Positions 1 through 64,000 of a DNA stretch of 64,000 nt are shown here, piece by piece. Origin of the DNA: Candidatus Iainarchaeum sp. GTDB lineage: Archaea; Iainarchaeota; Iainarchaeia; Iainarchaeales; UBA10191. The stretch's first letter is position 1. Each line of letters starts with the position of its first letter. Below the pieces are notes generated by a model. It was not told the origin of the DNA. It saw only the letters and a program-made list of their open reading frames with translations, and did no database searches. The stretch spans positions 64,001 through 128,000 of the forward strand of contig JAUSFL010000036.1 of assembly GCA_030649735.1 (NCBI GenBank), in the 5' to 3' direction. The position numbers were made by a program, and so were the translations under genes.

Positions 1-357
1 TTCCCTAATAAACAAATGGGATATTTCATGCCCTGTTGTTTTCTGAAAGCGATCCAGCTTGTTGTTGGAAAGTTCTTCCAACACTGTTGGAGATAGGAAA
101 AAGAGCTGGTTTTTGAGTGTTTTAATGGCATATGCTGACAGCCACTTGTTTTCCAAAGCATATTCAGGCGGAATCCAATTCTTTGAAAATTCTTCCCTAG
201 TGTAGTAAAAAAAGACTTTAAACTTCAATTCAAACCCAAAAAATCCAACATTCCGCTTATATCCTTCAGTAATGCTTTGAACAATCAAATCTTTGAACTG
301 TTCTTTTTCACCATCATATGAAAACTCGCAAAAGCCAAGATCTTCAACTTTAAGCAT
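1..357 (-). CDS. Putative zincin metallopeptidase, partial (runs off the window start)
   Basis: Manually translated open frame from ATG at 357: MLKVEDLGFCEF...KTTGHEISHLFIRE. Contains an HExxH motif. Not in the ORF track. Confidence 0.6.
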   Translation of the reverse strand, partial: MLKVEDLGFCEFSYDGEKEQFKDLIVQSITEGYKRNVGFFGFELKFKVFFYYTREEFSKNWIPPEYALENKWLSAYAIKTLKNQLFFLSPTVLEELSNNKLDRFQKTTGHEISHLFIRE

Positions 358-372
358 TTTCAAACCTAAAAA

Positions 373-443
373 TGGACCCGGCGGGAATCGCACCCGCGCT
401 ACGTCCTTGCGAAGGACGAGTCCTACTACTAGACTACGGGCCC
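373..443 (-). tRNA. tRNA-Ala(CGC)
   Basis: Reverse complement GGGCCCG...CGTCC TT CGC AA GGACG...CGGGTCCA forms a cloverleaf with the G3:U70 Ala identity pair. No intron, no encoded CCA. Confidence 0.93.
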
Positions 444-473
444 AATAAGAAACAGTTGAAGGAAAGAGTATTT

Positions 474-531
474 ATGCGCTATTGCTTGCAATAGCGCGAC
501 GTACGCGCACGTAAACTGGACGTGACGGTTT
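474..531 (-). ncRNA. Putative structured tRNA-trailer element, copy A
   Basis: Lies directly 3' of tRNA-Trp. 31/39 nt identical to 14534-14572, with compensatory changes in three helices. Confidence 0.6.
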
Positions 532-532
532 T

Positions 533-605
533 TGGGGACACGGGGATTTGAACCCCGACTTAAAGGTCTGGAGCCTTTCGCGCTACCAGGTTACGCAATG
601 TCCCC
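533..605 (-). tRNA. tRNA-Trp(CCA), intronless
   Basis: Reverse complement GGGGACA...AAAGG CT CCA GA CCTTT...CGGGG TTCAAAT CCCCG TGTCCCCA. Confidence 0.95.
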
Positions 606-827
606 ATTCAGGTCTTGAAAGTAAGATAAAGAATTAACGTTCAAAAAAGTTTTAAAACTAGAGAAAAGCAAGAAAAAGGCGTCAATGCCAGGGTAAATCA
701 ACTTTTGCCATTGTAATCAAATTTACTTGGCTTGTTTTTTTAAACTTAAGCGCAAAACCTGCTTGAAAAATGCAAGGCTTTAAAATAGCTAAAGCATTAT
801 TTTAATCAAAGAACTAAAGTGGTCTCT

Positions 828-3800
828 ATGGCTGAAGAAGAAGCCCGAATTAAAAAAACAAGCGAACAGTCTGAAGACTTGTTTGAAGAACTAGAGCATG
901 ATGATGAAGAAAGCGGCAGCCCTGCCAATGAAGAGCCTGAAGGCAGGGACAATGAAGACTTGGTTCCTTTAAAGAAGGAAAAAAAGCACAAGAAAGCAAA
1001 AAAGCACCACGAGCAGGAAAGCAAGGACGAAGACACTGAAATTTCCGGCGCAAAATTAAGGACGCTTGAAGAAGACACAAACCTGCCTGTTTCTGAAAGC
1101 CAGAAAAAAACCCTCTCTGACGAAGACACTGAAATTGTAAAGCCAAAAAAGCAAAAGTGGAAAGAAGCCGAAGTTTCAGGATTCAGGGAAGACAAGGAAG
1201 AAACAGAAATTTACAGGCCAATCAGGGGAGAAAAAAAATTCACAATCCACGTTGAAGGAGACCTGGAGCAAAAGGAAGAAACTGACGTTTACACTCCCAA
1301 GAAAAAAACCGAGGGAAAATGGGCAAAGGAAAAAGAAATTGAAGTAAAGGAAGAAGGCGAACTGGAAAAAGAGGAAGGAATAAAGGAAGAAGAAGAGGAA
1401 ATTGAAGAGCGCGAAGAAGACAGGATTGACGACTTTGAAGTGGAAGATGACGATTTTGACATTGACTTGGAAGGCGAAGGCCTTTCCACTGAAGGAATCC
1501 GCAAAAGAATCCTGGAAAAGGCGGAAAAAGAAAGCGTTCGCGTTTCAGAAACCAGCATTCCATTAAAATTCCTTGAAGACGGAGAAAACGTCCTGATTGG
1601 ACGGAAAAAAAGCGTTCACGCAAAGTACGGAATGCAAGGCGCATTATATGTTGGAAAAGTCGGGGAAGACGAGCAAAACAGCAAAAGCGTTTTCTTGGAT
1701 TCCTTAAACCCTCACGTGGTTTTTGTCTGCGGAGCAAGAGGCAGTGGAAAATGCCTGGCTGGAGATTCTCTAATAAGTCTTGCTGACGGAAGCGAAAAAC
1801 CAATCAAAGAGTTAGAAAATGATTTTGAAATCTTGGCATTAAATGATGAATTAAAAGTCCAAAACTCAAAGAAGGAAGGATTCTTCAAAAGGACTGTAGA
1901 ACGCATTCTGGAAGTAAGGCTTGCCAGTGGAAAAAGCATCAAACTCACTCCGGAGCATCCTTTGCTAACAATTAATGGATGGAAAGAGGCAGAAAGCATT
2001 GGTGTTGGGGGAAGGATTGCGACCCCAAGGCGCATTGGCTTCTTTGGAAATCTAAAAGCAAGAGAATGCGATGTTAAATTGCTGGCGTACTTGCTTGCAG
2101 AAGGGCATTTGGGAAACCAGTTTGTGCTTTTCTCAAACTTTGATGAAAGAATAGTTTCAGAATTCAATGAATGTATTGGAGAGTTTGACCAAAACTTGAG
2201 GATTGAACAACATTCAAAACCAGGATGCTTTAGGATTGCTCAAAAAAGAAAAGAGACTGACATTTCCAAAATCAAAAGAAACCCAAAAGGGCAATTCACC
2301 CAAGAAAGCAGAATCAAGTGCAGCAAAAGCTCGCTGATGCTCTGGCTTGAAAGTTTGGGAATTTACGGAAAGCTTTCTGCAGAAAAATTCATTCCAGAAA
2401 ACATTTTCAAGCTTGAGAAAGAACAGCTTTCAGTATTCTTGAACAGGCTTTTCAGCTGTGATGGAAGCATTTACAGAATCAACAAGAAAAAAAACAATTG
2501 GGCAATATGCTATGCTTCAAGCTCTGAAAAAATGATTTACCAAGTGCAGTCATTGCTGCTGAAGTTTGGAATAATATCAAGCGTCAGGGAAAAGAGAATT
2601 TTATGCAACAAGAAAGAATTCAAGTCTTTCGAACTGGTTGTTTATTCGGAAAGCGTGCTGGAATTCATTAAAGAAATAGGGTTTTTTGGAAAAAAAGAAG
2701 ACAAAGAAAAAACCGCGCTTTTTGAAATGTCAGGAATTCAAAGAAACCCAAACAATGACACAATCCCAATGGAAGTTTGGGCAAAGCTTGATGGAATAAA
2801 CTGGATGAAGACTGGAAGGGAATTTGGCTACAAAAACTGCAAGTCATTCCATAATGTCAAGAATTATGCCCCTTCAAGGGAAAAACTATTGAAAATCGCG
2901 CAAATCAACAATCTTAAAGGAATTCAACTGCTTGCAGAAAGCGACATTTATTGGGATGAAATAAAAGAAGTCAAAGAATTAAACGGAAGTTTTGAAGTTT
3001 TCGACATTAGCATTCCAGAATTGCATAATTTTGTAGCAAACAATATTATCGTGCACAATTCTTACGTGCTTGGAGTCATTGCTGAAGAGCTCGCGAAAAA
3101 AAACAACAATGTAGGAATTGTAGTCATTGACCCAATCGGCGTGTTTTGGAGCATGCGATTCCCAAACCGCGAAAAAAAAGAAATTGACGCAATGGGCGAA
3201 TGGAATTTAATGCCTGAAGGATTGAACAACCTAAAAGTGTTCATTCCTGAAGGAATCGCGAACGAAGTCCCAAAAAACACTTATGACGCAACTTTCAGCA
3301 TCCAGCCTTCATTGCTTACAAGCGAAGACTGGTGCCTTACTTTTGGAATAGACCGGTTTTCGCCAACAGGCCTATTGCTTGAAAAGGCAGTGAAGAGAGT
3401 GGAAGCCGGCTACAAGACTGCAGCTAGCGAAACCCAAAAGGCATTAATTGTAAAGCCCAAGGGAAGAAAGTACGGAATTGACGACCTTGTAAACTGCCTT
3501 GAAAGAGACGCTGAAATCAACAGCCGCGACAAAGGATTCAAGCAAGACTCTGTAAGGGCATTGGTTTCAAGGTTTGAGGCAGCAAAAAACTGGGGAGTAT
3601 TCTCAAACAATGGAACTCCGTTGGCAGAAATTTCACGAGAAGGCCAATTGACAGTCCTTGACACCAGCTTCTTGGAAGATAACGTAACCGCGCTTGTAAT
3701 TGGAATCCTGGCAAGAAGGCTCTTGGCTGCAAGAAAAATCATAACTAGAAAAGAGGCTTCAGTAAAGTTTGACAAAAAAGACATGGACCAAATGCTCGAG

Positions 3801-5279
3801 CTTGAAGTTCCAGCAACATGGCTTTTCATTGATGAAGCCCACACTTTAATTCCTTCAGGAAATGTAAGGACTCCTGCAACCGCAGGCCTTATTGAGTATG
3901 TAAAGCAGGGAAGAAGACCGGGGCTTTCACTCGTGTTTGCGACACAGCAGCCTTCAGCAATTGACTCTAAAGTGCTAAGCCAATTGGACGTGATAATGAC
4001 CCACAAGCTGGTTTTTGACGATGACATCAAGGCAGTCTACAAAAGAACTCCAACAATAATTCCTGCAAAGTACAGGAAAGCAATGTTCATCAAAACTCTT
4101 CCAGTGGGCGTGGCATTGACTGGAGACAGGGCTGAAGAAACATCCCGCGCGTTTGTAATGCGCATTAGGCCCAGAATGAGCCAGCATGAAGGCAGGGACG
4201 CAGTCACAATGGAAAACACTAAAGAAATCAGCCCTAAAGAAATTCAAGAACTGGCATTAAGCATGGCGAGCTCCAAACTAAAGGCCGAAGGAATAATGCC
4301 TTTGGAAAAACTCCGCGCGCTCATTGACACTTTAAACACAAAATACAAGGCAAAAATCAATACAGAAGACATCTTGAAAGCCTTGGAAAAATCAGGCTGC
4401 GTTGTCGACCTTGCAGCAGGAACAATTGCAATCAAAGGATTCAAGCCGCAAGAAAAAGAAGTTGAAGAGTTTTCAAAGCAGGAAAGCATTGCAAACGCAA
4501 TTGAAGAAAGCGCTGAAGTTGCCGAAAAGGAAGAAAGAAAATCACTGCATGAAACAAGCGAAGAACTGACAGAGCTATTGGCAATTCCGGCAACTCTCAC
4601 AGAACAGCAGGCCCGCAAAGTATTTGACAACGCGAGAAAAAAGAAAACATTCGGGCTGTTCGGAAGCGAAGAACGCATTACCTCAATGCAATTAAAGTAC
4701 AGGACAGTGTGGAAAGTGGTTTTCAACGAGTACAACCTGCGGAAGGAATTCGCCAAGAACGAATGCTACATTGACTCAGTAACTGGAGAGTTTTTGCACT
4801 TTAACGGGAAAGAATTCATTGAAAGCAAGGGCGCAAAATTCCTTTACGATTTAAGCGATGAAGAAATCTCAGTCGCAAAAGAAATTGCGGTGAAAAAAAG
4901 AATGCCTGAAGGAAAAGAGCAAAAATTCAGGAAAATTGCTGAAAAGCTTGCGGAAAAAGGGCTGATTAAAATCAAGGAAGACAAGGGAATTGTAAAATAC
5001 GCCATTGACGAGCAAGCATTCGACCTTCCCCCATCGCCAGACCATGAACTGCTTTCAAGCATTGGAAAAATGCGCTTAATTACAGTCGAGGCCTTGGGAA
5101 AAGAAAAGGAAAACATTGGGCGCGAGAGCGCAATGAAGCTTGTCCAGAGATTATGGCCGACCATTATAGTGAAGAAAATCGAGGAAGTCGAAAGGCCATT
5201 GTTTGAAGCCACTTTCGAGTCAGCGAACGGCGAAAGCAGACGGGTAAAAATTGACGGTTTGAGCGGAAAAAGCGTTTAA
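828..5279 (+). CDS. HerA/DUF87-family P-loop ATPase with intein, acidic N-terminal extension and long C-terminal extension
   Basis: Walker A GARGSGK/S split by the intein; VVIDPIG; Walker B LFIDEAH; GRRPGLSLVFATQQPSAID. ATG at 828 (the track starts at GTG 819). Confidence 0.85.
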   Translation: MAEEEARIKKTSEQSEDLFEELEHDDEESGSPANEEPEGRDNEDLVPLKKEKKHKKAKKHHEQESKDEDTEISGAKLRTLEEDTNLPVSESQKKTLSDEDTEIVKPKKQKWKEAEVSGFREDKEETEIYRPIRGEKKFTIHVEGDLEQKEETDVYTPKKKTEGKWAKEKEIEVKEEGELEKEEGIKEEEEEIEEREEDRIDDFEVEDDDFDIDLEGEGLSTEGIRKRILEKAEKESVRVSETSIPLKFLEDGENVLIGRKKSVHAKYGMQGALYVGKVGEDEQNSKSVFLDSLNPHVVFVCGARGSGKCLAGDSLISLADGSEKPIKELENDFEILALNDELKVQNSKKEGFFKRTVERILEVRLASGKSIKLTPEHPLLTINGWKEAESIGVGGRIATPRRIGFFGNLKARECDVKLLAYLLAEGHLGNQFVLFSNFDERIVSEFNECIGEFDQNLRIEQHSKPGCFRIAQKRKETDISKIKRNPKGQFTQESRIKCSKSSLMLWLESLGIYGKLSAEKFIPENIFKLEKEQLSVFLNRLFSCDGSIYRINKKKNNWAICYASSSEKMIYQVQSLLLKFGIISSVREKRILCNKKEFKSFELVVYSESVLEFIKEIGFFGKKEDKEKTALFEMSGIQRNPNNDTIPMEVWAKLDGINWMKTGREFGYKNCKSFHNVKNYAPSREKLLKIAQINNLKGIQLLAESDIYWDEIKEVKELNGSFEVFDISIPELHNFVANNIIVHNSYVLGVIAEELAKKNNNVGIVVIDPIGVFWSMRFPNREKKEIDAMGEWNLMPEGLNNLKVFIPEGIANEVPKNTYDATFSIQPSLLTSEDWCLTFGIDRFSPTGLLLEKAVKRVEAGYKTAASETQKALIVKPKGRKYGIDDLVNCLERDAEINSRDKGFKQDSVRALVSRFEAAKNWGVFSNNGTPLAEISREGQLTVLDTSFLEDNVTALVIGILARRLLAARKIITRKEASVKFDKKDMDQMLELEVPATWLFIDEAHTLIPSGNVRTPATAGLIEYVKQGRRPGLSLVFATQQPSAIDSKVLSQLDVIMTHKLVFDDDIKAVYKRTPTIIPAKYRKAMFIKTLPVGVALTGDRAEETSRAFVMRIRPRMSQHEGRDAVTMENTKEISPKEIQELALSMASSKLKAEGIMPLEKLRALIDTLNTKYKAKINTEDILKALEKSGCVVDLAAGTIAIKGFKPQEKEVEEFSKQESIANAIEESAEVAEKEERKSLHETSEELTELLAIPATLTEQQARKVFDNARKKKTFGLFGSEERITSMQLKYRTVWKVVFNEYNLRKEFAKNECYIDSVTGEFLHFNGKEFIESKGAKFLYDLSDEEISVAKEIAVKKRMPEGKEQKFRKIAEKLAEKGLIKIKEDKGIVKYAIDEQAFDLPPSPDHELLSSIGKMRLITVEALGKEKENIGRESAMKLVQRLWPTIIVKKIEEVERPLFEATFESANGESRRVKIDGLSGKSV
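1752..3059 (+). mobile_element. Intein with LAGLIDADG homing endonuclease (436 aa)
   Basis: Starts CLAGDS, block B LTPEHPLL, DOD motifs LLAYLLAEGH and FLNRLFSCDGS, ends HNFVANNIIVHN followed by extein Ser. Confidence 0.95.
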
Positions 5280-5389
5280 AAGTTAAAAATACGCCTTTTT
5301 AATTCTTTTGATTGCAAAATTTAACAGTAAAGCAAATTTTTCGCAAGGAAAAAGGCTTTAAAAAAATAAAAAAGAGATGAAAAAAAAAT

Positions 5390-5551
5390 ATGAGTTTCGG
5401 AAGATTTAATAACGGCCCAAGGCAAATGTTCAAGGTAACCTGCTCGGATTGCGGACAGGAAACAGAAGTTCCATTCAAGCCAGACGGAACAAGACCAGTC
5501 TATTGCAGGGACTGCTACCAAAAGCACAAGCCAAAAAGAGACAATTACTAA
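5390..5551 (+). CDS. CxxC-x17-CxxC zinc-ribbon small protein (53 aa)
   Basis: Manual translation MSFGRFNNGPRQMFKVTCSDCGQETEVPFKPDGTRPVYCRDCYQKHKPKRDNY. Below the track cutoff; classic VPFKP...PVYCRDC pattern. Confidence 0.9.
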   Translation: MSFGRFNNGPRQMFKVTCSDCGQETEVPFKPDGTRPVYCRDCYQKHKPKRDNY

Positions 5552-5662
5552 TTGCTCTAAAAAGTTTGAAAATTTGGACAAAAAAATTGAGTTTTTGAGA
5601 AAAAACTCCTTTTTCTTTTTATTTTTAATTTCCCCACCTAGTTTAAACAAGAAGGCTCGCGA

Positions 5663-6361
5663 ATGAAAGGGACAATAGCATACAGGTTTGAAACTCCAAC
5701 ATATCCCGGGAACATACTTTACTTGAATTTGATAAGCAATTACTCCTGCACTAACTCCTGCGTATTCTGCGGCAGGCCAAAATCAAGAAAAGAAATTGGG
5801 CAGCCAAACATTTACGAAAAAAAAGCAGGCAGTTCCCTTTATCTTGAAAAAAAACCAACTGTAAAGCAAGCCCTTAATGCAATCGCGGCAAAAATCAAGC
5901 CAACAGACAATGAAATAGCAATTGTGGGACTCGGCGAGCCGCTTTTGAATTTTCTGACAGTAGAAAAATTACTAACGGAAATAAAACGCAAGTACTCTGT
6001 GAAAACAAGAATTGACACTAACGGGACAATAAGGTGCATTTTCAAAAACCCTGCGCAAAGGCTTGCAAAAGCAGGACTGGACGAAATCAGAATCTCATTG
6101 AATGCAGTAAGCAAGAAAGAATACGACAAATTATGCAATCCAATATTTCCTCAAGCATTTGAAGAATTACAAAAATTCATTAAAGACTGCATTAAGGAAA
6201 GCATTGAAACCAAGGCAAGTTTTGTTGAAGATTTCAAGCGAAAAGAAATCAAGCAAAGCGGCAGGAAAGAGCGTGAAAAATTTGCGCTATCTTTAGGAAT
6301 CAAGAAAAAAAACATTATTTTCAGGAAATTCATGAAACCCATAAAAGTTTGGGGATTTTAA
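5663..6361 (+). CDS. Radical SAM protein, TatD-associated-like family
   Basis: LYLNL...CTNSCVFC, GLGEP, RIDTNG, ISLNA. Confidence 0.8.
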   Translation: MKGTIAYRFETPTYPGNILYLNLISNYSCTNSCVFCGRPKSRKEIGQPNIYEKKAGSSLYLEKKPTVKQALNAIAAKIKPTDNEIAIVGLGEPLLNFLTVEKLLTEIKRKYSVKTRIDTNGTIRCIFKNPAQRLAKAGLDEIRISLNAVSKKEYDKLCNPIFPQAFEELQKFIKDCIKESIETKASFVEDFKRKEIKQSGRKEREKFALSLGIKKKNIIFRKFMKPIKVWGF

Positions 6362-6362
6362 A

Positions 6363-6998
6363 ATGAAACTCTTGCTTTTAATCAGTGGAGGCATTGACAG
6401 CCCGGTTGCGGGCGCACTTGCGCTAAAGGCAAAGCACGAGCTTGTTGCAGTGCACTTTCACAATACCCCATTCACTGACGAATTAAATAAGCAAAAGGCA
6501 ATTGACGCCTTGAAAATTTTGGCAAAAAAATTTGGCAAAACAATCAAACTCTACATAATCCCCCATGGTTTTTCGCTGACTTCAATTGCAAAAAACTGCG
6601 ACAGGAAAATGAACTGCGTTTTATGCAGGAGAATAATGCTGCGCGTTGCCTCAAGGATTGCGGAGCAAGAAGGCTGCGGCGCCTTGCTTACTGGCGAAAG
6701 CCTTGCGCAAGTCGCTTCCCAGACGTTATGGAATTTGGAGGCAGAGCATTCTGCAGCAAGCAAAATTATTGTACGGCCTCTTTTGGGAATGGATAAGAGT
6801 GAAATTACAGAACTCGCCCGAGAGTTTGGAACTTTCAGCAATTCAATAAAGCCAGCATTATGCTGCACTATAGTCCCAAGCCAGCCTGCAACGCATTCAA
6901 GCCTTGAACGGGCAGAGCTTGAGGAAAAAAAGCTTGATTTGGAAGCGATTGTGCAAAAGGCTTTTGAAGGCAAAGAAGTTATAGAAATCAAACAATAA
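6363..6998 (+). CDS. thiI: ThiI-like PP-loop sulfurtransferase, catalytic domain only (no THUMP)
   Basis: SGGIDSPVA, CxxC (CVLCRR), TGESLAQVASQTL, RPLLGMDK. Only 211 aa. Confidence 0.8.
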   Translation: MKLLLLISGGIDSPVAGALALKAKHELVAVHFHNTPFTDELNKQKAIDALKILAKKFGKTIKLYIIPHGFSLTSIAKNCDRKMNCVLCRRIMLRVASRIAEQEGCGALLTGESLAQVASQTLWNLEAEHSAASKIIVRPLLGMDKSEITELAREFGTFSNSIKPALCCTIVPSQPATHSSLERAELEEKKLDLEAIVQKAFEGKEVIEIKQ

Positions 6999-7007
6999 GG
7001 TGTTTTT

Positions 7008-7757
7008 TTGGAAAGCCAGGGTTTTTTCACTAGTCCAAAAATTGCGGGCGGGTTTGCAATTAAAGAATACTCTGGATTCTTGACTGAAAAACAAGCAATG
7101 CAGCTTTTACAGGAGCATAGGCAATACCTCAAAGAGCTTGAGAACGCCGGCATAACAACAGCCCAAACTCAAATGCATTTTGAAAGAACGCCAAAAGGAT
7201 GCAAGATTAGAATTATTCAAGAAGCTTTTGATGAAAAAGAATTGGTTAAGCAAATTATTGCAAGTTCTGGAAGAGAACAGGCATTAAAAACAGTCGGGAT
7301 TGTTTTGCAAGCCGCTGAAAAAGCAATTGTTTACAGCACGACAAAAAACTCGAATTTTGGATTTCACCCAAGCTTGAGAAATTTTGCTTTAAAAAAAGGG
7401 ATTCTTTACTACATTGACACTTTCCCGCCATTAGTTTCAAGAAAACAAGTTGCAAGAACAATTAGAATGCATTCGCCGTGGCCAAAATCAAAAATCGCAA
7501 GAATTGCATTATCTCCAATTGCAAGAATTGCGGCCAGCGAATACTACAATCCAGAAAGAATGATTAACGGAATCCTGGCAAGCGCTTCAAGGCTAAGGCC
7601 CGAATTAAAGAAAGAATTCCTGGAAGCAGGCATCAGAACAAGCCTGCGGGTTTTGCCAAAAAAAGCGGAAAAAATCAGGAAACTGGCGATTGCAAGCATT
7701 GAAAGGAAAGGATACAGGAAAGCAGTCGATTTCCTGAAAAGAATAAGGAGAAAATGA
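7008..7757 (+). CDS. Basic hypothetical protein with atypical kinase-like fold
   Basis: FAIKEY, ELENAGI, IIQE, HPSLRNF and YYIDTFPP resemble kinase subdomains. TTG start. Confidence 0.45.
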   Translation: MESQGFFTSPKIAGGFAIKEYSGFLTEKQAMQLLQEHRQYLKELENAGITTAQTQMHFERTPKGCKIRIIQEAFDEKELVKQIIASSGREQALKTVGIVLQAAEKAIVYSTTKNSNFGFHPSLRNFALKKGILYYIDTFPPLVSRKQVARTIRMHSPWPKSKIARIALSPIARIAASEYYNPERMINGILASASRLRPELKKEFLEAGIRTSLRVLPKKAEKIRKLAIASIERKGYRKAVDFLKRIRRK

Positions 7758-8035
7758 AGTTTATGGAATTGTCTGATTTTGTCGGAAAGCCCTGCAAGAG
7801 CAGGGTTGCTTTTGAGTTCATTCCAAAAAAGAGAATAAAACTTGACTTGGAAGAAATTGCGAAAAGACTGAAGGAAAAGGAAGTTTTTGTCGAAATTGAA
7901 ACTCCCTTCCTGCTGATTTTGAGAATGCAAGTTCCAATCACTCTCTTCCAGACTGGAAAAATACTGATTAAGGAAACCAACATGGAAAAAGACGCCAGAA
8001 AAATCGCTGAAAAGCTCGTGAAAATCATGGGCTGA
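7754..8035 (+). CDS. Conserved small hypothetical protein (TBP-like alpha/beta fold)
   Basis: 93 aa, overlaps the upstream stop; ITLFQTGKILIK pattern. Confidence 0.6.
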   Translation: MKFMELSDFVGKPCKSRVAFEFIPKKRIKLDLEEIAKRLKEKEVFVEIETPFLLILRMQVPITLFQTGKILIKETNMEKDARKIAEKLVKIMG

Positions 8036-8096
8036 TTCTTGAATTCGCAAATGCTTTTAAACTAGAAAAGCCTGCTTGATTTAGAAAGCACAATTT

Positions 8097-8438
8097 TTGA
8101 AAAAAGAAGGTGGAAAAATACCAGTAGCAAAAAAACAGAACACTTCAAAAGCCAAGCTGCAGGAAATCAAAAGCATGGACTTGATGTCTACTGCAAAATT
8201 CTATGCCGTACTTGGCGCAATAATAGGCGCGATTTACGGGCTAATATTCGGGGCAATTTTTGGAATTGCATTAGGCATTAAAGGCGGCGCCGCACTTGCG
8301 GGGCTTGGAATAATCGGCGGCTTGATTTTAGGAATTGTTTTTGGAATAATCGGCGGTTTTGTCAGCGGAGCAATATCTGCAGTACTGTACAACATTATTG
8401 CCAAAAGATTCGGCGGAATTAAGATTGAATTGAAGTGA
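8097..8438 (+). CDS. Small Gly-rich membrane protein (DUF3566-like)
   Basis: Two hydrophobic helices; C-terminus LYNIIAKRFGGIKIELK. Start uncertain. Confidence 0.65.
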   Translation: MKKEGGKIPVAKKQNTSKAKLQEIKSMDLMSTAKFYAVLGAIIGAIYGLIFGAIFGIALGIKGGAALAGLGIIGGLILGIVFGIIGGFVSGAISAVLYNIIAKRFGGIKIELK

Positions 8439-8566
8439 AAAAAGCCTTGCAAGCTTTTTTTGCAAAAAACCGCTGTTTCTTGAGTGTTTTAAGAAATCTT
8501 TAAATACTTAGTTTCTTTATTCACTAAAGGCAAGGCAATAATGCCTTTGCATTTGTGAGGGATTTT

Positions 8567-9217
8567 ATGGGTTTTTTTGACATTTTAACAAAGCCTGAAG
8601 AAACAATGAAAGCATTGGTTTCAAAGGCAAACTTAAATGACGCGTTAAAGACTTTTGCAATTTACGGCGCAATCATCGGTATTATTATTGGCGCAATATT
8701 ATGGACTATTGGCTTCGCTGCGGCATGGATTATTGGCACGATTCCTGGCGTAAATACGGGTGGGCTTGCAGTTTTTGTAGCATCTCTAGCATCCCTTGGC
8801 GTTTTGGCAATTATTATCTGCGCAATTCTTGGCGTAATACTTTCAGTAATAGGAAGCGCAATAATGTATGGAATAATCTGGCTTTGCGCAAAGCTTTTGG
8901 GAGGCACTGGAACTTTCACGCAAAACTATTACCTTGCTTCAAAGCTTGTTTGGCCAAGCCTAGTGGCCGGATTAATTGCCTACATTGTCGGATCAATCCT
9001 AATGATAGTGTTCATTGGATTCTTGATAATACTGGCATTTGAGCTCTACATGATTTTCGTCATTGTAGTACTGGTTTCAGTAGCCAACAAAATAAGCAAG
9101 CTAAGGGCATTGGCTGCAGTATTATTGCCAATAATCGTGGTTGGAATAATTGCAATAATCATTGCAATCATTGTTGCGTTGGCAGTTTCTTCCGCAGGCC
9201 CAACAGTTGTTTACTAA
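8567..9217 (+). CDS. Yip1-domain membrane protein
   Basis: DILTKPEETM N-terminus, AKLLGGTGTF, about five TM helices. Confidence 0.75.
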   Translation: MGFFDILTKPEETMKALVSKANLNDALKTFAIYGAIIGIIIGAILWTIGFAAAWIIGTIPGVNTGGLAVFVASLASLGVLAIIICAILGVILSVIGSAIMYGIIWLCAKLLGGTGTFTQNYYLASKLVWPSLVAGLIAYIVGSILMIVFIGFLIILAFELYMIFVIVVLVSVANKISKLRALAAVLLPIIVVGIIAIIIAIIVALAVSSAGPTVVY

Positions 9218-9225
9218 TTAGAAAT

Positions 9226-9258
9226 GCCCGAAATTTCGGGCTTTCTTTTTTCTTTTTT
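9226..9258 (+). terminator. Hairpin plus T-tract terminator
   Basis: Perfect palindrome GCCCGAAATTTCGGGC followed by TTTCTTTTTTCTTTTTT just after the Yip1 stop. Confidence 0.6.
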
Positions 9259-9303
9259 AGGAAATTCAAATAAGTTTAAATATACAGGACTTTTCTTTAA
9301 TTC

Positions 9304-10254
9304 ATGGACATTGGAAAAACAGTAAACCAGACTTTTTCATGGCTTAATCTTAAATCATTGAAAATAATCCTGGTTTGGATTGTTTTCTCACTTGTTAGTT
9401 TTGGATTGCTTTTTAGCCTTGGCTTGAATTTTATAACCGAACTATTTGCTTTAATGACTCCGCAATCAATCAGTAACCCGCAGTTAATAATCCAAGTAAT
9501 CATTAACGCGGCAGTGCAAATATTTGCGTTAATCTTGGCTTTAGGAATAATTTCCATGCTCTTGAGCGCTTATACCATAAGTCATGCCTTGAAGTCTTTG
9601 GGAAGCAAGACAAGCAATTTTAGCATAATGAAAGTAATAAGGATAATTGCGGCAATACTTCTGATATTTTTGGGTCTTGGAATTGCTTTTCTAATTGGAA
9701 TTATATTGGTTTTAATTCTTGGGGCATTAGGGCTTTCAGCAATGCTTTTGGCAATAGTTATTACAATAATCCTCATATTTGCCAGTATTGCATTACTCTA
9801 CATACTTGTCAGGCTTACTGTTTTTGAGCAAGTTGTTATTGACTCTGAAGCAGGCGTGATTGAATCATTAAAAACAAGCTGGGATTTGACTAATGGAAAA
9901 TTCTGGCAAATCGTAGCAAACGCATTAGTTGCAGGAATTATTACATTAATTGCATTTTTTGTAATTTCAACAATTGTTCAAATTGCAACTCAACCAATGA
10001 TCAGCTCTGCACTTAGCCCAATAATTGATGAAAAAGTGGCACAAATAACTCCGCTGCTTGAAAGCCTTCCAAAAAACCCGTCTCTAGCAACTGGAACTTA
10101 CCCGGGCTATATAAAAACACAAGTTATCAACGGAATAAACGGGTATTTTGCAAACTCATTGGTTTCATTCTTTAGCATTTTGTGCTCTGCTTTCCTTTCA
10201 GCAAGCATTTACCTGCAGCTGAAAAGCGAAGCGCCAAAAAAAACCAAAGCCTAA
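9304..10254 (+). CDS. Polytopic membrane protein (GDPD membrane-domain-like)
   Basis: Multiple TM helices; GVIESLKTSWDLTNGKFW motif. Confidence 0.7.
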   Translation: MDIGKTVNQTFSWLNLKSLKIILVWIVFSLVSFGLLFSLGLNFITELFALMTPQSISNPQLIIQVIINAAVQIFALILALGIISMLLSAYTISHALKSLGSKTSNFSIMKVIRIIAAILLIFLGLGIAFLIGIILVLILGALGLSAMLLAIVITIILIFASIALLYILVRLTVFEQVVIDSEAGVIESLKTSWDLTNGKFWQIVANALVAGIITLIAFFVISTIVQIATQPMISSALSPIIDEKVAQITPLLESLPKNPSLATGTYPGYIKTQVINGINGYFANSLVSFFSILCSAFLSASIYLQLKSEAPKKTKA

Positions 10255-10313
10255 TTTTAGTTTTCCAAGCTTGAAACAATCCTTTTTTATCCATTACCAG
10301 CAACTTTTAGTTT

Positions 10314-11417
10314 ATGGCAAACTTTGTTTTGGGAAAAGTCAAGGGAATAAGCATTGAATTGCACCCAACATTCCTGCTGCTCATAATTGCAATTTTCGGT
10401 TTTTTGCTGGTTTTTGACGCAAAAAGCCTTGCTTCAACAATGCTTTTGCTTGCGTTCCTTTTCATTTCAGTCTTATTGCATGAGCTAAGCCATTCCCTAG
10501 TGGCATTAAGCAAGGGCTTCAAGATAAAATCAATCACTTTGCTTCCGATTGGCGGAGTCGCACAGGCTGAAGAACTGCCTGAAAAGCCAAAGGACGAATT
10601 ATTGATTGCAATTGCAGGGCCTTTCTTCAACTTTGCAATGGTTTTTGGAATTCTTGCAATAGGATACGCGTTAATTCCGCAGGCAAAACTGCTTCCATCA
10701 CTCGAGCTATTGCAAAATCCTGACAATCTTGGATTATTGATTGAAAAATTCCCGCTGTTCGCTTTGCTTTGGGTTAACTTGCTTTTGGGATCATTCAATC
10801 TTTTCGTGCCTGCATTGCCAATGGACGGCGGCAGAGTATTAAGGTCTTTACTGGCTTTCAGAATGCCTTTTGAGAAAGCAACAGGCATTGCAACAAAAAT
10901 AAGCAGTTTCATTGCTTTGATAATGGCAATTTTTGGAATTCTTTCCGGGGACTTTTGGCTGATTTTGATTGCCGCTTTTGTCTGGATTGGCGCAATGTCT
11001 GAAATGCAGTCAGTCAGCATCAAACAAACACTGCGGCCAGTGCATTTTGAAAAAATCATCAGCCAAAAGCCAAAGGCATTCTCTGGGCTTTTGAATTTGG
11101 AAGACGCTTTTGAAAAAATGCAGGAAAAAAACCAGGTTGAATCCTTGGTTGAGTTAGAGAAAGGATTTGGCTTTGTAAGCATTGAATTAATGTCAAGCGT
11201 CAAGCGCGCGAGCTGGTTTGAAACCAGGCTTTCAGACATTGCAGTGAAAATTCCCGCAGTCTTGGCAAGCACTCCGGCAGACAAGATTCTGCAGACAATG
11301 AACCAGTCTGGAATCCCATTCATTGAACTTGTGAAAAACCACGAGTTTGCGGGAATTGTCTCAGAAAAAGACCTCACAAAGCTTTACAGGCTTCAAAAAG
11401 CAGAGAACGCCCCATAA
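10314..11417 (+). CDS. Site-2 protease (M50) with CBS domains
   Basis: LHELSH, IAIAGP, NLFVPALPMDGGR, C-terminal CBS-like GIVSEKDL. Confidence 0.92.
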   Translation: MANFVLGKVKGISIELHPTFLLLIIAIFGFLLVFDAKSLASTMLLLAFLFISVLLHELSHSLVALSKGFKIKSITLLPIGGVAQAEELPEKPKDELLIAIAGPFFNFAMVFGILAIGYALIPQAKLLPSLELLQNPDNLGLLIEKFPLFALLWVNLLLGSFNLFVPALPMDGGRVLRSLLAFRMPFEKATGIATKISSFIALIMAIFGILSGDFWLILIAAFVWIGAMSEMQSVSIKQTLRPVHFEKIISQKPKAFSGLLNLEDAFEKMQEKNQVESLVELEKGFGFVSIELMSSVKRASWFETRLSDIAVKIPAVLASTPADKILQTMNQSGIPFIELVKNHEFAGIVSEKDLTKLYRLQKAENAP

Positions 11418-11435
11418 TGCTTGAGGGTGCAAATT

Positions 11436-12689
11436 TTATTTTTTTTCAGTGCAATATTTCCCGCACATGGAACAGCCTTCAGAAATCTCGGGATTGCTCT
11501 TGCATTCTTCCTTCAATAATTTTCTAAAATTGACTGGATCCAAAGAATAATCAGCCATTGCTTCCCAATCAAGCCTTGAACGTGCTTCAGACATTAATTT
11601 ATCGCGTTGTTTGGATGATTGCCTTCCTTTCGCAATGTCTGCAATGTGGGCTGCAATTCTCATTACAATAACTCCATCCCTGACGTCTGAAACATCGGGC
11701 AAACTAATGTGCTCTTTTGGCGTGACATAACACAGGAAGTCTGCCCCATGCATTCCTGCCAAAGCCCCGCCAATCGCACAGGTCACATGATCATAACCCG
11801 CTGCAATGTCTGTCGGCAGCGGGCCCAAAACATAAAAAGGGGCATTTTTGCAAATTTCTTTTTCTAATCTAACATTTTTCTCTATTTCATTCAATGGAAT
11901 GTGCCCTGGGCCTTCAATCATTACCTGAACTTGTTTTTCCCTGCATCTTGCCGCAAGCTCTCCCAAAACTTTCAATTCATGCAGTTGTGCTTCATCAGTC
12001 GCATCTTCAATGCATCCTGGCCTTAAGCCATCGCCCAAACTTATTGTAACGTCATATTTTTTGGCTATCTTTAGAATTTCATCAAATCCTTCATACAAAA
12101 AAGATTGCTTGTTGTGCTTTCTCATCCAATTTACTAGAAAAGTCCCGCCCCTGCTTACTGTGGGCATTACTCTTTTTTCAAGCAGCGATATTGCTTCTTT
12201 GGTGACTCCAGCATGAACTGTTGCGAAATCAACTCCATCTCTTGCATGTTTTTCAAAAACTTCTAAATATTTGTCCAATGTTAAATTTTCTGGACCGCCA
12301 GCTTCGATAACTGCCTGGTAGATTGGGACAGTCCCTACTGGAACAGCAGATTTTTCCATTAACCTTTTTCTAATCTCGTCAACATTGCCGCCCAAGCTCA
12401 AATCCATTACTGTGTCAGCTCCAGCACTGATTGCAGCGCTTAATTTTTCTAATTCAGTTTCCAAATTTGACTTTATTGGAGAAGTTCCGATATTTGCATT
12501 AACCTTTGTTTTAAGCCCATAACCGATTCCAACAGGCTTTAGGTGTTTGTGATTGATATTTGCGGGAATAACAGCCAGCCCTTCAGCCACGCGCTTCCTT
12601 AAAAGATTGGCATCAATTTCTTCTTGTTCGGCAACATACTTCATTTCTTTTGTAATTTCATTATTTGCCGCTTTTTCCAATTGAGTCAT
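11436..12689 (-). CDS. thiC: Phosphomethylpyrimidine synthase ThiC (ThiC/Bza family)
   Basis: KVNANIGTS, GADTVMDLS, GTVPIYQ, SRGG, GDGLRPG, EGPGH, GYDH, CYVTPKEH, C-terminal CSMCGKYC. Confidence 0.9.
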   Translation of the reverse strand: MTQLEKAANNEITKEMKYVAEQEEIDANLLRKRVAEGLAVIPANINHKHLKPVGIGYGLKTKVNANIGTSPIKSNLETELEKLSAAISAGADTVMDLSLGGNVDEIRKRLMEKSAVPVGTVPIYQAVIEAGGPENLTLDKYLEVFEKHARDGVDFATVHAGVTKEAISLLEKRVMPTVSRGGTFLVNWMRKHNKQSFLYEGFDEILKIAKKYDVTISLGDGLRPGCIEDATDEAQLHELKVLGELAARCREKQVQVMIEGPGHIPLNEIEKNVRLEKEICKNAPFYVLGPLPTDIAAGYDHVTCAIGGALAGMHGADFLCYVTPKEHISLPDVSDVRDGVIVMRIAAHIADIAKGRQSSKQRDKLMSEARSRLDWEAMADYSLDPVNFRKLLKEECKSNPEISEGCSMCGKYCTEKK

Positions 12690-12732
12690 TCAACACACCA
12701 CCCACACATGCTATAAGCGTTGTCACCTAAAA

Positions 12733-13536
12733 CTATACATGCCTTATTTTACATTCAACGCACTTTTCAAGGTATTTGCCGCTTAATGTCTGGCTTTCTA
12801 TCTGTTCAGCATCCCAGCAATCATGAGAATCCATAAACAAGTGTTTTACAATCAATGGAAATCCAAACCTCGCCGCGATTTCGCGGCATTTCTGAATGTC
12901 TGGAACAGGACAGTCCCCGGAAATATCCCCAATCCTTCTTAATGGCATAAGGTCTTTTCTGGAAGTATCCACTACAGTTAATCTAATCTCGGGAAAATGC
13001 TTTCTTTTTTCCCTTTCCTCAGATAATGCCTGCAAAAAACCCATTAAAGTATTGAAAGCGCCAGGAATTCTTGGCTGGCAAATTTTCAAATATTTTTCCT
13101 CAGATTCGGCATTCAAGCTAATGCTTAATGAATCAATGCTTTCAAGAAAGGACAGGTTTTTATTGGATTTCCACCAGAGGCCTGAAGTGTCTGCCCTTAC
13201 AGGGACATTTTTTCCAAATAATCGCTTGCAGTGCTTTGCAATCTTGATTAGCTCGCGATAATGCAAAAATGGCTCTCCAATGCCGCAGATTACAACCTCT
13301 GAAATGTTTGCGCATTTATTCTTGATTGACTCCAAGCCATCCAAAATTGGCTTTTCTGAATACTCTTTTCCAAGCTCATATCCAAAGAATTTCCCGAATC
13401 GTTTCACGCAGAACCTGCAGTCATTCAGGCAGGCAGCCCCAAAATTCACGTAAACTGATCCGGGCTTGCATGGCAGGGTATAAACGTGCTGTTCCATTTT
13501 ATTTTTACCAATATTATCTTCGGGCATAAGTAACAT
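12733..13536 (-). CDS. Radical SAM protein, TatD-associated-like family
   Basis: VYVNF..CLNDCRFC, CGIGEP, RADTSG, SISLNA; extra C-terminal CVEC. Start uncertain. Confidence 0.8.
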   Translation of the reverse strand: MLLMPEDNIGKNKMEQHVYTLPCKPGSVYVNFGAACLNDCRFCVKRFGKFFGYELGKEYSEKPILDGLESIKNKCANISEVVICGIGEPFLHYRELIKIAKHCKRLFGKNVPVRADTSGLWWKSNKNLSFLESIDSLSISLNAESEEKYLKICQPRIPGAFNTLMGFLQALSEEREKRKHFPEIRLTVVDTSRKDLMPLRRIGDISGDCPVPDIQKCREIAARFGFPLIVKHLFMDSHDCWDAEQIESQTLSGKYLEKCVECKIRHV

Positions 13537-13623
13537 TCAGGCTGGAAAGTATTTATGGTTTATATCCCTCTAAGTGAGGTGCAATTGGAAAGAATTATAT
13601 GCTTATAACTCCTTTCTTTAGCC

Positions 13624-14370
13624 ATGAATGAGCAATTATTGGAAGAAATAGGGTTTACAAAGGGGGAAATAAAAGTGTATTTTGCTCTTTTGAGGCTTGG
13701 CGAAACCACTACAGGCAGGATAATTGAGAAAGCCCAGATTTCAAGCGGAAAAATTTATGAAATATTGGAAAAGCTCATGAAAAAAGGGTTGGTGAGCTGC
13801 ACAATCATGGAGAAAACAAAGTATTTCAGCGCCGCTTCCCCAAACAGGATATTGGATTACTTGCATGAAAAAGAGAAGAACCTCGAAGAAAAAAAGCGGG
13901 AAATCCTGAAAGAATTGCCATCACTGCTGGCAATCAGAAAAGCAATGAAAAAAGAGCATGAAACAAACCTGTTCAAGGGATTCAAAGGAATGCAAACAGC
14001 AATATTTGAAGCGTTGGAAGATTTGAGTGAAAAAGACGAGATTCTCGCCACTGGAATAATATCCCATAAAAAGGAAAAATACAATCTCTTATGGCAAAAA
14101 TGGCATAAGGAAAGAATAAGCAAAAAAATCATTTGCAGGGCAATCTTTTCCGACAAGTCCAGCAATTATTTTAAAGGATTCAATAAAATGAAATTCACAG
14201 AAGTCCGAGTATTGCGGGGAATCACGCCGTCAGCAATCGATGTAATGAATGATAAAGTCTTGATTTTCACGTATGGGGAAGAGCCATCCTGCCTCTCCAT
14301 TAAAAACCCAGAAATCGCGCAATCGTTCAAGACTTTCTTTGAAACAATGTGGAAAACAGCAAAAGAATGA
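13624..14370 (+). CDS. TrmB-family transcriptional regulator
   Basis: GFTKGEIKVYFALL...KIYEILEKLMKKGLV winged HTH plus C-terminal effector domain ending FKTFFETMWK. Confidence 0.88.
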   Translation: MNEQLLEEIGFTKGEIKVYFALLRLGETTTGRIIEKAQISSGKIYEILEKLMKKGLVSCTIMEKTKYFSAASPNRILDYLHEKEKNLEEKKREILKELPSLLAIRKAMKKEHETNLFKGFKGMQTAIFEALEDLSEKDEILATGIISHKKEKYNLLWQKWHKERISKKIICRAIFSDKSSNYFKGFNKMKFTEVRVLRGITPSAIDVMNDKVLIFTYGEEPSCLSIKNPEIAQSFKTFFETMWKTAKE

Positions 14371-14447
14371 GTTTAAAACCAGTATAAAAACTAAAGCACG
14401 GAAAAAAAGACACTATTTAAATAGAAAATTTTTAACAAAAGTATTAT

Positions 14448-14530
14448 GCGGGGATGGCAGAGTGGTCTAATGCAACAGTCTCGAAAACTGTGTCCGCAAG
14501 GACTCGTCGGTTCAAATCCGGCTCCCCGCG
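14448..14530 (+). tRNA. tRNA-Ser(CGA)
   Basis: GCGGGGA...ACAGT CT CGA AA ACTGT, long variable arm GTCCGCAAGGAC, TTCAAAT loop, TCCCCGC G. TATA-like TTTAAATA about 30 nt upstream. Confidence 0.95.
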
Positions 14531-14585
14531 TGCCCGTCACGCCCAGGCAGCGTGCGCGAACGTCGAGCCATTTTCAATGGCTCAT
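14531..14585 (+). ncRNA. Putative structured tRNA-trailer element, copy B
   Basis: Lies directly 3' of tRNA-Ser; homologous to 474-531 with covarying helices. Confidence 0.6.
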
Positions 14586-14590
14586 TAATT

Positions 14591-14971
14591 CTACTTTTTT
14601 TGCGCAGTGTCTTCCTTCATTATCATTTTAACAATCAAGAAGACAACTAAAGCGATTATTGCAAAGTCTATTACTGCGCCGACAAAATCGCCAATCAAGA
14701 ATTTCACAGGGCCTAACTGAAGTATTGAAGCTCTCCAGTCTCCGCCGGGAACCAGCACTGCAATTAATGGCATTATCAAATCAGTCACTATTGCGGTGAT
14801 AAGCTTTGTTGACGCCACGCCAATAACAAAAGCAACAGCAAGAGCCAAAACCTGGTATTTTTTCAAGAACTTCTTGAAATCTGAAATGAAACCTTTTCCC
14901 GCATTCCGGACTTTAAGCAATTCTTCAGCTTTCAGTTTTTCTCTCAATAGATTACTTCCTAATTTGGCCAA
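14591..14971 (-). CDS. mscL: Large-conductance mechanosensitive channel MscL
   Basis: FKKFL...LALAVAFVIG...LITAIVTDLIMPLI...GDFVGAVIDFAIIA. Confidence 0.9.
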   Translation of the reverse strand: MAKLGSNLLREKLKAEELLKVRNAGKGFISDFKKFLKKYQVLALAVAFVIGVASTKLITAIVTDLIMPLIAVLVPGGDWRASILQLGPVKFLIGDFVGAVIDFAIIALVVFLIVKMIMKEDTAQKK

Positions 14972-15051
14972 TAAAACCAGCCCCTTGCAATTGAATGAAA
15001 CAGCCAGAGTTAAAAAAGCTTTTCACCAAAAAACCTACTTAGTGATGTAAA

Positions 15052-15498
15052 ATGAGTGACTGCCTTTTTTGCAAAATAGTGAAGGGAGAAATTCCAAGCG
15101 AGAAAATCTGGGAAGATTCAAAGCACTTGGCTATTTTGGACATTTTTCCAAACACCAAGGGAATGACTTTGGTTTTGACAAAAAAGCATTTTGACAGTTA
15201 CGCTTTCGACATGCCTGCAGAAGAAATGGCGGAATTTTTCAAGGCAGCGCAAAAAGTCGCGAAAATCCTTGACAAAAAGCTCAAAGTGCAAAGGACAGCG
15301 CTCGTAATGGAAGGACTGGGAATCAATCACGCGCACTTGAAGCTTTACCCAATTTACGGGCTTGATGAAAAATTCAAGGAAACATGGGCTTCAGAAAAAA
15401 GATTCTTCAGCCATTATGAAGGATACATTAGCACCCAGCTTGGCCCAAAGGCTGACGAAAAAAAGCTTAAAGCGCTTGCTGAACAGCTGAAAGAGTGA
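15052..15498 (+). CDS. HIT-family protein with variant triad
   Basis: CLFCKIVKGEIP, LDIFP, HAHLKLYP. Confidence 0.85.
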   Translation: MSDCLFCKIVKGEIPSEKIWEDSKHLAILDIFPNTKGMTLVLTKKHFDSYAFDMPAEEMAEFFKAAQKVAKILDKKLKVQRTALVMEGLGINHAHLKLYPIYGLDEKFKETWASEKRFFSHYEGYISTQLGPKADEKKLKALAEQLKE

Positions 15499-15923
15499 AA
15501 GTGAAAAGAATGAAGCACGAATGCAGTTTTTGTAGGATTGTTGAAGGAAAAATCCCTTCTTTCAAGATTGCGGAAAACGAGCGAGCGCTTGCGTTCCTTG
15601 ACATTGCGCCAACAGCCAAGGGAACAGCGCTTGTAATTCCAAAATTCCACGCAAACGACATTTTTGGAGTCACTGAAAAAGACATTGAGGCTATTGGATT
15701 GCTTATTAAACAAGTTTCTGAAAAAATGAGAAAGAATTTAAACGCTAACGGAGTAAATATTCTGAACGCTTCAGGAAAGGCAGCACAGCAAAGCGTTTAC
15801 CACCTGCACTTTCACTTGATTCCAAGGTTTGAAAATGACGGCTTGAACGCGTGGCCTTTCAAGAAAACACTGAAGCTTTCACAGAAAGAATTCGAAAAAA
15901 TAGCGCAAAAATTGAAAGAGTGA
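15495..15923 (+). CDS. HIT-family nucleotide hydrolase
   Basis: CSFCRIVEGKIP, FLDIAP, QSVYHLHFHLIPR. Confidence 0.92.
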   Translation: MKVKRMKHECSFCRIVEGKIPSFKIAENERALAFLDIAPTAKGTALVIPKFHANDIFGVTEKDIEAIGLLIKQVSEKMRKNLNANGVNILNASGKAAQQSVYHLHFHLIPRFENDGLNAWPFKKTLKLSQKEFEKIAQKLKE

Positions 15924-15928
15924 AAAAA

Positions 15929-16597
15929 ATGAGTGAAAATTTTGCAAGATTATTGCTTTACACAGACCAGGAAGTTTTTGCCGAAAAAAACTCTGGGAAA
16001 ATCAGGCTTTTGGAGACAGAATTCAATGACGAGGAAATTCCTGAAGAAGCCCTTGCAAAAAAAGCCCAAGAAGTTTGGGGCGTAAGGCCGGAAAACCTGA
16101 AATTATTGTGCGTTCTGCCAAAAGCAAACAGCGAATTTGTCCACTATTATGCCAGCAGGGACTGGAACGGAAGCTTTGAAAACTGCCAAGTTGAAGAAAT
16201 AGTCACTGTAGACTTCAAGGAAATGACGGAATTTGCAGAAAAAAATGACATTCTTGCAGCGCAAGTCCTGGAAAAAATCGTTTTAGGAAAAGACTTCAAA
16301 AAGCCTTCAACAATTGCTGCATCGCAAGCGCAAAGGCCAATTAACGACGACTTTGAAATCATCAGGCCAAAACAGCAAAAAACCGAAGCGCATGTTCCTG
16401 AAAGCACTTCAGACTTTGAAATAATCCGCGCAGTGCCTAAAGGAATGGGCCGCAAGCAGCAGGAATCAACGCGTGAAGGAATAGACTTTGAGTTTTTGAG
16501 CCGCGGCGGAAAAAAGACAGAGCCCGGCCAAAAATCAAATTTCTTGGAGCCCCCAACCAAAACCAAGAAAGTGCAAAAAAGCGTTTTCGCCCCGTAA
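15929..16597 (+). CDS. Hypothetical protein (possible degenerate NUDIX fold plus low-complexity tail)
   Basis: ATG at 15929 after the HIT stop; EIPEEALAKKAQEVWGV resembles a decayed Nudix box; three DFE motifs in the tail. Confidence 0.5.
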   Translation: MSENFARLLLYTDQEVFAEKNSGKIRLLETEFNDEEIPEEALAKKAQEVWGVRPENLKLLCVLPKANSEFVHYYASRDWNGSFENCQVEEIVTVDFKEMTEFAEKNDILAAQVLEKIVLGKDFKKPSTIAASQAQRPINDDFEIIRPKQQKTEAHVPESTSDFEIIRAVPKGMGRKQQESTREGIDFEFLSRGGKKTEPGQKSNFLEPPTKTKKVQKSVFAP

Positions 16598-16623
16598 TTT
16601 TTAATTTTTATGAAGTGGTTTGG

Positions 16624-17637
16624 ATGATTATAGTTTTAGGCAAGGCCAGCGAAAAGCAAGTCCAGCAAATTCTTGACAAAATCAAGGAGAAAGGCTTCAA
16701 GCCGCACGTCATTCAAGGAAGCCAAAAAACAGTCATTGCAGTCATTGGAAACAATGCAGCCGCATTCATTGAAGAATTCAGGCAAATGCCAGGCGTTGAA
16801 AGCGTTGCGCAAGTCAGCGCCGCATTCAAGCTCGCGTCCAAAGAAACGCACCACGAAAAAACCAGCATTAAAGTCGGCAGCGAAGTTTTTGGGAAAGGAA
16901 ACATTGGAATTATTGCAGGGCCTTGCGGAGTAGAGTCTGAAGAGCAAACTTTAAACACTGCAAAAGCATTGCAGCCTTTAGGAGTGAAGTTTTTCCGCGC
17001 CAGCATTTTCAAGCCGCGCACTTCCCCTTACGACTTTCAAGGAATTGGGCTGAAAGGACTGGAAATTCTTGAAAAAGTCCGTTCACAGTATGGAATGGCA
17101 ATAGAAACTGAAGTAATGGACGTTCGGGATGTAAAGCCAGTCAGTGAAGTTGTAGACTGCCTGCGTATTGGCGCGCGCAACATGCAAAACTTTGACCTTT
17201 TAAAGGAAGTTGGAAGGCAGGAAAAGCCAGTAATCCTAAAGCGCGGCCTTAGCGCGACAATTAAAGAATGGCTAATGGCTGCAGAATACATCCTAAGCGA
17301 AGGCAACAATAAAGTCATTTTGTGCGAGCGCGGCATTCGAACTTTCGAAACTGAAGCCAGAAACACTGCAGACATTTCTGCAATTCCTTTAGTGCATTTA
17401 ATGAGCCACTTGCCAGTAATTTTCGACCCAAACCATTCAACAGGCCGCAAGGACTTGATTCTGCCTTTAAGCAAGGCAGCAATTGCGGCAGGAGCCGACG
17501 GATTGCTTGTTGAAGTGCACGAGCATCCAGAAAAAGCTCTTTCTGATGCAAAGCAGCAATTCACTCCAAAAGAATTCGCGCAGTTTTTGCAGGAAATTCG
17601 CCCAATAGCAAAGGCAGTTGGAAAAACAATAATTTGA
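16624..17637 (+). CDS. aroF: DAHP synthase, type I-beta with N-terminal ACT-like domain
   Basis: IAGPCGVES, FKPRTSPYDFQG, IGARNMQNF, LKRG, CERGIRTFE, EVH...ALSD. Confidence 0.93.
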   Translation: MIIVLGKASEKQVQQILDKIKEKGFKPHVIQGSQKTVIAVIGNNAAAFIEEFRQMPGVESVAQVSAAFKLASKETHHEKTSIKVGSEVFGKGNIGIIAGPCGVESEEQTLNTAKALQPLGVKFFRASIFKPRTSPYDFQGIGLKGLEILEKVRSQYGMAIETEVMDVRDVKPVSEVVDCLRIGARNMQNFDLLKEVGRQEKPVILKRGLSATIKEWLMAAEYILSEGNNKVILCERGIRTFETEARNTADISAIPLVHLMSHLPVIFDPNHSTGRKDLILPLSKAAIAAGADGLLVEVHEHPEKALSDAKQQFTPKEFAQFLQEIRPIAKAVGKTII

Positions 17638-17648
17638 AGGAAACTGCA

Positions 17649-18431
17649 ATGCCAAAAAAGCCAGCAAAAATTGCAAAGCCAATCCAACAACAGCCTAAAA
17701 AACGGTTTTTCAAAAGGGCTTTAGTGACTGGCGGAGTGATTGCTGGATTGACGCTTGGCGGAATTACAGCACTAAAAAATTCAGCATTGCGGGAAAAGAT
17801 TGAATTCAAAAGAGCAGAGATTTCCGCAATTCGGGCTGAAAAAAAAGGCCAATTTTCAATCGGCTTTTGGGCAAATTCAAAAAAGCCAGAACAGCTTTCA
17901 AAGACAGTGAATTACGCGCTTGGCTTTTTGCAAAAGGAATTGCCTGCAGAACTGAATGGAAAAAAAGTAAGCGTTTACCTTGTGAACGAGCTTCCAAAGA
18001 CAGGATTTACTGAATCTTACGATTTGGCGCTCGCTAAAGCTAAAACTCCAAAAAGATTTGTCGACACTCCGGTTAATTTTGTTCCTGGAGAAACTCCCGC
18101 ATTTAATGTCCACTTGAACTTGCAAGAGGTTACAAACTCACTGGGCAAGCTTGCAAGCGTTGAAAGAATCAATGCAAGAAGCTTTGGGCTAATCTTCAAC
18201 CAAGTTGCCGGAACCGCAATTATTTTTGAAAAAAACAGGAGCATAATTGACCGAAGATATGCCACAACTTCAGAAATGCGCCATGAATTGGAATTAAAGA
18301 CTTTTGAGAAAGGAATTGGGGCTCTTTCAAGATTCGCGCAAAACAGGCCAAAAAATTCCCGATTCAGGCAAAACCTTGAACTAGAGGTAAAATTCCAGCA
18401 AGGGCTTCTTGAAAGCTGGAAGCGTTTTTAA
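17649..18431 (+). CDS. Hypothetical protein with basic N-terminus and one hydrophobic segment
   Basis: MPKKPAK...KKRFFKRALVTGGVIAGLTLGG. The track starts at TTG 17634. Confidence 0.6.
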   Translation: MPKKPAKIAKPIQQQPKKRFFKRALVTGGVIAGLTLGGITALKNSALREKIEFKRAEISAIRAEKKGQFSIGFWANSKKPEQLSKTVNYALGFLQKELPAELNGKKVSVYLVNELPKTGFTESYDLALAKAKTPKRFVDTPVNFVPGETPAFNVHLNLQEVTNSLGKLASVERINARSFGLIFNQVAGTAIIFEKNRSIIDRRYATTSEMRHELELKTFEKGIGALSRFAQNRPKNSRFRQNLELEVKFQQGLLESWKRF

Positions 18432-18461
18432 CTATTTTCCAAAACAAGTTCTAAAACAAGC

Positions 18462-18532
18462 GCAGCCGTAGTGTAGCGGTAGCATCCGACCTTCCCAAGG
18501 TCGTAGCCCGAGTTCGAATCCCGGCGGCTGCA
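18462..18532 (+). tRNA. tRNA-Gly(CCC)
   Basis: GCAGCCG...CGACC TT CCC AA GGTCG...CCGAG TTCGAAT CCCGG CGGCTGC A. One A-C mismatch in the T-stem. Confidence 0.93.
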
Positions 18533-18591
18533 TTTGAGAAAATAGCAGTAGATTCTTATACTACCTCCAACTTTTTGTTTGCTGGTTATAG

Positions 18592-19596
18592 ATGAAAAAG
18601 ATTGTTTTTGGGCTAATTTTGTTAATTGCTTTGTTTTTGGTTTTTGGATGTACAAGCCCAAACACTATCCCAAATGATAGCGGCTCGAGCGCAACTCCAA
18701 ATAATAGCGGCCCGAACGTAACTCCAGATAATGGCGGCTCAAATAATTCTGGCAACGGTCAGACTTCCCTGGAACTTACTTTTTTGCCGCCTGCTGTGCT
18801 TCCAGAAGCAGCGGAAGGCACTGATTATTTATATAGTTTTTGCAAACCGCAGTCTGCAATATCAAGCGATTGGAGTTGTGGGTATCGTGGAAGTCCAGGA
18901 GGGACAACAGATCCTAAGGGGGGAACTTGGGCGTATTCGTTCACACCTCAACCTAGCGAATCCTTGCCAGAGGGACTCTACCTTGGCTATAATGGATTAT
19001 TTAAAGGCACGCCAAGGATTCCTGGAACCTATACTTTTGACATATGTGTACGCGAAGATCAACAAGTCAAACTTTGTAAAACCACTTCTATAACTGTCGC
19101 GCCTTACAAGCAAAAAGTGGATTACAATGTTTCAATAACAATTGACTCGGCGGACATCAGCAAATGCAAAATAAGCACCTACTATAACGGTGCTTGGGAA
19201 GTTACTGCCCATGGAACAATGACATCTAATGTAAACTTTCGAGAAGGGTATGGAAATACGAACGGAGATAAAGCCCCCGCTGTTGAATTTTGGATGCTAG
19301 CCACTACCGCAAAATATGGGGAGATGGGTTATACTGTAGATGCAGAAGATATGGATTGCGGGGCATGGAAATTAGTCGATAAAGAAGGACATTTACCGTA
19401 TTGCGAGAAAGAAGCTGGAGACCCTGACACAGCCATTTGGAAACTCACTTATTCAAGGGGAACTATTGCATCAGAAATTGTAAGCGTTGGGGCAAGCATA
19501 ACTTCTTACAATCCAAACTATTATGCAGATTATGTTCCGATTTCGACCGAGTTAACATTATATTCTAAGATTACAAAATCAGCCGGCACCTGCTAG
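18592..19596 (+). CDS. Lipoprotein with Ig-like (He_PIG-type) domain
   Basis: Lipobox LVFGC, Asn/Gly/Ser linker, LPEGL...GTPRIPGTYTFDICV. Confidence 0.75.
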   Translation: MKKIVFGLILLIALFLVFGCTSPNTIPNDSGSSATPNNSGPNVTPDNGGSNNSGNGQTSLELTFLPPAVLPEAAEGTDYLYSFCKPQSAISSDWSCGYRGSPGGTTDPKGGTWAYSFTPQPSESLPEGLYLGYNGLFKGTPRIPGTYTFDICVREDQQVKLCKTTSITVAPYKQKVDYNVSITIDSADISKCKISTYYNGAWEVTAHGTMTSNVNFREGYGNTNGDKAPAVEFWMLATTAKYGEMGYTVDAEDMDCGAWKLVDKEGHLPYCEKEAGDPDTAIWKLTYSRGTIASEIVSVGASITSYNPNYYADYVPISTELTLYSKITKSAGTC

Positions 19597-19600
19597 TGTG

Positions 19601-19639
19601 GATATCTAACCCCAACCCGCTAAAACTCGGCGGCTGCAT
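19601..19639 (+). repeat. Cassette-junction repeat 1 (arm plus tRNA-Gly 3' end)
   Basis: GATATCTAACCCCAACCCGCTAAAACTCGGCGGCTGCAT; the last 34 nt are 32/34 identical to 23531-23564. Confidence 0.85.
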
Positions 19640-19784
19640 CAGCAGACGCGACTGCTTACTGCCAACAAACTAATAAAATAAGCAAAGACCGCAAAAATGG
19701 GCTTTAAGCTTGTTTTTGGCTTTTAACTGCATAATTGGCTTATTTTAAGCGTTTAAAGCAGGAGAAAGCTCCTGATTAAATCAA

Positions 19785-19825
19785 GAAAAGCTTTAAATAT
19801 TGCGCAATAGTATTGTAATTACAAT
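19785..19825 (+). promoter_or_regulatory. BRE/TATA followed by two perfect palindromes
   Basis: GAAAAGCTTTAAATA; TATTGCGCAATA (19798-19809); ATTGTAATTACAAT (19812-19825). Confidence 0.5.
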
Positions 19826-19881
19826 TAGTCCCCTGCCATTGCTTCGGCAACGGCAGGCTTTCTCTTATTCTCTTTTTTTTT
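19826..19881 (+). ncRNA. Putative small hairpin RNA upstream of the NYN gene
   Basis: CCTGCC-A-TTGC-TTCG-GCAA-C-GGCAGG with a cUUCGg tetraloop, followed by a T-tract; TATA upstream. Confidence 0.5.
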
Positions 19882-19920
19882 CCATTCTGCTTAAATATTT
19901 CTTCAGCAATAAATGATTCA

Positions 19921-20547
19921 ATGCTAAAGAAAATTGTATTTGTTGATGGGAGCAACTTGTACCATTCAATGAGAGATGACAATATTGACCCAAGAATAAT
20001 CGACTTGGCAAAATTCTTTGAGAAAATTAGCGGGGAAAAAGATCCAACAGTAAGGTATTATACTGCCCCGAGAAAAAGAGAAGAAGACGCTGAAAAATAC
20101 GTTCAACAGCAAAGATTCTTTACAGAATTAAAGAACAGAAACCCGAATTTGACAATAATCTTTGGAAGGCTTCAAAAGAACAAGGAAGCAGACCCAAAAG
20201 CAAGAAGCCTGGTTGTGAAAGCATTGGGCTTTTGCGAGAATTGCGCTCAAAAAATACCCAAATTATTCTCAACACTAAGAATTGACAAACCGCACCGGGA
20301 AAAAGGAGTTGACGTGAAAATTGCCTTGGACTTGGCAATAATGGCAGGAACAAATGAATTTGACTTAGCAATACTCCTTTCAGGAGACGCTGACTTGGCT
20401 CCAGCAGTCCAAATAGCAGTCAAGAACGGAAAGAAAGTAATTAACGGAAGATTCAAAAATTCAAGCTCCAGCGAACTAAGAAACATTTGCACTTCCAACT
20501 TTCTAATAACCGAAGAAATACTGAAAGATTGCGTTAGAAAACACTAA
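19921..20547 (+). CDS. NYN-domain (LabA/DUF88, PIN-like) ribonuclease
   Basis: VFVDGSNLY, EKGVDVKIALD, LLSGDADLAP, GKKV, SSELR; CxxC insert. Confidence 0.9.
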   Translation: MLKKIVFVDGSNLYHSMRDDNIDPRIIDLAKFFEKISGEKDPTVRYYTAPRKREEDAEKYVQQQRFFTELKNRNPNLTIIFGRLQKNKEADPKARSLVVKALGFCENCAQKIPKLFSTLRIDKPHREKGVDVKIALDLAIMAGTNEFDLAILLSGDADLAPAVQIAVKNGKKVINGRFKNSSSSELRNICTSNFLITEEILKDCVRKH

Positions 20548-20557
20548 GGTTGATTTT

Positions 20558-21049
20558 ATGAAAGAAAGAAAAGAAGAATTAGCAAAGGTAACAAGGCAAG
20601 AATTTTTCAAAGAACTCAATAAATTGAAAATCAGAAAAATATTGAAAGTACCTAATGAGTACCTTGTTGGAAAGGAGAGATTTTTAGGAGACTATTACGT
20701 TGGCTGGTTGGCTGATATTTTAGATTACCAAAATGAAGAGAAAATAGTAGATCTTGGAGTGGCTTACCTTTTTGGACGGGCTTTTGTTATTGCGCAGGAC
20801 AGAATTCTAGATAATCCTTGCCAGGAAAACAAAGATTATGTAATTGCAGCCCCCATATTACTTAAAGAATTCTTAGAAAGAAATCAAAAAATAGTTGGGA
20901 ATTCTAATTTTGAAAAAGAGGCGGGCCAAGTACTATTTGAATACACGTTAGCAAATCTGAAAGAATCAAAAAGAAAGAAAAGCCCATTCACAAAGTTCCT
21001 CACTGAAGAAATAATAAAACAACATTCAAAGAAACAGAAAGTGATTTGA
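20558..21049 (+). CDS. Hypothetical helical protein (possible isoprenoid-synthase-like fragment)
   Basis: AFVIAQDRILD resembles a DDxxD-type motif; ends abruptly, overlapping the next gene. Confidence 0.45.
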   Translation: MKERKEELAKVTRQEFFKELNKLKIRKILKVPNEYLVGKERFLGDYYVGWLADILDYQNEEKIVDLGVAYLFGRAFVIAQDRILDNPCQENKDYVIAAPILLKEFLERNQKIVGNSNFEKEAGQVLFEYTLANLKESKRKKSPFTKFLTEEIIKQHSKKQKVI

Positions 21050-21474
21050 TGCAAATTGGGAAAGACTTTATTGGAGTGAGTTGCGGAGCGCAAATAATCA
21101 ATGAGAAAAAGCAGATTTTACTAATGAAAAGAAGCAAAAAATGCAAAAACAAGCCAGGCTATTGGATGAATGCCGGCGGAAAAGTCGAATTCTTTGAAAA
21201 AATAGAAAACGCGGTAAAAAGAGAGGTAATGGAAGAACTCGGCGTTAAAATCAAAATACTGAAATTGCTTCCAGTGCTTGACGACATTAAAACAGCAGAA
21301 AAACAGCATTGGATAGCCCCGCAATTCCTTTGCAAAATAACAAAAGGCGCTCCGCGAAACAAGGAGCCGGAAAAATGCGAGGAAATCAAATGGTTTAACT
21401 TGGAGAAAATCCCAAAAAAGACAACAAAAACAACAAAAAACGGAGTAAGAGAAATCAAAAAGATAGTGAAATAA
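21049..21474 (+). CDS. NUDIX hydrolase
   Basis: GGKVEFFEKIENAVKREVMEELG; EPEKCEEIKWF. Confidence 0.92.
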   Translation: MQIGKDFIGVSCGAQIINEKKQILLMKRSKKCKNKPGYWMNAGGKVEFFEKIENAVKREVMEELGVKIKILKLLPVLDDIKTAEKQHWIAPQFLCKITKGAPRNKEPEKCEEIKWFNLEKIPKKTTKTTKNGVREIKKIVK

Positions 21475-21938
21475 TGATTATCCGAAAAGCCAAGCTTGAA
21501 AACGCGAGAGAAATAAGCCTGCTCTTATGCAATACAATAAAAACAGTGAATCGCAAGGACTATACTGCCAGGCAAATTAAAGCATGGTTAACAAGAAACG
21601 ATTACAAGTCAATCAAAAATAAAATACTAAGCGGAAGAACCATCTTTGTCGCCATTAACAAATCAAAAATTGTCGGCATAATCGCCTTATTTCTTAACGA
21701 ATGCAAAATTGGCGCACTTTATGTCAAACACACCCTGCACAACCAAGGCATAGGCACAAAACTGTTAAATTATGCTGAAAAACTGGCCAAAAGAAAAGGC
21801 TTGAAAAAGCTAAAGCTAAATTCAACAAAAACTGCTTTTGAATTCTACAAAAGCAAAGGATACAAAAAAATTAGAATGGCAAGCCATACAACAAATGGCG
21901 TCAAAACTCCAACAATACTAATGGTAAAAAATTTATGA
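21474..21938 (+). CDS. GNAT acetyltransferase
   Basis: LYVKHTLHNQGIGTKLL; AFEFYKSKGY. Confidence 0.9.
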   Translation: MIIRKAKLENAREISLLLCNTIKTVNRKDYTARQIKAWLTRNDYKSIKNKILSGRTIFVAINKSKIVGIIALFLNECKIGALYVKHTLHNQGIGTKLLNYAEKLAKRKGLKKLKLNSTKTAFEFYKSKGYKKIRMASHTTNGVKTPTILMVKNL

Positions 21939-22044
21939 ACCAACAAAATAAAGGAGTTGAAATTATGAAAAAAACCTTAGAACTGGATCGAATCCAATCT
22001 TCCGAAAACCGCAAGCCTCAAACTGCCCACCCAGCAAGCAGAGG

Positions 22045-22058
22045 TCCCGGCGGCTGCA
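22045..22058 (+). repeat. Cassette-junction repeat 2 (tRNA-Gly 3' end)
   Basis: TCCCGGCGGCTGCA is identical to tRNA positions 18519-18532. Confidence 0.75.
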
Positions 22059-22101
22059 AAAATATTTAAAGCCAGCAAAACTTGATTCTATTGATGATTA
22101 A

Positions 22102-22884
22102 ATGAAAAAAGTATTTGCTTTAATTTTGATAATTATCGGCTTGGCTGCTGCTATTTTTCTTGGTAGTTCGCTGTTTGATAAACTTAGTTATTTTTTGATT
22201 GCAGTCTTCGGACTATTTTTCATGCTTAAACCAGGAAAACAAGTGCAGATTAACAAAGAAACTGTCACTCCAGAATCAGCCAATATTTTATTTAAAGAGC
22301 ATGATTTTACAGAGAATGAAAAAGAATCATATCGAGAAGCATTGCTTCAGGTCAAGGACATTACAGAAAACCCTTCAAAATGGGCGGCCTTTATTATTTT
22401 TTCAGGAGTACTCTCAATTCCTGTTTTTTTAAGCAAAACCATGTCAACAATCCCTGCATTGCTTGTTTTAAGCATTGCATTTGTACTCGCTCTTTTCATT
22501 AAAGAGCTTAATATTTTTGCTATAAGAGGCAATAAGTTTTACCAGCTTATCGGGGGTTTAGCTTTTGTCTACGTCTTTACAGGGGCGGGGTTTTTAATTA
22601 GCGTTGGCGAGTCTGGCAAAACTTTCATTCCGATAAATTGGATTCAAATTGGATATTATTACTTGTATTTTTTATCATTCCTCACTTGTATTGCATTAGC
22701 AACCATTGGGCTTGTTTACTTCAAGAAAACAAAAAGAAACCTTTACGAAGCATTAGTGTATCGAGAAAACACAACCCTAACCAGCAGCATCTTATTTGCA
22801 AGAGGATATTTGATAGCTATCAACATTTTTTCAATTTTTATGATAGCTTACAATGTAGTGCTTGCAATTTTGTTCATCCAATAA
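22102..22884 (+). CDS. Hypothetical polytopic membrane protein
   Basis: 260-aa ORF with several hydrophobic helices. Confidence 0.7.
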   Translation: MKKVFALILIIIGLAAAIFLGSSLFDKLSYFLIAVFGLFFMLKPGKQVQINKETVTPESANILFKEHDFTENEKESYREALLQVKDITENPSKWAAFIIFSGVLSIPVFLSKTMSTIPALLVLSIAFVLALFIKELNIFAIRGNKFYQLIGGLAFVYVFTGAGFLISVGESGKTFIPINWIQIGYYYLYFLSFLTCIALATIGLVYFKKTKRNLYEALVYRENTTLTSSILFARGYLIAINIFSIFMIAYNVVLAILFIQ

Positions 22885-22933
22885 AAAAGAGAATATTTAA
22901 ATATCTGCAGATAATATTAGGAACTGATAATTG

Positions 22934-23116
22934 ATGACTCTAGAATTTAATAACCCAATATTCCCTGCTTTGGGACTTTTATTAATCGTCATTTCAATAA
23001 TTGACATTTTTATCTCAAGCTCAATGCTTTCATTAGTTGGGGATGCCCTTGGAATTATTGCTGGTTTAGCGCTTATAATAAGATACTTTTTAACAAAAAA
23101 AGGTGCGAAAAAATGA
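22934..23116 (+). CDS. Small two-TM hypothetical protein
   Basis: Two hydrophobic segments; stop overlaps the next ATG. Confidence 0.55.
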   Translation: MTLEFNNPIFPALGLLLIVISIIDIFISSSMLSLVGDALGIIAGLALIIRYFLTKKGAKK

Positions 23117-23505
23117 AATTGAGTCTTTTGATTATTTTTGGAATAATGTGTCTCGTAACTCTTAGTGGTTGCGCACAAAACCCCAGTGATACTCCATTAA
23201 TTGTAAGACAAAACTTTGACAACATTGACTTAAGTAATTTCCAAAACTGCAAAGGCGTTTTTTTAGTACAAGACAGTTATGATATCGGACTTGCAGTCTT
23301 TGTTGCGGGAGATGTTGCAAAGGGAGAAATAGCCGTTGGGGATAAAACTAATATAGATGGAAATACAATAGTAGTAAAAACCATTGAAGGCAATAAGAAA
23401 CAATGGGATAAAGCCATTAAAACATACCGTGTTGGGCTAAACTTTGAAAGACAAATTACAAAAGAGTCATATAAGCCAAACGACCTTATCTGCTTCAACC
23501 CTTGA
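23113..23505 (+). CDS. Lipoprotein with EF-Tu domain-II-like beta-barrel
   Basis: Lipobox LSGC; VAGDVAKGEIAVGD...VKTIE...RVGL pattern. Confidence 0.6.
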   Translation: MKLSLLIIFGIMCLVTLSGCAQNPSDTPLIVRQNFDNIDLSNFQNCKGVFLVQDSYDIGLAVFVAGDVAKGEIAVGDKTNIDGNTIVVKTIEGNKKQWDKAIKTYRVGLNFERQITKESYKPNDLICFNP

Positions 23506-23526
23506 TTACATTTAAGGAATCTGACA

Positions 23527-23564
23527 GATACTAACCCCAACCTGCTAACACTCGGCGGCTGCAT
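23527..23564 (+). repeat. Cassette-junction repeat 3 (arm plus tRNA-Gly 3' end)
   Basis: GATACTAACCCCAACCTGCTAACACTCGGCGGCTGCAT. Confidence 0.85.
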
Positions 23565-23617
23565 TTTGCAGTAAGAATTTAAACAACTTGATCCTTCAAA
23601 TTAAGTGCTGGTTTTGA

Positions 23618-23830
23618 ATGGGTGCTGAAGAAAAAATGAGCAGGGAAGCTTTTGACCGCTTCAACAACTTAAAAATGGCTTACGGTTCAATGATTGTTGA
23701 CTTCACTTTTAACGCGTTAAAGATCAGGATGCCAATGGCGAGCGATGACGAGCTGGTGGTTGCAGTCGCTAAACGCTTGAGGAAAAAAAAGAATGAAAAA
23801 TTGCTGGAAAAGCAGAATTCGCTGTTGTAA
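23618..23830 (+). CDS. Small hypothetical protein
   Basis: 70-aa ATG ORF with TATA-like TTTAAA upstream. Confidence 0.55.
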   Translation: MGAEEKMSREAFDRFNNLKMAYGSMIVDFTFNALKIRMPMASDDELVVAVAKRLRKKKNEKLLEKQNSLL

Positions 23831-23843
23831 AATCAAGAGAGAA

Positions 23844-24845
23844 TCATTTCTTTTTTTTCAGGAAATCCAGCGCTATTTCATTTATTGAATGCTTTGCAAT
23901 AGTGAATTTTTCATAGTCTTTAAGGTAAAAGTAAACGCCCAGTTGGAAAAAGTCCTTGCCGACTTTTTCAATGTAGATTTTAAAAGATGATTTTTTTTCC
24001 AATCCTTCAATCCTGCCAGCGCCGGCCTTTTTTTCAAGCAAGGAAACCAGCTTTTTCACGCCAGCCCATGCCGGAACATCAATCAAGACTATTGCATTAG
24101 AATCGTGGTATGTTCTGGAAAGGTTTGTAATGCGCTGTTTTGCAAACTCGCTGTTGGAAATTATTATTTTGTTTCCATTCAAGTCTTCAAGCATTGCGCT
24201 CCGCAATCCGATTTTTTCAAGCCTTGCAATTTCATCATTGTTGAGCTTTAAGAAATCCCCGTAATAGAACGGTCTGTCAAGCTGTAATGCCAGGCCTGCA
24301 AACAAATTTGCCAAGGTTTCCTGGGAAGCAAGCCCTAAAACCAGGACAGCAACGCTTGTTACTGCCAAGACTCCTGTCAAGTCAACGCCAATCACTGCCA
24401 GGCCTATTGAAATTCCCAATAAGGGGATTACAACACGGGAAATTTTCCTTACAAAAGGCAATAATGAAATGTCCATTTTGAATTTTGAAAGCTCATTCCC
24501 TTCAACGTAATACCACCGCAATAAGGCCCCAAAAATTTCAGAAAGCATGAAAGAGGCAAGAATGATTATTATTGAAAGCAAGTATTTTGAAATCGCCTGG
24601 CTTATGGCCTGCAAGTTTGCAAAAAGCCCTGAAAGAAAAAACAATGCCAATAGAATGACTATTGTTTGAAGCGGCTTTTCCATTGCCTCAATTAGGAAGT
24701 CGTCAAGCTTGCTTTTTGTTTCCCTAGTCAGCCTTTTGAAAACTAGCAAAATTGCCTTGTGCAGGAATTTTCCCAGAAAAAAGCCCAAAAAAGCAATGAC
24801 TAGGATTTCAAATCCAAAAACCGCAAAATCTACCAGCAAAACCAT
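23844..24845 (-). CDS. mscS: MscS-family mechanosensitive channel
   Basis: LGLASQETLANLFAGL, RPFYYGD, IGLRS, ISNS...ITNLS. Confidence 0.9.
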   Translation of the reverse strand: MVLLVDFAVFGFEILVIAFLGFFLGKFLHKAILLVFKRLTRETKSKLDDFLIEAMEKPLQTIVILLALFFLSGLFANLQAISQAISKYLLSIIIILASFMLSEIFGALLRWYYVEGNELSKFKMDISLLPFVRKISRVVIPLLGISIGLAVIGVDLTGVLAVTSVAVLVLGLASQETLANLFAGLALQLDRPFYYGDFLKLNNDEIARLEKIGLRSAMLEDLNGNKIIISNSEFAKQRITNLSRTYHDSNAIVLIDVPAWAGVKKLVSLLEKKAGAGRIEGLEKKSSFKIYIEKVGKDFFQLGVYFYLKDYEKFTIAKHSINEIALDFLKKKK

Positions 24846-24912
24846 ACCATGTAACTTAATGTCAAAAGTTTAAAAAACACATTATAAAAACAAAATCCTT
24901 GACTAATTGATA

Positions 24913-27249
24913 ATGCAGGCAAAAAAGCCAGAATTGATTCTTCCAGCCGGAAATTTCGAGAATTTGAAGGCCGCGGTCTTGAACGGCGCAGACTCTGTTT
25001 ACGGCGGGGCTAAAAAGTTTAATGCGCGCATTCCTGCAGCAAACTTTGCAGAAAACGAGCTGAATGACGGAATAGACTACTGTCACTTGCATGGAAAGCG
25101 CTTTTACCTAACGCTCAACACGCTAATTAAAGACTCGGAACTGGAAGAGGCGATTGGAATTGCAAAAAACGCTTTCGAACTGGGCGTTGATGCAATAATC
25201 TGCCAGGATTTGGGATTAATCAATGCTTTAAGAGAGCTTTTGCCAGAATTGGAAATTCACGCAAGCACGCAAACAACCTGCCATAACAGCGCTGGCGCAA
25301 AGTTTTTGGAAAACTTGGGGGTTAAGAAAATTGTTCTGGCAAGAGAGCTTTCCCTGCAGGAAATCAAGGAAATCAAAAAAAGCACAAGTGCAGGAATTGA
25401 ATGCTTCATTCACGGGGCATTGTGCTTTTCCTACTCGGGACAGTGCCTGTTCAGCAGTTTTGCATTCAATAAGTCTGGCAATCGCGGGCGATGCCTGCAG
25501 CCTTGCAGGCTAAAGTTCGAGCTTTACTCAAAAGAAGGCATTGAGAAAGGATTTGTGCTTTCAATGAAAGACCTGATGACAATTTACGGCATTAAAGAGC
25601 TCATTAACGCTGGAATTGATTCTTTCAAGGTTGAGGGAAGATTGAAGGGCATTGCTTACGTTGCGTCAGTCGCGCGCGCCTATCGGAAAGCAATAGACTC
25701 TTGCTTTGGCAATTCGGAAAGGCCTTCTGAAGAGGATGTAAAACTAATGAAGATTGCATTCTTGCGCGAGGCGACTAAAGGCTATTTTTTCGAGCAGGAA
25801 ACAATGACTTTTCCTGAAACTCCAATGAGAAAGGGAGTTCTTGCCGCAAAAGTCATTGGGTTCAAGGGAAGGGCAATCAGGCTGAAATTGTTTGAAAGCA
25901 TTTACAAGTGGGACAGGCTCACTGCGTTAAAGGATGATTCTTTGGAAGAATTCAGCGCTGCAAAAATTTTCAGGGATGGAAAGGAAGTGCCAAAGGCAAT
26001 CAAGGGAAACGAGATTGTGATTGAAACCGGCGAAAAGCCATTCTTGGAAATTGGGCAGGAATTGTTTTTTACCTCGCACAAGCTTTTGAAAGACCTGGAG
26101 GAAAAGGCATTGTTTGGCGGGAAAAAAGTTTTTTACTCATTGAAAGTTTTTGCAAAAGTGGGGGAAAACTTGAAGGCGATTGCGGAGTTTGCGGGCAAAA
26201 AATCCGAAGTCGAGTTTGACTTCAGGCCAGAGGCCGCAAAAACTTCGGAATTTTCTGAAAAAATGCTCAAAGAACGCCTGTTCAAAGAGGATGATTTTTT
26301 CAAGCCAGTGAAGTTTGAGGCAAAAATTGATGGCAAAATCTTTATTCCAGTAAGCAAGCTCAAGGAATTCCAAAAGGCAATAATGGATTCAATGCGCGAA
26401 AAATTCTTTGAAGAATTCAGGAAAACTGCCGGAAGCGATTTTGAAGGCAGGATGAAAAGAATGCTTAATTTCAAGGCTCAAAAAATCGGGAAAGAAAAAC
26501 GGGAAATCGCGGTTTTTTGCGACAGTGTTGAACAGGCAGGGCTTGCAAAAGAAAACGCGGATTTTATTGCATTCTATGATTGCGTGGGACTGGAAAAAAT
26601 AGAGAAATTTGCAAAGGAAAATCCGGCAATAAAAATTTTTGTGAAATCTTCAAACATTCAGTCAGACAAGGAATTGCAAGAGTTCGAAAAAAACTTTCTG
26701 AAAGCAAAAACCCCAATAATTTGCTCTAACCTCGGGGTTTTGCAAAAGGCAATTGAGGCAAAATCAAGGTTTTGGGCTGACAGGGAATTGAATTGCTTTA
26801 ATTCATTAAGCGCAAGGCTTTTGGCAGGCCTTGGGGCTGAAAGAATAATTCCTTCTTCCGAATGCTCTTTGCAGCAGCTGGAAATGATTTCAGAAAAGCA
26901 AAAGATCATGCCGCTTGTTTTCCAGTATCCTTTGCTAATGACTTCAAAGGCTTTTGCAAAGAACAGGAAGCCAGGCCGGCTTGATTTGAAGGACAGGAAA
27001 GGATTCGCTTACAGGGCGGTTGTTGAACAAAACGGATTGTTCAGGATTTACAATCCAGTGCCTTTAAGCATGATTTTTGAAGTTGAAAAATTTGGAGAGT
27101 TTTCAGCAATTGGGCTGGATTTCAGGGAAGCCGGCGTGAAAGAAGCCAAGGAAAGCCTTGAGTTCTTGCGTGAAAAGCTTGCTGGAAAAAGCCCCAGGAA
27201 AGAATTCGCGAAATTCACGCGCGGGCATTATTTCAACGAGCTTGAATGA
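24913..27249 (+). CDS. U32-family Fe-S hydroxylase (RlhA-like, long form)
   Basis: PELILPAG, GADSVYGG, FNAR, HASTQ, HGALCFSYSGQC, SGNRGRCLQPCR, KVEGRLK, C-terminal TRGHY. Confidence 0.88.
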   Translation: MQAKKPELILPAGNFENLKAAVLNGADSVYGGAKKFNARIPAANFAENELNDGIDYCHLHGKRFYLTLNTLIKDSELEEAIGIAKNAFELGVDAIICQDLGLINALRELLPELEIHASTQTTCHNSAGAKFLENLGVKKIVLARELSLQEIKEIKKSTSAGIECFIHGALCFSYSGQCLFSSFAFNKSGNRGRCLQPCRLKFELYSKEGIEKGFVLSMKDLMTIYGIKELINAGIDSFKVEGRLKGIAYVASVARAYRKAIDSCFGNSERPSEEDVKLMKIAFLREATKGYFFEQETMTFPETPMRKGVLAAKVIGFKGRAIRLKLFESIYKWDRLTALKDDSLEEFSAAKIFRDGKEVPKAIKGNEIVIETGEKPFLEIGQELFFTSHKLLKDLEEKALFGGKKVFYSLKVFAKVGENLKAIAEFAGKKSEVEFDFRPEAAKTSEFSEKMLKERLFKEDDFFKPVKFEAKIDGKIFIPVSKLKEFQKAIMDSMREKFFEEFRKTAGSDFEGRMKRMLNFKAQKIGKEKREIAVFCDSVEQAGLAKENADFIAFYDCVGLEKIEKFAKENPAIKIFVKSSNIQSDKELQEFEKNFLKAKTPIICSNLGVLQKAIEAKSRFWADRELNCFNSLSARLLAGLGAERIIPSSECSLQQLEMISEKQKIMPLVFQYPLLMTSKAFAKNRKPGRLDLKDRKGFAYRAVVEQNGLFRIYNPVPLSMIFEVEKFGEFSAIGLDFREAGVKEAKESLEFLREKLAGKSPRKEFAKFTRGHYFNELE

Positions 27250-27290
27250 AAGGATTAAAAACAAGAAACCAGTAATTCTTTCGAAGGCTA

Positions 27291-29051
27291 ATGAATAGGA
27301 AGCTGGCGCTGGTTTTTGTTTTTGCAATTTTTCTTTCAGGCTTTGCTTTCGCAAAGTCTTACTATTTACTTAATGTTTCAGTCGATTACAAGTTCAATGA
27401 AGACGCAAGCATTGACGTGACTGAAGACTTGGTTTTCCAATTCAGCGGGCCTTATAGTTTTGCATATCGGGAAATTACCTTGACTGGAAGCCAAACTATT
27501 GAAGGCTTTCAAGTTTTTGAGAAAACCCAGAATGGGCTTGTTGAATTGACTCCGGAAATTCAGAGTTATCCTTTCAAGGCAACCTGGAAATACCGGGCAG
27601 TCAATGAAAGCAGGGAATTTGTGCTAAAATACAGGCTGAAAAATATTGTAAAGTCTTACTCTGACTCTTTCGAGTTTTACTGGAAGATTTGGGGGGACTA
27701 TTGGGATGCCCCAATCACGCAATTCAATGCAGTGCTTGAGTTTCCAAGGCCACTGGCTGAAGGAAGCAAGGTCTGGGCCCATCCAGCACTAAACGGAAGT
27801 TGGAATATTGACGGAAAGACAGTCACGATTTCCGCCAGCAATATTCCCGCAAGGACTTTTGTCGAAGCTCGCGTGCTTTTCAACAAGGACGTATTGAATG
27901 ATGTTTTCACTGAAAAAATTTCAGGGCCCGGATTGCAGAAAGTCGAAAATGACGAAAGCACTAATGCTTTGATTTACGGCTCGACAGGCTTGCTTTGGGC
28001 CTGGCCGGTGATTGTGCTTTTGGTTTTGGCTTTCTTTTTTTGGGGGTTTTACAAAAAATACGGAATGGAACCGAAAGTGCAGGAAACAAAATACCAGCGG
28101 GAAATCCCTTTTGCGGACAAGCCATACTTGGTGGATTACTTGATGCATTTGAGAATCACTCCAAATGGAATGAGTGCGACATTAATGGACCTAGTGAGAA
28201 GAAAGCACATCAAAATTGAAAAAGTCAAAAAGAAGGGAATTCTTGCAGGAATTTTTGGGGGGGAAGACTACAAGCTGACTAAATTGCCAAGCGCTGACCT
28301 TTTGACAGCGCCGGAAAACTTTTTGATTAATTCAATTTTCAAAAAAAGAGTGGGAAAAGGAATTTTCAATTCAGGCCACCGCAAATCAGTCGTGGAAATC
28401 ACTCTTTCGGAAATTGCAGAAACCAATAAAACTGAAACAACTTCACTTTTTGAGGACTGGAAGCAAGTGGCTGAGCAAAACATTGAAACAAACAAGACAA
28501 AAAACAATTATTTTGACTTTACGGGAAACAAAAAGTTCACGGTTGTTTTAGGTATCTTAATGCTGACAAATTTTATAATATTATGGGCTGGAGTCAAAAT
28601 TATTGCTTTAGCCGCTATTTCGATTGCTGGTTTGGCAGTTTGCGTTGCATTTATTCTCATAGTGGCTATTTTCCCGCGCGCTTTGCCTTCAATGACACAG
28701 CTCGGAGCAGAGCATTACAGCAAATGGAATGCGCTGAAAAGGTTTTTTGACGATTTCAATTACATGAAGGAAAAGACAATTCCAGACATTGTGCTTTGGG
28801 AGCAATACTTGGTTTTCTCGACTGTTTTTGGAAATTCTGAAAAAGTGCTCAAGGAATTCAGGACGCCATTCTCTGCAGAAATGCAAAAGCACAATGCTGG
28901 ATTTTACGCTTTCTCAAGCCCTGCATTTTACAGCGCCTTCAACTCCAGCTTTTCCCAAGCAGGGTTTTCTTCAGCCTCAGCTTCTGGCTCCGGCGGGTTT
29001 TCCGGCGGCGGAGGCGGTGGTGGAGGAGGCGGGGGCGGCGGCGCAGGATAA
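27291..29051 (+). CDS. DUF2207-family membrane protein
   Basis: Signal peptide, extracellular beta domain, ATLMDLVRRKHI, WEQYLVFSTVFG, Gly-rich tail GGFSGGGGGGGGGGGGGAG. Confidence 0.88.
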   Translation: MNRKLALVFVFAIFLSGFAFAKSYYLLNVSVDYKFNEDASIDVTEDLVFQFSGPYSFAYREITLTGSQTIEGFQVFEKTQNGLVELTPEIQSYPFKATWKYRAVNESREFVLKYRLKNIVKSYSDSFEFYWKIWGDYWDAPITQFNAVLEFPRPLAEGSKVWAHPALNGSWNIDGKTVTISASNIPARTFVEARVLFNKDVLNDVFTEKISGPGLQKVENDESTNALIYGSTGLLWAWPVIVLLVLAFFFWGFYKKYGMEPKVQETKYQREIPFADKPYLVDYLMHLRITPNGMSATLMDLVRRKHIKIEKVKKKGILAGIFGGEDYKLTKLPSADLLTAPENFLINSIFKKRVGKGIFNSGHRKSVVEITLSEIAETNKTETTSLFEDWKQVAEQNIETNKTKNNYFDFTGNKKFTVVLGILMLTNFIILWAGVKIIALAAISIAGLAVCVAFILIVAIFPRALPSMTQLGAEHYSKWNALKRFFDDFNYMKEKTIPDIVLWEQYLVFSTVFGNSEKVLKEFRTPFSAEMQKHNAGFYAFSSPAFYSAFNSSFSQAGFSSASASGSGGFSGGGGGGGGGGGGGAG

Positions 29052-29091
29052 AGATTTTAAACACGCAATTCCTGAATTGAATGGTGCCTTA

Positions 29092-29688
29092 ATGATTGGA
29101 ATTCTTGGGAACGAACTGCAGCTGATAATCCTATTTTTCGTGATTTTTGACCCGCTCGCAAGCCTTGTTGTTTTTTTCACTGCAACCAAAAGCATGCCTG
29201 TTGAAGAAAAGAAAAAGATAGCCGCATTGGCAATCACTGTTGCTTCATGCATTTCGGCAGTGTTCTTGATTGCGGGGGAAAGCGTGCTTTACTTGTTCAA
29301 CACAAACATCAACGAGTTCAGGATTGCTGGCGGAATAATTCTCGCAATTTTGGGAGTCAAAATGGCCTTGGGCCAGTCATTGACAGACCCTGATTCAATC
29401 AAGGACAAGCCGTCAAGGGCGATTGCCGCAATCATTGGAACTCCCTTGATAACAGGGCCTGCCGCAATCACTTCAATAATAATTTCAACGCACGATTACG
29501 GCTTTTTGCCGACCGCAATTGCAGTGATTACAGTCATGCTTTTGACTGCCGCAATGTTCTATAATGTCTCAAATCACGCAAGCATTGCAGAAAAAAACCA
29601 GACATTAATCAAAGTGCTTTCAACAATACTCGGGCTGATAACCTTGGCTTGGGGCGTCAACTTCATCAGGGTCGGGCTGGGTTTCTAA
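29092..29688 (+). CDS. MarC-family membrane protein
   Basis: FFVIFDPLA, FRIAGGIIL, PLITGPAAIT. True start is probably ATG 29092. Confidence 0.9.
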   Translation: MIGILGNELQLIILFFVIFDPLASLVVFFTATKSMPVEEKKKIAALAITVASCISAVFLIAGESVLYLFNTNINEFRIAGGIILAILGVKMALGQSLTDPDSIKDKPSRAIAAIIGTPLITGPAAITSIIISTHDYGFLPTAIAVITVMLLTAAMFYNVSNHASIAEKNQTLIKVLSTILGLITLAWGVNFIRVGLGF

Positions 29689-29690
29689 AA

Positions 29691-30638
29691 ATGGCCGAAT
29701 ACGTTCTCTGGGCGATTCCCTCGCTTACCTTGATTCTTTGCTCAATCCTGTTCTTTCACTTTTACAAGAAATACGGCGTAGAGCTTTATTCAGGCCGAGA
29801 AATAGTCCAAGTCAAGGAAATTCCATTCAAGGACAAGCCGTACGTTGTGGACTACTTGCTTAATTTGAAGGCCACAACCAATGGAATGGTCGCAACACTG
29901 ATGGACTTGTTCTTAAGAAAGCACATCAAGATAGAGCGGGTTGAAAGCGAAAGCGTTCTCGGAATGATTTTCAAGGGATATGACTACAAGCTTTCAAGGC
30001 TTGAAAGCAATGGCCCATTGGCCCCAAGCGAGCAGGCCCTTTTGGACCTGATTTTTATTAGGAAAGTCAGGACAGGCTGGTTTTCAACAAGCAAAATCCC
30101 ATCCAATGACGTGACTATTTCTGGAATAATATTAAGGCAGGAGCAAGAGGAAACGCCATTAATAGTCGAATGGGCAAGGACTGCGGAAGCTGAAGTGAGA
30201 ACAAACCATGTAGTCAATGACTTTTACAATTTCACGGGAGCAAGAAAATTCAAAATGTCGCTTATTGCATTAGAAGCCGCATTAATTGCGCTCTTGCTTG
30301 CGGGAATTTTCGCCAAGATTCCAGAACTGGCAATAGGCGCTGTTTATTCAATCCCAATAGTGTTCTTATTCCTGCTGATTACTGCATTGGCACCCAGGAT
30401 TCTTTCAAAAATGACTTACTTGGGGGCCGAGCACTACATTAAATGGCTGGGGTACAAGAAATTCCTCACTGACTTCCATTATCTGGAAAAGAAAATCCCT
30501 GAAGACATCACGCTTTGGGAAGAGCACTTGGTCTATGCCACTGTCTGCGGCAATGCCGAGACTGTCTTGAGGGAATTCAGCTATGCGTTTGAAGCGCGCA
30601 AGGAGCCAAAAAACCACGCGGTAGTATTCCACCAATAA
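29691..30638 (+). CDS. DUF2207 paralog lacking the N-terminal extracellular domain
   Basis: EIPFKDKPYVVDYL, ATLMDL, GAEHYIKW, LWEEHLVYA align with the C-terminal half of 27291-29051. Confidence 0.8.
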   Translation: MAEYVLWAIPSLTLILCSILFFHFYKKYGVELYSGREIVQVKEIPFKDKPYVVDYLLNLKATTNGMVATLMDLFLRKHIKIERVESESVLGMIFKGYDYKLSRLESNGPLAPSEQALLDLIFIRKVRTGWFSTSKIPSNDVTISGIILRQEQEETPLIVEWARTAEAEVRTNHVVNDFYNFTGARKFKMSLIALEAALIALLLAGIFAKIPELAIGAVYSIPIVFLFLLITALAPRILSKMTYLGAEHYIKWLGYKKFLTDFHYLEKKIPEDITLWEEHLVYATVCGNAETVLREFSYAFEARKEPKNHAVVFHQ

Positions 30639-30680
30639 GCGAAAAGCAAGCATTAAAAACAAAAAAGCAATTTTATTCTT

Positions 30681-31166
30681 ATGGTTCGATTGGAAAGCGA
30701 GCTTTGGAAGTTTTCAGAGCTTTGCGAAACCCACAGCATTGAAAAAACCAATGATTTATTGAGCGAAGGCTGGGTTTTGATTGAAGCCCACGCGCGTGAT
30801 GGAAAAAAGACATTCCTTTTAGGGAAAGAGAAAATCCATCAGGCCGCAAAACTGGATTTGGACAAGGAAATTGAGGCAGTGCTTGAAAAGCACGGGAAAA
30901 AATACGAGAACTTGGATTTTAACGAAAGCAAAGAAGCAATGGAAGTCAACAGTTCAACAATCAAGTCGTTAATCAAAGGCCCTGTTTTTTTAGGGCTGGG
31001 AATTTACATTTTCTTCCAGTCAGCCCAGAAAAGCCTGCTTCTTTTGGGAAGCGAATCAACTTTGCTGCAGAATGTGCTGTTTTTTGCGGGCGTGGTTTTA
31101 ACTCTTGTTGGTTTAATGAATGTTTTAGGATTCATTGCAAAAAAAGAAGGCGGCAAAAATGAATAA
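30681..31166 (+). CDS. Hypothetical protein with two C-terminal TM helices
   Basis: 161-aa ATG ORF, coupled to the next gene. Confidence 0.65.
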   Translation: MVRLESELWKFSELCETHSIEKTNDLLSEGWVLIEAHARDGKKTFLLGKEKIHQAAKLDLDKEIEAVLEKHGKKYENLDFNESKEAMEVNSSTIKSLIKGPVFLGLGIYIFFQSAQKSLLLLGSESTLLQNVLFFAGVVLTLVGLMNVLGFIAKKEGGKNE

Positions 31167-34100
31167 GTCAAGAAAATTCATTGGAGTGGCCTTGGCTTTT
31201 TTTACAATCTTGCTTGCCCAGCTTGTTTTGGCAATTCCAGAGCCGGCAGCTTTGTGGAAGTTTGACGAAAGCTCTGGAAGCACTGCCTTTGACACTAAAG
31301 GGGCATATAATGGGACTCTTGCAGGCAATGCGTCTTTTGTGGCTGGAAAGTTTGGCAATGCCGCAAGCTTTGACGGAACAAACTCTTACATTACTGTAGG
31401 AACAGGCAAGTTTGGAATAACCACTGAATTTTCAATGGCTTACTGGATTTTCCTAAAAGGCTCTACTGGAACAAGCCAGGCAATAATTGCAAGAAGCGCT
31501 TTCACAAGGCCTTTTGTGGCAAACTTGGAAAGCAACTTGAGGCAAAGGTTTGGAGTGAGGACTTCAACAACAAGCTATCTTACCGCGACTTCAGCAATTC
31601 CATTAAGCCAATGGGTTCACGTTGCATTGACTTTCAAAAGCGGGGAAAGAATAGTTTACATTAACGGCCAGCCAATCACAACCGATGCTTGGATTGGAAG
31701 CCTGAATTGGGTTTCAGACAATGAAATCACTGTAATTGGAATGAATCCCGGCTCGCCTTACAGCAATCCATTAAACGCAAACTTGGATGACTTAAGAGTT
31801 TACAATACTGCATTAAGCGCTGCCGAAGTGCAGGAATTGTATTCTGGAATAGTGCAGCCTCCAACATGCACTTTGCCGCAAATTCTTTGCGGAGCGAACT
31901 GCATTACTCCAGCATGCACTTCAAGCGCGCAGTGCAATGACTCAAACCCAAACACAACAGACACATGCAACAACGCAGGAACTTGCACAGCAAACTGCAC
32001 CCACACTCCAATAACTCCTCCCAGCACAGTTTATGTGGGCGGCGCAGAAGTGAACACTGAGTATGACACTTATGTCACTCCGCAATGCCTTAGCATTTTA
32101 AACACTAAAAGAATTTTAATGGCTGGAAAATCAAACCAGCATTACATGTTCATTGGAACAAGAAGGTTTGATTCTGGAATGGCAATTGATGAAGGCCCGC
32201 AGAATGTTCCTGGCCTGACTAATTATGGGTATGAGCCGTACAATGGCGAAAACATTCCCGCAAACATTTTTTCAGGAATATCGGGCCAAAAGACAGTGTA
32301 TTACAGTGTTATAGACTCTTCAAACAGGTATGCTGAATTCAACGCGTTTTTCAGGAACATTCCTTTCAGTGGCAACGGTTATACTTACACTTACAATTTC
32401 AGCGATGATGGCGTGGATGCTGCAATGATGGATCCAAGGCTTTGGAGCACGCCGGAAATTTTATACAGTTCATACACAAGCACTTTTGACGCTCTTCAAG
32501 CAGACTTTCCAGCAATAAAATTCATTTATTTTACGCACATTTATTATGGAAATGACCAGACTTTGCAAGGAATCCCGGAAGCCTACAATAATATGATTTA
32601 TCAAAACAAGCTTGGGCAAGTTCCAATTTTTGACTGGGGAGACATTGTTTCAACACAGCAAAGCATTGGGGGAACCACTTGCACCAGGCAATTGAACAAT
32701 CCATTGGCAGCCTGGAATAATTCAGCATGCGTTTGCAAATACACTGACGGTTACAGGCACGGGTGCTCTGGCTATGACGGAACTCATTATTCAGATCCTG
32801 CAATGGAAGACAGAATGGGCAAAGCATACCTTTTGATGCTCGCAAAATTGTTTTGTACTGCACCGCCAGCAAACAATCCCCCGATTCTTTCAGCCATTGG
32901 AAACAAGACAGTGACTGCTGGCCAGCAATTGCAGTTCACAGTAAGCGCCACTGACCCTGAAAGCAATCCATTGACTTATTCAGCCAGCAATTTGCCGAGC
33001 GGGGCAACTTTTAATTCATCAACAAGGGCATTCTCTTGGACTCCGACAACAACTCAAGCCGGCACTTACAGCAATGTCAATTTTTCAGTTAGTGATGGGC
33101 AGGCAAGCGATTCAGAAGCAATAACCATTACAGTCAATTCCGAAACGCCGCCAACAGGAGAGCAAATTTTCATTTCACAATCCGGGACTGGAACAGGCGC
33201 TTCCTGCTCAAGTCCAAGAAATGCCGCATGGTTCAATACTGCAGCCAATTGGGGAACTGGAGCGGGAAAAATCAGCGCTGGAGACACAGTGCACTTGTGC
33301 GGAGCCATTAATTTCCAGCCATTGCAGGGCGGCTTGAGAATTTACGGCAGCGGGACTGCTGGAAACCCAATAACAGTTTATTTCGAACCTAACGCAAAAT
33401 TGAGCGCTCCAGTTTTTGGCGGAGATTACGGAGACAGTTCAGGAGGCGCAATTGACACTAGAAACAACAATTACTTGATAATTGATGGCGGAACCAATGG
33501 AATCATTGAAAGCACTGACACTGGAATGGTCGGGTATTTCACATATTACAGGCAAAGCTCGACAAATTACAACATTCCGGCAAACATTGGCGTTGCAATA
33601 GGCTATTCAAACAATGTTGAAGTAAAAAACTTGAACATTAATAATTTGTTCCAGTCTATTGGAACAGAACCTTGCGGCTGCGGCTACACTGACAGAATGG
33701 GCGCTGTTGGAAAAAACACTGGGGCAGCGGCATTCAGGTTTTCAAACGCAACCAACATCAAAATTCACCACAACACAGTCACAATGGCTGGAATTGGAAT
33801 TGGCGCGGGAATTTACGGAAACGCAAACATTGAAATTTACAACAATGTATTCCGCAAGATTGGGGCAGCAACTCACATTGGAGTAAGCGGTGCAACTGCA
33901 GAAAAAACTCTTGACATTCATGACAATAGAATTGAAGACACTACTGACTGGGGATATAATGACGGGCTGAAAATTTTCGGAGACATGATTCCTTTCAGCG
34001 GAATAAAAATCCACAATAACACCATAGGCCCTAACATGAGCAGGACAGGGCATCCTTCAACAGCATGGGTTTTGATTTCTGACGGCTGGTTTACAGCGCC

Positions 34101-34968
34101 AGAAATTTACAACAACATTTTCCTAGTGGGGCCGGAAGATGGACTGACCAGTGGAATGACATATATCCTAAATCTTACTGCCTACCATGACACCGCCGGC
34201 GATCACGGCTATGCAATGAATTCAAAAGTTTACAATAACACAGTGATTTCTGAAAACACTAATGCATCTTACGGAATTACTTTTGCAGCATTCAGCACGG
34301 CAAGCTCTGGCCACAGGGTTTACAACAATGTGTTCAAAACAAAAGGAATGATGGGCACTTACTTATTCAATAATGGCGCCACAATGGAAGAGTCAGGAAA
34401 CAATGTCTTCTACAGTGCTGCGGGATTGCTTCGCTCAGACTTGAGGTATGTCGGGCCGACAGACAGGATTTTGACTGCAGAGCCGGCTTTAGGGACAGAT
34501 TACAGGCCGACAGCAGGAAGCAGCCTAATTAACGCGGGCAGAAATCTTGGAGCAGGATATTACAACTTTGATTATGCAGGAACTAACCGAAATTCTTACG
34601 CTCCATGGGACATTGGCGCTTTTGAGTATTACTCTGGACAGCCCCCAATTTGCACTCCTTCATGGTCTTGCACTGCCTGGTCTCCAACAGCCTGTCCTCA
34701 AAGCCAAACGCAAACACGAACTTGCACTGACTCACAAGACTGCGGAACAACTTCAGGCAAGCCCGCAGAAACACAAACTTGCATTTACATTCCGCCAATA
34801 ACCTGCTTTGACTTGACTGGCGATTCTAAAGTCGATGTTTTTGACCTGGTTTTTGTAAGCCTGCGCTTGGGAAATCCTGCAAGCGACCCTGCGGATGTCT
34901 TTGGAAACGACGGAGTCAACATTCAAGACCTGCAGGCAGTCGCTGGACAGTTAGGGCAGAATTGCTGA
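31159..34968 (+). CDS. Giant secreted modular protein: LamG, Cys-rich linker, unknown domain, He_PIG/cadherin-like, parallel beta-helix, dockerin-like C-terminus
   Basis: Signal peptide; WKFDESSG...LDDLRVYNTALS; ATDPESNPLTYSASNLPSGA; repeated IYNNxF; WDIGAFEY; DLTGDSKVDVFDL and DVFGNDGVNIQDL. Confidence 0.85.
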   Translation: MNKSRKFIGVALAFFTILLAQLVLAIPEPAALWKFDESSGSTAFDTKGAYNGTLAGNASFVAGKFGNAASFDGTNSYITVGTGKFGITTEFSMAYWIFLKGSTGTSQAIIARSAFTRPFVANLESNLRQRFGVRTSTTSYLTATSAIPLSQWVHVALTFKSGERIVYINGQPITTDAWIGSLNWVSDNEITVIGMNPGSPYSNPLNANLDDLRVYNTALSAAEVQELYSGIVQPPTCTLPQILCGANCITPACTSSAQCNDSNPNTTDTCNNAGTCTANCTHTPITPPSTVYVGGAEVNTEYDTYVTPQCLSILNTKRILMAGKSNQHYMFIGTRRFDSGMAIDEGPQNVPGLTNYGYEPYNGENIPANIFSGISGQKTVYYSVIDSSNRYAEFNAFFRNIPFSGNGYTYTYNFSDDGVDAAMMDPRLWSTPEILYSSYTSTFDALQADFPAIKFIYFTHIYYGNDQTLQGIPEAYNNMIYQNKLGQVPIFDWGDIVSTQQSIGGTTCTRQLNNPLAAWNNSACVCKYTDGYRHGCSGYDGTHYSDPAMEDRMGKAYLLMLAKLFCTAPPANNPPILSAIGNKTVTAGQQLQFTVSATDPESNPLTYSASNLPSGATFNSSTRAFSWTPTTTQAGTYSNVNFSVSDGQASDSEAITITVNSETPPTGEQIFISQSGTGTGASCSSPRNAAWFNTAANWGTGAGKISAGDTVHLCGAINFQPLQGGLRIYGSGTAGNPITVYFEPNAKLSAPVFGGDYGDSSGGAIDTRNNNYLIIDGGTNGIIESTDTGMVGYFTYYRQSSTNYNIPANIGVAIGYSNNVEVKNLNINNLFQSIGTEPCGCGYTDRMGAVGKNTGAAAFRFSNATNIKIHHNTVTMAGIGIGAGIYGNANIEIYNNVFRKIGAATHIGVSGATAEKTLDIHDNRIEDTTDWGYNDGLKIFGDMIPFSGIKIHNNTIGPNMSRTGHPSTAWVLISDGWFTAPEIYNNIFLVGPEDGLTSGMTYILNLTAYHDTAGDHGYAMNSKVYNNTVISENTNASYGITFAAFSTASSGHRVYNNVFKTKGMMGTYLFNNGATMEESGNNVFYSAAGLLRSDLRYVGPTDRILTAEPALGTDYRPTAGSSLINAGRNLGAGYYNFDYAGTNRNSYAPWDIGAFEYYSGQPPICTPSWSCTAWSPTACPQSQTQTRTCTDSQDCGTTSGKPAETQTCIYIPPITCFDLTGDSKVDVFDLVFVSLRLGNPASDPADVFGNDGVNIQDLQAVAGQLGQNC

Positions 34969-34983
34969 AAATAAAGTGAGCTA

Positions 34984-35667
34984 ATGAAAAAAATTACAAC
35001 TCCCTGCAAACCAGATTACAAGAAGCAGATTTTCTCTGAAGGACTGAATTATTTTGCTACTGGAAAAAAATCAATTTGGGGAAGCGGCGACAAAGAAACA
35101 CTGAAATTCTTAAAGAAAGAAAAAATCAGGGGAAAATGGCTTAATTTAGCGGCGGGCGACGGTCGTTATAATTTGAAACTGCTGAGAAAAGCAGGTTTTG
35201 TTATCGCTTCAGACATTGACAAAAGCGCATTAAGCAAATTATACCAGGGAACCCCAAAAGAATATCTGCCAAAATTGAGGATTAAAGTTTTTGACATTAC
35301 TAAAAGATTTCCTTTTAAGGATTCTTCATTTGACGGGATTTTCAGCGCGGGGGTCCTGCACCTTTTTTCAACTCAAATTCTTAAAAAGATTGTTCATGAA
35401 ATGGACAGAACACTAAATGCTAAAGGAAAAGTCCTGATCGACTTTGCCACAGACATTAAGAGAGTCTCAAAAAACGGAGAATTAATCGTGTTTGAAAGTG
35501 AGCCGCAATACAAATTAAACGAGGCCAAGAAACTGCTTAAAACTGCTTTCAAAAAGTACAGGGTTAAAATTCACGAACTGCGTGTTTTTGAAGAAGAATT
35601 CAAAGCAGTCGATAAGCAATACAATTTCAGCTGTAAGGGATTCTTGCTAGTGGCTGAAAAAAATTAA
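34984..35667 (+). CDS. Class I SAM-dependent methyltransferase
   Basis: LNLAAGDGR, ASDID, PFKDSSFDGIFS..VLH. Confidence 0.88.
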   Translation: MKKITTPCKPDYKKQIFSEGLNYFATGKKSIWGSGDKETLKFLKKEKIRGKWLNLAAGDGRYNLKLLRKAGFVIASDIDKSALSKLYQGTPKEYLPKLRIKVFDITKRFPFKDSSFDGIFSAGVLHLFSTQILKKIVHEMDRTLNAKGKVLIDFATDIKRVSKNGELIVFESEPQYKLNEAKKLLKTAFKKYRVKIHELRVFEEEFKAVDKQYNFSCKGFLLVAEKN

Positions 35668-35679
35668 AAAGAAAGGAAT

Positions 35680-35967
35680 TCACTTCTTTTCAGCAAATTC
35701 CATCTTTTTCATTCTTTTAGGAATTATGAAATAGCAGATTTGATGGCAAACAACGCATTCAGCCAAGAAGGCGGGCTTTTTGTTCTGCTTTTTTGGCTGT
35801 TTTGGGAATTTTGACTTTCCGCCATATCCTTGCTTTGTCTTAAACAAGTGCTTTCTCTGGCCCTTGCTTACTGCCCTTGCAGCAGCTGGCTTGAATTGCT
35901 TTAGCTTATGGTCAGTGTGCTTTTTGCACTTTTTACAGTAAGTCTTGATATTTTTTGGAATGTTCAT
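35680..35967 (-). CDS. rpl44e: 50S ribosomal protein L44e (eL42)
   Basis: MNIPKNIKTYCKKCKKHTDH, GYGGK, ECVVC. Confidence 0.95.
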   Translation of the reverse strand: MNIPKNIKTYCKKCKKHTDHKLKQFKPAAARAVSKGQRKHLFKTKQGYGGKSKFPKQPKKQNKKPAFLAECVVCHQICYFIIPKRMKKMEFAEKK

Positions 35968-36139
35968 TCTAAAATTCACCGCTAGAATCTTTTTCAAAAA
36001 AGGCCTAAAAATTAGGTTTTTTGTTAGAAGATATTGCGGGGAAAAGCATTTATAATATTACTGCAAAAAAACCCAAAAAAGCGCGAAAAGCCTTAAAAAC
36101 TAAAACAGCATTAGCTTTACGAGTTACAGGGTTTTTTCA

Positions 36140-36982
36140 ATGTTCAAGAGCTTGATTGGGAGTTTGGGCCAGATTGCCGCAAAACCGCAGGTTTTATTGG
36201 CCGGCATTATTGCAACAGTCTTCCAGACAATAATATTCTATTTTTCCCTGACGCCTTTGGCGAATGTATTTGATAATGCAGTATTGCTTGGGGAACTGCC
36301 TAATGTAAGCCTGATTGAACTGCCTTTCCAGTTTTACAAAATGTACGCAAGCGACTTGAACGTAATTTTGGTTTTTCTCCTGCTTTCAATGATCGTGCAG
36401 TTCTGGCTTGCAATAGTTGTTGCAAGGTTTGCCGAGAACACAATGCACAAAAAGCAAGGCATTTTGGAGGCAATAGGGTTTGGGATTGCAAGCTTTTGGA
36501 AAATCATTGGGGCAATAGTTTTCCTATTGGCTGCCGCGGGGATTTTTTTTGCATTGTTTCAAATAATAATCTGGCTTTCGGACTTTTCGCAAGAGCTTTC
36601 CCTGATTTTGATGCTCTTGCTTGCGGTCTTTACAGCTTACTTGTTTGTGAAACTGCTTTTTTTCCTCCAGATTATGGGGGCAAAGGCAGCGAATGCAAGG
36701 ATTGCATTGCTGGAATCCTGGAATTTCAGCAAGAAAAGATTCTGGTTCATTGTAATATTGATTGTGATTCTTTCAATAATTGCGGGATTGATTGACTTTG
36801 CCGGAAGCCTTGCTTCAGAGCCTTTCGGAGACTCAATAATTGCGACAATTGTCCTGGCTTTCTTTTCAATCCTGGGAACGACTTATTCAACACTGGTTTT
36901 GGCAAACTATTACCTGAACCATGAAGTAGAGCACGGAAAGCTCTTTTACGAAGGCCGCAGAAGGCATCATGAGAGCAAGTGA
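36140..36982 (+). CDS. Polytopic membrane protein
   Basis: About six TM helices; ALLESWNFSKKRFW motif similar to 9304-10254. Confidence 0.7.
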   Translation: MFKSLIGSLGQIAAKPQVLLAGIIATVFQTIIFYFSLTPLANVFDNAVLLGELPNVSLIELPFQFYKMYASDLNVILVFLLLSMIVQFWLAIVVARFAENTMHKKQGILEAIGFGIASFWKIIGAIVFLLAAAGIFFALFQIIIWLSDFSQELSLILMLLLAVFTAYLFVKLLFFLQIMGAKAANARIALLESWNFSKKRFWFIVILIVILSIIAGLIDFAGSLASEPFGDSIIATIVLAFFSILGTTYSTLVLANYYLNHEVEHGKLFYEGRRRHHESK

Positions 36983-37770
36983 TTCTTTTGGAAGAAAAAA
37001 AGCTTTTGATAATCTTAGCGATTGCCGTAATAGCAGTGGTTGCATTATTTGCTTTTGGTTTCCTTTTCATGGCCGCAAGGTTTGGCAATTTTTTCCCCGC
37101 TGAACATCCAGCCACAATGCTTATTATTGGAACTCCAAGCAAATACACAATGGAAGTTTTAAACGCAAATAGGGAATTGGTTTATCCAATAACAACCCGC
37201 ACTGCTGACGCAATGTCGCGCAATTCAGAACAGCAATTAGCCCAATATGATATTGTAATGTTGGACCAGTCACAGCAAGAAAATAAAGAAGTTTCCCGGG
37301 CTTTAGGGGAAGCCTTGCAAAAATACGTGAATTCTGGCGGAAAACTTATTACAGTGCTGGATTCTGGAATCAAAGAGCCAAATGAATCCGGAAACATCGG
37401 GTGGAAAACAACTTTTGGAACAATCATTCCAGTGGAATGCAGGCTTGAAAGCATGACAAACCAGCCAGGCTGCACAAAGAAAGTCACGCTTAATGGAAGG
37501 ATTTTTCCCGGAGCTTACGGGCACAATCATGCAATAATGAGGGGAATTACGCAATATCCTGCAGAACAGTCAAAGCTCTTAAGGGAAACCGTGCTTGACA
37601 TTACAAACACAGGCAATGAAATAGCATACATTGAAGACGCAAGGACAAAAGTCCAGTACACTGCAATTACTGAAGCTCAGACTCTTGTTGGAAAAAGCAT
37701 TTACTTCAATTATGACCCCGGAACAACTCCGGCAATTCTTGAAACAACCTTAGACTACATGACCAAATAA
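36979..37770 (+). CDS. Membrane-anchored hypothetical protein (GATase-like fold possible)
   Basis: N-terminal TM helix; QYDIVML, LQKYVNSGGKLI. Confidence 0.6.
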   Translation: MILLEEKKLLIILAIAVIAVVALFAFGFLFMAARFGNFFPAEHPATMLIIGTPSKYTMEVLNANRELVYPITTRTADAMSRNSEQQLAQYDIVMLDQSQQENKEVSRALGEALQKYVNSGGKLITVLDSGIKEPNESGNIGWKTTFGTIIPVECRLESMTNQPGCTKKVTLNGRIFPGAYGHNHAIMRGITQYPAEQSKLLRETVLDITNTGNEIAYIEDARTKVQYTAITEAQTLVGKSIYFNYDPGTTPAILETTLDYMTK

Positions 37771-37811
37771 TGTAATGCGGGAAAAATTATCTTTAAAAGG
37801 AGTGATTTTAA

Positions 37812-38543
37812 ATGAAAAAAGCAATAATTTTGATTGCAATAATCGCATTGATTGCTCTAGCGGGCTGTTCACAGCCGCCAAGCAATCCGCCAACAACCCC
37901 TGCAGGGGCAAACAATAGAACAGCCCCCTCGGGAAATACTACAGCACCGCCGGGAAACAATGCAGGCACGGTCGCAAGCCAGCCTGCATTCAGCGACGTG
38001 GCAAGCAAGCTCTTGACAGCAAAGTTCAAGGCAACTTATCAAATGACTTCAACAGCACAACCCGGGCAAAACATTGAATCCACCCAATACATGCTATACC
38101 CAAAGCAAAGAACAGACATGACAGTTGAAGGAAAAGAAATAAGGACTTTAATTAATCTTTCAAGCGGAGAGTACATTTCTTGCTTTAACAATTCAGGCTG
38201 GGCTTGCATGAAATTGCCAAATCCCCAAGCAGGAAGAACAGACACTGCTTTTGAAGCAAGCAAAAACCAAAGCGATTTTGACACTTCATTCGACGGCACA
38301 ATGACTGTTGCAGGAAGGACTGGAAATTGCTACAAAATCTCCAAAAAAACAGGCATAATCTTAAAGTCAAGGATTTGCGCAACAACTGACGGAATATTGC
38401 TTTACACAATGACTGAAACAGAGCAAGGAAGCAGTACAACCCAAGCGACTTCAATATCAACAGATGTTTCAGAAAGCGACTTTACGCCCCCGGCAACCCC
38501 TCAAGACTTGAGCGGAACAATTCCCGCAGGCCTGCCGCAGTAA
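37812..38543 (+). CDS. Lipoprotein
   Basis: Lipobox LAGC, Pro/Thr linker, paired Cys, C-terminal VSESDFTPP. Confidence 0.75.
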   Translation: MKKAIILIAIIALIALAGCSQPPSNPPTTPAGANNRTAPSGNTTAPPGNNAGTVASQPAFSDVASKLLTAKFKATYQMTSTAQPGQNIESTQYMLYPKQRTDMTVEGKEIRTLINLSSGEYISCFNNSGWACMKLPNPQAGRTDTAFEASKNQSDFDTSFDGTMTVAGRTGNCYKISKKTGIILKSRICATTDGILLYTMTETEQGSSTTQATSISTDVSESDFTPPATPQDLSGTIPAGLPQ

Positions 38544-38671
38544 AATTTTTGGAAAAGGGAAAAAAATTCCCTTTCCTTTTATTTTTCATAAAAAAAACTC
38601 TCAAAGAAGACTTTTTAATCTTTAACTGCCTTCTAATATGGGATTTTCCAATAGGCAATAGCGGTTTTTTA

Positions 38672-41575
38672 ATGATAAAGCTCAAGAAATTAGAGTTCAA
38701 AAACTTCAAGTCTTTCAAGAAAGCCAGCATTCCAATGGCTGAAGGATTCACTGCAATTGCGGGCCCCAATGGATCGGGAAAATCAAATATTTTAGACGGC
38801 TTGTTGTTTGTTTTGGGAATTACAAGCATGAAAATGCTCCGCGCCGACAAGCTTACAGAACTAGTCAATCACGAGGCAGAAGACAGCACAGCGCGCGTTT
38901 CGCTGATTTTGAAAGACAAGGAGCAAGAGTTTGAAATCAGCAGAAGCATTGACAGGCAGGGAAAAAGCGTTTGCAGAATGAACGAAAAGCGCTGCGGGCT
39001 CAATGAAATTGCAAGCTTTTTGAACGAGGTCGGAATAAAGCCGACAGGCTACAACATTGTCGTCCAAGGGGACATTACCAGAATCATTCAAATGAGCCCT
39101 AAGGAAAGGCGCGGAATAATTGACGAAGCCGCAGGCATTAGGGAGTTTGACGAAAAGCGCGAGGAAGCGCTTAAAGAACTGGACAAGGTTGAAATCAAAA
39201 TCAAGGAAGTCCGCATAGTGCTTAATGAAAGAGAGCAATTCTTGCGCGAGCTCGCGAACGAGCGCGAGGCAGCGAACAAGTACCTGCAATTGACGCGCGA
39301 GCTAAAGCAAAGCAAGGCAACGCTTTTCAAGCTCGAAATTGGCGAGTTGAATGCTGAAAACGCAAAGTTTGAAATGAAAGAAAGCAAGATTGCCGAAGAA
39401 TTAAAGGCGTTCACAGACCAAAGGAATGAAGTTTCGCAAAGAATTGCCGAGCTTTCCGCAAAAATCGAAGAATTGAACAATTTCCTCATTTCCTCTGGAG
39501 AAAAAAACTTTGAAGAATTTGGAAGGGTTTTTGAAGAGAAAAAATCAGAGCTCCGCATTAGCGAGGAAAGAATCAGCGAAGGAAAAAAAGGCCTTGAAGA
39601 ATTCACAAAAAGAGAAGAAAGCATTCACGGAGCATTAAAAGAGCTTGAGGAAAGGAAAAAACAGCTTGCCGAAGGCCTAAAGGCAGCCGCAAAAGAATTG
39701 AAAGCGCTTGAAGAAAAATTAAAGCAAGAGGCAAGCATCAAGGAAGGCAACATTAATGAATTGCAGAACGCGTTGCAAAAGGCGGCAAAAGCAATGGAAG
39801 AAAAGCGGGCTGAACTCCGGATTGCTGAAGAATTCGCAAAGCAAGACGCACGGGCAATCACTGAAAGAAAGAATCGCTCTGCAATCCTGAAAAGCCAATT
39901 GGAAAGCATTGAAGAAAGGAAAAGCCAGGTTTCTGGAAAATTCAAGGCAGAAAACGCAAAAGTCAAAGAGCTTCAAGGAAAAGTCTCAAAATTTGAAAGC
40001 GAAAAAGTGACTGAAAACTTGAATGACAGCATTAAAAAACACGGGATTCTGGAAGGAGAATTAAAGGGCTTAAAGGATTCCTTGAAGGAATTGAAAAAGG
40101 CGGCTGCAAAATGCCCTGTTTGCGAAGCAAGCCTTAAGGAATCAAGAAAAAAAGAGCTTGCTGAAAATAAGGAAAAAGAAATCGCAAAGCTTGAATCCAA
40201 GGCAAGAACTCTGGAAGAAAAAACCAGAGAGTTTGAGGAAAAGTTTTCCGAATTAAGCCAAGCCAAAGCCGAATTCAACATAATTAATTCTGGCTTTCAA
40301 AAAACAGAGTCTGAATTAAAGCACTTTGAAGAAAGAGCAGCTGAACTTTCAAAAGAATCAAAAGAAAACGAGAAACTGCTTTCAGAAATCGAGCTAAAAA
40401 ATTCCAATGCAATCGAGCAAATCCCAAAACTGAAGCAACAGCTTGGAGAACTTGAAAGCGAGCATTCCAAAAGGCTTGAAAAGCACAACAGCATTCAAGA
40501 AATTGAAAGAGAATTCCAAAAACAAAGCAATGAAAGGCTGCGCCTGGAATTCGAAGAAAAAAGCAGTGCTGAAAGAATTGCAGAATTGGAAAAGGAAACT
40601 CCATCAATTGAAAAATCAAGCATTGAAATTGCGGAGAGAATAAAGCTTGAAAGCGAAAAAGCCAGGCATTTGGGCAAGGAATTGCAGGAACTCGAAATCC
40701 AGCAGAAAAAAAGCCTTGAGAAAAACAAGCGCTGGCTTGACGAAAAAGAGCTATTGAAGGGAAAAAACGAAGAGGCTTTTGCAAAAAAGCAAAAAAGCGA
40801 AGAAATCATCAGAAAGCAGGAAATGCAATTAAACGAGCTTGCCTTGGAAAAAAGCAAGAATTCAGTTCGCTTGACAGACTTGCAGGAAGAGCAAAAGAAT
40901 TTCATTGAAGAAAAAATCATTGAAAACATGAACTTGGATGCTTTGAGAAGGAGAATTCCCCAAATAGACAAGGAATTGAATTCTCTTGGCGCAATAAACA
41001 TGAAGGCCTTGGAAAGCTTTGAGAATTTGGGAAGGGAAGTAGGGGAAGTGCGCGCAAAAGCCAACAAGCTAGAGGAAGAAAAAATTTCAGTAATGGACTT
41101 GATTCAAAAAATCGAGGTCAAAAGGCTTGAAGTGTTTGCAAACTGCTTCAACAAAGTCAATGAAAACTTCAACAAACTGTACTTTGACTTCTTTGAAGGC
41201 AAAGGCGCTTTGCGCCTGACTGACGAGAAAAGCCCTTTCGAGGCAGGACTGATCATAGAAGTTGCCCACAAAAACAACAAGACATTAAGCATTGACCTGA
41301 TGAGCGGCGGAGAAAGGACTTTGGCCGCGCTTGCCTTCTTGTTTGCAATCCAATTCTATGAGCCTTCGCCATTTTACGTTTTTGACGAGGCAGACGCCGC
41401 ACTCGATGACGCCAATTCCATAAAATTTGCGAACATGATCAAGGAAATTTCAAAGCAAAGCCAATTCATTGCAATAACCCACAATGACGTTGTCATAAAG
41501 CAAGCCGACCAAATAATCGGAGTTGCAACCAACAAGCAAAAAAGCAGTTCAGTGATAGGGCTGAAAGTCCAGTGA
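38672..41575 (+). CDS. smc: SMC-family ATPase (967 aa) with central CPVC zinc-hook motif and no recognisable hinge
   Basis: NFKSF, GPNGSGKSN, VVQGD, LGAINMKA, MSGGE, PFYVFDEADAALD, QFIAITH; CPVC at residue 481. Confidence 0.88.
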   Translation: MIKLKKLEFKNFKSFKKASIPMAEGFTAIAGPNGSGKSNILDGLLFVLGITSMKMLRADKLTELVNHEAEDSTARVSLILKDKEQEFEISRSIDRQGKSVCRMNEKRCGLNEIASFLNEVGIKPTGYNIVVQGDITRIIQMSPKERRGIIDEAAGIREFDEKREEALKELDKVEIKIKEVRIVLNEREQFLRELANEREAANKYLQLTRELKQSKATLFKLEIGELNAENAKFEMKESKIAEELKAFTDQRNEVSQRIAELSAKIEELNNFLISSGEKNFEEFGRVFEEKKSELRISEERISEGKKGLEEFTKREESIHGALKELEERKKQLAEGLKAAAKELKALEEKLKQEASIKEGNINELQNALQKAAKAMEEKRAELRIAEEFAKQDARAITERKNRSAILKSQLESIEERKSQVSGKFKAENAKVKELQGKVSKFESEKVTENLNDSIKKHGILEGELKGLKDSLKELKKAAAKCPVCEASLKESRKKELAENKEKEIAKLESKARTLEEKTREFEEKFSELSQAKAEFNIINSGFQKTESELKHFEERAAELSKESKENEKLLSEIELKNSNAIEQIPKLKQQLGELESEHSKRLEKHNSIQEIEREFQKQSNERLRLEFEEKSSAERIAELEKETPSIEKSSIEIAERIKLESEKARHLGKELQELEIQQKKSLEKNKRWLDEKELLKGKNEEAFAKKQKSEEIIRKQEMQLNELALEKSKNSVRLTDLQEEQKNFIEEKIIENMNLDALRRRIPQIDKELNSLGAINMKALESFENLGREVGEVRAKANKLEEEKISVMDLIQKIEVKRLEVFANCFNKVNENFNKLYFDFFEGKGALRLTDEKSPFEAGLIIEVAHKNNKTLSIDLMSGGERTLAALAFLFAIQFYEPSPFYVFDEADAALDDANSIKFANMIKEISKQSQFIAITHNDVVIKQADQIIGVATNKQKSSSVIGLKVQ

Positions 41576-41584
41576 GGAAAAAGA

Positions 41585-42682
41585 ATGCACGCTAAAAAAC
41601 TGGTTTGCTTCAAGTGCGGGAAAGAATTTCCAGCAAATTCGAGAATTTTTTGGTGCTCTAAATGCGGCTATTCATTAGATGTTGAATACCATTATAGTGA
41701 AATCAAGAACTTGGTGGAAAGAGAAGAGTTTTTGAGGGCGCCAGTAAAGCACTGGAAGTACTGGATGTTCTATCCAGTGCAGGATTTGCAGAAAGTAGTT
41801 TCAATGCATGAGGGCGGAACAGCGCTAATTAAATCACGGCATTTCAAGGATTACTGGTTCAAGTTTGAAGGCGTAAACCCGACAGGCAGTTTCAAGGACC
41901 GCGGTTCTACAATCGAAATAACCAAGGCAATTGAAAATTGCGAGAAAGAAGTCTTGTGCGCTAGCACTGGAAACATGGGCGCTTCAATTGCAGCTTATTC
42001 TGCACGCGCTGGAATTAAGGCAAGCATTTTCGTGCCAGAATTCGCAAGCAGTGAAAAAATCCGCCAGATTAAGGCTTATGGAGCAAGCGTTACAAAAGTA
42101 AAAGGAACTTACGACCACGCGCTGGAATTGACAAAAAAAATTTTTGAAAAAAAAGGCACTTACTTGACTGGAGATTATTATTACAGGGCTGAAGGCCAAA
42201 AAAGCGTTGGATTTGAGATAATAGACCAGTTAAACTGGGAAAGTCCGGAAAACATCGTGTGCCCGGTAGGCAATGGCACTTTATTGTTTGCTGTCTTCAA
42301 GGCATGCAAGGAATTTGCGAAAGTCGGCTTATTGAAAAGCATGCCCCGCATTTACGGAGTGCAGGCGACAGGCTGCAACCCAATCAAAAAAGCCAAGGTT
42401 TTGCCAGTCAAAAACCCGAAAACTGAAGCAAGCGCCATTGACTGCGGAAACCCAGTTTACGGCCTTGAAGTCTTGAAAGCAATCAAGGAATCAAAAGGAC
42501 AGATTGCCGCGGTTTCTGACAAGGAAATGGCAAAAAGCATGAAAAGCCTTGCAAGCGAAGGCATTTTTGCAGAATTAAGCGGAGCAGCAAGCTTGGCCGG
42601 AGCATTAAAGCTTGGCTTGAAGGGAAAAACAGCGTGCATTGTTTCAGGCCACGGGTTGAAAGAAAGCAAAAGCTACTACTAG
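41585..42682 (+). CDS. thrC: Threonine synthase
   Basis: N-terminal CxxC pairs, EGGT, NPTGSFKDRG, ASTGN, PVGNG. Confidence 0.9.
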   Translation: MHAKKLVCFKCGKEFPANSRIFWCSKCGYSLDVEYHYSEIKNLVEREEFLRAPVKHWKYWMFYPVQDLQKVVSMHEGGTALIKSRHFKDYWFKFEGVNPTGSFKDRGSTIEITKAIENCEKEVLCASTGNMGASIAAYSARAGIKASIFVPEFASSEKIRQIKAYGASVTKVKGTYDHALELTKKIFEKKGTYLTGDYYYRAEGQKSVGFEIIDQLNWESPENIVCPVGNGTLLFAVFKACKEFAKVGLLKSMPRIYGVQATGCNPIKKAKVLPVKNPKTEASAIDCGNPVYGLEVLKAIKESKGQIAAVSDKEMAKSMKSLASEGIFAELSGAASLAGALKLGLKGKTACIVSGHGLKESKSYY

Positions 42683-45105
42683 CGTTTTTTCTTTTTTTTC
42701 TGCAAAGGCCTTCTGGCCTGCACTTTTGAAGGCTTTTTTATCTGAGAGGCAATGTCATTCAATGCAGTGCTTGAAAAGCTTTTATCCCTTGCACTTGCAG
42801 TTTTGGCTGCGACAATTGGCTTTGGCTTTCCCGAATCAGTCAAGGAATCATTCAAGCGCTTTATTTCAGAGCCAATCTGCCTTAAGGCTTCCTGATAGTC
42901 TTCTTCAAGGATTTTTCCGGCGGCATAATCCCTCTTCAGCACGCGGATTGAATGCTCTAGGCCAGAGCTTTTTGAATGCAAGTAATCCAATTCCACAGTG
43001 TTGTGGGATTTTGACTTTGCGGAAGTTTCTATTTTTGAAATGCTTTCAGAAAGCTTTTTTGAATGCTCCAGGAACTCTTGCGCGCTGATTTTTCCAACAG
43101 CGTAATCCTGCGCTAGCCTTTTCTGCTGTTTTGAAAGCTCGCCAAACTCGTGAACTTCAAGCACGCCTTTAGAGCGCTTTCTTACAATCAAAATAATCAA
43201 TACAACAGATGCAAGAAGCCCAACGCCTAAAACAAAAATTATCAAAAACAAGTAACGCGTGTTGTCTTGAGTCACTGTGACATTCACTCCCAAAGGCTGC
43301 TTTCTTGGAATGTTGACTAATTCAGAGTCTGGAATGATTGAATAATGCGCGAAAGCCAATTTTGCGGCGTTAAGGTTGCTTTCAGCCAAGAACGCGAGCG
43401 AAACCCCGCTTTTGAGCATTTCAGCGGCAGTGCCTGCCTGCCCATTCTGCTGGTAGAATTTGGCGCCATTCAAGTAATAGCGCGCGTGATCCAAGTACAA
43501 GTTTGCCCAAACAGGCTTGAAATTCAAGTCCTTCAATTGGGAATCAAGGGCGGCAATCTTGCTGACTAGAATGCTTTCCAAGGCATTGGCGTCCTTTCCA
43601 TTAACCGCTGATTCTGCATCAAGCAATGACTGGGCTGAAACAGCGTCAAAATACCCGCCTAAATTCCATTTGAAGGCCTGCTCTATTTTTGCAGAATTCA
43701 CTCTTCGGGTAATGTCTTCCTTTTCTGAAGCGCCGTTAATGCTTAAGCCATTCTCTGCCTTGATTATTGCAGCGCTTAATTCTGGCTTTAAAAAATCATT
43801 CAAGGACGCCCATTTTTCAGAATTGCTTCCAAAATCGTAAAAGTTCACTGCAATGTCAAACCATGCCTGGGCGAATTCAAAATCCTGCACTTTTTTCACG
43901 GCGGTCGTAGAGTCTGTCTGCTGGACTCCATTAATCACAATGATTGTTTCAGGCTGCGCTAGCTGTTCCAGGTTAATGCGTGCCCAAGTCAAGCGCTGCT
44001 GTGCCGCGGCATACCATTCAAAATCATTGGTTGGAATTCCCTTGTCAATTTCTTCCTCTAATGCCTTGACTTTTTCCTGCAGGTTTTGCACTTTCACTTT
44101 CAATACTGTTGAATTGTCCGAAAGAATTGACGGGTTTTCAGCAATGTCTTTTATTGTCAAAGCGTTCACGCGCGCAAGGAAAGTGTAATTTGCCGAAGAG
44201 TACAAGTAATTGGCGTCATTCAGTGTTTGCGCTTCCTTCAATGCGTCTTCAGTGTCCCCAAGCTGTGAAAGCAGGCTGTTGATTACTGAAGTGTCATTGA
44301 TTAAAGTCGTTGACAATGAATTCCTTGCGGAATTGATCAAGTCTTTTGTTTCAGAAAGGAATTTTGAATTCTGCCTCTGCAAAGGCGCAAGCGAGCTTGC
44401 CTGGCCTATTGGCTTTGGCACAAAAACCAATTGGGGCTGCTGCAGTGTTTTGTTGACGTCAATTTTTGAAATGTCAGAAAAAGCAAGCTTTAACGCAGTG
44501 TCCAATTTGTCGACTTCAATGACTTTCATCCCCCACTCTTTCAGCGCATAATCAGGCAATGAAATGTTTTGGACTCCGGAAGGCAATTTTACAGTCTGCT
44601 TTGCCTCTCCTTTCGGAATCATGAAAAGCTTTATCCCAATTTTTGCGGCCTCTTGGCTTTTTTCAAAAACCCCGCCAACAGGCCCTATTGTGCCGTCTTC
44701 GGAAATAGTTCCGGTCATTCCAACCTGCGCCGGGATTGCCTTGTTTTGAAGCGAGGCAACAGTCAATAACGCCATTGCACTGCCTGCAGAAGGGCCTTCA
44801 ACAACTGACGCCTGGCTTTTAATTTCAAACAAGTAGTCAAAATTGTCAACTTCTGGAGAATAGTTCTTTGCCAGCCTTACAGCAACCAATTCTGCATTCT
44901 GCGTTGTGGTTCCAACCAATGGAACAACAGAACTCCACACTTTTCCAGACCCGTTAGGCAGGATTTTCAAGGTCAAGTCCGCAGAAAGGCCTTTGCCTTC
45001 AGAAGTGACGGCAAAAATCTTCATTGAAGCCTGCGAAGTCACTGCAAGAACCGCGGTTGCGGAAAAAAGGACAAAAAGCAAAACAAGCAATTGCCGAAAA
45101 TTCAT
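42679..45105 (-). CDS. Secreted, membrane-anchored Lon-like (S16) serine protease
   Basis: Signal peptide, EGPSAG, TGTISEDGTIGPVGGVFEK, C-terminal TM helix and basic tail. Confidence 0.85.
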   Translation of the reverse strand: MNFRQLLVLLFVLFSATAVLAVTSQASMKIFAVTSEGKGLSADLTLKILPNGSGKVWSSVVPLVGTTTQNAELVAVRLAKNYSPEVDNFDYLFEIKSQASVVEGPSAGSAMALLTVASLQNKAIPAQVGMTGTISEDGTIGPVGGVFEKSQEAAKIGIKLFMIPKGEAKQTVKLPSGVQNISLPDYALKEWGMKVIEVDKLDTALKLAFSDISKIDVNKTLQQPQLVFVPKPIGQASSLAPLQRQNSKFLSETKDLINSARNSLSTTLINDTSVINSLLSQLGDTEDALKEAQTLNDANYLYSSANYTFLARVNALTIKDIAENPSILSDNSTVLKVKVQNLQEKVKALEEEIDKGIPTNDFEWYAAAQQRLTWARINLEQLAQPETIIVINGVQQTDSTTAVKKVQDFEFAQAWFDIAVNFYDFGSNSEKWASLNDFLKPELSAAIIKAENGLSINGASEKEDITRRVNSAKIEQAFKWNLGGYFDAVSAQSLLDAESAVNGKDANALESILVSKIAALDSQLKDLNFKPVWANLYLDHARYYLNGAKFYQQNGQAGTAAEMLKSGVSLAFLAESNLNAAKLAFAHYSIIPDSELVNIPRKQPLGVNVTVTQDNTRYLFLIIFVLGVGLLASVVLIILIVRKRSKGVLEVHEFGELSKQQKRLAQDYAVGKISAQEFLEHSKKLSESISKIETSAKSKSHNTVELDYLHSKSSGLEHSIRVLKRDYAAGKILEEDYQEALRQIGSEIKRLNDSLTDSGKPKPIVAAKTASARDKSFSSTALNDIASQIKKPSKVQARRPLQKKKKKR

Positions 45106-45161
45106 TCTAAAATTAGTGAAAAAAGTGTTTAAATTCCTTTGCAATTTGAAAGGCCGTGCTT

Positions 45162-45446
45162 TTATTTCATGTCTTTTTTCAGTTGCGTTTCAAACGCAAC
45201 GCGCTTTCTCTGGACTGAAAAAATCAGAACTATGCCAAACGCTATTAAAGCGGTTATCAATGCCGGAAGAGAGTAAGAGTTTTGCATTGAAGGGACAATT
45301 TGGACTAGCATGAAGTAATTCATGAGCATTAAAAGCGAAAGCAAAATCGCGGTGAAAAAAACAAGGTAAGTCAATTGGTTTGTCCACTCAAGAAAAGCGT
45401 ACAAGTCCATCAAAAACTTCTTGTTCTCTGTTTTTTTCAAAGCCAT
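45162..45446 (-). CDS. Small two-TM membrane protein
   Basis: Likely start MALKK at 45446; two hydrophobic helices. Confidence 0.55.
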   Translation of the reverse strand: MALKKTENKKFLMDLYAFLEWTNQLTYLVFFTAILLSLLMLMNYFMLVQIVPSMQNSYSLPALITALIAFGIVLIFSVQRKRVAFETQLKKDMK

Positions 45447-45545
45447 GATATAAAAATGAATTAAGAGTTTAAAAATTTTGTCATTGCAAAAAACAAGGCT
45501 TTTTATTGAAGAAAGCGCTAATTTTTTCAGCAAAGAGTTGAGCAA

Positions 45546-45926
45546 ATGCCTTTCAAGAAACCAAGGGAAAGAATTCTTCCAAACAATATCCATTATTGGC
45601 GTGGAAGAAAATGGCGTGAAATCCAAATGATAGAGGCAATGCCTGGCGATGGATTAAGGCGCTCTAAAGGAATAAACCGCATTGTGCAAATATTCAACAA
45701 AAGGCTCATTAAAGGCCAGCTTTCCCAAAAGCAAGCTTACAATGCTGCCAGGGCAATTGAAATACTGGCTTCTGAAATCACTGACGAGGCAATCCAAAGA
45801 ATGGACCAAAATAGCATGAAGCACGGAAGCTGGAACGAGGAATACATAAACTGCCTGAAGCATTACTGGCAAATAATGCCAAGAAAGCTTAAGGCAGAGC
45901 TAATAAGGCAAAGCAGAAAAGAATAA
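45546..45926 (+). CDS. Basic hypothetical protein
   Basis: 126-aa ORF starting MPFKKPRER. Confidence 0.55.
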   Translation: MPFKKPRERILPNNIHYWRGRKWREIQMIEAMPGDGLRRSKGINRIVQIFNKRLIKGQLSQKQAYNAARAIEILASEITDEAIQRMDQNSMKHGSWNEEYINCLKHYWQIMPRKLKAELIRQSRKE

Positions 45927-45998
45927 GCCTGAATTTGGCATGGCTTGCCTTAAGCTCAAGCTAGGAAATGAAAAAGAAAAAAAGGTCAAAGGCTGGCT

Positions 45999-46298
45999 TT
46001 AACCAAATAAGCTTCCGAGTCCTTCGGCCGCTGCTTCTGCTGCTTTTGCTGAGTCTTCTTCTTTCTTTTCAGCCTTTGCCGCTGTAGGAGCTGCTGTTGG
46101 GGCTGCGACTGCAACTTGGGCAACTGCTGCCTGTTTTATTGCTTCTTCAATGTTTATTCCTTTCAATGAAGCAACCAAAGCCTTGACTTTTGAAGAGTCG
46201 GCATTAACTCCAGCGGCCTTTAAGACTGCTGAAACCTTTTCTTCGCTAATGTCTTGCTTTGCAGCGTGAAGCAACATTGCACTATAGACGTATTCCAT
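45999..46298 (-). CDS. rpl12: 50S ribosomal protein L12 (aP1)
   Basis: MEYVYSAMLLH...GLGSLFG. Confidence 0.97.
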   Translation of the reverse strand: MEYVYSAMLLHAAKQDISEEKVSAVLKAAGVNADSSKVKALVASLKGINIEEAIKQAAVAQVAVAAPTAAPTAAKAEKKEEDSAKAAEAAAEGLGSLFG

Positions 46299-46328
46299 TA
46301 TTTCACCTCATTAATTGTAAAATTTTAG

Positions 46329-47192
46329 TTAAGCGTTTTCCTCTTTAACCAAGGCCTTCAATGCCATTGCCTGCCTTTCAGCCTTTGCCAAAATGTCTGC
46401 TGCGGTTTCAGGCTCAATGAATTCTGCCTCTATTGAAACAGCCTTTGCTTCCCTAAAGGCCTTCTGTATCATTATTGGAGTTGATTCGTTATTGAAAATT
46501 CCGGCAAACACCGCCACATTCAATGCATTATTGAATGCCTGGGCAATATTCTCCAAAGTTTGCTCTTCATCAATGTCCAAAACACTTGCCATGAAAATTT
46601 CATTGTTTTCAAAAACCGCAACCAAGTTCAAGCCGACCTTGATTGGCCTGATGTCAAGCTTTTGCAAAACTGAAGCAACTGCAGGAGTGACTGCAACGCC
46701 TTGTTTAGTGACTACCTTGTCTTCAACGACTGAAATTGTGGAACCCATTATTCTAACATTCAATCCAGCCGCCTTCAATTCTGAAAGCGCTGGCCCTGGA
46801 GGCAATCCAGTGTCCATTGCGGGAACCATCAAGTCAAAAGGCGCAAGCATTCCTGCCTTTGCAGCCATGCTTCCCTTGCTTTTTTTCAAGTATCCAAAAA
46901 GCTCGAAAGGATTCATGCTTGTTCCAATTATTGCAATGCTTCCTTCAGCCAATTCCTTAAGCTTTGAGTCCTTCAATTTTGAGGCTTCCAATGCCTTTTG
47001 TATAACGCGGACTTTGGAAACGTGAACTTCTGCCTTTCCATGAAGCTTTTTCCTGATTTGCGCGAAAAGCTTTGCTGGAAATCCTTCCAATGAAGCAATT
47101 GCGATTACAGGATAAGATTCAACGAGCTTTTTGACTTTTTCAAGCTCTGAATGCTTCCAGGCTTTAGTATGAGATTTCACTTTCTCACCCAT
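46329..47192 (-). CDS. rpl10: 50S ribosomal protein L10 (aP0)
   Basis: AWK, QIRKKL, NPFEL, AKAG, DTGLPPGP; lies between L1 and L12. Confidence 0.95.
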   Translation of the reverse strand: MGEKVKSHTKAWKHSELEKVKKLVESYPVIAIASLEGFPAKLFAQIRKKLHGKAEVHVSKVRVIQKALEASKLKDSKLKELAEGSIAIIGTSMNPFELFGYLKKSKGSMAAKAGMLAPFDLMVPAMDTGLPPGPALSELKAAGLNVRIMGSTISVVEDKVVTKQGVAVTPAVASVLQKLDIRPIKVGLNLVAVFENNEIFMASVLDIDEEQTLENIAQAFNNALNVAVFAGIFNNESTPIMIQKAFREAKAVSIEAEFIEPETAADILAKAERQAMALKALVKEENA

Positions 47193-47845
47193 TCGACCTT
47201 TACTGCAGGAGTCATTGTCATTTTCAAAAACATTGATTTGACGTTCAAGTCCCCGTCAGGCAATTTTGCAACCAAAGTCTGATAGACCGCCAATGCATTT
47301 TCTGCCAATTCTTCATCCTTTGAGTCTTCCTTTCCCAATAAAACGTGAACTACTGGCAAGTATCTGCCTTTCTTGTTTGTGACTTTAACTCCGGACTTGA
47401 TTGTCCTTAAGGCGCTTTCAAGGGCTGAAAGTTCTGGCTGGATTGGCCTTGGCATTTTTCCCTTAGGCGCCAAAGCCTGGCCCAAGTATTTTCCGACAGT
47501 CAGCATTACAGGGCCTTCAGCAACAAAGCCGTCAAATTCTTCAGCGAGCTTTCCCGCCTCTTTCTTGTCCATTTGAGTGATTTCATTCTCTGTAATGACG
47601 CGCGCGACTTTGTCCTTGATGATTGCAATGAAGTTTGCGTCTTTTGCAAAAACGCAGATTTTGCCGCTGGCTTTTCCGCTGCTGTAAGGCAGGCTTACTG
47701 TAACGTCAATTCTATTTTCTGACTTTTTGAAGTCAATTCCCCTAAAATTGACAGCGAGCTCTACAGACTGCTTGAATTTTCTTTGCTTGTTCGAGTCCCG
47801 AACTTTCTGCAATGCGACTAAAAAATCTTTTTTTTCCACTTTCAA
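47177..47845 (-). CDS. rpl1: 50S ribosomal protein L1
   Basis: RKFKQSVELAVN, LGQALAPKGKMP. Start is TTG 47845 or GTG 47839. Confidence 0.95.
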   Translation of the reverse strand: MKVEKKDFLVALQKVRDSNKQRKFKQSVELAVNFRGIDFKKSENRIDVTVSLPYSSGKASGKICVFAKDANFIAIIKDKVARVITENEITQMDKKEAGKLAEEFDGFVAEGPVMLTVGKYLGQALAPKGKMPRPIQPELSALESALRTIKSGVKVTNKKGRYLPVVHVLLGKEDSKDEELAENALAVYQTLVAKLPDGDLNVKSMFLKMTMTPAVKVEWVRK

Positions 47846-47846
47846 A

Positions 47847-47891
47847 AACCTCCTAATTGGATTCCGTGGCGGAAGCCATTAGTGAGCGGCT
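47847..47891 (-). promoter_or_regulatory. Putative uL1 autoregulatory mRNA site overlapping the Shine-Dalgarno sequence
   Basis: Minus strand AGCC-GCTCA-CTAAT...ATTAG-GA-GGTT: two helices around an asymmetric loop, matching the CCGC..AC / GGAGG L1-site pattern. Confidence 0.6.
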
Positions 47892-48044
47892 GCAAAAAAA
47901 TTGCAATTAATACTATACTCTTCCGAAGTAATGTTTTTAAAGCAGAGCTTTAAAAATTTTCAAACCCGAGGTTTGAAATGTTTTTAAAAGAAAGCCTTAA
48001 CGGGCCAATTGCCAGAATGGCAAAAATGGGGAGCATTGCCCCAA

Positions 48045-48485
48045 TTATTGCTTGTCAATGACTTTTAAAGTTCCCCACTGGCCAAGCTCCCTATGCATTG
48101 GCTTGCTGCAGTAATAGACAAACTCCCCGGTTTTGTCAGCCAAAAACTCGACAGTCACTTCCTTATTGAGCGGAGTTTCTGCAAAGGCGTTGAATTCGTC
48201 AATCTTGAAATCATGCATTCCGCTGGTCATTGTTATTTTGATTCTCACCAAATCGCCCTTATTCACTGTAATTTCTTTCAATGAAAACTTTGGGTAATAT
48301 TTGCCGTCAATTACGTCAGTATAAGACTGCATTACAAACTCTTTGACCGGGCTGGCTGTCTTTTCATTGGCTTGAGAAACCGCAAGATTTCCAGTCGCAT
48401 TCACATTAGAAAACAAGCTGAAATATATTCCGATTATTGCTATTACTGCAATAATGGCCGCTCCGGCAATCATTTTTTTATCCAT
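48045..48485 (-). CDS. Cupredoxin-domain protein
   Basis: N-terminal anchor, VNKGDLVRI, HDF, YYCSKPMHRELGQWG. Confidence 0.88.
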   Translation of the reverse strand: MDKKMIAGAAIIAVIAIIGIYFSLFSNVNATGNLAVSQANEKTASPVKEFVMQSYTDVIDGKYYPKFSLKEITVNKGDLVRIKITMTSGMHDFKIDEFNAFAETPLNKEVTVEFLADKTGEFVYYCSKPMHRELGQWGTLKVIDKQ

Positions 48486-48585
48486 TCAATCACTCCTGAT
48501 GGTTGTTTTTTTAAAGTGTTAATACTATTATTTTTGAAGCAATTAATAAATAATAAAGTAAACGAAAGTAAAGTATTGTGATTTT

Positions 48586-48894
48586 ATGGAAAAAGCCTGC
48601 CCTGTTGCCGGAATAATAAATATTCTTGGAAAAAAATGGGCGTTATGGATTTTAAAAAAATTAAGCGAGAATGGCAAAATGAGATTCAATGACCTGCTAA
48701 ATGAAATCGACCGCATAAATTCAAGCGTATTGTCCAAAAGGCTTAAGGAACTTGAAAAAGCAGGGCTTTTAAAAAGAAAAAAATTCAATGAAATCCCCCC
48801 AAGAATAGAATACTCGCTTACAAAAGCAGGAAAGGAATTGATTAAATGCTTCAAATTCTTGGGCGATTGGGCGAAAAAACACGGAAATAACTAA
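48586..48894 (+). CDS. HxlR-family transcriptional regulator
   Basis: CPV...GKKW, RFNDL, LSKRLKELE, PPRIEYSLT. Confidence 0.92.
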   Translation: MEKACPVAGIINILGKKWALWILKKLSENGKMRFNDLLNEIDRINSSVLSKRLKELEKAGLLKRKKFNEIPPRIEYSLTKAGKELIKCFKFLGDWAKKHGNN

Positions 48895-48906
48895 TTAAAA
48901 GAGATC

Positions 48907-49473
48907 TTACTTCCAGAATTTTTTGGCTTTCAAGTAATCTGCTTTTAGCATTGCGTAAATGAACTCGTCATGCATTTTTCCAGTCGCCTTGCAGCCAATT
49001 GCCTGCCTTTGCAGGCCTTCATTCACAAAGCCAAGCTTTTCCAAAAGCTTTGCTGAAGGCGGGTTTTCGACAAAAGCCCCTGCCGCAATCCTGTTCATTT
49101 TCAACTCTTCAAAATAGAACTTTAAGACTGCCTTCAAGGCTTCGCTCATAATGCCTTGCCGCCAGTAATTTTCCCCAAGCCAATAGCCAAAACTGCAGGC
49201 TTTCAAGTCATAATCAATATGCGATAAGCCAATTGCTCCAATGGCTTTTTTTTCAGGCTTTAATTCAATGACAAATTCTATTCCTTTAGGCCGGGTTTCT
49301 TTCGCAAGCTCTGAACAATGATTGAACCAACCTTCAGCATCCTTTAAAGTGTAAGGAAAAGCCACTACAGCCAAATTTTGAGAAACTTTCAAGTTGTTGA
49401 TGTTTTCAAGCAGTGAAGGAATGTCTTTCCTTTCCTGCTGGCGCAAAACCAAACGTTCAGTTTCAAGACGCAT
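48907..49473 (-). CDS. RimJ/RimL-type GNAT acetyltransferase
   Basis: LETERLVLR, GYWLGENYWRQGIMSEA, NPPSAKLLEKLGF. Confidence 0.92.
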   Translation of the reverse strand: MRLETERLVLRQQERKDIPSLLENINNLKVSQNLAVVAFPYTLKDAEGWFNHCSELAKETRPKGIEFVIELKPEKKAIGAIGLSHIDYDLKACSFGYWLGENYWRQGIMSEALKAVLKFYFEELKMNRIAAGAFVENPPSAKLLEKLGFVNEGLQRQAIGCKATGKMHDEFIYAMLKADYLKAKKFWK

Positions 49474-49542
49474 GCAAAATTAGTGGAAAATAGGGTTTAA
49501 AAATTAAAAATATGGTTTTTTAAAGAAAAAAGTTGAAAAGAT

Positions 49543-50022
49543 TCAGTCTTTTCCAATTGCTGAATCCCACTTGCCGGCTTTGATTTCTTTTGTGATTTCG
49601 CGGGCGTCTTTGCCTTCAATTGTTATTCCCATTTGCTTTGCGGTTCCCGCAATTTCGTTCATTGCGCTCTTGATTTTGCTTGAGGAAAGCCCGATCATTT
49701 TCATTTCAGCGACTTTCTTTAACTGCTGGATTGTCAAGTTTCCGACTTTTTCAGCCTTTGGAGTTGCTGCGCCCTTGGCAATTCCTAATTCTTTAATTAT
49801 CAACGCGGAGGCCGAAGGGCTTCCGACCTTGATTTCAAAGCTCTTGTTTTTTGCGTCAATTGAAATTGTCACCGGAATTTTCATTCCTTCAAAAGCCTTT
49901 GTTTTCTCGTTGATTTCAGCAACCACTGCGCCAATGTTAACTCCAGTAGGCCCTAAAGCCGGGCCTAAAGGCGCTCCAGCGCTTGCTTTTCCAGCATCAA
50001 CAATTGCCTTAACATCTGCCAT
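49543..50022 (-). CDS. rpl11: 50S ribosomal protein L11
   Basis: GKASAGAPLGPALGPTG, INEKT, GMKIPV. Confidence 0.96.
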   Translation of the reverse strand: MADVKAIVDAGKASAGAPLGPALGPTGVNIGAVVAEINEKTKAFEGMKIPVTISIDAKNKSFEIKVGSPSASALIIKELGIAKGAATPKAEKVGNLTIQQLKKVAEMKMIGLSSSKIKSAMNEIAGTAKQMGITIEGKDAREITKEIKAGKWDSAIGKD

Positions 50023-50058
50023 TCCAAATCACACCCATTCTAAAAAATCCTAAACTTT

Positions 50059-50562
50059 TCATTCTTTGATTATCCTAATGTGCTCTGCGCTGATAGTGAC
50101 TGGAATTTTCACGCTTGCTTCAAGCAATTCAACAGTCACTTCTTCCTTTGGGTCATTGACGCGCAGCACGCGGGCTTTTTCTCCCTTGAAAGGTCCGGCA
50201 ATCAATTCGACCTTTTGGCCGACCTTGATGCTTTTCATCAATGGCTTGCTTTCAAGCAAGGAATCAAGTTCCGCAATTTTCACTACGCGGACTTCGCCGC
50301 CGACAACGTCTTCTTCCTCGCCTTGGGATGCTCTTTTTTTCAAAAAACTGGTTCCGACAATTCCTTTTCCCTTAATGTTTGGAACATTGGCAATTGCCCT
50401 TCGAACTGTCATTTCATTGTCTGCTTCAACCAGAATATATCCTTTCAGTCCTGGAAGCACTGCAAAAGAGTAAATGTTCAAGTCTTCATGCCTTACCTTT
50501 TCTGTAAGAATGTCAACAACCATGCTTTCCTGATTTACTGTTGTCCTAATCGTGAAAATCAA
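50059..50562 (-). CDS. spt5: Transcription elongation factor Spt5
   Basis: IRTTVNQE, KGYILVEA, KOW motif GPFKGEKARV. Confidence 0.95.
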   Translation of the reverse strand: MIFTIRTTVNQESMVVDILTEKVRHEDLNIYSFAVLPGLKGYILVEADNEMTVRRAIANVPNIKGKGIVGTSFLKKRASQGEEEDVVGGEVRVVKIAELDSLLESKPLMKSIKVGQKVELIAGPFKGEKARVLRVNDPKEEVTVELLEASVKIPVTISAEHIRIIKE

Positions 50563-50582
50563 ACCAAACTACCCCTTTTTTT

Positions 50583-50771
50583 TCATTGAATTGGAAAAAT
50601 CAAAAAATTGAAAACCAGCGAAATAATGTATCCAATCACTCCAATAATGATTATTCCAATGCCCGTGGCTTTCAGCATTGCAAAAAACTCTTCCTTTGTC
50701 GGCTTTTTGCTGATTGTCAAAATCCTTTTCGAGTCTTCAATAAACCCTTTAATTTTGCCTTTAATGTCCAT
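50583..50771 (-). CDS. secE: Protein translocase SecE/Sec61-gamma
   Basis: RILTISKKPTKEEF...GIIIIGVIGYII; lies between ftsZ and spt5. Confidence 0.93.
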   Translation of the reverse strand: MDIKGKIKGFIEDSKRILTISKKPTKEEFFAMLKATGIGIIIIGVIGYIISLVFNFLIFPIQ

Positions 50772-50866
50772 AATTAAAATCCGCCAAAAAAAGCGTTAAA
50801 ACTCTTGATTAAAAGAATAATAACAATAAAAGTTTTAAAAAGAAAGCCTTTTAAAACCCAGTTTTT

Positions 50867-52000
50867 TCACGTGAATTCAATGCCCAAGTCGACTTCAGTC
50901 TTTCCAGTCTTGGCTTTTCCCAGGTCCAATGCGTCCAAGTAAGGGAATTTTCCCCCCGCAATGACAACCATTGCCTGGATTTGAGACCTTGGAATGCCTT
51001 CGTCAATCATTGCGCCCCAAATAATGTGCGCGTTAGGGTTGATTTTTGTCGCAACTGCCTCAACAATCATTTCAGCCTCTCTCAAGGTCATGTCGCTTCC
51101 GCCAATAACATTCACTAAAGCCTTTGCCGCATCGCTGATGTCAACATCCAAAAGCGGCGATGTTAACGCGTTTTCCACTGCTTCTAAAGCGCGCGCGTCA
51201 GAAGCCTTTTCTGTAACGCTTTCTCCAAGGCCAATCATTGCGGCACCGCCTTTTGAAAGAATAGTCCGCAAGTCTGCAAAATCCAAGTTAATCAAGCCGG
51301 GCTTTGTAATCATTTCAGTGATTCCCTTCACTGCATTAGTCAATACTTCATCAGCCACTTTGAAGGCGGCATTCACTGGCAGGTCCGGGGCAATTTCCAA
51401 AATCTTGTCGTTTGGTATTACAATTAAAGTGTCAACTTCTTTCCTTAGCTTGTCAAGGCCTTCCATTGCGTTTTCCATTCTCTTCCTGCCTTCAACAGTG
51501 AATGGAATCGTGACAACTCCAATGGTCAATGCCTTGATTTCTTTCGCAATGTTTGCAATGACTGGCGCGGCTCCAGTTCCGGTTCCGCCGCCCATTCCGC
51601 AAGTAATGAAAATCAAGTCTGATTTTGAAAGCAGGTCTTTCAATTCTTCACGGCTTTCCTTTGCAGCGCCCTCACCCACCGAAGGATCGCTTCCAGCACC
51701 AAGCCCGCGCGTCAATTGCTTTCCAATGAGGATTTTCCTGTCAGCGCTGACTCCAAGCAATGCCTGGGCGTCAGTGTTTACTGCGTAAGTTTCAGCTCCG
51801 TGAATTCCAATCTCCGCCATTCGTTGAATAGTGTTGCTTCCGCCCCCGCCAACCCCGATAACGCGAATTTTTGCCTTTGAAGCCTCAAAAAGCTTCACCA
51901 GCTCTTCATCGTCTTCCTGGATTGAACGCTTGAAGCCTGAAGACTTTTTCGCGCTTTCTTCCTTTGCTCTCTTGATTGCATTGCTGACTACTGTTTTCAC
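50867..52000 (-). CDS. ftsZ: Cell division protein FtsZ
   Basis: GVGGGGSN, NTDAQ, GMGGGTGTGAAP, INLDFAD. Confidence 0.97.
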   Translation of the reverse strand: MKTVVSNAIKRAKEESAKKSSGFKRSIQEDDEELVKLFEASKAKIRVIGVGGGGSNTIQRMAEIGIHGAETYAVNTDAQALLGVSADRKILIGKQLTRGLGAGSDPSVGEGAAKESREELKDLLSKSDLIFITCGMGGGTGTGAAPVIANIAKEIKALTIGVVTIPFTVEGRKRMENAMEGLDKLRKEVDTLIVIPNDKILEIAPDLPVNAAFKVADEVLTNAVKGITEMITKPGLINLDFADLRTILSKGGAAMIGLGESVTEKASDARALEAVENALTSPLLDVDISDAAKALVNVIGGSDMTLREAEMIVEAVATKINPNAHIIWGAMIDEGIPRSQIQAMVVIAGGKFPYLDALDLGKAKTGKTEVDLGIEFT

Positions 52001-52128
52001 GATTTATCACTTTTCCCCAAATTCAATAAAAAAATATAATAACCCAAAAGGGCTCTTATAGTCTGAAGCTCTAAGTGTTTAAAAAAATATAGGCGTTTTG
52101 CAAAATTTGTTTAAAAGGCGGTTTTGAA

Positions 52129-52272
52129 ATGATTGCCAGAAGGCCAAAAATCAGAAAGCCAATTCCATTCAGTATTAATCCGGAAATTGTTGCAAAATAC
52201 AAAAAACTGCAGGCAGAAATTGAAGTGAACCCAAAAGCCAGGATTGTTGGCGCCAAAAAAAGAAGATGGTAA
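52129..52272 (+). CDS. Small basic protein (47 aa)
   Basis: MIARRPKIRKPIPFSINPEIVAKYKKLQAEIEVNPKARIVGAKKRRW; SD-like AGGCGG upstream; ends 4 nt before the next ATG. Confidence 0.5.
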   Translation: MIARRPKIRKPIPFSINPEIVAKYKKLQAEIEVNPKARIVGAKKRRW

Positions 52273-52276
52273 AAGA

Positions 52277-53236
52277 ATGCTTTCAAAAAAATTCTTGAAA
52301 ACAGTCAAAGACATCAAGTCCTTGAAGATTCAAGGCGCGTCAAATGTGCGAAAGGCCGCAGTTGAAGCATTGCTTGAAGAAGTCAATGAGTTCAATGACT
52401 CCAGCATTTTGCACTTCAAGGCAGACCTTTTCAAGTCAGTGAAAGAATTGATCAACGCGCGCCCGACAGAGCCAGAGTTAAGGAGCGCTTTAAGGATTGT
52501 GCTGCATACTGCGCAGTCAAACTCTCACAGCCTGTTTGACTTGAAGAAAGAAGTCAAAAATTCCTTGGGCTATTTTGAAAAGCAAAGGAATGAAGGATTG
52601 AGAAAAATTGCAACTTACGGGGCAAGGGAAATTCCCAATGATGCAATTGTCATGACTCACTGCCACTCGCACACTGTAATGGAAATCTTGAAAGAAGCGC
52701 ACAAACAAGGCAAAATTGAAAGAGTCATTTGCACAGAGTCAAGGCCTTTATTCCAGGGAAGAAAGACAGCCGAAGAATTGACAAAAGCAGGCGTCAAAAC
52801 CACAATGATTGTGGATTCTGCAGTTTCAAGCATTGTGAAAGAATGCGGCTTGTTCTTGAGCGGCGCTGATGCAGTATTGAGCGACGGATCTGTGGTGAAC
52901 AAGATTGGAACCCAGAATGTGTCAATGCTTGCCGAAAAATTCGGAGTGCCGCACTATGTTGCTTGCGGTACAGCAAAGTTTGATCCAGTCACTTTTTTCG
53001 GGTTTCAGGAAATCATCGAACAGCGTGCGCCTGAAGAAGTTTGGGACAAAAAATTAAAGAATTTTGAAATCAAAAACCCAGCCTTCGACATAACAGCTGC
53101 GAAGTATGTAAAGGCATTAATTACAGAAAAAGGAGTCTTTCCGCCAACAGAATTTGCAGGAATGATGTACAAGGATTTGCAGCTTGAAAAGCACGAAAAA
53201 GAATTTCTAAGCCTGATTAGCCTGATGAAAAAATAG
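52277..53236 (+). CDS. Ribose-1,5-bisphosphate isomerase (eIF2B family)
   Basis: IKSLKIQGA, RPTEP, THCHS, ESRP, GADAV, NKIGT, NPAFDIT; adjacent to AMP phosphorylase. Confidence 0.9.
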   Translation: MLSKKFLKTVKDIKSLKIQGASNVRKAAVEALLEEVNEFNDSSILHFKADLFKSVKELINARPTEPELRSALRIVLHTAQSNSHSLFDLKKEVKNSLGYFEKQRNEGLRKIATYGAREIPNDAIVMTHCHSHTVMEILKEAHKQGKIERVICTESRPLFQGRKTAEELTKAGVKTTMIVDSAVSSIVKECGLFLSGADAVLSDGSVVNKIGTQNVSMLAEKFGVPHYVACGTAKFDPVTFFGFQEIIEQRAPEEVWDKKLKNFEIKNPAFDITAAKYVKALITEKGVFPPTEFAGMMYKDLQLEKHEKEFLSLISLMKK

Positions 53237-53293
53237 GCTTCAATAAGCAAGTTTTTTATTTCCAATTCACTTAATTGTAAAGGTTTTAGAAAA

Positions 53294-54796
53294 ATGAAGT
53301 ATTCTTTAAAATTGAAAACACAGCATTTTCACTTGTCTGCCGGAGTGTTTGTTGCAGTAATGCACGAAGACGACGTGCATGATTTGGGAATTCATGCTTT
53401 GGACAAGGTTGAAATCATAAATCCCGGAGTGAAAAGGACTGCAACTGCAATTGTTAACATAACTCACGAGGAAATCAGAAAGGGAAACATTGGATTATTT
53501 GAAGAATTAAGGCTGCAATTGCTCATCAAAAAGCCAACCGTTGTTGAAGTAAGGCCTATTCCGCCATTGGAAAGCATTTCTTTCATCAGGAAAAAAATTC
53601 GCGGAGAAAAGCTTTCAGCGCAAGAAATCAAGCAAATAGTAGATGACATTAATGAAGGAAAGCTTGCAGAACTGGAAATCAGCGCTTTAATGACTGCCGT
53701 GCAAATCCGCGGCTTCGACATTGAAGAATCGGCTTCAATGGCAAGGGCATTGATAAGCAATGGAAAAAAAGTTGAGTTTGCGAAAAAGCCAATCTTGGAC
53801 AAGCACTGCATTGGAGGAATCAATGGAAGGACAAGCCTTGTTTTAGTTCCAATTATTGCCGCGGCAGGATACTGCATTCCAAAGACTGCAAGCCGTGCAA
53901 TAACAAGCTGTGCTGGAACTGCAGACGCAATGGACTGCCTTGCAAAAGCAGGATTGGGCCTGAAAGAATTCAAGAAAGTCGTGGAAAAAACCAACGGCTG
54001 CATTGCATGGGGCGGCAGTTTAGATTTGGCGCCAGTTGACGACAAAATAATCAAAATAGAGTATCCTCTAAAGCTAGACCCTAAAGGCCAAGTGACTGCG
54101 TCAGTAATGGCAAAAAAGGCAAGCGTTGGAGCGCAGTTTGTTGTTTTGGACTTGCCTGTCGGGCCAGAAGTCAAAGTCACAAGCGCCGATCAAATAAAAG
54201 ATTACACTGAAAGGTTTTCACAAGTTGGAAAAATGCTCGGCATTAACGTGAAAGTAATTCCAACAGACGGCACAATGCCTTACGGGCCAGCATTCGGGCC
54301 AGCGCTTGAAGCAAGGCATGCATTGCAAATCCTTGAAGGAAAGCGCTTTGACAACCTGGCTGAAAAATCAGTAATGCTTGCCGGAGAATTAATGGCAATG
54401 ACTGAAAAATCCACTGTCCAGCAATGCACTGCAAAAGCGAAGGAAATTTTGAAAAGCGGAAAGGCATTGGAAAAAATGCGGGAAATCATTGTCGCGCAAG
54501 GCGGAAAGAAAATAACTTCAGAGCAAGTTCAGGTTGGAAAATTAAAAAGGCAAATCTTTGCAAAGCAGGATGGAAAAATCAAAAAATTGAATGTACAGCT
54601 TTTCACTGTAATCGCGCGAGAGACTGGCGCGCCTTCAGACAAGGGAGCTGGAGTCTTGCTTAATGTAGTGCCAGGCCAGCAAGTGAAGAACGGCGATTTA
54701 TTATTTGAGATTTTTGCGGAAAACGAAAGAAAGCTTGTGGAAGCATTAAACCTTGCGGAAAGAATGAATGCAGTGGAATTTGAGCCATTAAAGTAA
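53294..54796 (+). CDS. deoA: AMP phosphorylase (thymidine phosphorylase family)
   Basis: N-terminal double-psi extension, DKHCIGG, PKTASRAITSCAGTAD, GAPSDKGAG. Confidence 0.9.
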   Translation: MKYSLKLKTQHFHLSAGVFVAVMHEDDVHDLGIHALDKVEIINPGVKRTATAIVNITHEEIRKGNIGLFEELRLQLLIKKPTVVEVRPIPPLESISFIRKKIRGEKLSAQEIKQIVDDINEGKLAELEISALMTAVQIRGFDIEESASMARALISNGKKVEFAKKPILDKHCIGGINGRTSLVLVPIIAAAGYCIPKTASRAITSCAGTADAMDCLAKAGLGLKEFKKVVEKTNGCIAWGGSLDLAPVDDKIIKIEYPLKLDPKGQVTASVMAKKASVGAQFVVLDLPVGPEVKVTSADQIKDYTERFSQVGKMLGINVKVIPTDGTMPYGPAFGPALEARHALQILEGKRFDNLAEKSVMLAGELMAMTEKSTVQQCTAKAKEILKSGKALEKMREIIVAQGGKKITSEQVQVGKLKRQIFAKQDGKIKKLNVQLFTVIARETGAPSDKGAGVLLNVVPGQQVKNGDLLFEIFAENERKLVEALNLAERMNAVEFEPLK

Positions 54797-54824
54797 GCAG
54801 CCGCAGCATTTACAAGAAAATAAC

Positions 54825-55619
54825 TCAGTTGCTTCTTTCCCTGAATGATTTGGAAAGTCTGGGAGAAGAGCCAAGCGCAAGAGCCTGCCTTTGCAATTCT
54901 GCCTTCAATTCAAGGCTTGCGCTTTCCAAAGCAATTAAAAAAAGCGATTTCTGCTCTGGCCTGTTAAAGGTTATTGAATTAATCCTGTCAATCAATTCAA
55001 GCGCGCACTCGTTTGCTGGCAATTTTCCGAATTTGACGAGCAAGTCAAAATCCAATGGAATGACTCCTTTCTTTGCATCAGTGAATGGCTCTATAAGGTC
55101 TGGGGCAGGATAATAGCCAGCATTTGCTGTCTTAGTCAATTCAAAAATTGCTTGCCTTCTTGCGCCCGGATCAGTAATCCTAAAATGGCTTTTTGAGGAA
55201 AGCTTTGAGCCTTTTGAAACCGAACCGAACAATTGAGAAACCTTCACCCATTTTCCTGCAAAAGGCCCTTTCGCAACCTGAAACATTGAAGACTTTGGAA
55301 CTCTCACTCCGGCCTTGCGCAATTCAGCAATTACCTGCTGGGTTTTAATTGCGGTTTCATCATCCATTGGTTTTTTGAAAACCTTGATTGCAACAGCGTA
55401 AGACTTTCCGTTCTTGAACCGCATTCTTCCGGCATAAACATCGCCATACTGTGTTTCAGGATGGCCAATCCTGACAAGATGCTTGTCTTTGCCCCTTGAA
55501 AATGAAAGCCTTTTCACGTCAATTAGAGTCTTCCACGACTGTTTTGCTGCAGGCGCTTTCGCTTCTGGCTTTTTTCGGGAAAAAAGTTTTCCAACCCAAG
55601 CAGGCTTTTTCCAAGGCAT
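54825..55619 (-). CDS. Atypical protein-kinase-like protein with basic N-terminus
   Basis: YGDVY, VAIKVF, ELRKAGVRVP, IPLDFD; catalytic loop divergent. Confidence 0.55.
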   Translation of the reverse strand: MPWKKPAWVGKLFSRKKPEAKAPAAKQSWKTLIDVKRLSFSRGKDKHLVRIGHPETQYGDVYAGRMRFKNGKSYAVAIKVFKKPMDDETAIKTQQVIAELRKAGVRVPKSSMFQVAKGPFAGKWVKVSQLFGSVSKGSKLSSKSHFRITDPGARRQAIFELTKTANAGYYPAPDLIEPFTDAKKGVIPLDFDLLVKFGKLPANECALELIDRINSITFNRPEQKSLFLIALESASLELKAELQRQALALGSSPRLSKSFRERSN

Positions 55620-55713
55620 AAGATAAAATTGGTTTCGAAGTTTTTAAAACCAAGAGCCCAAAGGCCGCAAAGAGTTTAAAGGTTTAAATAGTAAAAAGGA
55701 CTTTCTAGAAAGA

Positions 55714-56451
55714 ATGAGGAAATTTTTCATTGCATTGCTTTTGCTCTTGATTGCAGGCGCGGCCTCGGCGCAAGAATGCCGCAATGATGTTTCGCAGGCA
55801 AATGAATTGATTTTTGAAATAAAAATCGACAGTCAAGGAAATGCAATCTCTAATGAAATCTTGACAATTCCATTCTCTGAAGAATGCCTTGTTGAAAAAG
55901 GCCTGCAAAGGCTGAATGAAAGCAAGGCAGTCTGCAGCGACATTATGGAGTCATTCGGGGAATTGAACCAGGAATTCATGCTTGCAAGCAATTGCACAAT
56001 AGGCTTTGACAGCAATGAACTGAAAGTTTATTTTTCATCAAAAGGCGCAAATGTAGTGAGAGTGCAGGATGGAAAGCTCACCGCAGTCTTTGGCGAAATC
56101 AGCATTCGCGGATTGAACCCCCAAGCAGACACTACTTTGCGCGTTTCTTTGCCCGAAGGATTTGAGCTATTGGATTACTCCCCAAAAGAGCGCAGCATTG
56201 CGACTTCATCACAGGTTTTCTGGATGAAAATCCCAAAAGAGCCAATTTCAATCCAGTACAATGCGGCAGATAATGGCAGCCAGCAGTCATTGATTGTTTT
56301 GGCAATTGCAATAATAATCGCAATTGCGATTCTCGCGTTTGGGCTGCTTTTCAAGAAACGAAGCGATTTTTTGAAAAAAAAGCACTTGGAAAAAAGCAAA
56401 ATGCAGCACGGAAAGCTTGAAGAATTAAAGGCGCCGCGCGCGAAAAAATAG
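55714..56451 (+). CDS. Secreted protein with C-terminal TM anchor
   Basis: Signal peptide, VSLPEG, C-terminal hydrophobic helix and basic tail. Confidence 0.7.
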   Translation: MRKFFIALLLLLIAGAASAQECRNDVSQANELIFEIKIDSQGNAISNEILTIPFSEECLVEKGLQRLNESKAVCSDIMESFGELNQEFMLASNCTIGFDSNELKVYFSSKGANVVRVQDGKLTAVFGEISIRGLNPQADTTLRVSLPEGFELLDYSPKERSIATSSQVFWMKIPKEPISIQYNAADNGSQQSLIVLAIAIIIAIAILAFGLLFKKRSDFLKKKHLEKSKMQHGKLEELKAPRAKK

Positions 56452-56459
56452 CGCTCGAA

Positions 56460-56501
56460 AAATCACGCCTTGCAAAGCTGGTTGAACACTTTCACAAAAT
56501 C
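56460..56501 (-). repeat. Displaced copy of the rsmA 3' end (att-like direct repeat)
   Basis: 26-bp core 56470-56495 is identical to 60524-60549; encodes DFVKVFNQLCKA* versus EFVKVFNQLCNA*. Confidence 0.85.
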
Positions 56502-56614
56502 AGCGCATGAAATAGAATCATTTTCAAAGTTTTTGAAAAGTGGGAGCCTTTGAGATTTTTAAACGCAGGTCGTGAAAGTTAGTTTTTTATAATCATAAAC
56601 TCTGAGAACATATT

Positions 56615-59600
56615 ATGCGTTCTCAAATTCTCTTGATTTTAGCGCTCTTGCTTTCATTAAGCTTTGCAAGTGCTCTGCTGCTTGATGAAAAGCCTGGCGC
56701 AATAGCTGCCTACAGCCTTCGAAAGCTTTCCTCAACTTACGCTGGCCCTGCAATTGAAGTGCAAAGAGCATCTGACAATCAAACTCTGGCCATTGGGTTT
56801 GATTTTGACGGGCTTTTGGATGCGTCTGCAATTTTGTCATTCTGCACTTCTAAAAGCAGTGCTGACAGTTTATATGTGAAAACTTGGAATTCTCAAATTT
56901 CCGGAGTTCCTGCATTTTCAGAAACCAACATTAACAAAATGCCGCTCATTTGCGAAAACGGCCAAGTGACAAAAGACCAAGACGGTTATCTGGCAATAAA
57001 ATTCATGCGCAGCATGGATGGGCCATTCAGCGCTACAGGTTTAACACAATACAATGCTAGAAACGTGGACGTTTTCGTGGTTGAGGATGTAATAAATCCG
57101 GATAATTCTGGGGGCATTCTTTTTACGCTTGCACCAATTGGAACTGAAGCTGATGATTTTCCATTCATGAAGTTTGGTTCTGGGGGAGAATCACTCTCTT
57201 ATGGGGGCGGATCCAATAGCATGAGATACGCGAATACTACAACAGACCGCGCTGTGCTTGGCTTGCAAGTAACTTCGGCAAAATTTTCAGTTTATGTAAA
57301 CCAGATATTAAAGCACTCAACAAGCAAGGCAATGATTGAATTGAATTCATCAAGCATTTCAATAGGCGCGGAAACAAAAAGCCCTTCTGCAAATTCAGGC
57401 ATTGATGCATACGTCAGCGAGTTTTTGGTTTACCCGCAAAGCTCGCTTTCTCCAGAAGCACGTAGGCAAGTCATTGCAAACATTAATGGCTTTTGGAAGG
57501 CGGGGCCTTCAAGCTGGAATGAAGGAGCATTATTGCCACAGACTTACGAATACCAAGTGGAATTGTACAATTGGCTCAAAACCAACACTGTAAATAACAC
57601 CAGCATTCCTGCTGGTTTAAAACCGGCTTGGAATGGTTATTTTGAGAATGAAAATCAACTGGCTTCATTATGGGTTGACATGATGCAGTCTGGCGACTCC
57701 AAAAGAGTCGTAACCACAGGCATGATGTATGAGCCTGGCTGGTTCACGCTTAATGATGGCACAGGAAAAGGCATTGAAGCAACTGGGCAAGTGAGAGTTC
57801 CTGATGAATATACTGCCGGCTATAATTATCATTTGAGTCGCAGTACTGCCTTTTGGTACCCGTTTCATATTCCATTGGCAGGCGGTGGTGAAGGAAACCC
57901 TTACTATCATAATGAGGCAATAGCCAGGAGAGCGCTTACAATTGCAATCGTCAACATGATGATGGTTGATGGCTTGTTTGATTCAAATGGCAACACTTAC
58001 ACAAGGCATACTTATTACAGTGGCTGGCCACTGGACATTGCCGACACTTACAGCCTGGCTGGGGATTTTCTTCCTGAAAATGCGCAAAAGGCTTTTGAAA
58101 GGGGATTGCTGCGCTTGATAAGGCATCAATCAATTGTTGCAACTGGCGGCAGTTTTGCTAACATGGAAAGCAAGGGAATAGCAGGCGGCGCCAAAGCTTG
58201 TGTTAGCGCCAAGCATTATAAAAAAGAAATGTGCGATGCCGCATTGGCTGCAGTAAAGAAAGTATTGTTTGGCTTAAGCAATGGCTCTCCAACTAATTTC
58301 AATACCATCGGAGGCTGGTATCCTGAAGGCAGCATGCGTGAAGCTGAAGGCCCTGAAACCACTTACAACAATCGCGCTTTGGACCATATTGCTGACGCGC
58401 GGGCAGTAACTTACGGCGTGGAAGGAATTGGAGACTGGTCATTCCTTGACACAGTGATGGAGAGAAATACTGATTTCATTTCTTACCAAGGATTTACTGA
58501 ACCCGGGGGAAGCGAAATCACGGACGGCCCTTCAGGCTATGCAGCACGAACTCCAGGCACTGCAATCAGCGGCGCACAAGGAACAGCGCACATGAAGTAT
58601 ACTTTGGCATCACTTTACCCTCAAGGGCAATTTTATTTAAGAGAAGTAGCCAGCCGCTTCATAAATAATTCAGAACTTGTTTCAAGCGTGAAAACTTCAC
58701 TAAATAATGTTTCGGCTTCTTCAGTAATTACAACAGTGCCGCCAGTTTTTATGAGAGATGCTGCAGGTAAGGAAGCTGGATGGGCTCCTTGGCCTTCACG
58801 CCTGCCTTATCAGCCCCCAAAGGCAAATTGGCTTTCTTATTTAAGGTCGCTTGTCTTGGAGGACAAAAGCACAACTTATACATTGCCGCACCCAAGCAGG
58901 GGAGAAACTTATGTCAAGACTCTTCCAGCAGCTTCAGAAACTTGGGGTCCGCAATTCCTTGCCGCAAGGCAATGCCCTTCAATCGGCAATTGCTGGGCAG
59001 GCTTTGTTGAAGCAACAAGCTGGAATGGCGAATGGGGTGGAGCACACAGCGGCAAGCTTGAAACATTCTGGAGCGAACGCGTTGGAATTGTTCTATTGAA
59101 CAGGCGAACCGAGAGTGGGTTTTTTGACCAGACAAAATTAGTGGCTGAAGGAATTTGGGGCAAGGATGACAAAACCACTCCAACGATTTTCAATTTCATG
59201 GCTGACAATGGCTGCGTCAATTGCGCCAGCAAAAGAATTATTGCCTGGGATTCTGGCTCCAAAAGCATTAGCATTCCAAGCAAAATAGTTTCCAGAGGCA
59301 TGCAGAACAATAATGAAATCACAGGCAGTTATTCGCATAATAGGACTTTTCAAGTTTTGCCTGATGGCATGCGGGCAACTACTGTCTTGACTTACACTGG
59401 CTCTGATCAAATAAAGGAATTATGGTATCAGCTTCCCTTTTATGTCAAAGGCATTTCCAAAATGTATTATTGGGCTAATGATTCATGGAATCTTGCAAGC
59501 CCAAATGTTTTATTCAATGCGAGAAAAATTCGCTGGGCAAGAGATTATAATGACAGTCACGGCGAGAGGTTTGCATGGATTGAATTCAACAATAATTACA

Positions 59601-60511
59601 ACATGATTTTAGGAAATGACTTTTCACAAGACGGTACTTTCAGAGTGCTCAAAATAGACTTGCACGGCAATCCTGGAACAGCACGGGCAATTCCAGCAAG
59701 CCAAACTTTTATTTACACTATTTCAGTCACTGAAAACGGCGTTCCCCCCCAAAGCCCAAATAGCGCTCCACTGGCAGCAAATGATTCTTACACTGTCGAG
59801 AAAGATAAAACTTTAACAGTCCAAGCGCCGGGAGTCCTTGCCAATGACACTGACGCTGATGGTGATGCGCTTACTCCCTGGCTTGTCAGTAATCCAGGAC
59901 ATGCTAAAGGTTTTAGGATGAGGTCTGATGGTAAGGGGTATTTCTACTACACTCCAGAAACTGGCTTTGTAGGAACAGACTCTTTCACTTACAAGGCCAA
60001 TGACGGCATTGCCGGTTCAAAATTGACAACAGTGACCATTACTGTGACAGGCACGCCAACCACAAACCAACCGCCAGTCCTTTCAACCATAGGCCCAAAA
60101 ACAGTGGTTGATGGAAACAGGCTTTCCTTCAATCTTTCAGCAACAGACCCTAACGGTGGCACTCTAATTTATTCTGCACAAGGACTGCCTGCCGGCGCAA
60201 TCATTACATCAGCTGGCGCTTTCACTTGGATTCCAAGTTCCAGCGCTGTTGGAATTCACTCAGTGAATTTTATTGTGAGTGATGGCAGTCTCACTGATTC
60301 AGAACAAGTCAGCATTACTGTAAATTCATCAAGCACGCCTAATGAATGCTTTGACTTGACTGGCGACTTGAAGGTTGACTTGTTTGACTTGGTGTTTGTT
60401 GCTTTAAGGATTGGCCAGCCTGCAGGAAATCCAGCAGACGTGATCGGAAATGACGGAGTCAACTTGCAAGACTTGCAGGAAATTGCGAAAAAACAGTTTT
60501 CGACTTGCTAG
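56615..60511 (+). CDS. Giant secreted modular protein with Ig-like (Big_9/He_PIG) and dockerin-like C-terminus
   Basis: Signal peptide; AAYSLRKL N-terminal module; NSAPLAANDSY...GVLANDTDADGD; ATDPNGGTLIYSAQGLPAGA; DLTGDLKVDLFDL and DVIGNDGVNLQDL. Confidence 0.85.
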   Translation: MRSQILLILALLLSLSFASALLLDEKPGAIAAYSLRKLSSTYAGPAIEVQRASDNQTLAIGFDFDGLLDASAILSFCTSKSSADSLYVKTWNSQISGVPAFSETNINKMPLICENGQVTKDQDGYLAIKFMRSMDGPFSATGLTQYNARNVDVFVVEDVINPDNSGGILFTLAPIGTEADDFPFMKFGSGGESLSYGGGSNSMRYANTTTDRAVLGLQVTSAKFSVYVNQILKHSTSKAMIELNSSSISIGAETKSPSANSGIDAYVSEFLVYPQSSLSPEARRQVIANINGFWKAGPSSWNEGALLPQTYEYQVELYNWLKTNTVNNTSIPAGLKPAWNGYFENENQLASLWVDMMQSGDSKRVVTTGMMYEPGWFTLNDGTGKGIEATGQVRVPDEYTAGYNYHLSRSTAFWYPFHIPLAGGGEGNPYYHNEAIARRALTIAIVNMMMVDGLFDSNGNTYTRHTYYSGWPLDIADTYSLAGDFLPENAQKAFERGLLRLIRHQSIVATGGSFANMESKGIAGGAKACVSAKHYKKEMCDAALAAVKKVLFGLSNGSPTNFNTIGGWYPEGSMREAEGPETTYNNRALDHIADARAVTYGVEGIGDWSFLDTVMERNTDFISYQGFTEPGGSEITDGPSGYAARTPGTAISGAQGTAHMKYTLASLYPQGQFYLREVASRFINNSELVSSVKTSLNNVSASSVITTVPPVFMRDAAGKEAGWAPWPSRLPYQPPKANWLSYLRSLVLEDKSTTYTLPHPSRGETYVKTLPAASETWGPQFLAARQCPSIGNCWAGFVEATSWNGEWGGAHSGKLETFWSERVGIVLLNRRTESGFFDQTKLVAEGIWGKDDKTTPTIFNFMADNGCVNCASKRIIAWDSGSKSISIPSKIVSRGMQNNNEITGSYSHNRTFQVLPDGMRATTVLTYTGSDQIKELWYQLPFYVKGISKMYYWANDSWNLASPNVLFNARKIRWARDYNDSHGERFAWIEFNNNYNMILGNDFSQDGTFRVLKIDLHGNPGTARAIPASQTFIYTISVTENGVPPQSPNSAPLAANDSYTVEKDKTLTVQAPGVLANDTDADGDALTPWLVSNPGHAKGFRMRSDGKGYFYYTPETGFVGTDSFTYKANDGIAGSKLTTVTITVTGTPTTNQPPVLSTIGPKTVVDGNRLSFNLSATDPNGGTLIYSAQGLPAGAIITSAGAFTWIPSSSAVGIHSVNFIVSDGSLTDSEQVSITVNSSSTPNECFDLTGDLKVDLFDLVFVALRIGQPAGNPADVIGNDGVNLQDLQEIAKKQFSTC

Positions 60512-60516
60512 ACAAA

Positions 60517-61344
60517 TCAGGCATTGCAAAGCTGGTTGAACACTTTCACGAACTCTTCAACTTCAATCAAGTAGACTTTTACTCCTGCAAGCTCTGAGCT
60601 TTCCAAAAAATCTTCAAGCGCTTTGTTTGGAGTGCGCAGTTTTGCCTTGACCCAGTCTTCAGTGTAATTCAGCGCATTGCCCAGGTTTTTGTTCTTGTAA
60701 CGGAACAATTGCTCGACAAACTGCTCGAACAGCAAATCATTTTCCGCAATTCCGTGCTTTTTGCTCTTTTCAAGCCCAATTATTTGCGATGTTGTTTTAG
60801 GCTGCGGGAAAAAAGCGTCTGAAGGCACTTCGCCAATAATGGTTGTTTCAAAAAAATACTGCGTCAAGACTGCTGTCGCGCAATAGTCCCTGAACCCAGG
60901 CAAGGAAGTGATTTTTTCAACAAAGGCCTTTTCAAAAAGCAATACTCCGGATTCAAAATCAAGCTTGAACAAGGAATGCATTATGTCAGAAGAAATATTG
61001 TAGGGCGGAGAGCTCACTATTTTTGAAAATTCTGGAAGCTCTGCCTTCAAAAAGTCCTGCTTGAAAAGCCGAAAGTTTTTTGCTGCAATTTCTGCTTCAA
61101 GGACTTTTTGCAATATCTCATCAGTTTCAAAGCCGACAACGCTGCAATGTTTTAAAATTTCCCTTGTGAGAAAGCCAGTGCCGCAGCCGATTTCCAAAAC
61201 AATGTCCTTGTCTTTCAATTCCGCGGCCAAAACAATTCTTTCAATGAATTGCCTTGAGACTAGAAAGTTTTGCGAAAGCTTCTTGCTTGGCTTGAACCTG
61301 TATTTTTGCATTAAAAGCTGCAATTCCTCAAACAAGTCCTTCAT
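60517..61344 (-). CDS. rsmA: 16S rRNA m6,6A dimethyltransferase RsmA/KsgA
   Basis: KKLSQNFL, LEIGCGTGFLT, SSPPYNIS, AFFPQP. Confidence 0.92.
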   Translation of the reverse strand: MKDLFEELQLLMQKYRFKPSKKLSQNFLVSRQFIERIVLAAELKDKDIVLEIGCGTGFLTREILKHCSVVGFETDEILQKVLEAEIAAKNFRLFKQDFLKAELPEFSKIVSSPPYNISSDIMHSLFKLDFESGVLLFEKAFVEKITSLPGFRDYCATAVLTQYFFETTIIGEVPSDAFFPQPKTTSQIIGLEKSKKHGIAENDLLFEQFVEQLFRYKNKNLGNALNYTEDWVKAKLRTPNKALEDFLESSELAGVKVYLIEVEEFVKVFNQLCNA

Positions 61345-61409
61345 TAAAAAACCGTTATTTAATTAGGCAAGGGCAGTTTTTAAAAAAGCCTGTTGCGTTA
61401 AAGAATACC

Positions 61410-62225
61410 ATGCGCGCAAGAAAAGGCTGGCAGAGAATCATAAGCCCGGACTTAAGAATCAAAAGCATTACTCCCTGGGGCAGTGGAAAGGAAAAGAAAA
61501 GCCACACTTTAATGCCTGGAGAGCTTGCGACAGCAAAATTGCACAGGCAATTCACTCTGCCTGACAGGCAAGGCCAGTCGCCGCTGCCCTTGACTTCAAC
61601 AAGAAGCATTCTTGCAAGGCTTGGCGTTGAAGTCCACAATTCCCAAGGCAGGATTCCTGAAACTCTCATGCAGGGAAAAACTCCAAGCGAAGTCATGCTA
61701 TTGCATCACGGCGAAGTTCCTGTAAAAATGCGCCGCGGAAACAGGATTACCAGAATGTACTTTCCGCAATTGACAAAGCCTTTAAGGCACGCTGAAATCC
61801 AAAAAATGAGAAAGTCCGGAGAACTGGTTTTAGGAAAAGACTGCAAGGTCCATTCTAACGGGCTTGTGGAAATCCGCGTCATTCCAGTAGTTTATGAAAT
61901 TCCACCAGATGCAAAAAAGCTCCTTGCGAAAGAAAACTGGCTTACTGGAAGCAAAAGGAACGCATTCATGCAATTGCTCAAGAGAGTGAAAAAGCCAGTC
62001 AGGATTCACTCAAACCACATTATATTGACTGAAACTCTTCCAGTAAAATTGCCTAAAGATGTCGCAATGTTTTTTCAAAGGACAACTGACGGAAGCAGCG
62101 TCCACATTCAATCGCACTTGATAGACCCTGGATTTAAGGGCCCAATTGCAATGGAATTGCTTGGCTTTCATGAAAAAAAATCAAGGCCGGACACAGTGCT
62201 CGCATGGCTTTGCAGGGCAGAGTGA
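61410..62225 (+). CDS. Divergent dCTP deaminase/dUTPase-fold protein
   Basis: TRSILARLG, SHLIDPGFKGPIAMEL; appears to have two tandem domains. Confidence 0.6.
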   Translation: MRARKGWQRIISPDLRIKSITPWGSGKEKKSHTLMPGELATAKLHRQFTLPDRQGQSPLPLTSTRSILARLGVEVHNSQGRIPETLMQGKTPSEVMLLHHGEVPVKMRRGNRITRMYFPQLTKPLRHAEIQKMRKSGELVLGKDCKVHSNGLVEIRVIPVVYEIPPDAKKLLAKENWLTGSKRNAFMQLLKRVKKPVRIHSNHIILTETLPVKLPKDVAMFFQRTTDGSSVHIQSHLIDPGFKGPIAMELLGFHEKKSRPDTVLAWLCRAE

Positions 62226-62230
62226 AATAA

Positions 62231-63997
62231 ATGCCAAAAGTTGTTCTTTTTGACTTTTCAGAACAGCCAAGCCTTGGGCTTGCCTCATTGCAGCATTCTC
62301 TCCAAGAGAAAGGAATTTCCTGCCTGATTGTGAATCTTTATGCAAAAGAAGAGTTTGACTTCAAGGCAAGGGTTGAAAGCGCGCTTAAAGCAATAATGAA
62401 AAACCGCGAGGCAATTAAGGAAGCAAAATACCTTGGGATGCCATTTTTCAGGCAGGATTTTGAAATCCGCGCGCGAATGCCAATAGCAAAAGGCCTGAAA
62501 GCCAGGTTTCCTGAAAAGATTTTGATCGGAGGCGGAGTAGGCCTCATTTCAAACCCGCGCGGATTTTTCAGGAAGGGAATGCTTGACTATGCATTGATTG
62601 GAGAGGCAGAGAAAACATTGCCTCAGCTAATTATTGCGCTTGAAGAAAGGCGTAGCGCGCAAGAAATTGAAAAAATTCCTGGAATCATAATGAAAAAAGG
62701 AAGCAGGATTTTTGTTTCAAAAACTTCAGGCAGGCTTTCACAAACAGAGCTTGAGAAAATGCCCTTGCTTTCTTCATTACTTGGAAAAAGAGCAATTGTG
62801 TTTACCGAGCGGGGCTGTCCTTTCAAATGCATTTTCTGCTCATGCCCTAATGTTGGCAGTGTAAGGTACATGAGCGAAGACAGGATTATTCAAGGATTAA
62901 AGGAACTCGCCCAGAATAAAAAAATCACTTTAGTCCAATTCCAGAACGACCAATTCCTTGCAAACAGGCAAAGGGCGCTTTCACTGGTCAGGCGGCTTTC
63001 AAGCGAAGGATTAAACAAAAGATTCAAGTTTGGAATGATGACTTCAGTGGACTTATTCTACAGGAAAGGAGTCATTGACGCTGAACTAATTCAAGCATTA
63101 AAGAAAGCAAGATTTGGGGAAATCGCGCTGGGAGTCGAGGCATTCAATGACAACATCCTAAAAGAAATAAAGCATGGAAGATATACTGCAATCCAGGCTT
63201 CAAGGCTTATTAAAGAGCTTTCAAGGAATGGATTCCACACAGATTTATTGACCATTGCGGCAAGCATTAAAACAAAACCTTCAGAATTCGCCCAATCAAT
63301 TTACACAATGGCTGCATTGTCCGCAAGGAGAAGAGCAAGCGTTGTTTCTCCAGGAATGATTCATGCGACTCCAGACATGCCAGTCTTTAAGACTGCCGCA
63401 AGGGAAGGAGTGCTTTACGGCCTTAATGGAAAAAAAGCAAACGAAAGCACTGCAAGAAAGAATTTGAAAAATTATTACGCACTGCCAAAAGATGAACGAT
63501 TAAGGGAATTATTCATTAGGATTTTGAAAAAGAAAAGGATTGACGGCTTTATCACAAGCGGAAAAGACCTGGCTGACTTGCGAAAATTTGTTGAAGAGAA
63601 CGCGCCAGAATATTCAGAAAAATTCAAGAGGCTTGAAGGATTAATGAGGGCCAATGCGCTTGACCGCAAGGTGAAAGACGTAGTGCTTAAGGCAAGCGTT
63701 CGCGGGCTCATGCGGGAAAAGACAGGCGCTGAAAAGTCAGGCAGCAAAGACGTGGAAAAATTCTACGGAAGCCTTCCACTTGGGAAAAGAAAGGCGCTTA
63801 TCAGGGGCGCTGTTGATTTTGTTGAGGATTACAGGAAAGTGCAGGGAAGAATTGCAAGAATTGACGGCAGGAGCGAAAAGCTTTCGCAAGGGCAAGGCCT
63901 GAAAAGACTGCGAATGATTCAAAAGGCCAGAAGCAAGTTCGGCATTTCTCCAATTTCAGGATTTAACGCAATTTGGAGAAGAAGGCTTCCAAAATAA
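62231..63997 (+). CDS. B12-binding-domain radical SAM protein
   Basis: PSLGLASL, ILIGGG, DYALIGEAE, TERGCPFKCIFC, LGVEA. Confidence 0.85.
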   Translation: MPKVVLFDFSEQPSLGLASLQHSLQEKGISCLIVNLYAKEEFDFKARVESALKAIMKNREAIKEAKYLGMPFFRQDFEIRARMPIAKGLKARFPEKILIGGGVGLISNPRGFFRKGMLDYALIGEAEKTLPQLIIALEERRSAQEIEKIPGIIMKKGSRIFVSKTSGRLSQTELEKMPLLSSLLGKRAIVFTERGCPFKCIFCSCPNVGSVRYMSEDRIIQGLKELAQNKKITLVQFQNDQFLANRQRALSLVRRLSSEGLNKRFKFGMMTSVDLFYRKGVIDAELIQALKKARFGEIALGVEAFNDNILKEIKHGRYTAIQASRLIKELSRNGFHTDLLTIAASIKTKPSEFAQSIYTMAALSARRRASVVSPGMIHATPDMPVFKTAAREGVLYGLNGKKANESTARKNLKNYYALPKDERLRELFIRILKKKRIDGFITSGKDLADLRKFVEENAPEYSEKFKRLEGLMRANALDRKVKDVVLKASVRGLMREKTGAEKSGSKDVEKFYGSLPLGKRKALIRGAVDFVEDYRKVQGRIARIDGRSEKLSQGQGLKRLRMIQKARSKFGISPISGFNAIWRRRLPK

Positions 63998-64000
63998 GAA

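What the first reader, a model, noticed from the sequence alone, without database searches (positions are those of the whole stretch)
474..531. Unrecognised covarying, pseudoknot-like element directly 3' of two different tRNA genes (also 14531-14585)
Seen: read in the tRNA sense, tRNA-Trp is followed by A-AAAC-CGT-CACGT-CCA-GTTT-ACGTG-CGCGTACGTC-GCGCTATTGC-AA-GCAATAGCGC-AT. tRNA-Ser, 14 kb away on the other strand, is followed by TGCC-CGT-CACGC-CCA-GGCA-GCGTG-CGCGAACGTC-GAGCCATT-TTC-AATGGCTC-AT. Nearly all differences are compensatory: AAAC/GTTT versus TGCC/GGCA (5' flank pairing into the loop, a pseudoknot topology), CACGT/ACGTG versus CACGC/GCGTG, and GCGCTATT/AATAGCGC versus GAGCCATT/AATGGCTC. 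The linkers are almost invariant and GC-rich in AT-rich spacers. Inference: a selected RNA or ssDNA structure whose 5' end sits at the tRNA 3' processing site. It could be a stable ncRNA released by RNase Z, a self-cleaving trailer analogous in position to tRNA-associated theta (HDV-like) ribozymes, or a small tRNA-targeting mobile element. I could not fit it to a ribozyme or riboswitch consensus I know. The opposite strand allows one extra G-U pair, so orientation is not certain.
Basis: partly seen in the sequence, partly recalled or inferred. Interest (0 to 1): 0.85.

Follow-up and report, generated by a model that had tools for sequence, protein, structure and literature searches.

The report
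Structured mini-insertion behind archaeal tRNA genes
The two look-alike stretches behind tRNA-Trp and tRNA-Ser are copies of an apparently undescribed 60-65-base folded repeat that has multiplied in one group of tiny (DPANN) archaea, sits flush against tRNA genes or inside their introns, and may help show how archaeal tRNA genes come to be interrupted.

Summary
Window 468-531(-) and 14531-14591(+) are two of nine copies in this genome, all at tRNA genes. The family occurs in 38 of 151 sampled relatives, all of one order, with up to 34 copies in a genome. The only named holders are Iainarchaeum or Diapherotrites archaea.

Each copy has hairpin A, whose loop pairs with the following linker (pseudoknot helix B). 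Then come a 3-bp helix P2, a conserved asymmetric internal loop (YGU(C) / RKWAA) and an 8-10-bp hairpin P3. Covariation is strong for P2 and P3 and statistically supported for the pseudoknot. Rfam has no match.

The element does not behave like an RNA gene tied to tRNA transcription. In relatives it lies in both orientations relative to tRNAs, and 38 of 81 copies have no tRNA nearby. Its stems show no G-U excess over A-C. Nine of 77 copies are flanked by 12-33-nt direct repeats of the target.

Best reading (about 0.5): a non-autonomous, structure-dependent insertion element. In this window it is carried passively as a tRNA 3' trailer. The mobilising enzyme is unknown; Y1 transposase, reverse transcriptase and Cas1 are not co-distributed with it. 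Ribozyme and stable-sRNA readings are weak. Earlier notes of this scan described similar elements in other DPANN genomes.

The parts
532..606 (-). tRNA-Trp(CCA); its 3' end abuts element copy 1
   Evidence: ARAGORN; Rfam tRNA 64 bits at 533-605
468..531 (-). Element copy 1, whole unit (hairpin A, helix B, linker, P2, internal loop, P3, P2')
   Evidence: Sequence; CM R1 hit at 465-512, 50.5 bits; fold
513..531 (-). Copy 1 hairpin A: 5' arm 528-531, 3' arm 513-516. Its loop holds the helix B 5' strand at 520-524.
   Evidence: Read; the same layout recurs in 79 homologues
505..512 (-). Copy 1 helix B 3' strand (508-512) and 3-nt linker (505-507)
   Evidence: A related strain in run X2 has A>G at 520, in the partner strand.
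468..504 (-). Copy 1 core module: P2 502-504 with 468-470; 5' loop CGUC 498-501; P3 476-497 (10 bp, loop 486-487); 3' loop AUAAA 471-475
   Evidence: Alignment A1 and pair counts; A3
372..444 (-). tRNA-Ala(CGC), 23 nt downstream of copy 1. The element's AUAAAUAC lies at about -32 to -25 of this tRNA.
   Evidence: A promoter role is inferred from position only.
14447..14531 (+). tRNA-Ser(CGA); its 3' end abuts element copy 2
   Evidence: ARAGORN; Rfam tRNA 56.2 bits at 14448-14530
14531..14591 (+). Element copy 2, whole unit
   Evidence: Sequence; CM R1 hit at 14550-14594, 56.9 bits; fold
14531..14557 (+). Copy 2 hairpin A (14531-14534 with 14546-14549), helix B (14538-14542 with 14550-14554), linker 14555-14557
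14558..14591 (+). Copy 2 core module: P2 14558-14560 with 14589-14591; 5' loop CGUC 14561-14564; P3 14565-14583 (8 bp, loop 14573-14575); 3' loop AUUAA 14584-14588
14595..14601 (+). First run of T (7) after tRNA-Ser plus element; likely end of the transcript
   Evidence: Sequence. The terminator role is inferred from general knowledge that oligo-T acts as an archaeal termination signal.

Best explanation
Both stretches are copies of one family of 60-65-nt structured insertion elements that live like REP or MITE repeats, as small non-autonomous mobile DNA.

Shown. The element has its own polarity and a fixed layout:
- hairpin A;
- helix B, formed between the A loop and the following linker (an H-type pseudoknot);
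- a 3-bp helix P2;
- an asymmetric internal loop, YGU(C) on the 5' side and RKWAA on the 3' side;
- an 8-10-bp hairpin P3, commonly closed by a U(U/G)C loop.

It is multi-copy and patchy within one DPANN order. Its left end lies flush against mature tRNA boundaries: the 3' end in sense, the 5' end in antisense, or a splice junction. It also lies at other gene ends. Some copies are bracketed by 12-33-nt duplications of the target.

Inferred. A trans-acting enzyme, not yet identified, recognises the fold of a single strand (ssDNA or RNA) and inserts the element at staggered cuts. The long duplication restores the interrupted gene end, so insertions at tRNA and gene ends survive. Copies in the anticodon loop survive because they are spliced out with the intron.

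The two window copies are old insertions with no duplication left. They lie before the first T-run, so they are probably transcribed as tRNA 3' trailers and removed by RNase Z as passengers. The AUAAAUAC end of copy 1 may now serve as the TATA box of tRNA-Ala.
For: Family and structure:
- All 9 CM hits in this genome with E<=0.03 are at tRNA genes. Seven lie behind tRNAs Trp, Ser-CGA, Arg-CCT, Pro-CGG, Pro-UGG (two) and Leu-GAG. One lies upstream of tRNA-Pro-UGG. One lies inside an intron-bearing tRNA.
- 21 of 61 relatives hold matches with model R1. 38 of 151 hold matches with R2, all in the same order, at up to 34 per genome.
- P2/P3 covariation: 97.9% of cells paired, 11 of 11 pairs with double changes, 0 of 500 shuffles as high, and 28-48% paired when partners are slid.
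- Pseudoknot: own-pair complementarity averages 3.76 against 2.93 for cross-pairs; 0 of 2000 permutations reach it. Paired changes are also seen between near-identical copies of one complete genome (AGCU/AGCU versus AGGU/ACCU).

Behaviour as DNA:
- Contexts of the 81 copies:
  - 15 flush behind a sense tRNA;
  - 9 further downstream of a sense tRNA;
  - 6 in introns in sense;
  - 2 in introns in antisense;
  - 7 with the left end against the 5' end of an opposite-strand tRNA;
  - 2 convergent with a tRNA 3' end;
  - 2 near an antisense tRNA;
  - 38 with no tRNA within 400 nt.
- Stems are almost purely Watson-Crick with no strand bias. P2+P3 have G-U 9 against A-C 8 in 852 cells. Hairpin A has 7 against 10.
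- Direct repeats of 12 nt or more flank 9 of 77 copies. The upstream copy ends at the element's left end and the downstream copy starts 5-62 nt after P2' (5-23 nt in eight of the nine). In shuffled controls, 1 of 77 best-of-20 values reached 12. Two of these repeats are the last 12-14 nt of tRNA-Gln.
- In this genome the copy upstream of tRNA-Pro-UGG is flanked by a 20-nt repeat (19 of 20 identical). It is 80% identical over 61 nt to the copy behind that tRNA, with a compensatory change in hairpin A.
- Identical copies occur at three sites of a complete genome. Tandem and inverted doublets also occur.
Against: - No mobilising enzyme was found. Y1 transposase is in 8 of 21 element-positive genomes against 10 of 40 negative ones. 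It gave no match in the high-copy genomes G057 and G014 or in the complete G019. Reverse transcriptase is in 2 of 21. Cas1 is in 0 of 21.
- No filled-versus-empty site polymorphism was seen. Related strains in two other runs keep the element at both window sites.
- Only 9 of 77 copies show clear flanking repeats. In one pair of sister genomes the upstream repeat is present in one and missing in the other, so some repeats could be later local duplications.
- The two window copies, and six of this genome's other seven, show no duplication. All nine are in tRNA sense, which also fits a co-transcribed functional RNA.
- A pseudoknot with conserved unpaired bases is more familiar from RNA than from DNA.
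- Exact abutment to RNA-processing sites is not explained by a plain DNA insertion model.
- The set of 81 copies was chosen by CM score and is not an unbiased census.
Confidence: 0.5

Rival explanations
1. Functional RNA. The element is a cis-acting or released small RNA whose 5' end is made by tRNA-processing enzymes: RNase Z behind tRNAs and the splicing endonuclease in introns. The conserved internal loop would bind a protein. Its role might be to stabilise pre-tRNAs or aid their processing, or it might be a small RNA with a function of its own.
For: - All 9 copies in this genome are in tRNA sense and lie before the first T-run.
- Among copies that touch a tRNA, sense outnumbers antisense (21 against 11).
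- The left end coincides within 0-5 nt with RNase Z or 5' splice sites.
- The pseudoknot and the conserved single-stranded bases point to a folded single strand read by a partner.
- tRNA-Gln(CUG) carries a copy in three different families with conserved neighbouring genes.
Against: - 11 tRNA-touching copies are antisense and 38 of 81 have no tRNA nearby.
- There is no orientation bias relative to flanking ORFs, though that test was crude.
- G-U does not exceed A-C in about 1300 stem cells.
- Target duplications flank some copies.
- Distribution is patchy: 113 of 151 sampled relatives lack a match.
- No Rfam family matches.
Confidence: 0.2
2. Intron-derived building block. The unit is the core of BHB tRNA introns and spreads among tRNA loci by recombination, gene conversion or local duplication. 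This would resemble the intron transposition inferred in Thermoproteales, with no dedicated transposition machinery.
For: - 8 of 81 copies lie in predicted tRNA introns. In the six sense cases the element starts within about 4 nt of the canonical 5' splice site.
- This genome has a degenerate copy in an intron-bearing tRNA.
- Tandem copies and copies shared between different tRNAs of one genome exist.
- A review (passage read) reports near-identical introns in different Thermoproteales tRNAs and says the mechanism is unknown (PMC4090602).
Against: - Most copies are not in introns, and 38 of 81 are not at tRNAs at all.
- Flanking repeats at unrelated non-tRNA targets are not expected from gene conversion between tRNA loci.
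- I did not test whether BHB motifs flank the intron copies.
Confidence: 0.13
3. DNA regulatory module. The hairpin plus AT-rich tail would act on double-stranded DNA as a promoter or terminator cassette at gene ends.
For: - The AUAAAUAC tail of copy 1 sits at -32 to -25 of tRNA-Ala, where other tRNAs of this genome have TATA-like boxes.
- Elements lie at gene ends and in both orientations.
- Stems are perfect palindromes.
Against: - Only 1 of 81 copies has a sense tRNA about 25 nt downstream.
- Copy 2 faces the end of a convergent ORF.
- Stem sequences vary freely with compensatory change, unlike operator sites.
- The pseudoknot has no meaning in duplex DNA.
Confidence: 0.05
4. Self-cleaving ribozyme that frees the tRNA 3' end, analogous in position to theta (HDV-like) ribozymes.
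For: The element starts 0-3 nt after the discriminator base. It is compact, pseudoknotted and has conserved unpaired bases.
Against: - No Rfam ribozyme family matches at E<=10.
- The helix order is A5'-B5'-A3'-B3'-P2-P3-P2'. As I recall those folds, it is neither the nested double pseudoknot of HDV-like ribozymes nor the pistol order.
- Copies occur in antisense, in introns that the endonuclease removes, and far from tRNAs.
- RNase Z is the ordinary route for trailer removal (general knowledge).
Confidence: 0.03

Closest known systems
Bacterial REP / REPIN elements mobilised by RAYT (Y1 HUH) transposases
   Same: Short (tens of nt), multi-copy and extragenic. Hairpins are kept by compensatory change. 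Found as singletons, tandem copies and inverted doublets. Non-autonomous.
   Different: No Y1/RAYT gene in most carrier genomes. Has a second hairpin and a pseudoknot. Lies flush against tRNA boundaries. Occurs inside tRNA introns. Has long flanking target duplications. Archaeal host.
Transposed BHB introns of Thermoproteales tRNA genes (Fujishima et al. 2010, as summarised in PMC4090602; passage read)
   Same: Near-identical intervening sequences in different tRNA genes of one genome. The insertion mechanism is unknown and thought to act at DNA level.
   Different: Here the same unit is mostly outside introns, in trailers, leaders and non-tRNA gene ends. It has a defined pseudoknot-plus-hairpin fold. 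The phylum differs.
IS200/IS605-derived palindrome-associated elements (PATEs) and other ssDNA hairpin-end transposons
   Same: Sub-terminal hairpins with conserved unpaired bases. Short base-pairing between a segment beside the hairpin foot and another part of the element. Strand polarity.
   Different: By recollection, that family makes no target duplication and needs TnpA. Here duplications of 12-33 nt occur and TnpA is not co-distributed.
tRNA-associated theta (HDV-like) ribozymes of phages
   Same: Position directly 3' of a tRNA; pseudoknotted; compact.
   Different: No Rfam match. Different helix topology. Occurs in both orientations and away from tRNAs.
attL/attR repeats of integrative elements in tRNA genes
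   Same: In some copies a spare copy of the tRNA's last 12-20 nt lies beyond the insert.
   Different: The insert is only about 65-90 bp and carries no integrase. The repeats at non-tRNA sites have unrelated sequences, so they derive from the target rather than from a fixed att core.
Prokaryotic MITE census (PMC11602168; passages read)
   Same: That survey notes a very high MITE density in one Woesearchaea and one Altiarchaeum genome, so small repeats are known to abound in DPANN.
   Different: It detects elements by terminal inverted repeats plus short duplications, which this element lacks. Its supplementary lists were not available to me and might contain overlapping entries.

Membership tests
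HDV-like / theta ribozymes | Match to the Rfam HDV-like covariance models | tested here: not met
   cmscan at E<=10 over 350-700 and 14400-14700 lists no ribozyme family
HDV-like / theta ribozymes | Nested double pseudoknot in which P1 encloses the P2 5' strand and P3, with P4 before the P2 3' strand (definition recalled) | tested here: not met
   The observed order is A5'-B5'-A3'-B3'-P2-P3-P2'. Hairpin A encloses only a 6-11-nt loop.
HDV-like / theta ribozymes | Self-cleavage at the 5' edge | not testable with these tools
   Needs in vitro transcription
Pistol ribozyme | Rfam model match, with the pseudoknot 3' strand lying between P2 and P3 (definition recalled) | tested here: not met
   No Rfam hit. 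Here the helix B 3' strand lies before P2.
REP/REPIN-RAYT | Short multi-copy extragenic palindromes, often in doublets | tested here: met
   Up to 34 copies per genome; inverted pairs in L041, L060 and L033
REP/REPIN-RAYT | A RAYT (Y1 HUH, PF01797) gene in the same genome | tested here: not met
   No match in G000, G014, G016, G019 (99% complete) or G057; 8 of 21 carriers against 10 of 40 non-carriers
IS200/IS605-derived PATE | TnpA present and insertion without target duplication (definition recalled) | tested here: not met
Classical MITE | Terminal inverted repeats and a short duplication of fixed length | tested here: not met
   The ends are not inverted repeats of each other. Flanking repeats vary from 12 to 33 nt.
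BHB tRNA intron | Lies within a tRNA gene, between exons | tested here: not met
   True for 8 of 81 copies and for neither window copy
BHB tRNA intron | Bulge-helix-bulge motif at both junctions | not tested
   I read one case by eye (L008, intron 3' end complementary to the anticodon region). No systematic test was made.
Casposon / Cas1-type integration | Cas1 gene present; 14-15-bp duplication (definition recalled) | tested here: not met
   Cas1 in 7 of 61 genomes, none of them carriers. Repeat lengths vary.
Retroposed small RNA (SINE-like) | Reverse transcriptase available | tested here: not met
   PF00078 in 8 of 61 genomes and 2 of 21 carriers
Retroposed small RNA (SINE-like) | Variable-length target duplications | tested here: met
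   12-33 nt
Integrative element with tRNA att site | Direct repeat of the tRNA 3' end on both sides of the insert | tested here: inconclusive
   Present in L011 (14 nt) and L033 (12 nt), degenerate in L016 and L029. Absent at both window copies. No integrase lies inside the insert.
Integron attC site | Folded single-strand recombination site used by an IntI integrase, spaced by gene cassettes | not tested
   Considered only by analogy. The copies are not spaced by cassettes.

The most novel reading that the evidence does not exclude
The element is the substrate of an unknown insertion route that works through tRNA processing. The RNA would begin exactly where RNase Z or the splicing endonuclease cuts. 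It would be joined to processed tRNA ends or exon ends by the tRNA ligase and copied back into DNA without a canonical reverse transcriptase. This would create tRNA trailers and tRNA introns de novo. It would explain why the element's left end coincides with RNA-processing sites in every context.
Probability: 0.1. Interest if true: 0.92.

Novelty: new variant of a known kind. Interest (0 to 1): 0.62.

Why it matters
How archaeal tRNA genes acquire introns is an open question. [quoted passage not shown] The abstract of a 2026 preprint on Asgard tRNA introns ends with "how they arrive remains open" (10.64898/2026.10.13.758758, abstract read).

This family is a concrete, traceable unit found in all the relevant states. 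It occurs as a free insertion with target duplications, flush against tRNA ends in both orientations, and as the first part of tRNA introns. With population metagenomes or a cultured Iainarchaeota-host pair, the insertion step and its enzyme could be identified. The fold (pseudoknot plus a hairpin with a conserved asymmetric loop) gives a defined substrate for biochemistry.

Practically, a covariance model of the element improves the annotation of DPANN tRNA genes. ARAGORN missed the intron-bearing tRNA that holds a copy in this genome.

Tried and rejected
- Rfam: gathering search of the whole window and E<=10 searches of both sites gave tRNAs only.
- Expression: no RNA holder was listed for the window.
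- Read laying: the four DNA runs held contigs only. Related strains cover both sites, and no listed joint skips the element. Only the best-supported rows are shown, so this is not informative either way.
I searched 100 of them with CM R2 and found 0 hits.
I searched the 80 listed loci. 5 archaeal loci had CM hits and 75 bacterial loci had none, so the bare motif is mostly chance.
- Candidate mobilisers: Y1 transposase, reverse transcriptase and Cas1 are not co-distributed with the element.
- Neighbouring genes: all-against-all comparison of ORFs in 30 loci found only synteny around tRNA-Gln and sister genomes. No gene recurs beside the element.
- Orientation relative to flanking ORFs: the stop-free-frame test was crude and noisy, and showed no bias.
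- K-turn, sarcin-ricin loop and 11-nt tetraloop-receptor readings of the internal loop: I compared these from memory only. None fitted, so none is claimed.
- Literature: five full-text searches found no description of this element. The supplements of the MITE census could not be opened.
- Not used: protein tools, structure prediction and complex prediction, because the element encodes no protein.

Full report
**1. What is at the two sites**

ARAGORN finds tRNA-Trp(CCA) at 532-606(-) and tRNA-Ser(CGA) at 14447-14531(+), and Rfam agrees. The shared GC-rich blocks occur nowhere else in the window. No Rfam family other than tRNA matches, even at E<=10.

**2. More copies in the same genome**

I laid the whole assembly (1.28 Mb, 51 contigs) and read the 90 nt behind each of 38 ARAGORN tRNAs. 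The same architecture follows tRNA-Arg(CCU), Pro(CGG), Pro(UGG, two in tandem) and Leu(GAG).

A purely structural pattern is a 3-bp helix, YGU(C), a hairpin, RKWAA and the closing 3 bp. It gave 9 hits genome-wide. The six with hairpins of 8 bp or more are exactly these tRNA trailers. Shuffled genomes gave 1-6 weak hits.

Seven copies aligned cleanly (A1). Their 11 base pairs are 98.7% paired, and 8 show changes on both sides.

A covariance model (R1) found two further copies in the genome.
- One lies 58 nt upstream of tRNA-Pro(UGG).
- One is a weak hit at C46:60203-60248. ARAGORN misses a tRNA there, but Rfam scores the region as a 174-nt tRNA, meaning an intron-bearing tRNA.

So all nine hits with E<=0.03 are at tRNA genes, and all are in tRNA sense.

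**3. Anatomy**

From 5' to 3' the element comprises:
- hairpin A (4-9 bp, loop 4-11 nt), which starts 0-3 nt after the tRNA discriminator base;
- a linker of 5-14 nt, part of which pairs with the A loop to form helix B, giving an H-type pseudoknot;
- P2, usually N-U-A paired with U-A-N';
- an asymmetric internal loop. The 5' side is CGUC, UGU or CAUA. The 3' side is AUAAA with the former and GGUAA with the latter two;
- P3 (8-10 bp), commonly closed by a UUC or UGC loop.

In most relatives the spacing is that of a classical H-type pseudoknot: 0-2 nt before B5', 0-2 nt after it, and 3-4 nt between A3' and B3'. In the two window copies B3' follows A3' directly. A nested extension of B competes with the pseudoknot, and a second register with one mismatch is possible.

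**4. Relatives**

R1 found matches in 21 of 61 relatives. A model rebuilt from 81 copies (R2) found matches in 38 of 151 genomes drawn from the phylum. All listed carriers are of the same order. Families f33-f37 gave 0 of 11. Some families of the order gave none (0 of 15, 0 of 13, 0 of 12). Copy numbers reach 34, 29, 22, 15 and 13.

A motif scan of the species-level genome collection, filtered with R2, left only five loci. Their titles are Candidatus Iainarchaeum, Candidatus Diapherotrites or "uncultured archaeon". The 75 bacterial loci that matched the motif had no model hit.

On 81 copies (A3) P2+P3 are 97.9% paired. All 11 pairs have double changes, 0 of 500 shuffles reach the observed values, and sliding the partners drops pairing to 28-48%.

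For the pseudoknot I located hairpin A automatically in 79 copies. I then scored the longest complementarity between its loop and the linker. The mean was 3.76 for each copy's own pair, against 2.93 for loops paired with other copies' linkers. None of 2000 permutations reached the observed mean. Clean paired changes exist:
- AGCU/AGCU versus AGGU/ACCU among otherwise near-identical copies of one complete genome;
- AUUUCG/CGAAAU versus AUUUCC/GGAAAU;

**5. Where the copies sit**

I oriented each of the 81 copies by its own polarity and annotated tRNAs with ARAGORN (introns allowed) plus a T-arm pattern. The contexts were:
- 15 start flush behind a sense tRNA;
- 9 lie further downstream of a sense tRNA (second copies, or with inserts);
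- 6 lie in predicted introns in sense, starting within about 4 nt of the canonical 5' splice site;
- 2 lie in introns in antisense;
- 7 have their left end against the 5' end of a tRNA on the other strand;
- 2 have their right end against the 3' end of an opposite-strand tRNA, with a degenerate spare copy of that tRNA end on the far side;
- 2 are near an antisense tRNA;
- 38 have no tRNA within 400 nt.

The strand calls are reliable because the loops are asymmetric. Reverse-strand scores are 13-18 bits against 22-57 forward. This set was chosen by score and is not a random sample.

**6. RNA or DNA?**

Three results argue against an RNA under long-term selection on one strand.

First, the element lies in both orientations relative to tRNAs. 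It shows no visible bias relative to flanking ORFs, though that test was crude.

Second, the stems are almost purely Watson-Crick with no strand asymmetry.
- P2+P3 have 9 G-U against 8 A-C in 852 cells.
- Hairpin A has 7 against 10.
- Structured RNAs normally tolerate G-U far more than A-C. This is general knowledge, not tested here.

Third, some copies look like fresh insertions.
- In 9 of 77 copies an exact direct repeat of 12-33 nt brackets the element.
- The upstream copy of the repeat ends within -5 to +2 nt of the element's left end.
- The downstream copy starts 5-62 nt after P2', and 5-23 nt in eight of the nine.
- Only 1 of 77 best-of-20 shuffled controls reached 12.

Two of these repeats are the last 12-14 nt of tRNA-Gln. 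In one, the second copy is followed by the original oligo-T. Others are unrelated sequences, and one includes the stop codon of a convergent ORF as I read it. The duplication thus preserves the interrupted gene end.

This genome has one such case. The copy upstream of tRNA-Pro(UGG) is flanked by a 20-nt repeat (19 of 20 identical). It is 80% identical over 61 nt to the copy behind that tRNA, with a compensatory change in hairpin A.

Identical copies at three sites of a complete genome, tandem pairs and inverted doublets complete the picture of a proliferating repeat.

**7. What moves it?**

This is not known. Y1 (IS200/IS605/RAYT-type) transposase is in 18 of 61 genomes. That is 8 of 21 carriers and 10 of 40 non-carriers. 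It gave no match in G057, G014, G016, G000 or the 99%-complete G019. Reverse transcriptase is in 8 of 61 genomes and 2 of 21 carriers. Cas1 is in 7 of 61 genomes and 0 of 21 carriers. No gene recurs beside the element apart from synteny. No copy was found in 100 viral loci examined.

The long, variable duplications fit none of the transposase classes I know. They resemble target-primed or template-switch insertions (recalled, not tested).

The exact coincidence of the left end with RNA-processing sites remains unexplained by a plain DNA model. This is why I keep an RNA-mediated route as the most novel reading.

**8. The two window copies**

Neither copy has a flanking repeat. Both are in tRNA sense and lie before the first T-run. 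Copy 2 is followed by T7 at 14595-14601. Copy 1 is followed after 23 nt by tRNA-Ala, which ends in a T-run. They are therefore probably transcribed with the tRNA and removed by RNase Z (inferred).

The AUAAAUAC end of copy 1 lies at -32 to -25 of tRNA-Ala, where other tRNAs of this genome carry TATA-like boxes. A borrowed promoter is possible but untested, and only 1 of 81 copies has this arrangement.

Related strains in two other groundwater runs keep the element at both sites. One has a change in the helix B 5' strand of copy 1. No RNA run was listed.

**9. Comparison with what is known**

In lifestyle the element resembles REP/REPIN and other small non-autonomous repeats. In location it resembles the transposed introns of Thermoproteales (PMC4090602, passage read). 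It fails the defining tests of every family I considered:
- HDV-like and pistol ribozymes;
- REP-RAYT;
- IS200/IS605-derived elements;
- classical MITEs;
- casposons;
- retroposed RNAs.

The rows of the membership table give the details.

Five full-text searches found no description of it. A MITE census mentions high repeat density in some DPANN genomes (PMC11602168, passages read). Its supplements could not be opened and may overlap.

Earlier notes of this scan describe similar hairpin units in tRNA introns and trailers of other DPANN genomes. I tested their leads here: shared intron/trailer units, spare copies of tRNA ends, and a probable pseudoknot. They hold for this family.

**10. Verdict**

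The feature is real and belongs to an apparently undescribed, structurally well-defined repeat family of Iainarchaeota-like DPANN archaea. The best explanation is a non-autonomous insertion element that depends on its single-strand fold and is carried passively as a tRNA trailer in this window (about 0.5). A functional RNA is the main rival (about 0.2). A ribozyme is unlikely.

Noticed in passing
window 468-475 and 372-444: The element's AUAAAUAC tail lies at -32 to -25 of tRNA-Ala(CGC). Other tRNAs of this genome have TATA-like boxes at that position, so the insertion may now supply that tRNA's promoter. Alternatively Trp and Ala are co-transcribed.
   Followed up: partly
G000 C46:60131-60304 (about 3.7 kb before the window start; locus L345 82-255, minus strand): An intron-bearing tRNA, by my reading tRNA-Ser(GGA) with an intron of about 89 nt. 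ARAGORN does not call it, but Rfam scores it at 39.5 bits. The intron begins with a degenerate copy of the element.
   Followed up: partly
G000 C41:6107-6160 (locus L002, about 208-260): Behind the element that follows tRNA-Pro(CGG) lies a further GC-rich stretch that folds strongly (MFE of the 115-nt trailer -47.6 kcal/mol). It is not matched by the model and its nature is unknown.
   Followed up: no
G019 (complete genome), loci L019, L034, L071, L074, L080-L085: In this genome most copies are followed by a repeat of hairpin A's 3' arm and a second, different hairpin. This makes a composite unit of about 110-130 nt. The repeated arm could pair with hairpin A's 5' arm as an alternative helix.
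   Followed up: no
L041 301-414, L060 244-345, L033 1501-1574, L067: Inverted (convergent) doublets of the element share or abut their AT-rich tails, much like REPIN doublets.
   Followed up: partly
61 relatives: The seven genomes with a Cas1 gene are all among the genomes without the element (0 of 7 carriers). The sample is small and the genomes are related, so no test was made.
   Followed up: no
G014 loci L009, L040, L043: A second short hairpin repeat (GGGAC-loop-GUCCC with conserved flanks) alternates with the element in arrays and sometimes serves as its hairpin A.
   Followed up: no
G000 C46:3546-3618 and downstream: tRNA-Ala(UGC) lies just upstream of the 23S rRNA 5' region and is followed by GC-rich hairpins. 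These are probably rRNA processing stems and are not the element.
   Followed up: no
window 520: Contigs of a related strain in run X2 read G instead of A on the + strand. This changes CACGU to CACGC in the helix B 5' strand. Whether the partner base also changed could not be seen.
   Followed up: no

Follow-up and report, generated by a model that had tools for sequence, protein, structure and literature searches.

A hinge-less archaeal Smc with a CPxC motif at the apex of its predicted coiled-coil hairpin

The smc locus and its integrity

The window, that is, the whole 64,000-nucleotide stretch of archaeal DNA analyzed here, contains an open reading frame that starts with an ATG at 38,672, ends with a stop codon at 41,573-41,575 and encodes a protein of 967 amino acids (Table 1). 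The start codon is backed by M1, which is invariant among the homologues that begin alike. We located the ATPase head motifs in the protein sequence, with NFKSF (residues 11-15), Walker A (G31-S38) and VVQGD (130-134) in the N-terminal part and LGAINMKA (772-779), MSGGE (877-881) and FYVFDEADAALD (901-912) in the C-terminal part. Between them lies the central KCPVCEASL, whose cysteines C481 and C484 fall at 0.50 of the protein length. The neighbours of smc are a lipoprotein-like ORF, which has no Pfam match, and a PLP enzyme; no scpA, mre11, phosphoesterase, nuclease or defence gene is adjacent. A preliminary description of the sequence had listed these Smc/condensin-type head motifs, the length of 967 residues with KCPVCEASL at the midpoint, and the lack of an adjoining scpA or mre11. 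All of these observations were confirmed, the motifs at the residues given; scpA and scpB sit on another contig.

Table 1. Segments of the hinge-less, hook-bearing Smc and their positions in the window
Feature	Position	Strand	Basis or remark
smc gene, hinge-less and hook-bearing Smc	38672..41575	+	967 codons plus stop
Head, N-terminal half (residues 1-170), containing Walker A G31-S38 (38762-38785) and Q-loop Q132	38672..39181	+	motifs, Pfam, alignment; pLDDT 85-93
Ascending coiled-coil arm (residues 171-476), predicted helix breaks at 198-203 and 353-364	39182..40099	+	AF2 model
Apical loop (residues 477-489), with CPVC hook motif (codons 40112-40123) and L488	40100..40138	+	sequence, Pfam, alignment, AF2
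Descending coiled-coil arm (residues 490-790), predicted breaks at 602-608 and 745-754 opposite those of the ascending helix	40139..41041	+	AF2 model
Head, C-terminal half (residues 791-967), with MSGGE 877-881 (41300-41314), Walker B/D-loop 901-912 (41372-41407) and H-loop H937	41042..41572	+	motifs, PDB matches, alignment

The genome is a metagenome assembly of 51 contigs with a completeness of 92.7%, and an assembly of this kind lends some weight to the view that the architecture is an artefact or a decayed gene, for example one whose hinge was deleted by a mis-join. Against this, an independently assembled contig of run X1, which may be the source sample, spans the whole gene with 0 differences, and contigs from two other studies cover 38,714-40,174 (X2, 89 differences) and 38,693-40,308 (X3, 145 differences). 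Both of the latter bridge the hook codons, and a mis-assembly in the middle of the gene, which the preliminary description had named among the results that would overturn its reading, is therefore rejected. The reading frame is open and the catalytic motifs are all intact. Furthermore, the same architecture turns up in dozens of independent assemblies; it is found in 25 of the 37 genomes of the order that carry an orthologue and in 31 of the best 41 cluster representatives. We consider the chance that the architecture is an artefact or a relic to be negligible.

Descent of the heads and genomic partners

Pfam SMC_N matched residues 4-958 of the protein (7.4e-42), and the Smc model TIGR02169 matched it at 7.1e-162. 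The scores against the two Smc equivalog models lay below their curated cut-offs, at 540.6 bits versus 729.4 for TIGR02169 and 458 bits versus 567.35 for TIGR02168. The alignments to these NCBIfam models place residues 4-477 on positions 2-499 and resume with residues 472-962 at positions 679-1177. Model positions of about 500-678, which are exactly the hinge block, are skipped, and the shortfall in score corresponds to the missing hinge. Comparison of the heads with PDB entries gave 6.6e-87 for Smc and 1.4e-13 for Rad50, and Foldseek retrieved the Pyrococcus Smc heads 5xns and 4i99 with TM scores (by target) of 0.83 and 0.87. Walker A, the Q-loop, the signature, Walker B and the H-loop, including G31, N33, G36, K37 and Q132, are all invariant across 33 homologues.

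Head trees were built with a Rad50 outgroup, as a quick tree of 70 rows and a careful tree of 53 rows, and the window protein falls within archaeal Smc. A branch of the quick trees with a support of 99* (SH-aLRT) joins it with the hinge-bearing Smc of a sister order and of Micrarchaeota MAGs; in the careful tree, this deeper branching has supports of only 32-56. Membership in Rad50 was rejected, since no Rad50 model exceeds 120.6 bits, where 700 are required, compared with 540.6 bits for the best Smc model, and the head tree separates Rad50, placing the genome's own Rad50 at the end of a branch about 10 changes per column long. Membership in ASRP (ClsN/Sph) was rejected as well: the match to NF045487 reaches 107.9 bits, the cut-off being 300, its best stretch lies in the coiled coil, and the model has 593 positions as against 967 residues in the window protein. 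Sequence, fold and phylogeny alike identify the heads as archaeal Smc and as neither Rad50 nor ASRP, and the clustering with Rad50 or with a described hook-bearing family that the preliminary description had set out as the contrary result did not occur.

We found both partners of a Smc-ScpAB complex elsewhere in the genome, on contig C39: ScpA, with a modest Pfam score of 40.5 bits, and ScpB with 111.3 bits. Rad50 is represented by a separate 781-residue Rad50-like protein with a hook of its own. The search for these genes had been proposed together with the initial reading, and all three were recovered. The window protein is the sole Smc-type gene found, and a SMC_hinge search that detected the hinge in 10 known genomes as a control returned none anywhere in this one, although in an assembly of 51 contigs a hinge-bearing copy could have been missed. 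Across the order, ScpB is present in 38 and ScpA in 39 of 41 genomes.

It is conceivable that the window protein is a paralogue that has taken up another task, in DNA repair or in defence, as in the case of Rad50, ASRP or Wadjet-type SMCs, rather than a chromosomal condensin. The hook-bearing SMC-like proteins described so far, Rad50 and ClsN/Sph, are repair or compartment factors as far as the accessible text of PMC9389158 goes, and smc lies away from scpA and scpB. However, no second Smc-type gene was found in the genome, ScpA and ScpB are kept across the order, and the protein nests in the archaeal Smc clade beside the hinge-bearing Smc of the sister order. In addition, the Rad50-like gene is separate, no ASRP exceeds the cut-off in this genome, and no nuclease or defence gene adjoins smc. 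A paralogue with a new task is thus highly improbable.

The apex and its variation across the order

Canonical Smc, of about 1150-1200 residues, dimerizes via a hinge, while Rad50/SbcC does so via a central CxxC hook. The window protein gave no Pfam match to SMC_hinge (PF06470), and SMC_hinge is also absent from the 25 Pfam families listed for 33 family members. Rad50_zn_hook matched the protein at residues 460-508 with 18.1 bits, under the cut-off of 24.3; among the 33 family members it matched 18 at E<=0.01, two of which exceed the cut-off (P0065 with 30.7 bits and P0008 with 29.4 bits). The AF2 model (pLDDT 78.9) predicts a single long hairpin of helices 156-476 and 490-744 with breaks that face each other, and places CPVC in the intervening loop, residues 477-489. 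The continuous coiled coil and the lack of a visible hinge noted in the preliminary description are thereby upheld in the Pfam scan and in the model, the hinge being absent from the genome search as well.

In an alignment of 33 homologues with identities of 28-76%, C481, P482 and C484 are conserved in 100% and L488 in 91% of the sequences, and the mean top-residue frequency of the arms is 0.35. Random placement of five cysteines, the protein's own count, put a CxxC within 3% of the midpoint in 242 of 200,000 trials (0.12%). The CPxCxxxL spacing equals that of the hook in the genome's own Rad50, CPTCRQKL. When the 87-residue apex was compared with this Rad50, the best local BLASTP alignment paired hook with hook, but at 25% identity and E 0.006 for one comparison the match is so weak that a graft and a de novo origin of the hook cannot be told apart. 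The initial reading had offered both "chimera" and "distinct SMC class" as labels; the latter fits better, because no hook donor was identified.

Of the 41 genomes of the order, 37 carry an orthologue of the window protein. Besides the 25 with the hook, eight have neither hook nor hinge, one has a hinge and three are too fragmentary to classify. Among 182 genomes sampled from the order, the hinge was detected in 2; among those from its sister orders within the class, in 17 of 19. The hook architecture is therefore a trait of the lineage, as a survey of relatives suggested with the original reading has now established, and the CPxC is invariant in the 33 aligned homologues. The hinge-bearing protein P0034 nests among the hingeless rows, and forcing all hingeless rows together costs 13.4 log-likelihood units (p-AU 0.023), which disfavours a single loss of the hinge within the order, if only at a borderline level.

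In the head tree, the orthologues without hook or hinge are scattered among the hook-bearing ones. Starred branches force at least five changes of the hook label, and one hook-less orthologue forms a sister pair with a hook-bearing protein at supports of 100/98. In the AF2 model of P0014, an orthologue without hook or hinge, residues 459-462 form a bare helical turn. The genomes of these eight retain ScpA/ScpB. Given this retention and the sister pair, a covalent-like link at the apex may be non-essential and the cysteines could act otherwise. This bears on a further alternative, namely that the CPxC is not a dimerizing zinc hook at all: the protein would then be a hinge-less Smc with a plain hairpin that dimerizes by its heads, by the kleisin or by arm-arm contacts, its cysteines having a local structural or redox role. 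The mixture of hook-less and hook-bearing orthologues and the bare turn of P0014 speak for such an arrangement, as does a hinge-less SMC clade from ocean metagenomes that, in the accessible part of its description, lacks CXXC (PMC12153180). Yet it leaves unexplained why C, P and C are fully conserved between arms that otherwise are conserved at about 35%, why more than half of the family matches the Rad50 hook profile at the motif and its flanks, and why the spacing is that of the resident Rad50 hook. We regard the plain hairpin as unlikely for the window protein.

A proposed zinc-tied Smc-ScpAB and its counterparts

We propose that the window protein, which comes from a DPANN archaeon, is an orthologue of the chromosomal Smc ATPase in which a CPxC hook has replaced the hinge and which probably works as a zinc-tied Smc-ScpAB. 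In an ancestor of the order, a globular hinge of about 180 residues would have been swapped for the 13-residue apical loop. Each monomer would fold back on itself to form an arm of about 300 residues, and a single Zn2+ coordinated by four cysteines would tie two monomers together at the tip, as in Rad50. At the far end, the ATP-dependent heads and the kleisin ScpA, together with ScpB, would close the ring. Such a complex could act as a Smc-ScpAB condensin, by DNA entrapment and loop extrusion, in spite of having no hinge. Zinc binding, dimerization by the hook, closure of the ring through zinc, binding of ScpA and the chromosomal function are the inferred elements of this scheme.

Compared with Smc of Smc-ScpAB (TIGR02169; SMC_N plus SMC_hinge; Pyrococcus structures 5xei, 5xns and 4i99), the heads and ATPase motifs are alike, the arms of about 300 residues have matching interruptions, ScpA and ScpB are encoded in the genome, and the protein has its place inside archaeal Smc; it differs in having the CPxC loop instead of a hinge, in being about 200 residues shorter and in scoring under the equivalog cut-off. 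With Rad50/SbcC it shares the central CPxC, a hydrophobic residue at +4, the position at the midpoint of a (predicted) antiparallel coiled coil and, in family members, the Rad50_zn_hook match, but its heads are not of Rad50 type, no Mre11 adjoins it and the genome has its own Rad50-like protein. ASRP (ClsN/coalescin, Sph1/2) are likewise archaeal members of the SMC superfamily in which, according to the accessible text of PMC9389158, a hook replaces the hinge; they form a separate and much shorter family. The hinge-less SMC of ocean metagenomes are bacterial (Actinobacteria-like) and, in the part of the report available, consist of heads and coiled coil without a hinge (PMC12153180), as do P0014 and other hook-less relatives, whereas the window protein has a CXXC motif that is invariant in its family.

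It has been reported, in the accessible text of PMC5344682, that a B. subtilis Smc whose hinge was replaced by the P. furiosus Rad50 hook supports normal growth, and that engineered hook-Smc works only when its arms have certain lengths, which follow a bimodal pattern repeating about every 91 residues. The window protein follows the same plan of Smc heads, arms and a CxxC apex. Unlike the engineered protein, it is natural, lineage-wide and ancient, and its hook sequence is its own rather than a recent Rad50 graft. The natural hook-Smcs also fall into two arm-length classes about 90 residues apart. A literature search confined to freely accessible articles, supplements aside, found no paper on a natural hook-bearing Smc.

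Another lineage of hook-bearing Smc occurs in a different phylum and is phylogenetically separate from that of the window protein in the head tree. A single origin of all hook-bearing Smc was rejected by the AU test (log-likelihood difference 105.9, p 5e-36), the tested group having been chosen after inspection of the tree, and a head tree being compatible with transfer of the central segment alone. This second lineage, the two arm-length classes and the relatives without hook or hinge are new here. A broader and more tentative reading, to which we give somewhat less than even weight, is that the Smc apex is in nature an exchangeable and even dispensable module: two or more DPANN phyla would each have exchanged the hinge for a hook on their own, with the hook later lost several times to leave bare hairpins and the arms quantized in steps of about 90 residues, one superhelical turn of the coiled coil. 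A bolder extension of this reading is that, in cells with both proteins, the hooks of Smc and Rad50 could pair across complexes.

The hinge is treated as a defining feature of SMC proteins and is credited with DNA binding and with a role as a DNA gate. More recently, obstacle bypass has been ascribed to it, in the accessible text of PMC12647877. If the reading of an exchangeable apex is true, these roles would not be universal for complexes of the Smc-ScpAB type, and arm geometry would be the conserved mechanical element. An archaeal order that runs its sole Smc on a 13-residue putative zinc hook, with some members apparently without any apex module, provides a natural test of which functions of the hinge are indispensable. 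The hook-Smc is the natural counterpart of a domain swap whose other known examples are engineered, and it lends independent evolutionary support to two conclusions of Burmann et al. (2017), as given in the accessible text of PMC5344682: that the kind of dimerization domain is not critical, and that the arms are periodically constrained in length. Domain-based annotation pipelines will miscall hook-Smcs. The Smc equivalog score of the window protein falls under the cut-off, and the Rad50 and ASRP models match it in part.

As a separate observation, the ESM Atlas yielded leads in the form of SMC_N clusters of about 950 residues in Nanobdellota and shorter clusters in Spirochaetota and Actinomycetota.

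Family assignment and predicted apex of the protein

Every motif quoted in the preliminary description of the window's smc gene was found in its predicted product. A longer frame from an upstream TTG codon was unsupported, since homologues share the start MIKLKK/M.KL..L.LKNFKSF, with M1 invariant. Pfam gave an SMC_N match (7.4e-42, residues 4-958) and no SMC_hinge match, together with a Rad50_zn_hook match over residues 460-508 at 18.1 bits, below the 24.3 cut-off. The top models by far were NCBIfam Smc equivalogs, with TIGR02169 at 7.1e-162 and a total of 540.6 bits, under its cut-off of 729.4. Residues 4-477 cover positions 2-499 of the Smc models, whereas residues 472-962 cover 679-1177; because the alignment jumps from 499 to 679, the hinge block is cleanly absent. 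Identity as Rad50 or as ASRP was rejected, as Rad50 models scored at most 120.6 bits against a cut-off of 700 and ASRP 107.9 bits against 300. Among solved structures, archaeal and bacterial Smc heads matched best (5xei, 6.6e-87), compared with 1.4e-13 for Rad50 heads.

Features of the window discussed in the text
Feature	Position	Strand	Description
HerA-like ATPase	819-5279	+	1486 aa, DUF87; split by an intein with a LAGLIDADG homing endonuclease (Pfam)
Rejected smc start	38549		TTG
smc	38672-41575	+	ORF of 967 aa
Hook codons of smc	40112-40123		CPVC
Predicted membrane protein	42679-45144	-	821 aa; sole Pfam match the Lon_C proteolytic domain, residues 113-192, ahead of a long tail of coiled and low-complexity sequence

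In place of the hinge, the protein carries a central CPVC, a putative zinc hook (C481/C484). When its five cysteines were placed at random 200,000 times, 242 placements gave a CxxC no further than 3% from the midpoint. In a 33-sequence alignment, C481, P482 and C484 were invariant, L488 was conserved at 91% and L474 and K493 at 85-88%, the arm average being 0.35. At E≤0.01 the Pfam Rad50 hook profile fitted 18 of the 33 family members, in two cases with a score above the cut-off, and SMC_hinge was absent from the Pfam families listed for these members. An AlphaFold2 model built on this alignment (mean pLDDT 78.9, with a confident head) predicts a helix at 156-476, a loop at 477-489 holding the CPVC, and a return helix at 490-744. 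Helix breaks at 198-203 and 353-364 lie opposite breaks at 602-608, 745-754 and 768-781 in the model, as would be expected of the joint and elbow-like discontinuities of Smc. In Foldseek, the model superposed on Smc heads with TM scores (by target) of 0.83 to 5xns and 0.87 to 4i99. We infer that the protein would bind zinc, dimerise through its hook, bind ScpA and act on the chromosome.

An assembly artefact was rejected: the hook codons are bridged by contigs from two other studies, one with 89 differences in 1461 bases (about 94% identity) and one with 145 in 1616 bases (about 91%). A contig from sequencing run X1, possibly the source sample, covered the whole gene with no differences.

Genome context

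The genome assembly (1.28 Mb, 51 contigs, 92.7% complete) gave no SMC_hinge match anywhere, and a control search recovered the hinge in 10 reference genomes. No second Smc-type gene was found in the 51 contigs, and no ASRP above cut-off. The absence of an adjacent scpA or mre11, claimed earlier, was borne out by the unrelated smc neighbours (two membrane proteins, one of them the Lon_C protein, together with a PLP enzyme and a lipoprotein-like ORF), although kleisin partners do exist: ScpA (241 aa) and ScpB (191 aa) are both encoded on contig C39, 730 bp apart with a pirin gene between them. Contig C50 encodes a 781-aa Rad50-like protein with its own hook, CPTCRQKL, at the midpoint; its CPxCxxxL spacing is that of the window's protein.

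Apex states and head phylogeny across the order

An exhaustive search of cluster representatives recovered 41 clusters (P0008-P0048, 436-677 bits) before a break in score. These matched mostly as a single full-length stretch and were mostly 772-1028 aa long; beyond the break lay canonical Smc of 1100-1200 aa, matching in two stretches at 420.6 bits or less. A central CPxC was present in 31/41 clusters, neither hook nor hinge in nine (P0014, P0025-27, P0031, P0037, P0039, P0042, P0047) and a hinge in one (P0034). Orthologues of the window's protein were found in 37/41 genomes of the order, with a hook in 25 (one of them CLVC), neither state in eight, a hinge in one (G010) and three too fragmentary; ScpA was present in 39/41 genomes and ScpB in 38/41. 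A phylum sample of 201 genomes included 182 from the order, of which only 2 gave an SMC_hinge match (G010 and, weakly and over part of the domain, G197). The remaining 19 came from the class's other orders, whose Smc is about 1140 aa long, and 17 of them had the hinge. Loss of the hinge can therefore be placed at the base of the order or close to it.

The eight orthologues with neither hinge nor CxxC were L031, L033, L130-L133, L135 and L136, and ScpA/ScpB were still present in the checked genomes encoding such proteins. AlphaFold2 placed a bare helical turn at 459-462 of hook-less P0014, with modest confidence. L132 and L133 (genomes G036 and G005), at 1084 aa and on a long branch without Pfam hinge or CxxC, are long enough that they would leave room for an unrecognised apex domain. 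Inteins of about 500 aa interrupt L027 (G019), L032 (G027), L135 (G028) and P0029 at the Walker A P-loop, the alignment to the window's protein resuming at residue 36-37; P0029 reaches 1548 aa, and its intein matches Intein_splicing and LAGLIDADG_3 (Pfam).

Head-only trees (372 columns; 70 rows in the quick tree, 53 in the careful tree) put the window's protein inside the clade of its order, with SH-aLRT 87 in the quick tree and supports of 85/81 in the careful one. Quick trees placed this clade in a starred group (99) that also holds Smc with a hinge from the sister order and from Micrarchaeota-titled MAGs; in the careful tree this deeper grouping had supports of only 32-56. The branch leading to the genome's own Rad50 was about 10 changes per column long. 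Hook and hook-less states were intermixed within the clade, hook-less L135 being sister to hook-bearing L027 (100/98), and starred branches of the quick tree force at least five hook-label changes, which suggests that the cysteines were lost repeatedly. P0034, a 1012-aa metagenome protein that does carry a hinge (SMC_hinge, 96.2 bits), branches within the order's hingeless proteins, and monophyly of the hingeless rows with P0034 outside gave p 0.023 in an AU test; repeated loss of the hinge and its recovery by P0034 through recombination are the two explanations. L120, a 779-aa SMC-like protein from a Paceibacterota-titled CPR MAG, formed a very long branch; its 0.4-Mb genome (G204) gave no SMC_hinge match.

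Earlier work, a second hook lineage and arm lengths

Earlier reports describe an engineered hinge-to-hook swap in Smc (PMC5344682), the reciprocal replacement of the Rad50 hook by the MukB hinge (PMC6969161), hook-bearing ASRPs (PMC9389158) and a bacterial hinge-less SMC clade without CXXC (PMC12153180). DPANN Smc has been classed as 'canonical aSMC', with the hook unmentioned (PMC8665677), and our full-text literature search found no published description of a natural hook-bearing Smc.

A second sample covered 101 genomes from the phylum of a Woesearchaeota-titled MAG. Smc was found in 100, nearly always as two-part matches in frames of about 1150-1200 aa. The Smc of genomes G290 and G236 matches in a single stretch, in open frames 960 and 970 aa long, and has a central CPIC or CPVC and SMC_N; SMC_hinge was not found in either protein. 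Their heads sit inside their own phylum's hinge-bearing Smc (100/99, careful tree), and a single group uniting them with the Iainarchaeal clade, chosen after the tree was seen, was rejected at a cost of 105.9 log-likelihood units (p-AU 5e-36). The head tree is compatible with transfer of the middle segment alone. The hook flanks differ as well, CPxCK...H...I in this second lineage and KCPVCE..L..K in the Iainarchaeal one.

Arm lengths measured on 30 distinct hook proteins fell into two classes: the Q-loop-to-Cys distance was 254-264 in five and 328-360 in 25, with Cys-to-signature distances of 316-317 and 382-408, respectively (352 and 397 in the window's protein). The two classes lie about 90 aa apart, in agreement with the period of 91 aa that Burmann et al. 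reported, with a bimodal pattern, for B. subtilis Smc and the Smc(Zh) chimera, in which a Rad50 hook replaces the hinge (PMC5344682). Short hinge-bearing Smc of the short-arm class, only about 800-840 aa, were also seen (P0070, P0083, P0087, P0090 and other representatives), and for Spirochaetota and Actinomycetota the ESM Atlas lists clusters of 736-930 aa with SMC_N as their only domain.
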